A stretch of 64,000 nucleotides of DNA from Phallusia mammillata (GCA_965637545.1 OZ281500.1:20584001-20648000), one strand, 5' to 3'. Shown: positions 1-64,000, counted from the first letter of the stretch. The notes: generated from the letters alone by a model not told the origin. Made by a program: numbers and translations.

Positions 1-1
1 G

Positions 2-3000
2 AAAGACTCTTCACGACCCTCGACACGCGGTGGCGATAGAGGCGCAGAAGAATATCCACTGTCTGGCGAGAGGGCAACCCAAGACAAGCACATAAGCAGA
101 AGACCGCAGCAGAAGGCCAAGCCCGTTCAAGGTGGATCACGTAATAACAGCCCGAAGCCGCCGAAAGTCCACAAAGCGGCTGAATTTGGCTCTAGGCGAG
201 CAGAAGAGATTTTATCGAGGAGCGACACGAATTGTTGCAGCTCATGTTTGACCGGTGGAGAATCACCGTGCGCTTGCGGAAAGCCAACCAGTAAGCCCCG
301 ATCATTAAACGGGAGTGCCGGTTCAGGTAGTAGGAAAGCCGTTTTTCCAGCTGGTGGTAGTTTAAACTCCAATGCGTCGCGAGGCAGCACGGGTTTCAAT
401 ACGATCGAACAAAACATTAGGGAAATGGCGCAGGCTATTGGCATTTACCCAGAGGCTCCGCGCGTGAGCGATAAAATCAGACACGACGTCGCTTATGAAG
501 AGGACGTTCTGCGCAGTAAAGTCGGATCCATCAGCATTTGCGACGGCAGTGGAGACTTCTCAAGTTTCAAAAACAGTCCAAAGCAGCAGAACCGGACACA
601 GAGCGACAAGCGCAAAAGCCCGAGCTACGCACTTAAGTACGAGGAAATCAATATCAAAGATGCCGATGATAAACTTGATCCAGCATCCAGGGTAAATTTG
701 GACTCGACGCTGGCAAATTCGAACGGCGAAGAAAATCCCTTATCTGGGATTCAACCCCGCAGTGGCGGTGGAAACGAGAAACCCGAGTCGAATGACATTT
801 TCGGCCCTAAAAAAACAGACCGCTGTTTGGATAGGACTGCTTGCGGCGATATAGAAATTTTTGATGAAAAGACAAGCGTCCTACCTTCGGAAGAAGCGTT
901 CAGTATTGCCGAGACTCCAAAGCGCAATACGGGTTCTGGAGAGCGAAGAAAAAACTCGACAAGCGATCAAGCAAATGAGGAAAACTGTCGGGTAATCGTT
1001 GTTAGAAACCCGAAGTTGTATTCCAACAGCAAAAAGAAAAAGGGGCAAAGCTCACGAAAGAGCAAAGCTGAGAAGGTCAGCGGTGAAGTCGAAGGAAGCA
1101 AAGATACCACGAAAGGTAAGGAGAAAGAAGCTCGACGCAAAGCTCGATCAGAAAAGCATAAAAGTCACAAACATAGAAAAAAACTTAAAGATGCAAACGC
1201 TGGCAACGTAGACTTGACCGTACCCTTTGAAAACTACATTGGCGGCGACAGCATTGGTTACAAGACAAAGTCAGATAAAGTTCATAAGCTGGAGGACCAA
1301 AGCCGCCGAGATTCTAAAAAGTCTAAAGAAACGGATGAGGAGAAGCGGCGCAGACGAGCGGAGAGGAAAATGTACGAAAAGCGCAACAAGATTTCTTCCT
1401 CCGATGAGGGAATCGCCAGATCCCCGTCAAAGTCTAAAAAGCACGGCGACACCACTTCATCGAAACACAAGAAAGACAACCGCCGGGATCCCACCGCTGT
1501 TGATGTTAGCGTGATTCAAGGGACACGAGTTCAAACCGCTACCGACGCGTCAAAAAAACGAGATAAAGAAAGGTCAAGTCGGTCTAAAGACAGCTCGAGG
1601 CGAAATGGGAAAGGGGACAACGCCGATTCCAGAGCCTATAGTTCACGTACATTAAGAAAAGTCGAAGAGATTACACAGCGGTCAAAAGCAAAACCGCCGG
1701 TTGAAAAAACTTCAGAAGTGACGCGGACGCAAAAATCAGCATCCAAACCTTCCATTGACCGCAGACCAGACCCCGAAGGCGCTTACACACCTTTTAACCG
1801 CGGAACCAGAATACCAGACATTGCAAACTGGCACGCAAACATGTACGATGCCAAAACCCTTGTGCGCCCAGGACGGAGAGACACCAGATCTAAAACCAGC
1901 ATGCCAAATGAAGATAAGAAGGTAACCAATGGGCGACGAGAGAGAACACGCAGGGTATCTTCTCCCACCGACGTCTCCACCTCTTCATCATATTCTTCCG
2001 TTTCTGGCTCTTCCCGATCTTCATCATCTTCCTACGAGTCCTCTGATGACACATCGTCCATTGACGAACCTCGCAGCGACGGTCGGCGTACGCGAGCAAC
2101 AAAATATAATAGCAAGCACGTAAAGTCGAGATCTCCGTCGCGAGATAGCACTTTAAGACAACAGGACAACAAAAAAGTAAACGGCGAGAATGGACGTCAT
2201 TCCAAACCCCAATATCGCAAATCCGCATCTAGCACTTCAAGTTTTCAACGTCGGCCGACGACAAACGATGACAAGCGACGCAAGAACGATAAACGCGGGG
2301 AAGGTACGTCTGTGGTCAAACGCAGAGGCGACGAAAATGACCAATCGCACAGCCACTCGCCTGTAGACGATAAGATGCTTGAGCAGCAGTTTGGAGCTCA
2401 CCGCAAGAGGCGAACAAACACCAGTGTGAAAGCAGAAGGCGAAGACTCTCACTCACTGTGGCAACATCACCAGCTAGTGGTGATTTCGCAAAAGCCTGAC
2501 AGTCTTCCGCTGGGAAGCAAACTGAAACCGGACTCGCCAAAGGCAAACTCAACCACCAAACCACAACTGTCTGCTCAGAAGAAACCGGTAGGCAATACAA
2601 CAAGCGGCGGAATAGATAGAAGATCTCTTACCATTCGTGATCTCTACTCTCTTCATAACGTCTTGTCCGACACCCAAAACGGAACGGTAATAGCATAACC
2701 GTGTTCAGTTGTTGTTTGTCTGAAAAAATGCATTGGTTGTTAACCTTAAGCGAAAGATAAAATTAGTTGCACTTTTCATAAATGTACTACTGTTGGGGCC
2801 TGTATATTAAAATAGTTTGTACAAATTACGATTTACTGTGTTCAATCACGGTTTGTGTACATTAAATTGGCTGTTCGCCACAGTAAAAGGCATTTAATAG
2901 ATTTTTTCCAAGTTTACTATCATTAGTGCCCATATATCCAAATAATTTGTCTAAATTACGAACATTATTGTACAGGTAATATCCGGTTATCGCCGAAGTG

Positions 3001-6000
3001 ATGGCCTACGCGTCGCCATCAAGCGGATATCGAAAGCGGGGACAACGAGATGGGGTTGGCTTGGGGGCAAGGTTGTTCCCCTCGAACTAGCCCTTCTTTG
3101 CCAAGTTAACGAGGTTTGTGCGTAGTCTGGTTCTACAAATGATACAAAATCTGACGATGGCTTGTTTGTGGTTGTAGGTGAGAGGTCACGGAATCGTAGA
3201 GATTGTTGAATGGCACGAAACAACGGAAGCTTTCCTCCTAGTGATGGTGCGACCCCATCCTGCCGTTGACTTGTACGATTATGTCAGCAAGCGAAAACGT
3301 GTTAATGAGCCGTTGGCGAGGTACATGTTTTCATTAAATATGTCGGCATGGCAGCTAGATCACAAGCCTAATTGGATGCGTTTCTACCAATATGACATTG
3401 TACTTGTTTAATGTGCCAAACGACTGGTTATGTAAACGGCTCCACAGTGAACGATACACTTGCCACCTGGGCAATAAGAAGGACAACTAGTAGCTATGGT
3501 TCCGAATTGGCTCGAGGCACTGTTATTAGCAATAAAAGTGCCGTTTCATCACTACTGAGTTTGGCCTGACGTTGCGTCGTAACCGCAACTTAAACACATG
3601 GAATTAAACTGTAAAGGAGCCCACGCAGAGTCCGATTCTTAAGTGATGGAAATGTCAAATAGTTTCGGCTCTCACGACTTTCACACACGACGTTGATTTG
3701 TTCAAGTAGCAAGTTGATGAACTCTTGTGATCCCGCAACCTAAACAAACTTTAACGCCAAGTATTGACGTAGTTGCTACCATTTGAGTAAAATAAGACAA
3801 ACTACACATGCAAATGTAAGGTGAAATTAAAATATGTGATCCACATTGCAAAGGACTGACCAGTTCTTGAATCTGCAATAACCTATAACACTCCAACTGT
3901 GCAATTTGCTTTCTTAAAGTTCTACTCATGCGCAAATGTAGGATTAATATCTGCTGTGATTGGTAGCTAAACTATGGGAACGGTGCCCCATGCGTTTTGT
4001 TTATTGGAAACAAATTCCTATGATACGAAATTACATGAAACATGTTGCACCGAAACGAAATTAGTTTTAATGCGAATGGGGTCCAAAGGGATTTATGTAA
4101 GTGCAAAAAGTCAACCTGTCACCAGTTCCCGCAAATTTTAACAAGATTTGCATGCATTAAAATGTGGTTGCGTTTAAATCGTCGCACGGCACTTCTCACG
4201 CCACTAATTGAAGGATTTTTCTGTGTTTTGGATTACAACTTGCGGAATACACCCACCAGTTATTAAAGTTAAAAATAAACTCGATAGGCGCAAAGATTAG
4301 TCATATACCACACAGAAAAGGTTCTCAGAACTTTTCAGAAACCTTAATGGAATAAAAAAAAAACTGTCACACACGTTTTTTTATAGACATAAATATACGA
4401 ATAGGAGAAAAGATTTGTCCAGTTACTGACAGTTAGTTGACAGTAGGTTATATCTATCTCCCTGACAAGCAACATGCTCATAGACGAGCTTTTTAAAACA
4501 AAAACCTGAATATGGAAACCAAAAAAATAATAATTAATTGAAAAAAAATAGTTGATAACAAAACTTTGCAATATATAATTAAATTGTCATCGTCAGATCC
4601 TTATTCAAATAGAAAAGTGGTTCCATATTTAGCATATCATTTTGTCAAAACAGCGTTCGATGGCCAGTTACAAATTTAATTAAATCGTGTAAAAAACTAT
4701 TACTGAACCAGTGTGCCAGCAGTTGTTTGTTATTGCAGTCAATTTAACTTGTAACTGGGAGTTAACAGAACAACGACTGAATTGATTTCTTCCTATACAA
4801 CAATGCGAAAATGACAGGTGGCCAACTGTGTGTGTTCCCTACAAACAAGTTGAGCCTGTCCTCTTCGAAAATGGAAGCTGATAAAATCTATGCACCCGCC
4901 AACCGCGTCATTTCATTCCGAGAGTTTTGCATATAAATTGCCTCTTATGGCCTCATATAAATTACCCCTTAAGCACAGATAACAAGCAGCGGTCCTGTTC
5001 TAGGCACATCATCCGCCAACTGGTCACTTCTCTACAGCACTGCATCAAATGCGGAGTTCTGCATCGTGATGTTAAACTGGAAAATATCCTACTGAATCCA
5101 GAAACCATGAACATGACTCTTATTGATTTCGGTTGTGGAGATTATATTCGCAACGGAACTTACAAAGGTTCGTTACATCACCCTATTGCTTGAACCATTC
5201 GTTTCTGCAGGCAGTGCACACTGTTTTGACCTGTAAAGTCTCATCAGTGCAACTGGTGACAAGACATTGACCGCATATAATCTACTGTAGCCACATTACG
5301 TCACTTAAGTTTGTTGGAAGTAAAAGACTGAATAAGCAGTGTGCGCTGTCTGCAGTTTGCTTATATCATGTATAGCTCCATGAGTTTACATTCATTTTTT
5401 GTCTTTTTGACGAAATTTTTAAGAAAACTTTGCACATGGTTTTCGAAGTTTCAGTTTGATAAAAAAATTCGCATGACTAATTTGTATTTTGGGATAATAT
5501 TTTGACAAAAGGTCCGCATAAGTTCAAATTTATTTGTTCAGAGTTTGCTGGAACACCAGAATATTATCCACCCGAGTGGTTTGCACGAAAGCAGTACCAC
5601 GGCGAGCCTTTGACGGTTTGGAGTATCGGAGTTTTACTTTACTCGCTTTTATGTGGATCTCTTCCCTATCGATCGTCCAAAGAAATAATAGAGAAGTAAG
5701 TATATAGAAAATCGCTAATACATCCCGGTAAGATACAATCCTGTAGCGACCCCTTGTATATCAAGCTTTTCGAATTCGGTATCGAGCCGGGTTTGGGATT
5801 GAGTATTAGTAAAACTGATCTGATCCAAGCCTAACTTTAAACTTGTTCACATTTTTGCCGCAATTTTACCAACTTTCAGGCGAAATTTGGACTTTTTTCA
5901 AAAAAACGGGTTCGGATACGGTTTGGGGCTTGTACTTTAGGGTTCGGGCTTAAATTTTAGGCCCGATCGAAACTCTGGTCTCAAACATAGAAGAAGTCAA

Positions 6001-6909
6001 TTAACTAGAAAAGTCGTTTCCAGTGGTGTTTACGTACGTCATGGTAAATCCATACACGTGTCCGTATGGCTACAAGTTTAACACCAACGCTCGCCATATA
6101 AACCGATTAGTTTGCGGTCCACTGCCGAACGTCGGTTGTTGCGCGTGTAGTTCCTGTGCATTTCACCTATTTGGGGGGCATGTCACTTCTGTACATATGT
6201 GTTATGTACACAGGGTATCTCGTAATAAACCAAGCAAGTACGTTGTCAAAAGCCCATCGAAGCAGGGCCCGGGGCGATACCAACGATGACAATCTGATCG
6301 GTTCTAAACTCGCAGGCAAAGATTCCATACTGCACGACTTATAAATATAGATCAGTGGCGGTCTCCTTGCACGTAGCTGTTAAAATTGGTAGCTATCAGG
6401 TTGTTACCCCTGCCCGAAATTGTATGATTGTTTAAACGGCCGAGTGTAATTGGTAATAATGGCGGTGGTAAAGTAGCTTGGATGAGTAAAATATCTTGCC
6501 ACGCGTTTAAGCGAAGCCGTCCACCCTAAAGCATAATGAATTGTACTACGTTATATTTCTATAGTTTGCTGGTTAATGCAGACAACAAAACATAAATATC
6601 TGTCGCATGCAAACTCAGAAAGCGTATTTATTGCCTTTGGCTATATGTTAGTCGTCATTGAGTTCAATTTAATCTGTCGTCATTTGGCAAACCGCTTTAT
6701 CTTCGTGGGAAGCAAATACCATTACGCAATTTTGTTGTTTTCCTAGGGAAGCCACGAAATTTCCAAGCGACATCTCAAGGGGAGCAAAGGATATTATCGC
6801 ATCAATGTTGCAAAAAAATCCACGTGATCGACCGTCGCTTAGCAACATACTGCTTCATGCATGGTTGGGCAAGTCGGACCGTCCAGTCAAAACAAGTTCA
6901 TCAACTTGA
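2..6909 (+). CDS. PIM-family (PIM-related) Ser/Thr protein kinase with very long Lys/Arg/Ser-rich N-terminal region; 5' end lies outside the window
   Basis: Exons <2-2686, 2976-3113, 3178-3320, 5004-5167, 5542-5695, 6747-6909 (TGA), all GT-AG and phase-consistent. The reading frame is open from position 2. Motifs: VAIKRISK, VPLELALL, PIM-type hinge MVRPHPAVDLYDY, HRDVKLEN, LIDFGCG, GTPEYYPPEW, TVWSIGVLLYSLLCGSLPY, RDRPSLSNILLHAW. Confidence 0.9.
5205..5355. repeat. Palindromic dispersed repeat (MITE-like) with hammerhead-like core, in kinase intron 4
   Basis: Terminal inverted arms CTGCAGGCAGTGCACACTG / CAGTGTGCGCTGTCTGCAG (17/19 match). About 55 nt of internal sequence are shared with 57361-57425. 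Confidence 0.75.
5765..5977. mobile_element. Partial MITE, CAGAGTT-TIR family (related to 38368-38548 and 47157-47484)
   Basis: Ends in AAACTCTG. CATTTTTGCCGCAATTTTACCAACTTT is the near reverse complement of AAAGTTGGTGAAAATGCGGCAAAAATG at ~38440. Shares GGGTTCGG/GGCCCG subrepeats. Left boundary is approximate. Confidence 0.6.
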
Positions 6910-9323
6910 CCTTGATTTGTCTTCCGACGGCATTTAGTTTAGAATCTAAACTAAACTTAGATCAATGCATTATGTTGTAATAATTGCTGTTGTATGTTGC
7001 GTGTATACTGTGATTTTTGATTTCTTCTAGTGAAACGATTTTTTATTAATGCATCAGTTGATTTATGCTCATATTTTTTAGTTCGGGACAACAGCCACCA
7101 AGTAACACATATAGTTTTTACGTCATTTACCCATAATTTGCACCATGTAGGTCGATACAAAAAACGCACAATGTGTATTCCCGCTGAAGACGTAAATAAA
7201 ATAAACGTGAAAAATGCTGGTGCATTAAAAAGCATTTAAATTGAAATAAACCTTATTGGTTTGCTATTCTGCTCTATTCAGCATAGCCGTTGATTGACCG
7301 CGAAATTTCTCCCGCCCAAAGATATAAACGTGTGCGTTCTTGGAACGACTCGCACATGCAGCGAAGCCCTTGGCCCTAAAAGTTGTAAAGTCCATTAGCG
7401 ACATGCTACGTTTTATCACCGTGCCCATCTTACATTGAGCACAGGCCACTGGCAGAATTTGAATTTCGTTCCGGTAACAAAATCCTTATCGGTCTAGCAA
7501 AAGTCGGCATCGTGTTTTATGCCAGCAGAAACCCGCAGAGTGACTTTCGGGATTTCGAGGTGCTGCTTTGCATTTAATATACCCGTTGTTCTGTTATCCG
7601 TTTTAAGCGTTGAACACTGTTATGAACGGCGCTAAATGTACCGCTGCATTTGTTTGTTATTTTCTGTACTCTCTTGTGTACTTGCTGTTCTCCGTTGGAC
7701 GGAAATGCTCGTCCATCGTCTTTAAATCATAAGTTTTTTACACAATAAATATAAAAAACGTTGGTTTTATTTTTAACTTTCCAACATAAATTAGCAAATT
7801 TGATTTTGCTTAACACTACCCGGTGAACAAAAAAAAAACGTTTCACGTTGGATGTGAAACTGGCTTAAAGTCGTTTGTTTGGGTTTAAGTACCGCACAAC
7901 GTTACACTCACAATAAGCGAACACCTACGCTTGCTTTTTTGCAAACGATCTTAAAAGATAAGTACAATGAAATTGCTTCTTTAATAGATAAGCCAATCAA
8001 ATTTGAACGTGCGGTTTATGTTCAGCCACTTTTGAAGGTTACGTTTGTATTTACAATATAAACCGATTGAGGGTATACCGCTTTTTGCTGTAGCTAAACA
8101 ATAAATATACAAAGAGAACTTTGTAATGGAACAAGTATTTTGTAAGGAAAAGTTTCCACATTGGCTATTACTTCGAAGCTATTGTTCACTTTAACTAAAC
8201 AAATTTAACGATTCATACAAATGGTCCACCACAATTCTTACAGTAGTTTTATAAGAAGATAAGCATCAACTTGTTTCGATTTACGCAACTGGGCAACCAC
8301 ATTTCTCAAAGTAGTTTTGGAAAACTAAATTTCAATTGGTCCTTATCCAACAATCACAATCGATTTCACATTACGATACCGCACACCGACTAAATTGATG
8401 CGTTTAGTTTCCGCGAAATTTGTTTTCGGTCATGTCAAATTTCCGAAGCGCCTTCAATATTTTACATTGCTCGCTCTGTGATGACGATTGACGTACCCCG
8501 CGTACCAACTGGAAAATCAACATTCCAGTGACGTTACAACCAGCGTCGTGATGTGACTCAGCAACCCCACCTGCCGGTGTATTTTTTATAGTTTTAGCTG
8601 ATCTCAATAAATCAGGGAAAATTTTGTAAATAAAAGATAGTAAAAACCTTAGAAAAATCAGTATACATTTTAAATGATGCCCAAATTAAAGGAAAACTTG
8701 GATATAGTGAGTAGGACATCAATGTAGTAATCAATTTGTTGATTTACCCCCAAAAGCTTCCGCAGTTTGACTTGATTAATGCAAAACCAAATTATTAAGC
8801 AAAGTTTAAATTTAAACAACTCGTAAGAAATGTGATTTCGCTGTATAAAATGTTAGTAGCTACCCGCAATCTCGACAAAATTTATAATTTTATTTTCTCA
8901 AAAACAAAAACTACTTAATGGAGAAATTTGTTAGTAGCGGAGTTAGCTTTTTAAACTACCCTTATGTACTGGGCTAACAATACTCAAAAAGATGTTTTCT
9001 GATATGCCTTCCTGCTAGTTACTATGAAGTGGGAAAATTGATAAAGCCGACAAACGGCGTCAAAAACAGGGACATTCCTTAGAAATAGTATTGTTCAGCA
9101 TCATCACTTTCAGTTCTTAGAAATAAGCACGATCCTGTTTTCTAAGAAGTTACTTCCACACAGAGGTATTTGCCAGAAAACAAAATCATGAAATAAAATG
9201 ATTAAGTAAATGTTAAAAGCAATACAACACCATTTGGTGATAAAAAAATTATGCTTGTCATAAGGTTATTTGACGGCAATGGAAAACATGACATGAATAA
9301 CTTTCAATTTACAGCATCAAAAG

Positions 9324-9520
9324 CAGTGGTTCTCAAACTCGGTTTTCGGGGCCGCATGCGGCTCCCAACTACTTATTTTGCGGCTCGCACCAGACCTCAG
9401 AAAACCACCCAACATTGCTATTTTAGCTTTCAAAGCAATAATCTTAAGTGATTTTCTTAAGGTTTCGTTTTTTTGCGGCTCTCTACACACTTAAAAAATA
9501 AAAAAGTTTGAGAACCACTG
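9324..9520. mobile_element. hAT-type MITE
   Basis: 16-bp TIR CAGTGGTTCTCAAACT / AGTTTGAGAACCACTG, flanked by a perfect 8-bp TSD ATCAAAAG (9316-9323 and 9521-9528). Confidence 0.9.
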
Positions 9521-11863
9521 ATCAAAAGGTCTGTCTTGCTTTTCCTGTTTACTATACATCTTCATTTAATATATTTTATCGATAAAGAAATATAGCAACG
9601 TATTTTGAAACGTCCCCACCAACTTTCTTGATAATTTGGGCAACCACATGACTGTGTCCGCTGTGGCGTTTTAAAAAGGGCATAGTCTACAAGTTGATTA
9701 CGTTCCGTTGGAACAAAACTTTACAATTATTAAATGCACGGTTTTGTACCGTTTAACCAACTACACTAATCATTTTTTTGCTTGCTGTGAAAAGGTATTT
9801 AAATTTTAATTCATTTAAGGACACAGGATACAAGGTAATGATGTCCCGTCGGCTTAAAAGTTTTTAATTAATAAACTTGCTTTTTGTGCACCCCGACCTA
9901 CTTTCCAGCATCAGACACGACCTGGGATTCGAACGCATTGTTTACATTACTGCCCTTGTGTGCGATTATCGCGTGGGCAGATTTGACAGCAAGGCCTGTC
10001 TATTGTGAGAGACCGTCCAATATTATTCCCCTCTGCGCTGGCAAAAGAGTGATGTCCTGCACCGAGGAAAATCCAATTATTTATACGTGACACAACGAGT
10101 TTTTAACTGTAGGTCGTGTAACGTGATTAGTAAGTTCAGATAATGCTTGCAATGGTCAGTAAAAAAGTCTATAAATGTAAATGTTCCCGTCCAAAAATAA
10201 ACAGGTTAAAAATTAAACTTGAGAATAAGGTCGTCAACATTTGGGCAAAGGTTTATTCTGTGCCTAATAACCCAAAGCAGAACACCCAAAATTGCCAAAA
10301 ATGCTCCGGCTTGATGATTGTCTTGGCGAAATTTGAAATTTGGTTACGTTTTTATTCAACAAGCCTACAGAAGTTTAACAGATTTTGGATTAGCGTATTC
10401 AATGCTGTTGCAACATAAACATTGCTGTGGTGTTTTGGTTATATAAATGTTGGAAGTGCAAAAAGTGTAGAGTCCTATTAAGTTTATTTCGTTTGGTAAA
10501 AAAAAATTAGCAACACAATTGCACTAAACAGTCACCAAGCCGGAAAAAGCTACACAACGTTAAAACGTTATGGAGCGCAAAAGTAGAGGACACAATCAGT
10601 TGATCATGGGCTACCCCGATATAGGGCGCTATGTAAGTGCATGGGGCTTATAAGAAAGTAAGATTGACTCATTGCGGGTAAATACGAGGGTTAGGCACGT
10701 TGTTAGTACCAGAAGAGGGGGCCCTAAAGACTACCCACATGCTGGTATTAGAAACAATTACTGGAAGATGTCATATAGATCTAATTTAATATTTGCGGTC
10801 AGTTAGAATATCTTAAGTCTTTTGGCGCCAAATTAACACAAGCTTCCAACTTATTTGCTCGCTTGCGCACTCTGGCGTATGATAATCCTGTTAAAATATT
10901 GGTTTTTCGCATAGTTTCACTGCATGCAATTAAGTATGACTTTAAGTGGTAATTGCGTTGTTCCATTGGGTTGACAAAGGAACGGAACGAATCTGTTACT
11001 TCCGTGACCGAGTAGGGGCGAAATCGCACGAAGGGTGCGCTAGCCTTCATTTACCGGTAATGGCAGGCCTGCTGCGTTTCAAAGACATCCCGGTGGGGTG
11101 GTGAAAATCTGCTGAGACCTGACGTAGCTGAACAGCCGCATAATATCGTTGCGCCTAGCGGGAGTTCGCCGTCTCTTACGCCTGCGACCGAGTTGTGCAA
11201 AAAAAGGATTTACCGCGGTCACCACTGACTTGCTCATCATATAAAGAACGGTTGTTCAACGTAATAACAACACTGTCAAATGTGGCGGATTAGCAAATAG
11301 GTCAAAGTTTAGTTGGTGGTGAAAAACGTATTGATAATGTAGGAATTCATTATGTATAATAGTCTTAGTGGGTGTCTTCTGTGTTGTATCATTGTTAGAA
11401 GTACAAGAGACGCAAATTTCAGTTGTGAGATTTGTTTTTTTTCAGGTTTGTAATTGCATAGCTAAGGTCGTTCAAGAAAAATAGAACGGGCTTTTTTCGA
11501 GCATGATTCAGTTTAATGTGTAACTTACATTTAAAGAAAAGAGTAAACTTAAAGTTTGAGTGGAAAGTGGCAAACATAAAAAGCGCATAAAAATATGGGC
11601 ACAACCGCGCAAGGAGGTGTGACAAAAAGTAACAAACTATTTTGGACATGTGATGCAGACTACGTTAGTTCTTTTGAGGAAAGATTTAGACTAATTCTGT
11701 TTAGTTTTGTTTAGTTACGCAAGGTTGACGATTAAACTAAATGTTTTGTGATTCGAAGTTCTATATTTGAATTGACATTTACTCTATAATCCTAGTACTC
11801 TATAAACTCTAAAACACAACATTCGTGCATTAAGGTTTGTGAGATTCATTAGCAACTTATAAC

Positions 11864-14325
<2,462 letters not shown>

Positions 14326-15679
14326 AGTCGATCATTACACACATCGCACATACGGACGCCGTAAACAACTACACGGTGCTTCAGTAACCGAAGCCATTTG
14401 GTTGAAATGTACATATGTTGCCTTGAATTATTTCTTAATTTTTTGTTTATCTACTCTACCCCCGATCTTCTTCAAGCGGTATTCCCGTGCCTTTTGTCTT
14501 TTTGTTAGTTTGTACTCCAGCCATCATGCTCGTATCACGTGCATACAATTTCATTGCTTCATTTGCGGTACTGTATTATACTTATATGTTTCATTTCTAA
14601 CTCGTATTTTGTATATATTTGAAAACGTTGTAAGATTTAAAATCCTCCCAGCTAAAGAAACTTCTTTGTATATAGCTCGGTCCTTTGGGAATAAAGTTTA
14701 TTTAAGAACCACAGGTAAACTGACCAATATGTAAGTGCCGATTTTTTGCGTTTTTCCATGTCAATAAATACAATCTTGTTCGAATACGTTTATCATCATG
14801 TTAAAAAACATGTAGACACTAGCTGTGCTAAAGAGCAATTTGGTCGTAAATTAAAGTTGACACAAACTGTACTGAACTAAAGCAATTTTAGTTCTACGTG
14901 CATTAATTTTTTATGTGTAGAGAATATAAATCACTTTGACCACTGTTAATAGTTTACTTAAAATTGCTTTTGAGAATATTTTGATTAGACCATTTGGAAA
15001 CATTTTCGCCCCGGGCAAACAGCTGTAGCCTTGTTGTTCTATAACCAATTGTTCAATGCCAATGCTCGCCTGGGGCCAGTTGGCGTAATAGCTGAACCAA
15101 CCAGCAGTGCAAGTTGGTTGTTTGCAGTTGTACTGTAGGAGTCCAACCGAAACGCATGTTACCTGACCAAAACACGACAGAATGCATGTGCAGTAACATT
15201 GGTAACTGGGTAATTTGAAAGCAAGGGTGTTCGGGTTATAATTGATGTTGAACCGGTCTAACTCGGCGACATCAAACGCATAATCGGATTTGTGTGACGC
15301 TGGATTAGTATCGGTCATTTGGGCAATATGTTGTGTACAGGGTGTTGTCTGAGCGAAAACTAAAACAGGCCACTGAGTCAGTGTGGCCCCATTCGCAGGT
15401 TTCAAAGTTGAGTCAACTGTATTTATCTGATTGAGCTGGGCTACTTGTATGCGCAATATAGCGTGTGAGCAGGATTACCCTAACGCAACGTCATGTTTTA
15501 TTCATGATTTTCGGATGCGGGCGAAGCGAAAATGAGGCGATAAAACACTTGTTGCAACCAGTTTAGTAACAGTCTACCGTGTAGGCATGCAGAGTGTTTT
15601 AATTAAAGTTTGGCTTGCTGATAGTACACATGGACAACTAAATAGGTTTGATATTTGAAGATTCATTAGGGATTAGGCC

Positions 15680-18600
15680 ATGGATTGTATAACGGTGGAA
15701 ATGGTTCGAAGTTTAAATGAGCAGTGGGGAATACAAGTTTCAGGCGAAGGACCTTGTTACATCGATACTGTAAAGGTCAGTACAAATGTGTGCCATGTGG
15801 TGACTTTATTTTGAGACTGTCTAACGCAGTGGTGGGCAACCTTTGTTACTGTGGGGCCAATTACAAATATCAAAATTGGGTCGCGGGCCACACCTGTGTA
15901 CAACACAAAGTGATTTTGCTTTGTTGCTTACCAAATCTTCTCAACTACAAGTATAATTCGCATTTGATTCTAGCCACATTTTGCCAGGTCGCAGAAAACT
16001 AGCATAAGGCGCATTAATCAGCTCAAAAATATGTAATAATTGGAATTGTTTGACAGTACTTTGAAATCCAAACACCTCTGCGGGTCGCACAACCTTCGCT
16101 GAAGGGCCGCGTGCGACCCGCGGGCCGCAGGTTGCCCACCCTTAGTCTAACGCTTAACAACTTCTAAGCTAAATGGCCACATAAACAACATTAAACTGTT
16201 CACTATGACCATCACTTTTAACCGAAAAGTTGAAGCCCAGTTTAGCATGAGCACCACGAAACTGGCCGCGCTTACATCTATTTCAGAAAAACATTCTTTA
16301 CAACACAAAATATCCGGTTTGTAGAGGAGACTTAAGCGCGCTCCATGAAAAGTTTTGTCGCAAATACAAACGCCCACAGGCCAACAAATCAAACTATGCT
16401 GAAACTTTTAATTGTAAGATTCATTTAAAACATCCTCTTCGTAGAAAAAAATGCGGTGGACAATGTTTTCAACCCAAATTAAATCGCGCACAGACCATCT
16501 GACCAAACCAAGCTAAAACGTTTAATTGTAGTAAGGTTTTAGTTAATTTGTTGCGACTAGAAGAACGAAGCCTTTGAAATGTGGGTAATGTTGTATTATT
16601 TTCTTACCTAAACCGATATTTTGCGCTACAGGCGGACAGCCCAGCTGACTATGCGGGTATCAAAGAAGGCGACTGTATTTTCAACGTGAATGGAGTAAGC
16701 GTTCACGACGCAACACACGAGCAAGTGGTCACGCTTATCGCCGAGAGCGGAAGAGTCGTGAGGTACGTTGCGTTAGTCCGCTTTGACAATACGATCATTT
16801 GTGACCTAATATTATTGTCAGGTTTAAACTTCTGCCCGCTTTGCAAGACGAGGTCAAAGCCTGCTACTCTGACAACGAGGAAAGTTCATTTTGGACCAAC
16901 GATTTATCTCCTAACCCAGGGCAAAATTCAAGGCAAGTTTTAATAATAAACAATAACTCACATGTGATTTCGCTGCATATATGACATCACAATCCTTTGC
17001 AGGTCACGAGCGACGTCATCTTCAAGTGATGATTCAGACAGTGGTGAGAATGACAGCACGTTTCTTTACTCCGACTGTGACAGATTTGATCAACTGTCAA
17101 TGTAAGTAAAAGCTTTAGTATATATTGCGGTGATAACCTAAAAGATCCGTTGTAACATGCAGAACCGGATGTGATGGTAAATATAATCATACACAGTCAC
17201 CCACTTTCAATGTGACTAAAAAGAAAAATGATGACACCATTGAACAATCCAAGTTTATTGTAACAAGGGAGTCCCAGAAGGAATTCGACAAGGACCCACT
17301 TGTTGACTGTACTTTTAGAGGTAACTTACAATATATCTTTGTATAATCAAGTCAATTTAAACAATGCTGACTAAATATAGTTAGCTGTAGTGATGGGACG
17401 ATACCAAGTTTTGAAGCGAGTACCGATACCGAGTACGAGTACCGCATACCTTCGATACCGAGTACCGAATACTTAAGTACATTGCTGTACTTAGTTGTAT
17501 ATCACTGGCTAATTTTTCTGCCATGGCCGGGGAACAGGCGCACACACGCACATGCAGAAAAATGTGATCTCCACACGATAGCGAAAAAAATGTACGTAAC
17601 CGGGCGGAACTTTTTCCAGATTTTGTGCTGTCCGAAGCAAATATTGGCATAAAGTTGTATTCTTATGTTGTATGTTGGCTGTATTCTTATGTTGTAAACC
17701 GACCTTCGGTAATCGCACGTTTGTATCGAAAACTGAGACAAAATATTTCGATACCGAGTACGAGTATCGATACCACTGAAATCGTCCGATACCATCAATA
17801 CCGAGTACCGAGTACCCGTCCCATCACTAGTTAGCTGACCTTATAATGATCTACCTGGTATGTAATGTCAAACTTACTGTAAATTTGTGGTAAATTCAAT
17901 ACCACAGCACTTTAACATATCCATACAGTTGGCTATGCACTGTTATGTACATGATAATTAAGAAACAGTGGTATATAATACTTCCAGTGGTTCCCAACCA
18001 GGAGGAATTCCCCACCAGGGGGGAATTTTGTAATTTGTAGGGGGGAATTTGTGTCACAATATTTATCTCTTACTGGTTGTCTGTGCTATGTGTTTTTGCT
18101 GCATTTGCCATATATGAGCAAACTAAATTTGTAGAGGGAATTAGATTTGAATATCGACTAAAAGGGTGCAGAGGACAAAAAAGGTTGGGAACCACTGATT
18201 AAACTGTGTTATATAATACTAAACAAGAAAAACTTTTAAAAATCCATTAGAATCTCACTACAATCGATATTTCAAAATTAACATATATTTAATCACACAA
18301 AGTCTGCAACCATCTATATTACAGCAACAATTGCAGCAAAAATAAAACAAAATGCATTAGCTTTAAACACTGTATGTTGTTGATTATCATATGATATAAT
18401 ATTAGAAACATAGATCAAAGCAGGAAAAAATGTTTGCTTACTTATTCAATGGCTTCTGCCAACAACATAACCAATCATTTAGCATTAAATTCTTGAAAAT
18501 TGCTTGCTGTTTGCTCTTAATTTGTTTAAATGAGTGTTTTCAGATTAATTCTTCAAATCTGCAAAAACATATTGTATATATAGAAGACACGCTCATAAAA

Positions 18601-20191
18601 TCACAACATTTACAAGTTAGAGGCCTATGTATGGAATCAACTGCATTGTATAAAAGTAAAGTTAATTCAGCACAAGCAAAATGAAATAGGCCACACTTTA
18701 CCAAGTAATCATGGTACTAGCATGAAATTGCATTTAAGCTATTGAGTTGGGTTGAATCTGTAATAAGATTTTTGCACTCACATGTCTGCATTTTCATCTC
18801 ATTGCCCTTCATTAAAGTTTAATGCACTGTCTTCGCCAACACTGTGTACAGAACTCTTATCGTAGGGCAAAACAAATCATCTCTAACTTGAATCAAGCCA
18901 AAGTTAGCGACCTAAGCTTGCAATTAGGAAAATTTTGAAATGGGGATTTTATGCCGCCAAATTACAGCATAGAAATCCTAATATTTTAAGTTAAGGGGCA
19001 TTTTCTGGATTTTGCTATGTTTTCAATTACTAAGCATTTAAATTTACGGTATGTATCCTATATGCCCAAGAAAGACACAATGTACATAATTCTGAATCAA
19101 ATAGTGCTAAGAATTTGCTTTTAGGAAGCAAGGCTTCAGTTGCTGGGGCATTCACCGGCGACCACAACGTCATTCGAAATTCAAAAGATCAAAACGATAT
19201 ACGCGGAGTTCGGGCAAGAGTAAAAGCCGGAATTCAGCACTTCAGCTTTGACGAAGAACAGGAAAAGGTGATAGTTTAATAATTTCCTAAAATATTTATT
19301 AGCACACCAGCACCTTGGTAACTAGAAATTCGTTTTTGTCAAATTGTTGTTTGACGAAAACAAAGTACTAATGTACATATGGCATTTTAATACAGATTAA
19401 TCCCGAAGACAAAGGAAAAATAATTATCTACACCACAAGTTTGGGAATCTATCGAAAAATTGCAATACACTGCGATAAAGTACGAAAACTTCTCGATGGC
19501 TATCGTGTGAAATACGAGGTAAGTGTTGTTGAATATGGTGCATCAACTTAAGAATCAACACTGAAATAAACAAAAAAATCCTATACAGGATCGGGACATT
19601 TTCAATTTTCCTGAGTACAAAGACGAATTATATGCAAGACTTGGCCTTGACGACGGCGACGCTTTTCCAGAAATGCCACGAGTTTACATTGATGGTGTTT
19701 ACATGGGGGTAAGTGAGCGACTCGATTAAATACGTTGTTTATGGTTTGACCGAATTTACACGAATATTTTTTTTAAACCACCGAAAATCTTTTTGTTCTT
19801 CAATGAGAAATAAAAACGTTTTAGAGATGGGGAAGTGCTCAAACCCATCAGCAATTATAACAGTGACATAAGGGCATTTTTTAACAATCATCTTTGCAGG
19901 GCGCGATTGAACTTCAGGAGATGAGTGACTGTGGAGATCTGAGGATACGCCTGACAGAATTTCCGGTACGTTAAAGCACTTTTAGCTCCTTTACCTCTTT
20001 CACTTATCACATAAATCCATCTTTAGAAGTACAACATTCGAAGCAAGTGTCCCACCTGTAAAGGTACAGGTCTGTTGGTCTGCCATTCGTGCAAGGGCAA
20101 AGCTTACCGACGAAAGAACCGCTTTGCAATGCTAAAGTGCGCTACCTGCCGACAAAAAGGAACGATTTCCTGCACAGACTGCAGGGAATAA
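15680..20191 (+). CDS. GRXCR: Glutaredoxin-domain cysteine-rich protein (GRXCR1/2-like) with an N-terminal PDZ domain, ~403 aa
   Basis: Exons 15680-15775, 16632-16762, 16822-16932 (GC donor), 17003-17101, 17163-17320, 19125-19267, 19396-19518, 19589-19708, 19900-19965, 20027-20191 (TAA); 1212 nt. PDZ: EQWGIQVSGEGPCYIDTVKADSPADYAGIKEGDCIFNVNGVSVHDATHEQVVTLI. GRXCR region: IRGVRARVKAG, KIIIYTTSL, MPRVYIDGVYMGG, and four CxxC motifs (CPTC, CHSC, CATC, CTDC). Confidence 0.88.
15827..16144. mobile_element. hAT-type MITE in intron 1 of the PDZ-GRXCR gene
   Basis: TIR CAGTGGTGGGCAACC / GGTTGCCCACCCTTA (imperfect right end); perfect 8-bp TSD GTCTAACG (15819-15826 and 16145-16152). Confidence 0.85.
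17388..17829. mobile_element. hAT-type MITE with GATACCGAGTAC subterminal repeats
   Basis: 13-bp TIR TAGTGATGGGACG / CGTCCCATCACTA; perfect 8-bp TSD GTTAGCTG (17380-17387 and 17830-17837); repeated ATACCGAGTAC motifs near both ends. Confidence 0.9.
17985..18197. mobile_element. hAT-type MITE (GGAGGAATT family)
   Basis: 15-bp TIR CAGTGGTTCCCAACC / GGTTGGGAACCACTG; TSD not preserved; GGAGGAATT subrepeats shared with 22431-22692 and 24843-25072. Confidence 0.8.
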
Positions 20192-21364
20192 GATTTCTAT
20201 CATCGGCGTTCAATTATTTAAATAGGTTGTTTCTAAAACAAAGAAACCTACTTACGCCGCTTTGTTTAGCCAAAGAGAAACAAATTACTATAGTTTGAAA
20301 GCAAGGTCTTCCTTTTCGCGCAAGTTTTGTTTCTTATTGTACTGGGCCACGTGCAATGTCGCTTATTTATTAATGTCACTGTGATGAAAAATTATTACTC
20401 TTTAAAGCATGATTTTAACTGTTGGTTTTCAACAAAACAATGGCAACACAACTTTTCATTTTTAGGAATATAGGAATTTGAGTATAAACCAGCTTTATAA
20501 AGCTGGTATACCAACGAAATAAGAAATAACCAAGACGTAATTCGACAAAACACTTGCAGTAGTTTATGTGAAACTTATTTTATTACAAGCTTCAATAAAA
20601 GATGTAAAAATGTGTAAATTTTCTTCTGTTTATGTGCAAAAATATTTGATCAAAAGTCCGTTAACTCCGAAAACTAATAATAAATCGGATAAAACGTATA
20701 AAGCGATAAGAAGAAGAACGCAGAATAAAAGATCAGGCTGCGCACACACAGTGAATATAACTCAATCAAAAATCAAATCAAGGTTTGAAGACAAGCAAAA
20801 TCACATTTGAATTCACAAAGCCATGGAACAACAAAGATAAAAGTAAAGATTTCTCTTCTGGTAACATAACAAAGATATGGAAAAATGTAAACAACGACTC
20901 TTAGTTGTCGATGCACAAACAGATAGACACCAAATTTTGCTCGTATAATGTCTAATTTGATCTTAAAAGTAAAACGACAACATTGATTCTGTCACATTAG
21001 AAAGAGTCCAAAACCATGTGTGAAATAACTCTTGCATTATCATGTATATGTGAATTTTACCCCCGACAGTGATACAAATGTTGTTAGGCACTGTTAAGAA
21101 GATTTTGGGACACTGAGCATTTATACTGAAACCCGAATCAGTTTGTAACTTGAGTCAGGGATCCTAATTCTCCACCAGCGCATATCTTCCTTGGAACAGG
21201 TGAACATAAATCATCTTTCTTGACGTATAGGTGATAAGAAATCATCTTCAAGGTCAAAAATGGTCAAATGAACTCGGAAACAGATATGCTGCAATAGACT
21301 TTCACAAAAACGCCGATAAAGAAAACAGTAAGTATGTCATCAACCAGAAATCAACAGCAGGAGT

Positions 21365-24300
21365 TTAAAACGTTTCGTCCCAGCCATAAGTTGAGGATTC
21401 AAGGATCTCTCGGTCTTCTTCGGCATCACCGAGGTCTTCAATGCACCGTTCAAAGTTCTTGGTGTCAGTAGGGCTTTTTACATTCGGTTTTATAGGCGAG
21501 TGGATACGTTGGGCACGGAGTCCTTGCCAGTCGAAGCCCTGGTACCATCGGTGCTTCCGTATGTCGTTTACGCCACTCTTCTGGTAACCGAGACGGTCAC
21601 GAGGCTCCAGCTTGCAGAGGGCTCGGATCAGCAGCTATGAACAAATATGAAGTGGTTCACAAGCGACCACTCGAATGTCATGTCGATTTTACAGATTACT
21701 GGGAGAGCGATGGGTGCGCAGGTTGCAAGTCGGCCTGAGTCGGCGGAGAAACCGAAAACATCAGCCCAAAACTTGACCGGAACTAGATTTTTTTCATTTA
21801 GGCCTAAAAGATGGTAAAATTGTGGCACAAACATAGCCAAAAAGCCCAAATCAATCCCGTTTATTCAAACTTATCCCCGAATCTAAACAAGACTCGACCA
21901 ACTTAACAACTCCGGGGCTTTCGAAATCAAAATGTGTAAATATGGCGACGGCGTTAGTTATGTTTAAGGTAAGAGATCTTACTTAGCCGTAATAATATTT
22001 GGTTAGTGATATTACTACCCTCATGTCCGTAATTAGATTTCTTCATTTCGTTGCCTTCAGTGCATACAAGAAACAGAAGATATTTGTGAAATGGTTGTCG
22101 CATTATCCAAAATTTAAAGTCACAAATAGGCTCATGCAATTTGTAAACATATTTGGGACATTGTTTTTCATCACACCACTTCAGCAACAGAAAATAATTA
22201 TACCTCAGCACTCCTGTGAACGCGCCTTGAAAATTTGACGCCCTCGATGCCGCTAAGTATGTTTTCGTAAACGGTCATGTCATCGGATGCAAAGAAGGGA
22301 GTGGAGCGCGTCAGCAACTCGTAAATGAGGATACCGAACGACCAGTAGTCGGCCGCGATGTCATGACCTGTGTGCATAAAAAAACACCCTTAAACACAAC
22401 AAACCCAAATCTGAAAAATTAAACCCAAATCTGGTTTCCAATCGGAGAGGAATTCCTCATAAGGGAGGAATTTGTAAACCTGGGGGGAGGAATTTACTTT
22501 AAGTTCTAATTGTGGTTTGTAAATAGAGAACTTAACCTCTGGTCTAATATGACCTGAGAAGTTGATAAAAGATTAAAAGGATATTTCTATGGTTTATAGA
22601 TTTAAAAGGATATTTTCTATGTAGTCTATTGGGAGGAATAAAAATGTATTAAATTGTTAAGGGATGAATTTAGATACCCACACGTTGGAAATTCCTTACT
22701 AATCTGATGTGAATTGCAATTCCCTGTTATATATTACGTTCACTTATCCTAGACTGTTTATATGATCAGTCAGCATGTGGATCTGGCATTATGGTATTTT
22801 TTTCTTGATCTAACAATAAGGACGCCCAAAAATTGGCTTTAACAATTTGCCGTTTATCTAGTACCTGTGTTTGCAAGAATCTCGGGAGGAAAGTACTCCG
22901 GCGTCCCGCAGAATGTCCACGTTTTGAAACCGAATCTGATCCTCTTTGCAAAACCAAAATCGACGAGTTTCACGTAACCTCTGCATAACACGAAATCGTT
23001 ATAGCGAACTTTCAGCTAACTTTTACACATGTTGTTTTACTTGTGATCAACCATGAGATTCTCAGGCTTGAGGTCGCGATAAACGATTCCTCGTTCGTGG
23101 AGATACGCCAAGGCCTCCAGCACACATCCGGAACAGAATCGAGCCCCGCTATCATCAAAAGGTCCTTTACGCTTAAGTACGTTGTATACTTCACCACCCA
23201 AGTACGCCTCCATAAGCATATAGACTCGAAGTTCATCTTTAAATGTTCTGCGGCAATTAATACGTGACATTGATGATTGAAAACGATTAATGTGCTGTTT
23301 AGGATAAACAGAAGGCACATATACAGTTTCTGGCAGTGGGAGTTATTATGCTTCACATCTAAAACAAGTTTTTGAATCGTTAAGATAAACATAAAACTGT
23401 ATTTAGCCCTGCATTCATGCAGACTAGCGACCAGGGAATAATACACATATAAATCACTTTGAAATCAATAGGCCGTAGAATGGAGTTTTAAACAGTTTCA
23501 ATAAACTGTATAGCGCTTGCGTTTTGAATAATGTGCGCAAACACACCTGATTTATATTTGTGGTTGGCTCCTAAAATTATACAACACAATCGGCGCCAGA
23601 AAGAAATATCTTTCTATTGTACAAGTTACAACCTTGCAAGATAAAAAAAACATATCCAAGTTGGTGGTTACTTCAAAGTTACCTAAAAAGTCGTCCAATG
23701 AACGGAGATTTAATGGACAACAAAATGTTCTTCTCCGCCAGGACGTGCTGCTGTTGACCAGTTTTAATGATCTTCGCCTTTCGGATGGATTTCAACGCAA
23801 AAGCTCCATTGGAGACACCAGGAATTTGAACCAGCTTTACACATCCGAAGCCGCCTTGTCCAAGAATTGACAACACCTGGATATATTGAATAAACAATTA
23901 TGGTTGGTTTAGACATGTTCTAGGAACTTTAAATCCTTTGTGTATTTGTACGCCATCGAAACTAGTCGTCTGAACAAACTTGACCGTTTATTGTACAGTG
24001 ATGAAATCGCTTTTACAAACTTGACCCGGGTAGTGAAGGATATAGAGGCTATGTTCTGTTTCTCGAACTGTTGAAAGACACGCTGTCGTAGCGAAGTGGC
24101 CGCGCAGACAATGTTTGTACAACCATGCGCCCTTGATTTTTCTACTGGGACATTTTCCCCGGCTGAGCTATCTCTATTGTGCCAAAGGATGCCATGAATT
24201 TCCGTAAATCATCTTTGAAGGTTTCACACAATAGCTCGAACCATACTGTTCATATCAGTCTTTGCCTACAAACACGACCTGGGCCATTCAATACTCGGTG

Positions 24301-27300
24301 TTTCCTCAGTAAACACTGATATTCCGTGTTACATTATAACACTTCAACGTGCCGAGAAAGGCGATGTGTACCTTCAATTGATGAAGTTTCGTGTCCCGTA
24401 TAATTGCCTCAGTTCCTTTGCTTGGCCGCGTGGTTATTGTTATTCGAACCACTTTCTCTGTTGGTTCCTGAAGCACGTCTTCCTCATCTAGTGAAAAAAC
24501 AAGGACGGTTTGTAAACGTCAGGCACGTTCATATGTTTGCGTTATGTCAGATCCGACTTAATAGTAAATGGTACTGATCTGTAAGATAAATGATGAAAAC
24601 AACTAAAGCGTAGGTAATCAGCTGGTGTGGCAAACGTTTTTAAGTTTCGGAACACTTACAAACTACACAATTTGTTCGCGGCAGACTTTTCAGGCGCAAA
24701 AAAAGAAATTTGTTCAAAAAACTACTTGCGACTTTTATAAAGTGTTATAAAATGAATTTAACGGTGTGTTCAATAGCGCTGTGATGCATAACCTAATTTT
24801 GTCATTAAGCCCAACGACATTATACAATTGTGTAACTACTTGGCTTGTTCCCAACCGGGATGGAATTTGAAAACTTCAGAGGAGGAATTTACTCTAATTT
24901 TAAAATGTGGTTTGTAAATAGACACTCTCGGAATATGACCTGTGAAGTTCATAGAAGATCCGGCTTTAAATGATATTTGTACGGTTTAACATCCATCTGT
25001 AGTCTATTGGGGAGGAATTAAATTGTTTTGAATTGTTAATGGAGTAATTTGTCGAAAAATTAGGAACCACTGGCTTAAAACCTACTGAGCTCAAGAATAC
25101 AAATATCCTATGTTTAGACGTTTTAAATTAAAAACACCTTCTTCTGGGCCGTCTTCTTCAGTAACGGCGCCCAGCGGTCCTCTTACGCTGCCGTCTACTT
25201 CCGTGAAGGAGGTACCTTCAATGGGTGTGATAGATGGATGTGACGGGGACCTCGCAAACTGTACAACAAAGGGTATATGGTTTTGTGGTTTGTTGATTTG
25301 TCGATTGATCAATTATCAACATTGCGGTTACATCAGCAAGCGATCCAAGTAGGGAATTGAAGGCAAGTCGGTCGAGGACTAAAAGCACAACGCCACTCTC
25401 TGCTACAACATTTGCTGCTCGCTTGTCTTCAGTCAACAGGGCGCGTTCACCAAAGTATTCGCCTACACAAAACAAGTGTAAGCGTCAATATTAATACAGT
25501 AATGCCATATAATGCAACAGCAATGGAAAACTGCACATTAAAGGAAAAAAACAACCCGCTTTTGTTTTGAACATAAATTAATAGGGCAATGTTTTGGTTA
25601 AGGTATTAGCCCATTTAATGTATTGTGCGCTAACCTGTCCCGAGATGACAAATTAGGTCTTCCTTGATTGTGTGCCCTTTGCCCAATGGTTCCTGTAAAA
25701 ATCAATTTGAGTCATGCGAAGCCTGGCTTATGCGAAGTGGCTATACGGTTCGAGTCAATGTTGTACCTGGTTTTGGGTCACTTTTACAGTTCCTTCCTGT
25801 ATAACGTAAAAACTGTCGCCAACGTCGCCTTGACGAATGATGTATTCACCGCTATGGAACTGAGCTTCTTCAACACAGTCGGCAATCCGTAGCAACTTAT
25901 TGTCGGAGAGTGATTTCAGTTTGTCGACTGTTTTCAGCAACCTCACGTACTCTTCACGCTTCTGTTGGCCGCTCCTCTTCACAATCGACTAAAACAAACT
26001 CGAACACTGCATTTGTGTGGCAAGAGGTGAAAGATTTAGGCAATGGAGAAATTTACCTGAAAGAGCTTTCGATCCAAAGCCCAAAGGCTGGCGTCGGTTT
26101 TAGCTTTGACTGAGGCGGTTCGCTTGCAGTTGTACAAGATCGCAAGCTCACCGAAAACCGTTCCAGGGTTTAAGTCCACAACATGTACGTGTTGCGACCC
26201 TTTCGTGTGAAACACTTCAACCTATAGTGAATTAATCATCATGTATGGCGTAAAAATAGATAAGGAACGAAAAACCAACATGTTATCGCGTACCTGCCCC
26301 GACTCAAGCACGTAAAGGTGGTTTCCAAACTCGCCTTCGCTTATAACGTGGCTGCCCTTAGAGACCGTTTGTTGGGACATCGAGTCGATTAATTGCTGGA
26401 CCTGCTTGGTATCCAGGCCTTTGAGAAAGACGTTGGCATTGAGTGCTTTGCGAATTTGCAGCATTTGGTTAGGGCTCTTGGGCACAGCTTGCACCTGTCA
26501 AATAGAAAAGGCCTATTTAAAGGTGTAGAAGATAACTAAGGCTAAAAATCAATTCATATTGTATTACTTGAAACAGTCTAATCCAGTGGTTCTTAACCTT
26601 TTTTCCTTGCTGCACCCCTTTCAAATCACCAACCAATTTTCGCACCCCCTTTCAAATCACTAACCAATTTTCGCTCCCCCTTCTGTAATTGCTTGAATAG
26701 AATAGACCTAACCAACCTTAATAATTCAGCATCCCCGCACCCCCTAGGAACAGTTCTCGCACCCCTTGGGGGTGCGTGCACCCCAGGTTAAGAACCCCTG
26801 GTCTAATCGCTCTTTAGTGGAAAGAAAGATGAATAATAGCAAAGTAATAGATTTAGAGTGAGAAGAACCATGTTTTGTAACGCAACTATTTTCACTAACA
26901 TGGACACTTTTGGAAGATCGATTTTCGGCGGAAATACCAAACCGAGTGTTCTTGTTGTCAGGGGTGATTGCGCGAACGTTAAGCAACTTGGTTGCCCTTG
27001 TAACCAGCTCCTCGGATAAGTCTTCTTCTTCGAGTACCGGTGTCTGACCGCTCGGCGTCCACAGAGCACGAAGACGCCGGATTTCGGAGTCTTTATCTCG
27101 AATTACCATCTCAACAGCTTCCTTTACCACCGACACCTGTATACAGTCAAATAGATTTTACTGACACGACTACTGATGTATTCGACCTAGGGTTCCCTTT
27201 ATGTGACCAAACAGCCCAGCAATGCAAAAATACTGGTTCAGCCGACTAACGTTTGGAATTCCAAAGCTAGGCCACAGCGTTATTGACTTAATGACGTTTG

Positions 27301-29279
27301 AAGCCCTCACATTACAAATTTCCCGGCCTTAAATTCGATAAATTTGCATGTCAACAACATAATTATGTCGCAATGGTTTGTGGCTACATTCAAAAAGTAC
27401 AGATACACAAAACAGGTGATACATGAAAAAGGGTTAATACACTATACGGCACACTGCAAATGGTTGTGGGCTTGTGGCACTTTTCAACAAGCAAAGCTTA
27501 CCTGTGAATCCTTATCGTTTCTTGACTGCATTAATTGACGTTGGAGTGACTTTATCACGTCTTCTTTTTCGTTCAGCTTTGCTTGAAGCTTACGCACTTG
27601 GCTCTGGTGAAACAACAACAGTAAATCAGTCTACGCCTTGTAAAGCTGCGGTTTGTTTATCGAGGCCTTACTTTCAGGGTTTCTACCAAGTTGTCCTCCA
27701 CGTTGGAGCTTCCTTTCGGTCTCATTGCCATTTCGTATCGGTCTGTAGCTTCCTTAGCCTGCTTGGCCAATCTGTTGACAAGATAGGTAAAGTGCTGCTG
27801 TTAACCTACCACGAAATTGTCTTTGTGAACTATGCCTATCAACCAACGCGTGACCGCTCAAGCGTGGCGCAGACAGCGACGTCAGACACGAAAATAACTG
27901 CCTTCGTGGAATACTCTTGCGCCATGCTAACAACATCGTGGTTTCGTATAGCTTAGTCAAACATTTTAATTCCCAAGGAACCCATGGTACATCATGCTAA
28001 GTAGTTTGTTCTTTTCATTGCACAACAACACATCTTTTTCCCCTTTTGTTTATCGTGCATTGTTCTACGCGCATTTAATGTTACTTACCCTGATGAAAGC
28101 AACCGGTACGTCGAAACGTCGAAATAAAAATACATTTGCCAGAAGAGCTCTATAAACCTAACAACACATTACATATAGATCTACATACTCAGCTATCTTG
28201 ATGTCCTTTTGTTCAGCCTCCAATTGCAGTCTTTCGACAACTTTGGTCATTTGATTGCGCCAATCTTGGACGTGCCTCTCTTTTGCAGACATGGTCTCTG
28301 ACGGTCTTTTACTATCTGTAATAATATCAGGTTAAAAACCGACCCCTTTCTCATTTAAGACTTCCGCTAGCTTTATATGACAGCAATCAGGGAACGAAGG
28401 AAGTCTAATTCATCATTGAATCAATTTTATGGCCACACGTTTCCGAGTTGCTGCTATGAATACACACGACTCGTCCAGCCTTCTTTGCAGTTTCACCACA
28501 TTAGAAATCTCGTCACCAAGTAAACAAGACGTGAATAAATAACTGCCGCAATTTTTACAGCGAACCGGTTGTTATACATGCCTCCACACTATCAAACGCT
28601 TACAGAGGGAAAACTGGTCCCTGTCAGCCGGAATACACCAATAATGGCATGTTTTGGGGCTAATGATTATGTTTGAGAAAAACTAATCAGGCCATTGCCG
28701 CCAGCCTAAACAATAATTCACCATAATTTTCAGACAACTTCATACTGGGATCAAGTCTAAAGCGAAAATGCAAACCAGCGAATACTGTACATTAACATTT
28801 AAAATCGTAGTACGACAGCGTTATTCCGTTTTAACCATAGCATTGATAAGCATGCTACACTGTGGTTTAGCTTCTAATGCTTGGAAAACAAGTTTGTGAC
28901 ATCAATTCAACACTGTTTTCAACTTCGTACCATTCACCTTTCACATTACTATTGTTGCAATTTCACATTAGTGCGTCACAAAACTACCACCATTACGTTA
29001 CAAAGGGTTATCAGTAGATAATCGCGATTTGAGTACAAGCGCGCGTCGTTTCTTACCTGATTCCGGTTGGTTGTGATTCTTTTCGTCTTGTGCTTTTAGA
29101 GCACGATTTCCCATACCGGGACGTTCATTGATGTCTATCTCCGAATGTTTCGTTGTTATTCGCGACTGACCGTTCTTTTTGCTTGTTCCTTTCGTTTTTG
29201 ACGTCTTTACGACTTCACTATGTTGCACGCCTCGCACCGAAACCTTTCCTCGCTTCTGCGTAGATCCGGCGATACCCAT
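21365..29279 (-). CDS. PRKG: cGMP-dependent protein kinase (PKG), ~917 aa, 17 coding exons
   Basis: Exons (minus strand) 29279-29057, 28315-28189, 27771-27672, 27603-27502, 27136-26900, 26494-26294, 26221-26057, 25988-25767, 25692-25635, 25462-25332, 25258-25138, 24487-24372, 23876-23683, 23247-23041, 22980-22865, 22367-22204, 21634-21365 (TAA); 2754 nt, phase-consistent. Features: coiled coil, RFGISAE autoinhibitory motif, two CNB domains ([16 protein letters not shown]; [16 protein letters not shown]), [29 protein letters not shown], and AGC tail DTKNFE...GWDETF. Confidence 0.95.
22431..22692. mobile_element. Degenerate MITE copy (GGAGGAATT family) in a PKG intron
   Basis: Aligns by eye with 24843-25072 (TGTGGTTTGTAAATAGA...AATATGACCTG.GAAGTT.ATA...TGTAGTCTATTGGG.GGAAT). 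Boundaries are approximate. Confidence 0.7.
24843..25072. mobile_element. Degenerate MITE copy (GGAGGAATT family) in a PKG intron
   Basis: Starts with TTCCCAACC, ends with GGAACCACTG; internal similarity to 22431-22692. Confidence 0.7.
26584..26800. mobile_element. hAT-type MITE in PKG intron 5
   Basis: TIR CAGTGGTTCTTAACCT / AGGTTAAGAACCCCTG; perfect 8-bp TSD GTCTAATC (26576-26583 and 26801-26808); internal ~31-bp tandem duplication GCACCCC(C)TTTCAAATCAC.AACCAATTTTC. Confidence 0.9.
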
Positions 29280-30371
29280 TGTCCGGCCGCGGCACGAAAA
29301 AATTACTCAACAATTAACGGTCAATTCAACGTGGCTTGTTCAATATTTGCCGAGCAAACCAAACTGCTAAATTTCATCGATCAGGACTTCAGCATTTCTC
29401 CGCGACAGCACAAAATCAGGCGGCGACTTTTATCAACTATTGCCTATTCTCCTTTGTGTGTTTCTGTGCAATCACACCAGGCTTGCCTAAAAGGTGAATA
29501 AAAGTCAAGCTCACACTCGTTATCTGCACAGTGAATACTAAAGAGAGTCTTTTTGTTGGTTATAAAGCCAGCGTTGAAGGGCCTGACACTTCAATTTGCC
29601 ACCAAACCATTGTCAAGTGCGTCAATGGTCGCATCTCACTATGCGCTGTCCGATAGTATGTAGAATCTGCTGCTTTAAAGTTCGTCTACTCACAATCTAC
29701 CAAGTGGTCGCGACAGAGGCATTAGCAAAATGCTACAAACTTGGGAGGCATTCAACTTTGCGGTCGGTTTAAACCCAAAGCAGGGTTTGTAACCCTGTCT
29801 GATTTATTTGATATTGTAAAGTTATTGTCCCGTGGCAGCCTAGCTGATATCCGCTAAGTCGTGGTTGTACACACCGACACGTCGAAACGACTTTTGTGTA
29901 TTGTTGACATTCGGAATCGTGACAAACGGGCTACGGCGCGAACGACGGTCTCACCATTGACTGTGACTAAGTCGAAACATCAAACGTCAGAACGCACAAT
30001 GCGATGCTCTCTCGAGGAATTACAACTAAATTTTAAAACTATTTTTAAATTTGCCCCGAGAAACGCATCTGCCTCTGCCACAAGACTTGACACCAACTGA
30101 AGTCTGTTAAAAATCTTGCATACATGTCCCATCATCTCAGAATTAAACTGCTCCACTTTGGGATATATATGATGTTCGTGTCCGAACAATGACTGTACAC
30201 AAAAATTCCCGTCAACCGAAATGACAACATCGGAGCACTTCCCCGTTGTTGGAACAACCCGTCCCGAGTACATAACGGACCTAACCGCGTTCGTGTGTTT
30301 TCGTCCCGACAACGCCTTGACAGCAAACGTATTACACCTGCATCACGCCTAACCCGTGATTGGTGAAAGCC

Positions 30372-30385
30372 GTTGCTATGGCGAC
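30372..30385. promoter_or_regulatory. Candidate RFX X-box about 1.1 kb upstream of the PKG start codon
   Basis: GTTGCTATGGCGAC closely matches the palindromic X-box consensus GTTRCCATGGYAAC. Motif match only. Confidence 0.35.
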
Positions 30386-32814
30386 CGTGGCAAGCGTTCG
30401 TATGCAGACAGCTGAGACAGGCATTTTTGGCACGTGTCGAAAAACATTTTTGAGAAGTCGGAGTCTGTTTTTGGAAAATCTATTGTTAGGATTGATTCCG
30501 GCTTGCACACTTGCTTTTGTTCACGTGTTTACTTTTCAAAACAGAAAGAGTGACAAGCGCACACCTGCCCACGGAGTTTTACTAAAATATGTGCTGAAAA
30601 TTATTTTGCGTTATTTGTCTTGTCCTGATTTTCACAAATTTAACCGGTGTATAAAATAATTAAATTTTAATAGTTATTACTCAAACATATATTTACTCAC
30701 AATTAAAAAAATCATTTTCAAATATTTTACGTGTTAAAATTTTAGGTTTACGAATATTAGATCCGGCGGGCGAAATGTTTTGCGTGCTCTCCAAAACTGA
30801 ACCCTAGTTACTTTCCTCATTGTTACTTACTAATGCGCTACCATTATTGGCATGTTCCAAACCTAACGAAGTCCGCTTTCCACTGTAAACTCTGTTACCA
30901 TGACTTTACCTACCCTCGTTTTTATAGTGTTCAAACTTTACGTACCGGTCGTTTACCAAATTTATGCACTCAGTACTCGATCTTGCGTTCCCAACTGCGT
31001 AACACGCCTGCCACTGCTTTCGCTTTGACACGAGCCGAACTCGTTTCCCCGCGGCGCAACATCAGTTAAAGTCTGTTTACAGCGACGTCACTCGGCATGA
31101 TCTGTAGTTAGCCCATCGATAACATGGACAGACTCTCGGGCCACCGGTTGACCACTACACAACAACCAACTACGAAATATTGCCGGATGCCTAAAGGTGA
31201 GGCCTGGGTAAACAAGAGCACTTAACTGGTGACTATTGATTTTGTATCGCGGGCGCGGTGATTGGAAAAGGGTGCGTAGCGTACGCTAAGTAACCTAAAG
31301 TGGATTGTAGGACGATTAAACGAGTTAAGCCTAACACCTCTTACCCTCCCACCATCCATGTAATGGCCAATACCCACTGTTTTATCTGCCACCGTGTCAA
31401 CCTTATCGGAGACTTTGGTTTTTTAACGATTTCTCTTGTACGCGTCGAATGTTGAATTAGAACGATTTTATCTTTAACTTTTATTCAGTAAAATTGTATT
31501 GTTTTATTATCATTGCGTTGCATTACACAACAATTGTTATTTATTTATTTTTGCTTCTAACAATAGAATGTATGAAAGATCCAAATACAGTTGATACTTG
31601 GTGTGAGATTCGAAAAATTACCAGACATTTGTCAATTTTACAATTGAGTCCAGAACCATGCCATTAACATAAAACGAAATTACCATGGCAACCAACGATG
31701 CCTAAATAACTGCTTAAGGCCCACATGGTTTCTCGCATTTTAGTTACAAGCTTAAAGTTATAAAAGTAATTAAATAATTCAAACGCGTGCAATAAGGATT
31801 TTGTCAAAATACAACGTGCTTGGTATACTAAGTTATGTAACTGACAATATTTTATGACAAAACTACAAATGTTTCACATACAAAAAGGGATTGAAACTGG
31901 ATAATCTCGATCGCTATAACTGACCAAAACGGTTACAATTTCGACCTAGCTTTACTGTTTTATTCACTTATATTCAATTGCCACCATGCAGTGTTTGAGT
32001 TTAAAATCATCACTATTGCATCTGCACTAAGTTTGAACCTTCTACGAACACCTGACCCAACATTTCTACTCGTACTGGCCTGCCATTGCATGTAAGTGGC
32101 TTCTTTACCCACAAAAACTGTGTGTATAAGAACACCAAATCAAGAGATTCAGTAAATCCCTCGAGCGTTAATTAGCATTTGCTTACAAGGAATTTGTGCG
32201 CGTTGAAATCCGTCGGTTAACGGGGCAATAACTTAAAATATTAGGTGGACACTGATGGGTGAATGTCTCAAATAAAAAAGTTTTTTTGTGGCAAGTGCAT
32301 TTTAGTAAGATATTTGTAATAATCCTCGGCAGAGCGAAATTAATATGATACCTTTATTAGGGGGTCTAATTTACATGTGAGTATATGCAGTAATTGCTGG
32401 GCTTAACGTAGTAGTGGATAAATGTGCATCTTAGTTTAAAAAAAACATTGAAACTTAGACTTGTTGCAATATGCATCGCATATAGGGTCATTGAACATAT
32501 ATATTAGAAAACCTTCAATGCTTTCAAACATGTACAGACTTTCAATCATGTACAACTTATTGTAACCTTCGATCATTTTTTCGTGATGTGTTTTTGTCAG
32601 TGAACAAAACATGTATGAATTTGAACACGAAAATCTCAAATAACGTTTCTTAAACATATGCTTTTATTTGCCTTCGACATTAGACTCAAACAAAATTGCA
32701 AACTATGTGAGTTTAAGCAGAATGCGGCTGTAGGCGACAATGTTGCATCAGTTCACTGCCAAAGCAATTTGCAAAGATATGGTACATAAAAGTTTAGGTA
32801 ATGCACTGCGATTT

Positions 32815-35800
32815 TCAAAACCCAAAATATCTAGGCCTTCTCGGACAAATTTGACACCAATTGAACAAGTTTTTCTGGACGTATTTTCCCCGCACTATTA
32901 CATTCCCTGGTTTGACGTGCATCACATCGCCGAAGACTTGCCGACAGGTAGAAGCTATTTTCATCTCCTTTCGGTTAAGAACATATGACCACACATTCAA
33001 AGTCGAGATGCCACCAATAAACTGTTGGCTGTAATAGAGTGTATAAGAACTTAAAAAAGAAAAAAGAAAAAATTAAGTCTTTGCAGTTTACAAATGAACT
33101 CCACATCTTACATAGACCAATTGTTTCTTTACATAAATTGTATCACAAACAAATTTACGAAATCTACGCATAAAACACATACTAACTGGCGTTTAGTTTA
33201 AGCTGCAATGGTTTCGCAAACGATGTTATTGAGAATTTGTCACCGGCATAAAAATCCTTAGGAAGAATGGATTTCTTTGTCCTAAATAATCTTAATTGGT
33301 GCAAACTTAATATTGCTGATTTTTATGCACGTTAAACAGGACAATGCAAATTGATCTAAAATAGTTAAATTAATGTTCACACCGCCGATCTAACACCGAA
33401 GTAAATTAACGATACATAATAACGCTTCCTTATTTCGCCAATGTCCGCTTTTTACTTACAAGTATTCGAAGCATCCTGGAACACAATCTTGCTCTGCGCC
33501 AAGCATGAGTGACCCTCCGCCTCTGATCACATGTTTATGGGCATGTTTGTGTCTTGAGCGCTGTATTGGTCTACCATCCAAGTAAACGATCGATTCACCA
33601 GTAGCTCCCTCCCAGCTTACACACACAAAACACCACCGACCTTGGGGAAACATTGGTCTTCCTCCTACACACAAGATCATGTTTGGCAATGAGTTTGTAA
33701 GCAGGCTTTGTTTTATTCATTTGTGCAGGTATCTTGAAATCCAAAGCACATTGAAAATAATTTACTTCTACATAATTAAATACTTAAAGTCAGCCAGTGC
33801 AATTGGATACCAGAGTCTTACCCGAAAACTTATCGTCATTAATTCTGTAATGAAAGCCCTCCAGTGGATGTAAATAAAATAAAATTTCGTTGTCTTCTTC
33901 GGGAACTGCATAGCTGAATATTGCAGAATGTTGGTATCTGTGATGAATTAAATAAAGACTAAATTTATTAAAAATAAAAATGTTAAATCAAAAGACATAG
34001 ATTATTGCATTGAAAAAGAAGGGTTTTTTATCGATTGAGAAAAAAAACTAACATTTTTTTAGGAAAACCGATTAATAAAAAATACACGCTGTTTGCAAAT
34101 TAGGCATGTTTTTGTTTTAAGTTTGAAAACACCGTACCGTAGTTCGCTACGAATCCAAACACAGATTGTCATTGCTCTTAAGCTTGGCATAGGAAGATTC
34201 ACTTTTGCCCAGTTCCGGTCGCTTCGATATCGAGGCATTTCAACAATATAAGCATCCGAGTAGCATCCTAAAATACGCTTTTGCATTACTTCGTAACCAC
34301 GAAGGATGTTAAAGAATGCATACCTCGTTCGTATCGAAATGGGGGCCTGACCCATTTTGTAGTAGCTTCTTCGGTAGTAGTTTGTGTTGTAGTTGTTGGT
34401 GTAGTCGTAGTTTGTGTTGTAGTTGTTGATGTAGTCGTAGTTTGTGTTGTAGTTGTTGATGTAGTTGTTGGTGTAGTAGTAGTTTGTGTTGTAGTTGTTG
34501 GTGTAGTAGTAGTAGTTTGTGTTGTAGTTGTTGGTGTAGTAGTAGTTTGTGTTGTAGTTGTTGGTGTAGTTGTTGGTGTAGTAGTAGTTTGTGTTGTAGT
34601 TGTTGGCGTAGTAGTAGTTTGTGTTGTAGTTGTTGGTGTAGTAGTAGTTTGTGTTGTAGTTGTTGGCGTAGTTGTTGGTGTAGTAGTAGTTTGTGTTGTA
34701 GTTGTTGGCGTAGTAGTAGTTTGTGTTGTAGTTGTTGGCGTAGTAGTAGTTTGTGTTGTAGTTGTTGGTGTAGTTGTTGGTGTAGTAGTAGTTGGTGTAG
34801 TAGTAGTTTGTGTTGTAGTTGTTGGCGTAGTTGTTGGTGTAGTAGTAGTTTGTGTTGTAGTTGTTGGCGTAGTAGTAGTTTGTGTTGTAGTTGTTGGTGT
34901 AGTAGTAGTTTGTGTTGTAGTTGTTGGCGTAGTTGTTGGTGTAGTAGTAGTTTGTGTTGTAGTTGTTGGCGTAGTAGTAGTTTGTGTTGTAGTTGTTGGC
35001 GTAGTAGTAGTTTGTGTTGTAGTTGTTGGTGTAGTAGTAGTTTGTGTTGTAGTTGTTGGTGTAGTTGTTGGTGTAGTAGTAGTTTGTGTTGTAGTTGTTG
35101 GCGTAGTAGTAGTTTGTTTAGTCGTTGTTGTTGTAACTCTTGTCGTTGTAGTTATTTCCGCTGCGGAGGTGGTCGGTGGTGCCGTTGGAAGTACGTCTAA
35201 AAGCAAAACAACATGAATTGCAACGTACATACACATAGAAAGGGTTTCTACAAACCTCTCGGGGGTGTTGCTGTTTCAATCTTTTCAGGTGCTCTGATAA
35301 GTTGATTACCTGTTGGTGACAACCAATCCTTGTTTAGGTGTTATAAAGAAGTGACTTAAGCTTTCAGTTTCTTTTAACACTTAGAAATAAAAATGATTTT
35401 TGATGTGAAGCGAGACGTTTACATTTCAATCATTTTTATGTGTTTTGCTTTAGTTTAAACAGGCAATGTTTCAAACTACGTGTTAGAAAGTTGACTTCCT
35501 CAACAAATACCTGGTTGTTGGGTAAGAGTGACATCTACCGGATAAGTTGATTTTGAAACAAGCGTCATAAATAGCGTCAAAGCTGGTCTTCCACTAATCG
35601 ACGATATGACTGCCTCTGCGGTTTGATTTCGAACTGGCCAACCAGCTTGGAGATCAAAGGGATTGAAAAATACTTCTGCCATATCGTTGGTGATATTAAG
35701 AAGGAAATCGTGCAGCGCCTGCGTGTTGTAAAAAATAATAATGGCCATGTAGATTACTTATTATCAATTTATACAAACCTCGTTTGGATCTGTAATCCAG

Positions 35801-38800
35801 GTAGATCCTAACATTAACATGGACCCGTCCTCAGTCTCTAGACGTAGGGTTATGCCTATATCAGTAACCTCGATTTTTAAATGCTTTTCTTCTCCGGGAA
35901 GAAACACGCCTGCATTGTTAAAGTAGTTGTTAGTTTTTACTGTATTAGGCGCCTTAATTGCTGGAGTCAAAGCACAAACCTTTAACTTGAGTTTGATCCA
36001 GTGGCCAAACCGCAGCCTCTGTACACGTTCTGCTCTGGAGCACCGATTGCACAAACTTTAGCGCTCTGAAATAGAAAGAGGTTTAACAAAGAGAATACAA
36101 AACTCGCACTTCAGTGAAACATCAATAATGTCTTACCTGAAGTTTGCAATTTCAAAAACGTGAGTTGATTCCAAACCACTAGCGATCGTGACCAACTCAT
36201 TCCTGTTTACAACCTCAGTTACACCAACAGCAAATACGTTGATACCGGATAAGTGTGCCCTCCTTGAAGCCGCTAAAGAAGATGACATCGTTTAATTTAC
36301 ACCGAAAACTTAGGTAAAAGGCAACGTTGTGAGGAAAATCTCTCTTTTTGTTCATTACTGTAACATGGTACCCTATTTTTGTGTTCGGACTATTTTTCGT
36401 GTACCCTATTATTCGTGTTAATTGTCATCTTAAGATGTTATTGACAAATATGGACTAACCAAACACGTTGTCGTGACTTTGACCATCAGTAACTACGATC
36501 AGAATACGTGGTACAAGCTCAGAAAGTCTCCTCGCTCCTCGCCTTGTCACAAACATGCGGGTAAACACATAGTTGATCGCAAATCCCGTTCTTGTGGTAC
36601 CTCCTTTGTACTTTACCCTGAACAAGTAAAAAAGTATTGTATCAAACTGGTCTGGAAGTAAAATACCACAAACGTGTATCAGTTAAGTTGTTGATTCACT
36701 TAAATTGGACTAGGTTATATAATGTTTGTCACTGTAAAGGTTATGAAGCCTCTTCTTTTTTGCAGAAAGTGGAATGTTTGTAGCGTGTTTTAAAACTGAC
36801 ATGGAGATGTAGTAAGGTTCAAGTGATTTGTCGGAAATTACAATAGCGCTTCATTGCAGGTATAGGGTTTGTAGATATAAACAATATGAATGTTCATTTT
36901 TTGGCCCAGGAATTTTCAAATGGAGTTTCATTTATTTTGGGTTGACAGATTGCCAATCTCTATCATTGTGATCAAAGAACAGTTATTGCCAAATTGATGC
37001 GACTATTTTTAAATGCGGTAGCCTCAAGCGAAGAGAGTTCTATGCCGCTATCTCAAATGCTAGATGTTTTAGATTACGACCTGTATGCCTGTATTACGAA
37101 AAAGATTCACCAAAGACTTGGCATAACAATCCATATTTAGTCCTGTTTTCTATTGTGGAGGTATTATGGTTGCACAAACAGCTTGACATTTGATGGTTAG
37201 TTGTACCTGCGAATAGCATTGAGGAGGGCCGGCTTATTAAGATGTTGACGAAGATAAAACTCGACTCTTGCGGTTCCCGAATACTGCGCCATGCCCACGC
37301 GGGCTCCATTCGTATGAACCTGTGTGAAACAAAGATAGCTGACGTCAATACACGTGATAAAACAAAGTAAATGCGTAGGGCAGATTGTTCATTGCATATT
37401 TGCTGCTCTTGCTTCCCATTTGGTAGGTTAATTTTCATGAAGCAAATGTTTGGGTTTTCTCTTTTAGGTAAGGAATAATGTAAACCTAATAAAGAATGTA
37501 AAAAACTTAAACATTTAGGCTGGAAATTCTCATTTTATGCAGCTTTTAACTATTTCTATAGATTTGTAACCGTAATTTAGCATTGCAATGCCGTATTTTG
37601 TACACTTAAGTTAGTCAAGAGCGTTACATACCGTAAGCGGCTCTACAATTCCCTCCACAAAGTCCATAGCGCGTTTAAAGTCCCGCACACCCACACTTCC
37701 GCTTCCGTCCATCAGCAAAATAAGGTCTACTTTTCCAACCGCGCAAGCTGTGTATAAAAGCGTCACATCCTTGAAGTGATTATTGTTTAAAACGTCATTG
37801 TGCACAGGTGTGCTACTTGTTCAACACCACAAAGTTATGTTTGTTATTTTGTGGCTAAACTTCGTGCACCACAGTGGCTAAATAAAGCTTTAAGTATAGA
37901 AGTTGACATTTCGCAACATGGTAAATAATTTTACCTTGTCAGTTTTTGTAAAGCAACTGGGTTTTGCCGTGCTTCAACACAATGATAAAAGACGATAAGA
38001 GGCCATTAAATCAAACCAAATGTCGCCTCAGGTAAAAACAGCGGAAGCGTTTAGAAAGGTTGAAAAAACATACTTTCATTTTCACGTTGACGTTCGATGA
38101 CACGAACAAACGATGTATTTGAGGGGTCAATAGCTTGACCCAGTATGTTGATTTGACGGTCCTCGCTGTAAAAGTATTTGATCCAGATCACTGCTTGCTC
38201 ATTGATGTCTTTCGGCACCCCTTGGGGTAAGATTGATGTAAGAAACAATCGCGCTGCCAGTCCAGAATAGATGGGCTTGCGAAGGTCCACCCATTTCACA
38301 TTCCTCCAACGAATTCCGAAAACCCGTAGCACCCCTTGATGCTAAAATCAAAACGACATATAGTTATCAGAGTAGTAAACGGTCGTGCGAAAGAACCCAA
38401 GGTACAAGCCTCGGCCCGAACCCAATTTAAGCAAAGCCCAAAAGTTGGTGAAAATGCGGCAAAAATGATGCAGAGTGTGAAGTTAGGCCCGAATCAACAC
38501 CATTTTATTAAAACTAAACCCTCAACAAAATTAGGCCCAACTCTAACCTTAATGATTTATGATATGAACATAAGTTCAATAACAAACCTGTGGGTTGAGA
38601 TCTGGTGACTTCGTAGCATTAAATGTCTCTTCATCGACGCCCCATATACCACCATAAAAGTATGGATCTTGATAAGTCCCCGGCATTGTACCTAAAAAAT
38701 ACCATTGGAGCGTTAATGCACGTTTTCTAAATAGGCATATCTGCACGATTCTGATGCTTACAAATATACAGTGCAGCCATTTCCTCTTGAAGATGCCAGG

Positions 38801-40242
38801 CAGCGGTTTAGGCCGGGTATTTGGTGCTAAAATATTAATTTCTCCCACATTGTTTCACAAAACAGGTTACGGTAAGACCTGTTCATCAGGTTTTAAAGCC
38901 ATCAGAGGCTGGGCTGCATATTTTTTAAAACGCCTTAACTTTTATCCCACACAATCCACGGCCTTGCGTATCTGCAGCTTAATCTTCGATCATTTACCCT
39001 CGCACCTGTTTGTTAGTGGAAGATGCATTTAAAAAAGTCTAATAACTTTTGAAATGAACATTTGAATCTTTAGATCAGTAGATTTGGTCTACGATTATTT
39101 GTTTTTCCCCAAGTTGTTGTCAAATCGAATAAAACATACACAAGCTCACAGGAGGTTATTTGTATCCTTTCTTTCGTGTTTGGACTTTACTTCATACAAC
39201 AGCTTGTTGAGTATAATAATGGAAACAAACGCGAGACATTAAACGGGCCTAAAATTGTCTAGACCCACAATTTTGTTTAAAGAAATTAGGCCAGAAACTT
39301 AAATTTACCTTACGACTTTAATCAGGCCGAGGATGCATTCAAAAATTACGACTTCAATAAGGCAGAATGTGAAATCAAAAATTATGACTCAAATGATGCC
39401 AAGGGTGGGGTCAAAACTGAATCAAGTCGTTTTCTTCCGCCCGGCCCAAAACCGAAACAGGATCAAATACCCAGCCTGGACAGTAGAAGGGAAGTAACAC
39501 TGGAATGCGCGTTTTGTGTAAAACTTACCATCTCGTGTCTGCACGAATGCAAGTCGCCTTAGGAACAAATAATCATTGGAGAAAACTTCGGACGCGTCCA
39601 GTTTCTGCACGACCGCTTGAACAACCTCAGAACCTGCAGAGCACAAACATCGCCGGGGCATTAGGGATTTGTTGGCAATAAAAACGTGCACTGTTATACG
39701 ATGAATATGCAAATCTGTCCAGGGTCAACTGGATGACACTTTGTGACCTCGTCTAGTCGTGTTAAAGCAAACAGGGATCCAATTTTGCCATTGTAATTAG
39801 AAAATTTTGGATTTAAAACATTTCACTTCATGGAAGATACAGTGCCTTGGTGGCATGTTCACTTTGGGTAGATTAACATTGAAATTAGTAAAACCCTGGC
39901 AAAAAAATTCCATTTGATACAATCTTAATGTATATTACAATACCAAATTAATCATTGTTAAATTTTATCAAAAAAAAAAATGTAGCGTTTTTATCAAACA
40001 ACCATGGTTAATGCATTAGAACCTTGTTTCAAATCATCGCTAATTCAATTTTGATTCAATATTTTATTTGCCACGCTATGAAGTTAATATAGTTGCACAA
40101 CTAAATTCACTACTTTTTCGTATTTGTTTATAATCCTACCTTTCGCTGTTGGCCACAAGGTGTAATCAATCGGTCCAGTAAAATAATATTCGGCATTTGC
40201 ACAAGTTGCCAGTACGATCAGCAAAAATGAAATGATCTTCAT
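32815..40242 (-). CDS. Secreted mosaic protein, ~1039 aa: signal peptide, putative lysozyme-like domain, VWA, unassigned domain, Thr-rich mucin stalk, pentraxin domain
   Basis: Exons (minus strand) 40242-40140, 39633-39529, 38691-38588, 38341-38074, 37747-37632, 37319-37207, 36617-36460, 36272-36137, 36065-35980, 35909-35779, 35718-35511, 35309-35256, 35196-34324, 34267-34138, 33937-33822, 33664-33460, 33028-32815 (TGA); 3120 nt, phase-consistent. Signal peptide MKIISFLLIVLATCANA. VWA: DLILLMDGSGSV...GGTTRTG...IVVTDGQS. Pentraxin: LRAMTICVW, FSYAVPEEDNE, VCVSWEG, LMLGAEQD, NVWSYVL. Confidence 0.9.
34375..35130 (-). repeat. Coding minisatellite encoding PTTTTQTTTT / PTTT mucin-like repeats
   Basis: Near-perfect 30-bp units (GTAGTAGTAGTTTGTGTTGTAGTTGTTGGY on the + strand) interspersed with 12-bp units; lies inside exon 35196-34324. 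Confidence 0.95.
38368..38548. mobile_element. MITE, CAGAGTT-TIR family, filling most of intron 3 of the mosaic gene
   Basis: Begins CAGAGTAGTAAACGG (compare CAGAGTTGTAAACGG at 47157), ends near CCAACTCTA; shares internal sequence with 5765-5977. Confidence 0.65.
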
Positions 40243-40875
40243 TCCTGATTGCAGCTGATTTTGTCACCACAATACCACGAAAATAAACTCCTTAACCGCT
40301 GTAAAAAAAAACTATGCTATTACCTCTAAACGTTAATAAAATGTAAGGCCTGCGTTTTGCAGAAATCACAATTGAACCTGTCGCTTACAATATGTATATA
40401 CGTGGTCTAACTAAAGAATGGCGAAAGGAAGAATTCTCGGTCATCAGTACCTGTGTCTCTTTCCCGTGCCGATGAAGACTGAACGGTTTATTCTTGGTGT
40501 TGCTGCATTTTGTAGAAAATTGCTCCCGTTTCGTAATGGCCGCGGACGAAAGGTCACGAGCGCTACACGACTATCTCCTGGCAGTAAATACATTTGCACG
40601 TGCGACCCGAACACTGAGCGTCTCGTGTAAGATCAGCAGGCAACAATGGCGAAGTGGCGTTATCGCCGAGTTGGTTTATTTCCACTGTTAACCGAAGTAT
40701 CTTATCTAAAGCATGCATCAGCTTTAAATTCGCAACTGTGTTTTCATTGGGCGCAACGTTTTGTTGAAAAACCTGTTGGTTTTAAGCTATGGCTAAGGTG
40801 CATAGAAATAAACATGAGCGCTGTGTAAAGATTTTTGATCACTTAATAACGCTTTTGGGATTTCTATGTTTAATG

Positions 40876-41256
40876 TCATTTTGTGACGTCCTTGGCAATC
40901 AGGCTGGTCACGTTTAAAAACTTTATCACATCGTGTAAACATCGGCTCGCGGCTATGTACCAGAAGGGGCAAGGTTGATCTAAATAACTTATCCAGGCTG
41001 TATATTTTGTCGAACCACAAAATCTAAATTGCGTTGCGGATTCTACACTTAATAGCAGCGCCGTGTATGGATTCAAATAGGTGGTGTTTGTCTCCCTTCC
41101 GCATAGATTTTAATTGGTTTAGATAACAGGACATATCTTACCTGGGATCAAAGTAGGTCGTTGTGTGTATAAGCAGCGCGGGTCGGGATCGGCCACACCG
41201 AGCTGGTTGCCGTGGGTACGAATGCACGACGACGTCATAGGTTACATACGTGCTGT
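40876..41256 (-). CDS. Candidate small spliced gene of unknown function (two 3' exons; 5' part not resolved)
   Basis: Exon 41256-41142 has a strong acceptor (CACTTCCAG) and donor (CAG/GTAAGA). It is open in phase 1 (STYVTYDVVVHSYPRQPARCGRSRPALLIHTTTYFDP) and joins in frame to 41023-40876 (RFCGSTKYTAWISYLDQPCPFWYIAASRCLHDVIKFL...DVTK stop). Confidence 0.35.
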
Positions 41257-43516
41257 CTGGAAGTGATTCACTAATTATTAACAGAAGTTGATAAAAGTTG
41301 TCTTATTATGTAGCATATTTTGTTTCGTTTGTTTAACTATCTCAAATTGGAAAACAAAACTATAAGCGTATTACAATGCAAACACGTTCGTTTGTTGCTT
41401 AATTGTAAAACTGGAAACAAATAACCCTATTGACAACTTTTATGGTGATGGATGTTAAAAGTTAAAACAGTCCTACAGACAATAACTGTTTTTCATACTT
41501 TTTTCAAGTACGCAACTGGCTGTGTTACTAATATCGAAAAAAGATAACCAAGCACACTAATTATTATGTTTATTATTGTTATGCAAAATAACTCGTAATC
41601 TTTTATCTCAGAACAGTAAATTTAGTAGAGCAAAATCGGATTACTGTGAATATATTTGCAACAGCTGATTGGTTATTGTAAAGTTCACGAGACGTTTAAA
41701 TAGGTAATTTTTTGAAGCGATTGAAAAGCAATTAAACTAATGGTGGAAACAACATTCGTGGTTCCTTTAAACTCCACAAAAATAGTTGCACCGACACAAC
41801 GTGCTATTTTTGTCCCCTTTCAAAGGTTAAATTAATGAATGCAAATGATTCCAAACTCTCAGTTCGCTAGTTACAAATAAATTCTTGGTCGTATTTTTAA
41901 CCAGCGTAAAGCTTGTTATGATCTTCTTGGTTTATTGTTGTACTCATTTTGCTGGTATTGATTTAGCGCTTATCTTTTACAATCGGTTTTTCCTTGGGGT
42001 TTTTAGGCATTTATTATGCAATTTATGTAAAATATACATTTTAATCGAATTATGTCCGAATTAGGTGAAGATCTGGGTTAACCGATTCGGTTTAACCGAG
42101 TCTTGATGTATTGTGCTTTGCTGTTTAAGTAAAGTGTTGTGAAGTTATCTCAAAATAGTTTTGTCCAACTTTGAAAGGAATATACACAAAACTTTTGAAG
42201 CACAAAACATATCGACAATTGATCTGTTTCGCCTAAAATATAACAACAAAAACAACCCAAGCATTTATACAGTTGCAAAATGTATTTTTCGGACTCTCGC
42301 CTCAAGACCCATAAATTCTGTATGGTAGAAAAAGATAGGTAATATATGTATACATAAAGGCGCGTTAAGTATCGAGCGCAAATGCTGGTAAATTAGGGGA
42401 CAATGCAGGAACACATCCAGCGCCAGTCGTAGGTAGTATCAAAAATAGATCTTAACCTTGCACAAAACAACTTCACGTAAAACCGTTCCAACCAGTTTGC
42501 ACCGGTTACGTTAGGGTTGGTGTTACAAAAGAGAAACATGAAAATACGTTGATTAAGTAAGTACGGGAGGGGCAGTCGGCCGGTACAATAAACGATTGAA
42601 GAAGATTTTGCTTGCAATTTGAATAAGAAGAAAAAACACATATATCTGCACCAAGGGCAATAGCTTCCTTGAGCTAATAGTTATGACCAAAAACTTATCG
42701 AGCTTTCATCAGCAAGCCGAAAAATTTTACGTTTCTCGTGAGAAAAATCACTTGATGCCAGTTCACGATCAAGACCGATTACAGCCTTGGCATTCAGTAA
42801 CAAATGTAGCCACGCCGCTAGCAGCGCCTTTATCGTTAACAGAAAGATGGGAACAAAACAACACATAGAAAAAAAGGAACGAGACAGAAAATAAAGGAAA
42901 TGGGCAAGAACAATGTTGAACGCTGTACAGAACGAGCACGTACAAAAAACAAAATCGACAAACAGCGCAGGACACATACATAAGGAACGTATAGTACGAA
43001 CTGAAAAAAAATGCTTTACGAGCAATAAATAGTGAAAAATACTGAACTGGATGGGAGCAACAACGAGAACTATAGGCGCGAGAAAAGCCAAGTACGTGGC
43101 CAGGTCAGGTTTTTATAATTCAGTCGTTTTTTTATGAATGAACTTTGACGGTATCGCGTGTGTACGTTAAATAGCGGTGTGACAAATTTTTAGTTTGAAG
43201 TGGGGAAATGCAAATAAATGGGCTTGCGCCGTGTCAATTTTGTTGCGCAGTGCAGTTCTGCGAAGGCAAACAGGATGGGCTTCGCGCGATATGATTGCGT
43301 AAACAGCAGACGCTGATGTCATGAGGTACCAAGTTGCACTCCGCGCTTTGTGTATAGCATGAAGAATGGCAAAACGTAAATGAAAATTAACTTTCAGCTC
43401 AGCAGACAGTGGTTATGCGCGGCACCTAGGAAGTTAACAAGGTGGCACAGTTGAGATTGCACTTGAATGTATATTGTCTCTGTGGGCTCAAAAAACGATG
43501 AAGCACACTCGATGTA

Positions 43517-46500
43517 TCACGTATTATCGACCGCTTGGAGCGCGGATGAGTTTCTAAGGCGCCGCCGCAAGAGGCGCAGCAGCAACTTCGGCCGTTTTAA
43601 CCGACGCCACTGATGCTCAAGTCGCGTTGAGCTCAATACATTATCCGGTTGTTGCGACTTAAAGATGTCCTCCGATTCCAAAGCCTGATGGATCGACCGA
43701 CTTACGCGTCGCCCGGCTTTATCTCTGGTTTTCTTTTGCTTTTTTTTCGATTTCTTTTTCTTTTTGGAGCGACACTTTCGCCTGTTTTGTTTTCTGCACT
43801 TCTTCGTTTTGCAACGCTTGCGATCTCGTCTTCTTTTTCTACATTTTCTCTTCTTTTTCTTGCCTTTCTTCGGCTTCGAGCCTTTTGATCGAGGCTTGCT
43901 TGCTGTTGGCTTGGTTTGACTTGTTGATGTTGAAGTCGTGGCCAACGCAGTCATATCTATTAAAGAACACTAATTTTAGTTTAACGTTACAACTCCTGTC
44001 TAAGGTTGAGCTATGAAAAGCAACTAAGTTCTTCAAACATTCAACTTGAGATATTATCTGTAGTCCTCCTGCTTTGATATAATTAAAACGTCTTTAAAGA
44101 GTTAATCATAGTACACCTGGCCGTTACATGAAATCATGCCGGTGTCCCAAGCATTCCCTTGTCACGTTTATGTTATTGTTTACACTTCAGACGATTTTGT
44201 CGCGATTGCCGAAAGAAAGGAAATACATACAAGTTCTTACCTTTTGTAGTGCTAACATTAACGTGAGCTGTAGTTGTAGTTTGACTTGGGGATGAAACTT
44301 CAGCGCTAGTTGTTGAAGGTGGAAGGGCTTCCGTGGGCAATGCGTTGGAGCTGACTTCATCTATTGGGGACTCGGTCAGAAGGAGACCACTTCTGGCTTC
44401 GCGTACTAGAAAATGTGTCCGCTTGTTGGTGTCGTTGCGAAAGCGTCGTCGAGTGGGCTTTCCGTTTCGCAGTGAAATGAATGACTCGTGATCAATGGAC
44501 ATGTAGGCATCGTGAGAACTGGCTTTGTACACATGCCGAAAGTTCGTGTTGTTGTCGTTGTCGTTTTCCTGTAGCAACAGGTGGCACCATGTGAATAAAG
44601 TCCGGGCACTTGTCATAATTGAAGCAGTGCTAACTGCGGTGCAACACTGTGCCGATTGTTTGCGTAATCGTATATGAGCATATGGTGCACAAACACTTAC
44701 CGCGCCATATAGGCTTCCATCGTTGCGCATCGCCAGGTATCGACCAGTCTTTTTCCCGCGAATCTTCACCCGCAAGTTCAGTCCCAATCGGAGGATGTTC
44801 ACCACACCTGCGAACGAAGCGATGGCCCAGGTCACAACAATGACATTCAATATTGCAGTAACACAGGACGAGGCGATTTTTCCCAAGCTTGCACAAACTG
44901 CCTTTTGTGGCTGCCTACGTCATGTCACCTGATCCCCTCGCCGCTTGGTTAAACTGTAAATGTAGCGGGGCGGGAGACAAACGCAAGGTCTATGTCAATT
45001 TTCATCAGCACAGCTACCAAGCCTAGTTAACAGGTGGTCGGTACGGCGTTTGATAAAAGAGCGGTGGCTGTTTCGTGTGGGCACAATTTCGTCGCCTAGT
45101 GTTTTGTATAGCCACAGTACGTACTGTTGTGGTGCAATGAACCACGGCAGTCGCGTTACCGCCGCCATGAGAAAGTATGTCCGCACAAGAGGCCCCGGAA
45201 ACTCAAATCGAACATCAACGCCTTTAGCTCTGTTGTTTACAAGCGGGCGTGCGTGTGGCACAGTGGCCAACAAAGTACCGCCAGTTTAAACTTTCCAACG
45301 CAGAAACATAAGCAAGGCTAAATCATGATTTCCGCGTTGGCAACGCAACCTTTTGCCGGGTTTATTTTTAGAAGGGGGCGCTCGAAAATTGGCAGATATG
45401 TGTCGCCAAGTCTCGAAGCGATAGACCATCGGCCGGAAAAGAAAGGAAATGTAATAATGTCGTGCACAGATGAAACGAAGCACAAATCGAATTAATTTTC
45501 CCCGGATGACGGGTCATCAGTTTGCGATTTTAGGCGTGGCGAGACACATCGCGCGCTTGAAGAGCAATATCACGCCTAAACATGAGAGCGGCTGGCTTCA
45601 AACAACGCATTTTTGCACGGTTTCGTAGTCAACAACCCTTCTTTGACGAGTCCCGAACAAAACACGCTCGTAACACCCATGGATTGGGCGATAGGGTGAT
45701 CCCAGGCCAACGCGCACAAACTGCGTCATAACGTTACGGGGCGCGGCATGCTCGGTACAGAAGTTTATAATTATGTATCAATAGACGGGGTACTTCAACT
45801 GAGCTCTCCAATGCACTAGACAAAGCGCCAAGTACCCCCTGTCATTAGCGTTTTATTAGCTTGAAGTGGTGCAAAGACAGGTGACTGGGTCCTCAAGCGC
45901 CATTGGCGAGCCGAACGAAAGCCTGCTGGGAACGTGAGAATAGCTTTTATGGAATTATGTCCCGACATCTCTATAACTCGCTACAATAACTCGCTGTTTG
46001 TGTGACTAATTCTCTGGAATCCAACGGCGTACTTGAACGAAAGCTGCTCATTGGTTCACTGGGTAAACGGCTTGGGGGCTTCGAAATTGTACGTTGTGTT
46101 CAATTTAAATAATTATAGTGCTTGATTCAAGATTTGAAAAGTGTGCGAAAGAATTTATTTCACAGATGTTGTCCAGCAATTCGCCAGACAGCGTCTCAAG
46201 GACTATCCCGCCCCACAAAAAGCAATGATCTATTTTAACCCCACGATTACACAATCCATCAGACGATTTCAACGTAATTACGCCCCTATTTCTATAGCGG
46301 ACGTTCATTCACACGTCGTCGGGCTACTTTTCTTGTCACCCACGGGCCCCAAGTGGTGTGTAAATTGAGACTTCCGTATTAGAAGTGGGAAAAATCGGAC
46401 GACTTTAATTGGCAACACCTGTGACTGTCACTCCCACCTTTACGAAACTCAGTATAAATAGGACTCAGGAAAACACGCGTTGGTGGTGTTTGTCAACGTG

Positions 46501-48649
46501 CCACCTACCATTTGACCTTATAAGGGAACCTCAATCCTAAGTCGCCCAGTCAACCACTAATTAAAAAACCATAGACTTCACGTCTTGCCATATAAATTGC
46601 ACCTGATTGTCAAATGTCATGCGAATTCTTAGTATTAAAACCATTAAACTTTGCACATCTCACACGCCTGTTTATTTTTAAGCCATTAACCAATGTGTAA
46701 CCGCCTAATTTTGAACCGAATGCGCACCATAGGGCCTCGAAGTCTTGAAAACATACGATATATTTTCTGTAGCCGTGCGAGCATTCTTACAAAAGTCAAC
46801 AAAGGACGGCTGTTTGCGAAAAAATCTACCCTGTACAACTTCGCGGATTTACTAAAAGTCAACTTTGCGTATTAGTCAGCGGGAAAAACAGAAACATAAC
46901 TTACTATGACAAAGCAAAATTTGGGTTCGGCGTGTTTGCCATCTTTTCAAGAAGCTGTCCATAATATCCATTTATTACACCGTGGGAATCAAACGTCGGT
47001 TCGGTAATGATTAACAAATACTGCGCTTAGGCGTTTGTCGAAATCCCACGACATTGTTTAGCTACCGGGTAACAGTTAGTTGATATTTCAGGTATTGGTG
47101 TATTTAATGCTTGGTTCAATCATTGGATCAAGCGCGAGAACAAGTACTGTTAACACCAGAGTTGTAAACGGGCCTAAAATGACACCCGAACCCGAAAGTA
47201 CAAGTCCGAAACCAGGCCCAAACACGAAGAAGCCCATTTAGGCCCGAAAATTTGATTAACAGGCCTACACTTGAAGTCTCAGAAAAGACCAAGACAACAA
47301 ACACAATTTGGTCTCGAACAAGGCGTTTAAGGGCTGTTTGACATTAGGTCAGGTCCAGCCCACTGGCTATTTAGCTAGTAATTTTGTTTTTAAACTGACA
47401 CACAGGGTAAAGTCAGAGCCGAATCAACCCTTTTTTAAGCCCGAACCCGGCCAGAACCCGAACCCGGTCCGACTCACAACTCTGGTTAACATATACTTAA
47501 CATTGCAACTGTGTACTTACAATAAGCATCAATAACCGTGTCCTCGACAAATTCCACTCGTCCGTCGGGCAGCATTCGCAGTGTTAATCCACTGTTGTGA
47601 TAAATGGTGTGTATGTTTTCCCGCAAGTGTCCACCCTTGACACTTGTAGGAGGAAGGACTCCTGCGGAACCGTCTGGCAACGAGAAAATAGGCGACTGAG
47701 GTGGCAATGGCTGGAGGTGTGATTGTTGCATGCGACCCTGGTTCTGGCTCGGTGTTGCAGTTGTTGGAAAAGCGTTCAAAAGTTCGTAAAGTGATGTATG
47801 TTTTTTTCGTTGTGGTGCGCCGCGTTTTACGTGGTGGTTGTGCCGATCAAGTCCAAGGTGGGACGCTAAACGCCTGGTTTGGCCACGACGTGCCTCCGAC
47901 AGGATCCTCTTTGCGGCGGCCACGCTGATGTTATGCTTGGGATCAATCTGCCTCAACAGGCTTAGAAACATCACTAACACCGGGTCACTTTCATTTCGGA
48001 TCATGTCGCGAACCGGCATAGATGAAGTTTCATGTGTCACACCCTCGACATGGGAATCTGTTTGAGCATAATCCAAGTTCTCAAACGCTTTGATATCAGA
48101 ACGCAATGACGACGTTTCGAGTTGGGCCTTCTCTGTCGATGATGAGGCGGATCCCGCGGGAATTGACGTAGGCGGTTGTTGCCGGTTGGCCGCCGGGTGA
48201 GTTAAAACCGAATCATGTTCCAAATTCATGTTTGTCGCAGGCTCATGGGAAGTGCTTTTGTTCTTTCCGCTGTCTTTTCCATCAGTGCCCAGCAACATTA
48301 CACCCGTCATGGTCGAAACAGTCGCCGGTCGCACTGTGTTATCCACGTCTGACCAGCGTTTTCCGAACGACTGAAGACTTCTCGTGCTTCGTTCATGCGC
48401 TTCCAACTGCCTATGTAAGTCCGCCAGGGCGTTAGGTAACATTTGGAAAACTTCTTGCTGGCGCAGAGCACGGGGAAAGTAGCGACGTGGGTGAAACTTT
48501 GCGCGTGCGAAATTTCGGTGATCGATTGCGTGTCGTAACAACTCGTTCTCATCACGTGATCCCCGATTCGCTGCAACGAATCCGGATCCTATGAAAGCTA
48601 AAAACAGCAGCAAGTATCCTTTTGCAGTAACCAGCGTTATGTTAAGCAT
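43517..48649 (-). CDS. FGF: Large fibroblast growth factor (~667 aa) with signal peptide, long pro-region, divergent FGF core, Ser/Thr linker and polybasic C-terminal tail; subfamily unassigned
   Basis: Exons (minus strand) 48649-47521 (an in-frame upstream ATG exists at 48721), 44807-44701, 44568-44241, 43956-43517 (TGA); 2004 nt, phase-consistent. Core motifs IYHNSGLTLRMLPDGRVE, VKIRGKKTGRYLAMRNDGSLYG and RNGKP...KRTHFL. The 107-nt middle exon with phase 1 and phase 0 boundaries is typical of FGF genes. Confidence 0.88.
47157..47484. mobile_element. hAT-type MITE, CAGAGTT-TIR family, in FGF intron 1
   Basis: TIR CAGAGTTGT / ACAACTCTG; 8-bp TSD GTTAACAC / GTTAACAT (7/8 match); CCCGAACCCG subrepeats. 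Confidence 0.85.
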
Positions 48650-49191
48650 GTTGAGTAACTTTTCGACTTGAACAATTACTTCGTGGCAGCAAAGCTTTGT
48701 GTTCAGCTTGTACAGTACCATTCGACCTCTAACATTCTTCTTTTGACTTCAAATGTGATGCAATAAGCCTACAATGTGCAACATGCCTGTACAGATGACG
48801 TGCGTGTGTGTGTGTTAAGAAACAAAGCTGGAACCTATACACTGAAACGTAAATGTAAAGCATCTTAAAATAAGCATCGTTTCAAACACGTTTATTACCC
48901 TCATTACATAAACACTTGCTGATTTGTTGATAAGATTACGCGCCACCGCCTGTATACGTAGTGGATTCGCGCACGACTGGGAGCAGCAAATTGCACCGGC
49001 GTGCAAACCTTTGCCCAATCAGGTGGCGAGTTGACAGTCACGTGGTTGTCTTGCGGTGTTTCAAACCACGACATGAACGCCCACGAAATTGCTGTGGGTT
49101 GTCATAGGGACGGAAATAATCACGTTTACACCCTATCGATGGGAATACTTTAAGTTAAGCGTAGGCTAGAAAATAATAATAGTTTTCCATT

Positions 49192-49452
49192 CAGTGGTTA
49201 CCTAAATCGTTTGAACCAAGATTACTTGTTGACGTATAGTTTTTACACTGTGTTCCGTACAAGAACGATGATGAAGTGCTACTCTTATAAAAAGTATGCA
49301 AAACCGTTTAAAATGTTGTCCAGCAACTCGCCAGACGATAATTGTCCATACAGCGGCTAACAGTGGTCACCTAAATTGTTTTAACCAAGATTACTTGTGA
49401 GCTTTGAGTTTTTACATTATGTTCAGTTAAAAAATACTGGAGTGCTACATTT
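49192..49452. repeat. Degenerate ~90-bp direct repeat pair upstream of FGF
   Basis: CAGTGGTTACCTAAATCGTTTGAACCAAGATTACTTGT... at 49192 versus CAGTGGTCACCTAAATTGTTTTAACCAAGATTACTTGT... at 49361; similarity continues to GAGTGCTAC/AAGTGCTAC. Confidence 0.8.
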
Positions 49453-52400
49453 GGTTTCCACCTAAAGACACCTTAATTATTTTAATCCAGATCCTATCTG
49501 AGAAAATTTGTAAACAGCCAAGCAGCACGAAAACTTTTGTAAACAGTCGAGCTGCTTTTGCTCAACAGTCGGCATTGCGCTATGAGCCGGCGAATCACGT
49601 TTCTCAGAAAAGCTCGGTACCTCGGGGTGATCCAGAACAATTCGCGGTCTAATTGTGCAGGAAGCGGCTGCGGAAAAACGACCGCGGTGAACCGAAATCA
49701 ATTTGCTCGCAGAAAGGCAAGCAATCACCCATCGAGCTCAATTTTCACCGCATTTAACCGCCAGCAACTCGCGTGCCTTTGACCCCTTGGCACTTGCGCC
49801 TTTGTGGGTCCACGATTACACGCTAATAGGCCTCGATCCGTGGGACTGTTAGACGCCGTACTCGTCTTCCATTACATCATGGTTTCATTGAATAGCACGC
49901 GCTGGTGTACTACCCCATTCACACAGAACCCGAGTTGTGCGTCATCGGGCCATGTCACTTTGTTGCTTGTTTGTTTTACGGGATTTCCATTCCTATCACT
50001 ATAGGACTGACATGTTACGCCCACATTCATCGCATCTTCTAGCAAAGACTTCGCGCGATCGCCGGCGAGTTTCCGTTTTGTTCAATTGTTAGCTCAAGCA
50101 TTCTGCGAATTCCTGTCGCTTTGGGTCACGTCCGTGTTTGTTTTCTATAAGTAGAGTAACACTTTTCCTCTTCCCGTCATAAGCGCTGTGTTTATGCCCA
50201 CGGGTTCGATAACATGCTAAAAAATGCACATCCTTGGCGCTTTAAAACGACCACAAGCTCACAACTATATCCGGGATACCGCCATGGGCATTCTTTGGTG
50301 ATTAGGATGGTGCTGTTCTGCCGCTAAGCCCAAAAGCTGTTTTAAGTTAATCGCCTGTTACAGTCACGCCGCTGCAGCAGTACCATTAAAAAAGTCAATA
50401 TTAGTTTGGTGGCGCAATGGCTGTTTAACTGTCAACGCCAACCGCCAAAATGTTGTAGCTTGTACCTCGCGTTGTTGGTACGCTTCTAGGGGCAACAATT
50501 AAAAACATACCGAGAGCTACTCAACAGGGTTACAACCGTTCGTGAACCCGCCTGCAACGCGAACGGTTGTGTGTTCTGTATCAACACCAACAATGTTAAC
50601 TGTGGCAACCGCCTTCACGTTAAGCAAACATTATAGTTGAACTGTGACGTAATTTGAGAATGAACGGCAAATATTCATAATGGCTTTTTCCTGATCAATA
50701 TGCCTCTTGCCTTCCAAACAGGTTAACAATATAAGCGTGAGCGACAAGTGTTAAATATTGCACCTGCACCTTGCCTCTGTGTTCAAAGTTCAGTTACACT
50801 GTAGAGTTTCGGCGACCGGCAAGAAGTTTTGAAGCCAACCGCCGCTAATGATTCCTCGAACCCTGTGTTCTGCTCCTTATCTTTGAAACTCCTACTACAG
50901 ACTGCCACATTCAAACCGCGCTGCAATGTAGCACCTGTTTCACTACAGTTTGAATGAAAACATAGCGGCAAAAGTATCCCTCATTTATTAAAATATATCG
51001 CACATCTGTGCCGGCTTCTCTCATGCCAAAGCTCTCACGTCACCTCCCAGCAAGTTGGAGGCAAAAAACCATCACTGATTTTCTGCTACGCATCTGACAC
51101 GCCGCAAAGACCAAACTGCACTTGAAATACCATCTGAACTGTCACTTGTCAAGCTTTCACAAGCGCCTTTACTCAGAACGGCCTGAAAATGGCGGCGGTC
51201 CATCTGTGCCAGTTCTGCTACTGCAGCTTTGGCCTCCCACACTGTTGGCTGTGCACCAGTGACGACGCGTCTAACTTTGCACCTGTCATTTACACAAGTC
51301 TCGATCGGTTGTGTACCCCGCGCAATCGAGCTGCGCTTGAAGCAAACAATTTCGTTTTTCCCGCACGTGGCACGCTGCACGCGTTCTGCCTGAAGCGCGC
51401 ACCGACCCGCCTCTTGCGCAAATTTCACAAACTGCCAGGCCAACGGCCCCCTCAACTCTCAACACCTGGCCATCGCACTGCAAACGACGCTTACAAACAA
51501 GTCTAGTTAATCATCAGCAAAATCCTTGACTGCCGATGCATGCTTAGAGCATCGCTGGCTGTCAAATTGCTTGTTTAAACAACTCATTGGCGTGCTTCCT
51601 TAACCATACCAAAACTGATACTCTTGAGTGATATATAGTTTTAGTGGGGCCAGTTAGTGCCGACAAGCAGTGGGCCGAATTCTCACTGACGCCAACATCG
51701 ACGACTGAATAGATTTCAGGCGTTTATAATGGAACTGGAACAATGCATCCAACATTAAACTGGAATGTTTGAACAAACTTGGAATATGAATGCACTGTAT
51801 GTTGACACTTCATCCATTTATAGACGTCAATCACCCGCACGCGATGAGTTCAACAGAGCATTGTCCCCAAATGCCCCAAAACCTTTTCCGTTCCCCGCAA
51901 ACAGGGTGGACTGTTTGCCGCAAACCACACAAAGCGAAACTGCTGGCCACCACGTCTTGACGCTTCTGCCTAACGCGATATTTCCCTCCTGTCCACATTC
52001 GTTTGTACAGCGATTATCGCCGCGAGTTTTTGCGATCAAACAAACGCCCGAAAATGTCAGGGCAAATATATACTCCATTGTGCGACGGTATGTTGAGTGG
52101 CCTCGCGATCAGAGGACGTCGACCCCATTCGAAAGCAAATTTCAATCGCGTCTCACGATATCCAACTGTTGTAAATTTCAAGGTCGATGTTTTGTTTGCT
52201 GTAGCCGGCACGTGCCAATCATACAGTCAGTTGCTTTATAATAGCTCTATGGTATGACGTCACTACATTTAGGCTGCGACCTCCGAAAAAGTATTAAGTG
52301 TGCTGTCACTTCTCCTGCCTAAATGTTATAAACCGTGTAGAGCAATTGTAAAATATTCTACATCTGCAAAGTCCGGCGTCCACCACCGTCAAACAACAAT

Positions 52401-55400
52401 CCACATTCTAAATAACAAGTCTCATGGCCTACCTGTCCCGCCTTTTGTCCAAAGTTTTTCCTTTCTCGCAGTTTATTTTGCACTCTCCTTTGAAGTCTCC
52501 CTTCCCGAGTTTTTCCTAAATGTAATTTGCCGCTGTCGCCTCTCTACTGTTATGATTAAGAAAACTTGGCAAAAAACATCTCTCCTTATGGCGCGCTCCC
52601 CGCCCCCGTTTGCGACGAAAAAGGGTACGTTTCCTTGGTTAAATCGCTCGTCTTGTCGCGCATCCTGTGGCAGAAGTCCTGTCATAACAAATCTGTTTCT
52701 TGTGTTGTTGGCTGATGTTGAAATCATAGATTGGAATAACAGACAGGGAAAAATCACATTGGTCAGTCTGTGCGATAGACTGCATTTTGACATATATAAT
52801 CTGATGCTGTTACATTCTTACACATCTGTTGACCGCTTAAAATCGTAATCTGACTAAAAGGAGGAGATTAAGTCTTCAGGATTCGGCGAGGCGCCACCCG
52901 GGTTTCGGTGATGAACCAACCGAGCCACTGGTTGTGCAATAACCCACTGTTGTCAGCAAGCCAAGGAATATTTACATCACGCCCTATTTTAGGCGCCACA
53001 CACTAAGACAGTCAAATACCGCGTGTAATTAATACCAACTATAAATATCGTTTGCAAACAGTTTACATAAACTCTACGTAATCCAAAGCGCACGACTAGT
53101 TAACTGAAAGCTAACTGCAGGTAATTCTTTTTTTTTTTTGCTTTGATGTAACAGCGCTCGGACACAGTAGCTCTATCTATCTGAGTCTCCCATTAACGAG
53201 GGCCACTTAGAACAGATCAATAACATAATCAAATGATTTGCCATTGGATGATATGTCGGTGTAGTCATTCCCAAGTATTATGTTTCAAGTGTGTGATCGT
53301 GCACCAGCGCGTCGCCCCCAGTTGGCTGCCTCGCTTCGACAATGGGACTCCGAACGCTCCTGAGAACAAAGTGTTATTCCATGCGAGGCCTTACCACTTC
53401 ACGTTCATGTCCCTGGCGGATATTATTGATTACTCCACTCTTTGTCCGTCGCAAAAGAACTTAATCGTGTTTTAATTGCCGGCGCAACGGTTCTGTCTAC
53501 GAAAACCCGACGTCTACTGCTGTCCCATAAGCACAGGTGCAGCTTCCACGTGTAGCTGCGGTGTCCATATGTGATGGACCTGGATATAAATATACCCGCT
53601 CGCGTGTTGTGCGTAAATCTTGTGCTCCGGTGGAAATATAACCACCGGTAATCCATCAATTGCAATTTAACTGCGGAGGAAAGTTCACTGACACTGGCCA
53701 CACACATCAAGTACAGATTGACAATCCGTCAGTTTTGGCGCTACAGGAAATATCGAATAGCGTTAATCGCGTTGAGGCGTCACAAGCAGTTCTGCTAACT
53801 AGGTGAGGTGTCGCAGCGTGACAGGCAAATCTTTTCCAAAGCGTCAGTTTGACTCTGACTGAAAGGTCGCCATCAACAAACAAAGGAAGTCACTTCAAAG
53901 AGCGCCACCAAAAAAGGAAGCACATTGTTTGGTTAGGCAGACATATGCGCAAAACATAGATTGAAATTTGTTTTAGAGGGACGTTTTCTATTTTTGTGTC
54001 ATTATGCACCTTTTTGGCAGCGAGACTTTTGTAAGTTTTTGGGCGAATTAACGAGCTTCTGTGTTAATAGTATTTGTTCCAATATTATTCCTGCCGTCAA
54101 AACCTGTTTGCGAGGTTGACGTTGCGTCGAGTACGCAAGAACGCAAACGTAACGCCCCTTTTTGGGTTTGCTCAGTCAATTTGAAATTTTATTTTTATCA
54201 TGCGGTGGTCGTCAGGTGCCCGAAAATAGCATCACAACGCTGCACGCCAGCTGGAAACGTGAAGGGAGAATGTGGTTCCGCCAGTAATTGCGGCATTCTA
54301 CATACGTTTTAATGCGGTTTTAACAATGTCATAAGAAAATAATAGTCGAACTGAAGTTTACAAACGTCCAGCGCAAGGGGAAAAGTAACTCTCACGCAAC
54401 GAGTATTTGCACAGCAGCGCCAACGTAGACTGTTTGTCAGCGTTTCTGAAAATACACCTGCACATAAAAAGCGTAAGTCATATTTTCTTGTCCGCGCGCA
54501 CATACCAGTTATGACGTAATAGGTCTGCATTATGTCGACATTCTTTACATTAATTCCAGCGCGAGAGTTGGTCGCGGTCTAAAGAGCGTGTATATCATAG
54601 CGATTTGTTAAGCAATCAAAATTACTGTCGTGCAATAACAATTCATACATCGCCTCGGCGTTTGCGTCAGCTAAACACAACCACCCGTTGTCTTGCCAAC
54701 ACGCCGGTTACTCAACCAGGCCACATCAATAACTTTTTTGTCAACGACCCGCCATTTATTCGAACGCCTTTATTCGCTAACATAGCGTGGTTGGAGACCA
54801 CTAGCAACGACAAGTGTTGGAAAACTCGTCAAAGGCTTTCAGCAAATGGGCCTGCCGTCAAGCGAGCAAGCGATTGATGCCTTTCAAAGCAGAACGAGAA
54901 ATGGGTTTTCGAGCGGTTTAGTGACTAACGCGATAACTGCTTGTGGCCTCTCCAAATCTATTACCTAAGCCACATCAGGTCTTGGGTGTGGGTGTGAGAC
55001 ACCTGATACGCGCTATTGGTGTGGTTTGTACTCACGCCCATTTATACCGTCATATGGAAAACAACCAATTTCGGATTTTTCGTTTTTTCAAATCGGCTAT
55101 AAAATGAAACTTAAAAATCTACACAAACATTTCTGCAAACAATTATATAATGGGCAAGGGCTTAATTTTGGTGCTAAAAATGTCGTCTTTAAGTCTGCCA
55201 ACAAAAAACGTCTTGAAAAAAAACTTGTTTCTAATTTTTAACATGACAGAAAAAATCCACTTAACATAAGAACAATGCACATGCTCTTTATAATTTTGTG
55301 CCATGAGTGGGCTTAATATACATACAGTATAAGCCGAACAATTACAAATACTTCAACCTAAGCACTTTGCGGAGAAGCATAATCTGATGTCTGGAGGTAT

Positions 55401-57358
55401 CTTTGTTCGTTTATCACACGCGGCCATCGTACACAAGCCAATGTTTAGACCATGCACACTTGCGACATTTTGAAAAAACTCATCACGTCTTTGTCACACC
55501 AAAAAAAGACTACATACTTTCTACTGCATTTAAATTTAATTTCAACTGCGTTTTTAATAAAATTACCACTAAAAGATAAAAACGGAGAGGATAATATAGT
55601 ATTTTCCAATTCACTTTCCTTTTGCTGTGCAGATATTGATAACAGCTTTAAACGCTCTTTTTCTTTTTCTTTAAAATTCTTTAGATCACAGACAATTCGA
55701 GTCAAACATTTCACACCTTGCGCATAACACTCATTTTATTAGACTCGAACACTCACGAATTCCTAACCTAACTGCATTCGCGGCCGTCACGACGCAATGA
55801 CGCAGCCCAGACGCGGTAATTCAATTAATTGGTGACGATTACATGCATTAAACTGCCTCCAGCCGGTTGTCGCTGTGATGTCGCTCCATACTCTACATGC
55901 AGAAGTGACGGAATCGTTCAAATTGACGCAGTTCTCTCTCTGACAGCTTTGGGGCCGCAACCCGACCCAAATAGAGCATCGCATTGGCGACAATCCGACG
56001 TCTATGTCGATTTTCCTGATTAAAATATTGCCCCGGTAGCGTGACATGCAATTTGACACGGACCGAATGCGCGTAATTGGGCAAAGGCTTTGATCCGGGA
56101 AGATTGGACCTCCAGGTGAACCGACATGATTGCGCGTCAATTCAATCGCAAGTGCCTGGTTAGGGTGAATGTGAATGGCGGGAAAGGTGTGACTTCAATC
56201 ATCGTCGCTGCCAAACGTATTCATGACGCCTTTAGTCTCGATTTTGTCGGTTATTGCAAAGCGTTACGCAATGGCGCGACCTTCCTTAATAATTGCAGGG
56301 AATGCGACCGCACAGGAGGGCTTCCAAACTGGTGACAAATCAAGATCAGAAGGTTTATGGTGGCTAATGATACCAACAATAGGGAAGTTACGATATTCGC
56401 TGGGTTGCCATCGGTTGTGCAACCACCGGACACATCACTAAGTTCGGCGTATGACCAAGTATCGACCTTCAGTGCTATGATGAAGCAATGTCGGTTTTGC
56501 TTTGATGTCGAGCCCCTCGCATCCGTTCTATGCCCGCTCCCGATTCGCATTGCCGGTTAAATGTCGCGCGACGCAGTGGCAGTCACGTGATCACGAGAGA
56601 TGCCAGGCCTCTGACGTGACGCCTATTTGCCGTCGCTTGACTTTGACAGCGCGTCTGATAGATTAACCGCGCCATCATTGAAGTACAAACATTGGGATAG
56701 AAGACGTTGCAGGGCAGATTCTAGGTTTTGTATGCACAGAACTTGAAGCAATGGTAATGGGAAGTTAGGGGCATCCATGGGAAAACAGGTCAAAGCGGAA
56801 AGCTAATTCCAGCACGAAAACACCGGCCTTGTTAGACGCGGTTTTCCGTAAAGTGGCAAGTGTACAAAACAAGCGCGGATCAAACAAGCTTCGCGCGTGG
56901 TAAAGTAATCACATCCCGTAGGATGGCGCACCATACACAATGTGTTTCCTTAAGGATGTGGCCGCTGATTGCAGAATAAACGTTTGTGCGTTAATGAATC
57001 AGGTCAATGGGACGTACAATGTATCCCAAACAAGTATTTTTTGCGTTAAACGTTTCATTGCGACCAATAAGAATCCGTCGCAGGTGGTCACGTTAAGAAT
57101 AGCAGTGAGAGCATGATGGGATCGGATTTCATCGCTGTTGTTGGAAGTTCAAACTTCACGCATCGTTTGAGGTTTGTACGTCATTGGAAGATGCTAAAAA
57201 CAAATCGACGTGTCATAGCCCTTCATTCGTAGTAAAATATATGCAGCATTTTTTCTTGTTAGAAAACAATGTGTTGCAAAAACTTTTATGTTTCAATTTT
57301 GGTTATATTTGACACTACAAATTTTACATGTGTAAAAGCATCACGCCAACAAACGATA

Positions 57359-57466
57359 AGCTGCAGACAAAGCACACTGTTTTGACCTATAAGGTCTCAT
57401 CAGTGCAGCTGGTGACAAGAAATGATAAGAACTTATAGGTCGAAACAATGTACACTGCCTGTAGCT
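57359..57466. repeat. Palindromic dispersed repeat with hammerhead-like core (second copy), just 3' of the ZP gene stop codon
   Basis: 35-nt inverted arms AGCTGCAGACAAAGCACACTGTTTTGACCTATAAG / CTTATAGGTCGAAACAATGTACACTGCCTGTAGCT; internal sequence shared with 5205-5355. Confidence 0.8.
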
Positions 57467-57507
57467 AATATTTTATATAGTTTAGTAGTTAAAGTCCACT
57501 ATAATTT

Positions 57508-60171
57508 TCACCCACTTATAGCAAATGCAAATCCCGGTTGGATGGTCTCCTTCTTATGCTTGACATTGGGTTGAGTCCGATAACTTGCAGCCCGATTTCG
57601 GCGTAGAAGTGCAATAACCGCAGCAACGAGCAAGATGAACATTAAACCGCCCACAACCCCAACCGATATGTAAACTTTAGTATAGTCCGATGCTGAATTA
57701 AATATGCGCTCAGTTAATCGACTGAATACCATTTTTCTGCGGGTATGTAAGCTATGTTTCCGCTTACTTTGTGCATGCATATGTCTACTAAATTGGGAAA
57801 ATTACCCCAAAAATGTCTAAACACCCTGAAAAAACACAAACCTCAAAAATACCTTACAATATAAGGCAATGTGCAAAACGCAGTATGGCGTTGCCCACCC
57901 ACAGAGGATAAAAACAAAACCGTGTTTATAATGGTAGAACGCATTAGATTTTTTTACGACAAAATGTGACCACACCTTGCTATTATTTCCCAACCTTTTT
58001 TCCTTTTACTTACATTCCGTGTTTCTCGCGAATTTCAACTTATCTTCAATGTTGGAAGAGTTGTCGAAATTTATATTTCCTGTTTGAAAGGGCATCTTCA
58101 GTGGGAATATTGGGCCGAACCCCAGACGCACAGACTCTGCTGTCTCGTCGAAAGTTTGTAATGTCGCTCTTTGTTGCCATCTCGTGGGCAAACCAGGACA
58201 CTAAATGAGTTTCGCATTTAATATGGGAAAAATGCCACCACAAATAAACATACCTTGTCGGTATAGTTGCATAAAGACTTCTTAGAGTTGCCTTTGCAAA
58301 GTATTACATCGCAAAATATGTAAATTCGTTGCATCGGAAGGTTTAACCACTTAAACATCTGGAAACGCCATCGAAATATTGAATTTCTGTGGTCGTTTTT
58401 TATCACCAGTACAGTTGGATCGTTTTTTGATGGGCAGCTGATAGAAGAAGGAATAAAGCTTATTATCAAAGTGTAAAACTGCACTCCATATTTTAGCTAG
58501 CTAGAGGTAGGTATTATAGTGGGGGCAAAATCACATACTTTAATTAGGACTTAGGCTACCAACCGATGCACACTTGGACGAAAGGGTTATACTTTATTAA
58601 TAAACAATCATTTGCACAGGCATTCGCTTGTAACGCTCCTTGGGTGGGACTTTTCGATCGTTTATGTCTATCCCAGTGGAACTTTATTCATCTTGGCCGA
58701 AATATTTGGTCTACATCGGTTTGTGTCCTATTGTAAGGTCACACAAGAGTATGTCGTCATACTTTAACATCTTACAAGTGGAAATATCTCTGTTGCGCGA
58801 AAAATATTTTTAGCACACTACTGATGCATGAACCACAGTTTGGAAACCCCTGGACTTTCTAGTAAAGTCTATTCATTTTTTTGTTAAAAAAACATTACCC
58901 GTTTTCAATCAAATTGTGAATCGATTTTTCATCGTTGGTGTCAGGTTGGTGACTTGCAATGCAGCGTTGGACAATCGTACTGGACTCTCCTGCACCATCT
59001 AGCGGGTTTAATTCCGACGCTTTAATTTCGACGTACAGAAACTGGCCAATCTGAAAATATGTTGGCATATTTGGTAACATGAAAAACGTTACTTTAAACT
59101 GTGGTTCCTACCGAAGTTAAAACGATGTGATCTTGTTGAAGGTTGCTGGAGGTAAAAGTTTCCTCGCGATGAAGTGACATTTCCAAATTTCCAAAATCGG
59201 CAACGGACAGTCTGTATAATGTTGCATTTTTGTGTTTAAATATGTTTATTGAAACTTTGGATCACGGTATTTGTTCTATACGTAACCATAAGAAAACAGT
59301 TTACACGACAATTAAACAAACCTAAGCAACCTGGAGTTCTACAAACTTAATGCTTGAAGTTTAAACAACAACATATAGATGCATTTTAGTATAAAGTTGA
59401 AAATGGCGACATAATTCTCTTCTTTTAGTTTACGAATTTGAGTACAGGTGGGCCCTAACTTGACTTACGACATGTTACGAAGTCTAACACGACAATCGCA
59501 GTTCTCTGTCAAAAATAAGTTAATTTATTGACAAGAACATAGATAGATGGCTTGTAAAACACACCTGCGCATATTGAAGAGCACTGGTACCGGCTTCTGG
59601 CCATAAAACAAGCATGACACGTTGAAGACGTTCTTCAGAGCACCTGTTTGAGCATCCCACATATAGATTTCATTTCGATACGAAGTAAAAATGCCACGTT
59701 TCTAGAAAAAAGATGATTCTAGTCAAACTATTTGAAAATACGTTTTGATTTTCAGATCATGGTATACCGTTATTTTGCCTCCACACAGTTGCTTCTTTGA
59801 TATGTCGATCTTTATTTCAGAAACACCGTTGGAATGCGTTACTGTTCGGCAACGATCAAACGGAAAACCATTCCGAAATTTCAAATTATTTGGCTGAAAA
59901 TCGTCAGTCAGCTGGACTGTGACTGTCTCCCATTCGCATAATGTAGAATACCCTGCAACAAAGTAAAATGAAACAGCTGGTTAAATTGTGCATTCTCTGC
60001 TAATTGTACAAATTGTTTCAACATCTTGATGCTGTTTTGAACACGGTTATATTGCCTTAAACCAGTTTAAACTTAATGCGACTTACCATTCGTTAGATTG
60101 AAAGAAGCTGCAACTCGGTCAAACACAAAGGCTATGCAGTAGAAAAAGCACCAGCCTTTCCACTGAAACAT
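57508..60171 (-). CDS. Zona pellucida (ZP) domain single-pass membrane protein, ~404 aa
   Basis: Exons (minus strand) 60171-60087, 59952-59768, 59701-59565, 59211-59112, 59050-58899, 58437-58254, 58200-58014, 57692-57508 (TGA); 1215 nt, phase-consistent. Signal peptide; ZP-N with 4 Cys; IHP-like FGNLEMSLH; ZP-C (LYVEIK, VQRCIAS, ENGCPSKNDPTV, FRWRFQMFKW, IYIFCDVILC); EHP-like VRLGFGPI; TM helix VYISVGVVGGLMFILLVAAVIALL followed by RRNR. Confidence 0.88.
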
Positions 60172-60839
60172 AATGCTATTGTGTTCGTATGTTGTCTTTT
60201 CACCAAGCGAAATAAACTCAACTCCACTTAAGCATTTTAGCACAAGCACAAGCTTCCTAACCAAACGTTAAGGAAACATTACAGCGCCTAAGTTAACTGC
60301 ATAAACTCCTCAAAGCTCCTACAATTAACAGAAGCAGCAAGAAACGTGTTTTCTACGATAGTTAAGTGCAGTGTGACCGGTGCGCCGAATCTCTTTAGCC
60401 ACGAGGCGACACAACATCCCGAGGCTATTGCCGCTGACGTCACAGCTACACCAGCGAACGACAAACCACTAAACCGTGACGTTTTTATAGCCGGCAATTA
60501 GGATGTTTGTCGCGTGGGGGCGTGCTCGACGTGTATTCCAACCAACTGTCATTCGGCTCGCGGCGACTTCTATTTTGGTCCGTTCACACGACTAGTGACG
60601 TCTTAAGAAACAGACAATGACGAAACATGCTGTTGTTGTTATTTAGAATGTTTACGAGTGGTTGGGAAACTCCCTTAAGAAAACATTATCTCTTTGCTTT
60701 AATGTTCGCAAAATTTTATATGGCATGCAAAAACGTGTCACTTATTTGCAGATATTGCATTTGTTGCACAGCACAAGTTACACTTGCTTTAAGTTTAACA
60801 AATAAAACAAACAGTCTTTATAATACATAGATATATACA

Positions 60840-61200
60840 CAGGGTTGCCATCGACTTGAAACAAAAAATAAGGACAACCGAAAAATAAAATTTTAATACA
60901 AAACGAAACAAACGTTTTTGAACAAATCTTGATAATATGCAATATTTTGGCCAAATACAATCTGTTCCAGCAACTCCTTGTTAATAAAAAAAATACTTAG
61001 TGCATCTCATAACAGCTCAGGTCTAGGTTTACTTTTACTTGTAGCAGGGATTTGACTAGTAATTGTTGAAAACAAGACAAAATAAGGACGTAAGTCAAAA
61101 ATAAGGACATTTCTTAGAAATAAGGACAATGAACTTTTGTAAGGCATACCCCCTCAAAATATGGACAAATCTTAGAAATAAGGACGGTATGGCAACCCTG
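60840..61200. mobile_element. hAT-like MITE with AAATAAGGAC subterminal repeats
   Basis: 11-bp TIR CAGGGTTGCCA / TGGCAACCCTG; AAATAAGGAC occurs about five times internally; flanks (ATATATACA / AGTATATACA) only partly resemble a TSD. Confidence 0.75.
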
Positions 61201-64000
61201 AGTATATACAACATTGTGAAGGCTTGTTCTATGGGGGTTGCCCATTGTCGGTTTCAAACCGATCGAAAATATTGACATGCAAAGCAAATTAGGACATCCC
61301 GTCGGATCCAATTAGTCAACAGTGTGGATTTCCAATGTCGGCACTATTTGCAAATGATCAAAATCCTTCAATCACGTCTTTGGGTTTGCCATTGCACGAT
61401 GGTGCTATTATCAAATAGGGGATTAACCGAGGCACACCACAGTCAAGGACCTGTTTTGTTTCCTGGCGAACGTCAAGATTCATATGAACAACTGCAAAAA
61501 TCGACTGCGCCAAATCCCTGTTCCCGAGAGACTGGTTGGTACAAACGGAAGAAATAAAACAAACAAATACTGCTTGACATCGATTACAATTTCACTCTAG
61601 CTTGGTCAGTATTAGAAGCGGCCCAAGAGCAATTGATTTTAGAACCCAGGCAAGCGGCAGAGGTATGGTTCAACCAGTTTTTCGTACGCTATAGCTAGTC
61701 CGTGAACATTCTATTTTACGCTGATGAGAGCATAGAGATGCCCTGCCGTTGCATATGATCAGTGCTTCCTACTTGACCAATATGTAATTATAGGATGCCG
61801 CAGATAATGCTTGTCTGTTTGTCCGGGTTAACATAGTGCTATGAAAGACCACAACCACAGGCTATAGTTTAAGACTGACATCCATGTGTTGTAAGTTTAC
61901 AAACTTTTTGTCTCAAGCAATATTTAAACTTAGTCGTTAGTGGCATATGACAGCCTTTTATATTGTTTTCAAACCTGTTAGATTTGGAAAACATTTGGGT
62001 CTTTGGCTTTCCCAACAACAGCATAATAGTATTGATTTTCTTTTGAAATTTTTCTGTTTCATAATCATCAATTATAGAGTTGTTGTACTTCTATGGTTGT
62101 GTATGGTAGCGGCTGTAGATGCGTTTCGACCCGTTCCATGATCAAAACAGAGAAAAAAGTATAGCTAAATATATGTACGAAAATAAGCATGAAAAGGATT
62201 TTTGCAAATTTTACTTTGAAAACGATTTGATCTCTCTGAATGAGTTAAAATGCGAATTTTAACATCTTTTACATCGAATCGCAGACGGAGTGGTAATTTG
62301 CGCACGCGTTCCTTATCAAGGCGAAGAAGATTAAGTTTCAAGTTCGATTGCACAAAGAAAGATAAGACATCGTCAGGGTGTGAGGTTACGAAAACTCGCA
62401 AGCCGTGGGGTGCGAGGTAAAAAGTGATCAGTGACCTTATCTTGTCCAACCTATATAGCTGTCCGCGATGCGTTGAGTACACAGCATAGGGACAACGATA
62501 ATTACGGGCTACTGAACGCAGTTGGTAGCGTGTATAATGCGTAAACAGCGCGGACCAACGAAAATCTCGCACTCTATTGTTGGAGAGACGGGCGCGTCCT
62601 CAGAAGCTGTCCTAACGAGACTCGATCAGAAAAAAGGCGGGACCCATTCTAAACAGTGAAGAAAAGTGGTACGCTGCTTGCAAACGAGTGTTAGAAAGAC
62701 GAGCGGACAGCAGAAACGAAGGAAAGAGATTTAATCCCACTGACGAGAACAGACAGAAAGGGTTGCTGGTGCTCAAGCGTTCCTCTTGTACAGAACAGTA
62801 TTGCATACCATTGTCAGAACATAATGTGGATTTCACATGTCTCTGGCAGCGGATTAGTCAGGGATGAGATTTTCTTCGACTTAATCGCCTTTGTTCTGAA
62901 GAGTCCCGCAGAGGGATGTGTATCATTCCGTGCAGCAAATGCATATTAGTGTTAGAGGTCTGTCATAGCAGCGGCTGTATAGTGAGAGGTTTTAGTAATG
63001 GGTAAGTGTATCAAGATTTCAAAATTTCGTAACCTTTAAGAATAGGCGTAATGTTATAGTGGTAGTTATCTGATTAACGTAAACATATTTCATTTCGCAA
63101 CACACTTTTTCGTCACAGTGTTGACAAGTAATTGCTTTTCTGTAAACAGAACAGCAAACTGTATTACGTATGGCCGCTTGTGTCTTTGGGACGTGGACGT
63201 TACGTAAGGCCACAATTTCTAGGCGCAATTATTAATTTGCCTGGTAAGGTAACTCGTGTATGGAGAAGCTAACGTTATAACCCTGTAATTTGGTAGTTGA
63301 TTTGCGTAGGACCCCCCTGATTACCAAAGAAACATCAACGGCGGTTTATTAAACTGACGAGCCAGCGCAGCCATGTCACTGAAGGTTGTTTACCAAAATG
63401 TTTTAATTGGACAACAGCTGACGCCGGTCCGTTGTCAGATTTTATTGGCCACAATAACGGGTCCTCGTTACGGCGATTTTTACTTCTCACACCGCCAGAG
63501 ACAGTTACTGACTTCAGTCACACGCACAGTGCAGTTAAGAAGCAGAGGGGACAAACAGGCAGGCAGTTAACAGCGCGATAAAACGGCCGGGGCATTAATT
63601 GGCTGAAACTTGACATTACAATATGACAGTCAGGGCCATTTGATTTACAGTCGCTTCTCCCCGCAGCCAATTTGAGTTTTCTCTCAGTTTAGCGAAAGTT
63701 TGCAGCACTGTGAAATTGGTTGAGCCGTGTTATGTTTAGGTAACATTGCCTAACCGTTCAACTTGCCTTTCAGCGGATTGCGTAGCTAATATGTATTGTA
63801 CAATTGCACCGCCGACCGCCCAGGGATTATTGAGTTCTCACTCAGGACATTTTGGATTACCAACGCAGCTCGGGCTAGTACGAGTGCAATCGAGCTGTTC
63901 ATCTTCGGGGTCGGGTAGCGAAAGCGCTTTTGCCCAGCAAAGTCAAACCCTGATCGGCACAAACGCAAAGTACACTGTGATTGGGACCGATGATCTCGCT

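What the first reader, a model, noticed from the sequence alone, without database searches (positions are those of the whole stretch)
32815..40242. Secreted four-module protein combining lysozyme-like, VWA, mucin and pentraxin domains: candidate mucosal pattern-recognition molecule
One phase-consistent 17-exon ORF links an N-terminal putative glycan-recognition fold, a VWA domain with intact MIDAS (DGSGS, T, TDG), an unassigned ~150-aa domain, an ~270-aa Thr-rich stalk and a C-terminal pentraxin. I do not recall this architecture being described. It looks like a bifunctional bridge, with a microbe-binding head at one or both ends of an extended O-glycosylated rod and an adhesive VWA, suited to mucus-net, tunic or opsonin function (inference).
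Basis: partly seen in the sequence, partly recalled or inferred. Interest (0 to 1): 0.75.

Follow-up and report, generated by a model that had tools for sequence, protein, structure and literature searches.

The report
Sea-squirt lysozyme-like VWA mucin pentraxin gene
This is a probably real sea-squirt gene for a secreted protein that strings together an inactive-looking lysozyme-type head (a type also found in phage cell-wall-cutting proteins), an adhesive VWA domain, a small beta-sandwich, a long sugar-coated stalk and a pentraxin; this domain order was not found in any relative, but nobody has yet shown that it is one RNA.

Summary
The ORF is real in the sequence. They total 3099 nt (1032 codons plus stop), with consistent phases and no stops.

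There are five modules after the signal peptide, not four:
- A lysozyme-like head.
- A VWA domain with an intact MIDAS motif.
- A 290-aa mucin exon, 73% Thr.
- A complete pentraxin with its calcium-site residues.

The head belongs to a family with no Pfam or NCBIfam model. That family occurs in molluscs, starfish, mites and annelids, and in phages as phrog_3108. A homologue's model matches only lysozyme-like folds. The family's conserved Glu is Gln here.

Head+VWA+jelly roll is a widespread, uncharacterised core. None of about 110 multidomain relatives carries a pentraxin.

The weak point is the mucin-to-pentraxin join, which needs a 35-nt intron. 

Function as a glycan- and microbe-binding bridge is inference. 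The scan had already noted the head on this same stretch (s1-351824), not on other DNA.

The parts
40140..40242 (-). Exon 1: ATG, signal peptide (MKIISFLLIVLATCANA) and first residues of the lysozyme-like head (..DYTLWPTAK)
   Evidence: The D-x-T-x-x-P-x-A-x-G-x-x-VV motif across the E1|E2 junction fits the family consensus.
39529..39633 (-). Exon 2: head helix ..LFLRRLAFVQTRD. The family's conserved Glu (E-[ST] motif) is Gln here.
   Evidence: Alignment. Column count: E in 148 of 174 domains, Q in 9.
38588..38691 (-). Exon 3: head hairpin motif YGGIWGVD (family GGIWQVD)
38074..38341 (-). Exon 4: C-terminal half of the head (FGIRW..DLRKPIYSGLAARLFL..)
   Evidence: 326 library relatives at E<=1e-3..
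37632..37747 (-). Exon 5: VWA start, MIDAS DGSGS
   Evidence: Pfam VWA profile 1-34
37207..37319 (-). Exon 6: VWA
   Evidence: Pfam VWA profile 33-70
36460..36617 (-). Exon 7: VWA, MIDAS Thr (GGTTRTG) and Asp (VVTDGQS)
   Evidence: Pfam VWA profile 62-119
36137..36272 (-). Exon 8: VWA
   Evidence: Pfam VWA profile 120-166
36011..36065 (-). Exon 9: last VWA helix and conserved Cys (ALKFVQSVLQSRTCTEAA). The donor at 36011 was chosen on homology. An alternative donor lies at 35980.
35779..35952 (-). Exon 10: first half of the PPC/CBD-like jelly-roll domain
   Evidence: Profile of 24 relatives: 25.5 bits, positions 7-59. BLASTP to starfish P0002, E 1e-5.
35511..35718 (-). Exon 11: second half of the jelly-roll domain
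   Evidence: Profile positions 60-95 follow directly on exon 10. ..PNE|ALHDFLL.. is contiguous in P0002.
34324..35196 (-). Exon 12: mucin-like exon, 290 whole codons, 73% Thr, about 26 x 30-nt unit (TTTTPTTTTQ), phase 1-1
34289..34323 (-). 35-nt GT..AG intron needed to join the mucin exon to the pentraxin. This is the unverified critical junction. Unspliced, the frame stops at TAA 34288-34286.
   Evidence: No RNA evidence.
34138..34288 (-). Exon 13: first pentraxin strands (..AMTICVWIRSEL, first conserved Cys)
   Evidence: Matches neuronal pentraxin-2 residues 2-38, E 0.0025
33822..33937 (-). Exon 14: pentraxin, FSYAVPEEDNEILFY (Asp-Asn of the calcium site)
   Evidence: Pfam Pentaxin 40-74. 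Aligns to CRP 50-77 with DNE conserved.
33460..33664 (-). Exon 15: pentraxin, CVSW (partial signature, second Cys) and EQD of the calcium site
   Evidence: Pfam Pentaxin 84-139. Limulus SAP-like pentraxin, E 7e-7.
32815..33028 (-). Exon 16: last pentraxin strands (QQFIGGISTLNVWSYVL..) and TGA stop
   Evidence: Pfam Pentaxin 141-189
32663..32668 (-). AATAAA, about 147 nt after the stop: a likely polyadenylation signal
   Evidence: Read

Best explanation
I read this as one secreted mosaic gene of an ascidian.

Its front 560 residues are the local member of an old, uncharacterised bilaterian family. The family has three parts: a lysozyme-like head of the phrog_3108 type, a VWA domain with MIDAS, and a PPC-like jelly roll.

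In starfish this core ends in a short Thr-rich linker and a hydrophobic tail that looks like a GPI signal. Here the linker has grown into a 290-aa mucin exon (phase 1-1). The tail is replaced by a pentraxin domain that starts after a phase-1 intron.

The likely mechanism is inferred, not shown:
- The head has lost the general-acid Glu (it is Gln). It probably no longer cuts glycan and instead holds beta-1,4-linked GlcNAc/MurNAc-type chains (peptidoglycan or chitin-like) as a lectin.
- The VWA makes metal-dependent protein contacts.
- The O-glycosylated stalk holds the two ends apart.
- The pentraxin binds a second ligand through calcium and may oligomerise.

Together this would cross-link or coat particles or matrix in mucus, gut lumen, tunic or blood.
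For: Gene structure:
- 16 GT-AG exons with all phases consistent and no stops.
- A signal peptide at the ATG.
- AATAAA about 147 nt after the stop.

Junction support:
- Junctions E1-E11 match the family consensus and the starfish proteins P0221-P0225 collinearly.
- Junctions E13-E16 match pentraxins collinearly.

Head:
- 326 relatives in the library.
- AF2 model of the Haliotis homologue, pLDDT 92.
- Every one of the 50 best VIA-align matches is a lysozyme-superfamily enzyme: GH73, MltE, MltF, GH23 chitinase, Slt70, destabilase, g- and c-type lysozymes. Z ranges from 9.3 to 4.5. Foldseek finds the same families, weakly.
- Phage members sit in the internal-virion-protein slot of a T7-like contig, and directly after a holin-like gene in phiKO2.
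- The E-[ST] motif has E in 148 of 174 domains and Q here. E-to-Q mutants of this fold were crystallised with glycan bound (titles of 4hjy, 3w6d).

Other domains:
- Jelly roll: pLDDT 84, ColG collagen-binding domain at E 5.5e-4.
- Pentraxin calcium-site residues DN and EQD are conserved.

Against a separate pentraxin gene:
- It would start MQKRILGCYS.. with no signal peptide.
- There is no AATAAA before it.

Expression hint: small, transcriptome-sized runs hold 0.26 of the words. All non-mucin exons together would give 0.24.
Against: - The word search for the first pentraxin exon was blank.
- The mucin-to-pentraxin join needs a 35-nt intron. That is shorter than any other intron in the gene (next shortest: 58, 60 and 71 nt).
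- The genome is said to use SL trans-splicing (an unchecked note), so a separately capped downstream unit cannot be excluded.
- One run holds only 0.09 of the words, near the 0.077 expected for the pentraxin exons alone.
- No tunicate orthologue was found.
- Equivalence of the Gln position with the catalytic Glu of solved enzymes rests on motif and helix position. The only other support is a sub-threshold Pfam SLT hit on a relative. There is no residue-level superposition.
- No binding or expression data exist.
Confidence: 0.6

Rival explanations
1. There are two transcription units. A head-VWA-jelly-roll(-mucin) gene ends at TAA 34288-34286, or already after exon 11 at the stop in ..QQPGIC*. 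A separate pentraxin (or mucin-pentraxin) message is made by trans-splicing or from an internal start.
For: - The 35-nt intron is unusually short.
- The acceptor AG sits 2 nt before an ATG (AG|TAATG).
- Earlier notes report SL trans-splicing in this genome.
- Run X5 holds 0.09 of the words, against 0.077 expected for the pentraxin exons alone.
- The starfish relatives stop soon after the jelly roll.
- An in-frame hydrophobic MCMYVAIHVVLLL.. lies just upstream of the mucin exon.
Against: - A pentraxin starting at that ATG has no signal peptide, yet it keeps the disulfide cysteines and the calcium site.
- There is no AATAAA in the 60 nt before the acceptor.
- Phases fit across both junctions. 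The mucin exon is a symmetric 1-1 exon with a strong polypyrimidine acceptor.
- Eight small runs hold a share that needs both halves.
Confidence: 0.17
2. It is one gene, but the head is still an enzyme (a muramidase, lytic transglycosylase or chitinase). On this reading the protein is an antibacterial or matrix-remodelling hydrolase tethered by VWA and pentraxin, not a lectin.
For: - The fold and the phage relatives point to cell-wall cleavage.
- The other family motifs are kept: GGIW.VD and DLRKP.YSGLAARL.
- Q occurs in 9 other natural members.
Against: - The Glu is conserved in 85% of domains and is followed by S/T in 172 of 174, as expected for the single general acid of this superfamily.
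- E-to-Q versions of MltE, Slt and a GH23 chitinase were deposited as inactive mutants (titles).
- The Gln of the GGIWQ motif is also changed here, to Gly.
Confidence: 0.1
3. It is one gene, but its role is purely structural. It would be a matrix or tunic/gut-mucus scaffold like the chitin-associated mollusc relatives, with no role in recognising microbes.
For: - Mollusc relatives carry chitin-binding CBM_14, LPMO_10, C-type lectin or EGF tails.
- VWA proteins of the Pif/BMSP kind organise chitin matrices (PMC11291548).
- The mucin stalk fits a gel or matrix protein.
Against: - Nothing separates this from the bridging model at sequence level.
- Pentraxins with an intact calcium site are mostly soluble ligand binders (established knowledge of CRP, SAP and PTX3).
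- The Pif/BMSP family lacks the head domain. The 'long insertion' of its PifS1 subfamily is low-complexity sequence.
Confidence: 0.25

Closest known systems
Starfish head-VWA-jelly-roll proteins (Acanthaster XP_022080169.1 = P0002; P0220-P0225; all 'uncharacterized' or misnamed collagen/integrin/VWA2-like)
   Same: They share the lysozyme-like head, the VWA with MIDAS and the jelly roll, in the same order. They align collinearly with exons 2-11. A Thr-rich stretch follows the jelly roll.
   Different: They are about 560-570 aa and end in a hydrophobic tail that looks like a GPI signal (inference). They have no mucin exon and no pentraxin. Their heads keep the Glu.
Mollusc head-VWA-CBM_14 proteins (68 found, e.g. 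Haliotis XP_067662560.1, Saccostrea 'matrilin-2-like')
   Same: Head directly followed by VWA and usually the jelly roll.
   Different: The C-terminal modules are chitin-binding peritrophin-A, EGF, C-type lectin or LPMO_10. None has PF00354.
Phage family phrog_3108 (Klebsiella phage phiKO2 Gp54; C-terminal domain of a gp15-slot protein in a T7-like contig)
   Same: Same domain with all motifs, 35-39% identity to the animal heads over about 160 aa.
   Different: The phage proteins are stand-alone or the end of a virion protein. The family is annotated 'unknown function' and has no introns. It keeps the Glu. The window's own exons do not reach the PHROG threshold singly.
SLT/GH23 lytic transglycosylases and goose-type lysozyme
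   Same: Fold-level match (Z 6-9, 110-130 residues, rmsd about 3-3.6 A). There is an E-[ST] motif at the end of a helix, followed by a G-x-[IL]-[WM]-Q hairpin.
   Different: No significant sequence match in Pfam or PDB. The Glu is replaced by Gln in the window protein.
SVEP1/polydom (Sushi, VWA, EGF, pentraxin)
   Same: An extracellular mosaic that also combines a VWA and a pentraxin domain. Pipelines would probably name this gene 'SVEP1-like' (compare PMC9953650).
   Different: The window gene has no Sushi/CCP, EGF or HYR modules. SVEP1 has no lysozyme-like head, jelly roll or mucin.
Short and long pentraxins (CRP, SAP, Limulus SAP-like, neuronal pentraxins, PTX3)
   Same: A complete C-terminal pentraxin domain with two cysteines and the DN..EQD..Q calcium-site residues. 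As in long pentraxins, it sits at the C-terminus behind another region.
   Different: The N-terminal partner is about 800 aa of head, VWA, jelly roll and mucin, instead of a coiled coil. The signature HxCxS/TWxS is only partly kept (FVCVSWEG).
Rusticalin of Styela rustica (PMC6339383)
   Same: A precedent for a phage-type peptidoglycan-hydrolase domain built into an ascidian secreted protein.
   Different: It is a different enzyme family (L-Ala-D-Glu peptidase) with a different architecture.

Membership tests
Pentraxin (PF00354) | Full-length pentraxin domain match | tested here: met
   Collinear exon hits to profile 40-74, 84-139 and 141-189. The first exon matches neuronal pentraxin-2 residues 2-38. 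The best single exon scores E 4.6e-8, or 7e-7 to Limulus SAP-like pentraxin. The whole domain was not scored as one piece, because the joined step was left out.
Pentraxin (PF00354) | Pentraxin signature H-x-C-x-[ST]-W-x-[ST] | tested here: inconclusive
   The window reads F-V-C-V-S-W-E-G. C, S and W are kept. His is Phe and the last S/T is Gly (alignment).
Pentraxin (PF00354) | Calcium-site residues (CRP Asp60, Asn61, Glu138, Gln139, Asp140) | tested here: met
   DNE aligns with CRP 60-62. EQD aligns with the EQD of SAP-like and neuronal pentraxins. Residue numbers are from my knowledge of CRP.
VWA (PF00092) with MIDAS | VWA fold match and the D-x-S-x-S, Thr and Asp metal-site motifs | tested here: met
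   Four collinear exon hits, E 1.8e-5 to 3.4e-10. DGSGS, GGTTRTG and VVTDGQS are read in exons 5 and 7 and align with the starfish VWA domains.
Lysozyme-like superfamily (SLT/GH23, GH73, GH19, g-, c- and i-type lysozymes) | Lysozyme-like fold | tested here: met
   The test was made on a homologue, Haliotis P0132:1-182, which aligns with exons 2-4 at 33-59% identity. Its model has pLDDT 92. All 50 top VIA-align matches are from this superfamily, Z 9.3-4.5. The window protein itself was not folded.
Lysozyme-like superfamily (SLT/GH23, GH73, GH19, g-, c- and i-type lysozymes) | Catalytic general-acid Glu | tested here: not met
   The family column is E in 148 of 174 domains. The window has Gln (FVQTRDG). 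That this column is the catalytic position is inferred from the E-[ST] motif, its place at a helix end and a weak SLT hit on P0004 spanning it.
Pfam SLT (PF01464) | Sequence match above the gathering score | tested here: not met
   No hit for the window exons. The best relative, P0004, scores 17.8 bits against a cut-off of 21.3.
phrog_3108 (phage family, unknown function) | Profile match | tested here: inconclusive
   Animal homologues P0132 and P0221 match at 1.3e-4 and 2.8e-4. Phage members match at 1e-17 to 1e-19. The single window exons give no hit. Membership follows through the alignments.
PPC / collagenase collagen-binding-domain-like jelly roll | Eight-strand jelly-roll fold | tested here: met
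   The test was made on starfish P0002:572-735, with the window exons in the alignment. The model has pLDDT 84 and 8 strands. Foldseek finds ColG CBD at 5.5e-4, PliG at 7.8e-4 and PPC domain 5sv5 at 7e-3. There is no Pfam hit above threshold.
SVEP1/polydom | Sushi/CCP, EGF and HYR repeats together with VWA and pentraxin | tested here: not met
   No Sushi, EGF or HYR hit in any exon.
Gel-forming mucins | VWD-C8-TIL assemblies and a cystine knot flanking the PTS region | tested here: not met
   Only a PTS-type exon is present. No VWD, C8, TIL or CTCK hit was found.
Pif/BMSP shell-matrix VWA proteins | VWA followed by CBM_14 and laminin-G, with no conserved domain before the VWA | tested here: not met
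   No CBM_14 or LamG in the window gene. The family as described lacks the head (PMC11291548).

The most novel reading that the evidence does not exclude
A muralytic domain of phage type (phrog_3108) entered animals once. It became the head of a bilaterian family of VWA proteins. In this ascidian it has been turned into a catalytically dead glycan-binding lectin and coupled, through a mucin rod, to a calcium-dependent pentraxin. That would be a previously undescribed two-headed pattern-recognition or opsonin molecule.
Probability: 0.25. Interest if true: 0.75.

Novelty: new variant of a known kind. Interest (0 to 1): 0.55.

Why it matters
If it is one transcript, it shows how an invertebrate chordate builds a new secreted recognition or adhesion protein by exon shuffling. 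An old three-domain core receives a phase 1-1 mucin exon and a pentraxin.

The head may matter more than the gene itself. It defines a lysozyme-like family that has no Pfam or NCBIfam model and that I found no paper on. The family is shared between phage lysis or ejection proteins and many secreted animal VWA proteins, dozens per mollusc genome.

This gives a testable route to the function of those proteins. It also offers a natural Glu-to-Gln 'dead enzyme' for comparison with Glu-bearing relatives.

Tried and rejected
RNA evidence:
Those places lie in the last intron and were sent to no search tool afterwards.
- A word search for proteins containing the first pentraxin exon, meant to catch spliced transcript ORFs, found nothing.

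Head domain:
- Sequence searches of the head exons, and of the family profile, against PDB were blank.
- Pfam and NCBIfam have no model for it.

Literature:
- The lead that the mollusc relatives are the 'PifS1' shell-matrix subfamily was rejected. The PifS1 insertion before the VWA is low-complexity sequence.
- Accession searches in the paper library found nothing.

Exon 9/10, two models set aside:
- 36065-35980 + 35960-35779 needs a 19-nt intron.
- 36065-35980 + 35891-35779 drops 21 residues that match the family profile.

Other attempts:
- Comparison with the second pentraxin locus of the genome (C4:15225170) was too divergent to test the intron position.
- The careful tree search did not finish, so only a quick tree is reported. 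It used 61 chosen domains; most unnamed hits were left out.
All searches were made exon by exon or on homologues.


Full report
**What is in the sequence**

The gene lies on the minus strand. Stop-free segments and splice-site scans, reading of the DNA and homology give a model of 16 coding exons, all with GT-AG introns. It runs from the ATG at 40242 to the TGA at 32817-32815.

Exon lengths sum to 3099 nt (1032 codons plus stop). Every phase fits, no exon holds a stop, and no split codon is a stop.

Exon 1 begins MKIISFLLIVLATCANA, an ordinary signal peptide. An AATAAA lies about 147 nt after the stop.

All searches were made exon by exon, by reference, or on homologues from the databases.

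**The two Pfam domains**

The VWA profile is hit by four successive exons at profile positions 1-34, 33-70, 62-119 and 120-166. The Pentaxin profile is hit by three successive exons at 40-74, 84-139 and 141-189.

The exon before these three matches residues 2-38 of the crystallised neuronal pentraxin-2 domain. The pentraxin is therefore complete and spread over exons 13-16.

- The MIDAS motifs DGSGS, Thr and TDG are present.
- Exon 14 aligns with human CRP 50-77 and keeps Asp-Asn-Glu.
- Exon 15 keeps Glu-Gln-Asp and the second cysteine.
- The pentraxin signature is only partly kept (FVCVSWEG).

**The head**

Exons 2-4 have no Pfam hit and no PDB sequence match. Exon 4 alone finds 326 proteins at E<=1e-3 among 1.84 billion representatives.

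The family consensus is ..D.T..P.A.G..VV.AVV..LRRIA.VE[ST].DG...TYR..Y.GGIWQVD...FGI.W..V.W.DLRKPLYSGLAARL.. Exons 1-4 fit it across all three junctions.

A model of the Haliotis homologue, built from 37 relatives, has pLDDT 92. Foldseek gives only weak matches, but they are lytic transglycosylases and GH23/GH19 enzymes. VIA-align against 48,161 chains gives 50 top matches that are all lysozyme-superfamily enzymes. Z runs from 9.3 to 4.5, with 100-130 aligned residues. By the tool's own note, Z below 8 is not decisive alone; the uniformity of the list is what counts.

The Glu of the E-[ST] motif sits at the end of a helix. It is E in 148 of 174 family domains and Q in 9; the window has Q. The window also has Gly for the Gln of GGIWQ. 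A sub-threshold Pfam SLT hit on a relative spans exactly this ES...GGIWQ stretch. I could not make a residue-level superposition, so 'catalytic Glu lost' is an inference.

**Phage relatives**

Four hits carry the complete domain at the C-terminus of large proteins, at 35-39% identity to animal heads with all motifs.

One of them lies in a T7-like contig between a gp14-like gene and a 1514-aa gene. That is the slot of an internal virion (ejection) protein.

PHROGs files the domain as phrog_3108, 'unknown function'. Phage members hit it at 1e-17 to 1e-19 and animal members at about 1e-4.

In cultured phages it is a stand-alone protein of about 140-160 aa. In phiKO2 it is Gp54. It follows Gp53, which looks like a holin with three membrane helices, and precedes membrane-anchored Gp55. 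phiKO2 is listed as having a two-component spanin (PMC6139136). By position Gp54 is the endolysin; this is inference.

Pfam and NCBIfam have no model for the family.

A quick tree puts the named animal domains in one cluster (SH-aLRT 88) with the phage ones outside. The careful search did not finish and many rows were left out, so this is only suggestive.

**The middle domain**

The junction ..PNE|ALHDFLL.. is contiguous in Acanthaster P0002.

A profile built from starfish sequences finds the same domain straight after the VWA in many relatives, molluscs included. A profile of 24 relatives matches exon 10 at positions 7-59 and exon 11 at 60-95.

A model of the starfish domain (pLDDT 84) is an eight-strand sandwich with one disordered loop. 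Its best Foldseek matches are:
- the ColG collagen-binding domain (5.5e-4);
- PliG (7.8e-4);
- PPC, GOLD and SID1 ectodomain sandwiches.

So it is a PPC/CBD-like jelly roll.

**The family and what is new here**

Head+VWA(+jelly roll) is common:
- 68 mollusc proteins have CBM_14, EGF, C-type lectin or LPMO_10 tails.
- Starfish proteins of about 565 aa end in a Thr-rich linker and a hydrophobic tail.
- Further members come from mites and annelids.

None of about 110 multidomain relatives examined has a pentraxin. The head is single-copy in this 240-Mb genome.

No tunicate relative was seen. Earlier notes of the scan take the genome for a sea squirt with SL trans-splicing and many pentraxin fusions; I did not check them.

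I found no paper on the family. The Pif/BMSP family lacks the head. Rusticalin is a different phage-type domain in an ascidian.

**The weak point**

Two junctions lack homology support.

- Exon 11 to the mucin exon. Support: phase 1, a strong acceptor, and the analogy of the starfish Thr-rich linker.
- The mucin exon to exon 13. This needs a 35-nt intron (gtatgc...acgaag), the shortest in the gene. Unspliced, the frame ends at TAA 34288-34286, which overlaps an ATG.

For one gene:
- The phases fit.
- The mucin exon is symmetric 1-1.
- The pentraxin starts after a phase-1 intron, as in CRP/SAP genes (from my own knowledge).
- There is no signal peptide for a separate pentraxin.
- There is no AATAAA upstream.

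For two units:
- The intron is very short.
- Trans-splicing is reported in this genome.
- One run holds a share of words close to that of the pentraxin exons alone.

Those places were sent to no search tool afterwards. Eight small runs from three studies hold 0.21-0.26 of the words. All non-mucin exons would give 0.24 and the core alone 0.164. This fits expression of both halves but not necessarily on one RNA, and the runs are only guessed to be RNA.

**Mechanism and verdict**

Shown:
- the ORF and the five modules;
- the fold class of the head and of the middle domain, through homologues;
- the Glu-to-Gln change;
- the intact MIDAS and pentraxin calcium-site residues.

Inferred:
- secretion;
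- O-glycosylation of the stalk;
- loss of catalysis with retained glycan binding, as in E-to-Q crystal forms of MltE and a GH23 chitinase (titles);
- bridging of a glycan ligand and a pentraxin ligand.

The architecture is new as a whole, but it is a variant of an existing, uncharacterised family rather than a new kind of system. The scan had noted the head on this same stretch before (s1-351824), not on other DNA.

Noticed in passing
L001:8001-10562 (P0054) and L002:2956-3447 (phiKO2 Gp54): The animal head domain has full-length homologues in phages. One is the C-terminus of a gp15-slot protein in a T7-like contig. Another is the gene after a holin-like gene in phiKO2. PHROGs calls the family (phrog_3108) 'unknown function', and neither Pfam nor NCBIfam has a model. 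It looks like an unannotated endolysin/ejection-lysin family.
   Followed up: partly
They lie in the last intron, just upstream of the acceptor of exon 16, in a T-rich tract.
   Followed up: no
window 40299-40311: A run of T followed by AG (ttttttttacag) lies 56 nt upstream of the ATG. It could be the acceptor of a 5'-UTR intron or a spliced-leader acceptor.
   Followed up: no
window 44176-44886, minus strand: An open frame with a Pfam FGF match (E 6.8e-8, profile 44-67). This is an exon of an FGF-like gene about 4 kb upstream of the finding.
   Followed up: partly
window 34281-35216, plus strand: The long Val/Cys-rich ORFs on the plus strand are mirror images of the Thr-repeat exon. They are not genes.
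   Followed up: yes
alignment A3, columns about 110-120 (relatives P0002, P0222-P0225, P0127, P0084, P0014): Most relatives have an RxRR/RRRR stretch, like a furin site, in the disordered loop of the jelly-roll domain. The window protein has PVRNQT there.
   Followed up: no
P0221-P0225 and P0002, C-termini: The starfish relatives end in about 20 hydrophobic residues after a Thr/Pro-rich linker, like a GPI-anchor signal. The window gene has the mucin exon and pentraxin instead.
   Followed up: partly
model m2a6d30f12465 (P0002:572-735): The second-best Foldseek match of the jelly roll is PliG, a bacterial inhibitor of g-type lysozyme. The jelly roll sits in a protein whose head is lysozyme-like. 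This is probably only the shared fold.
   Followed up: no
run X5: This run holds 0.09 of the words of the gene, close to the 0.077 expected for the four pentraxin exons alone. That could mean low coverage or a pentraxin-only transcript.
   Followed up: no
window 35197-35236, minus strand: An in-frame ATG followed by hydrophobic residues (MCMYVAIHVVLLL) lies in the intron just before the mucin exon. It could serve as an internal start for a mucin-pentraxin product if that intron is retained.
   Followed up: no
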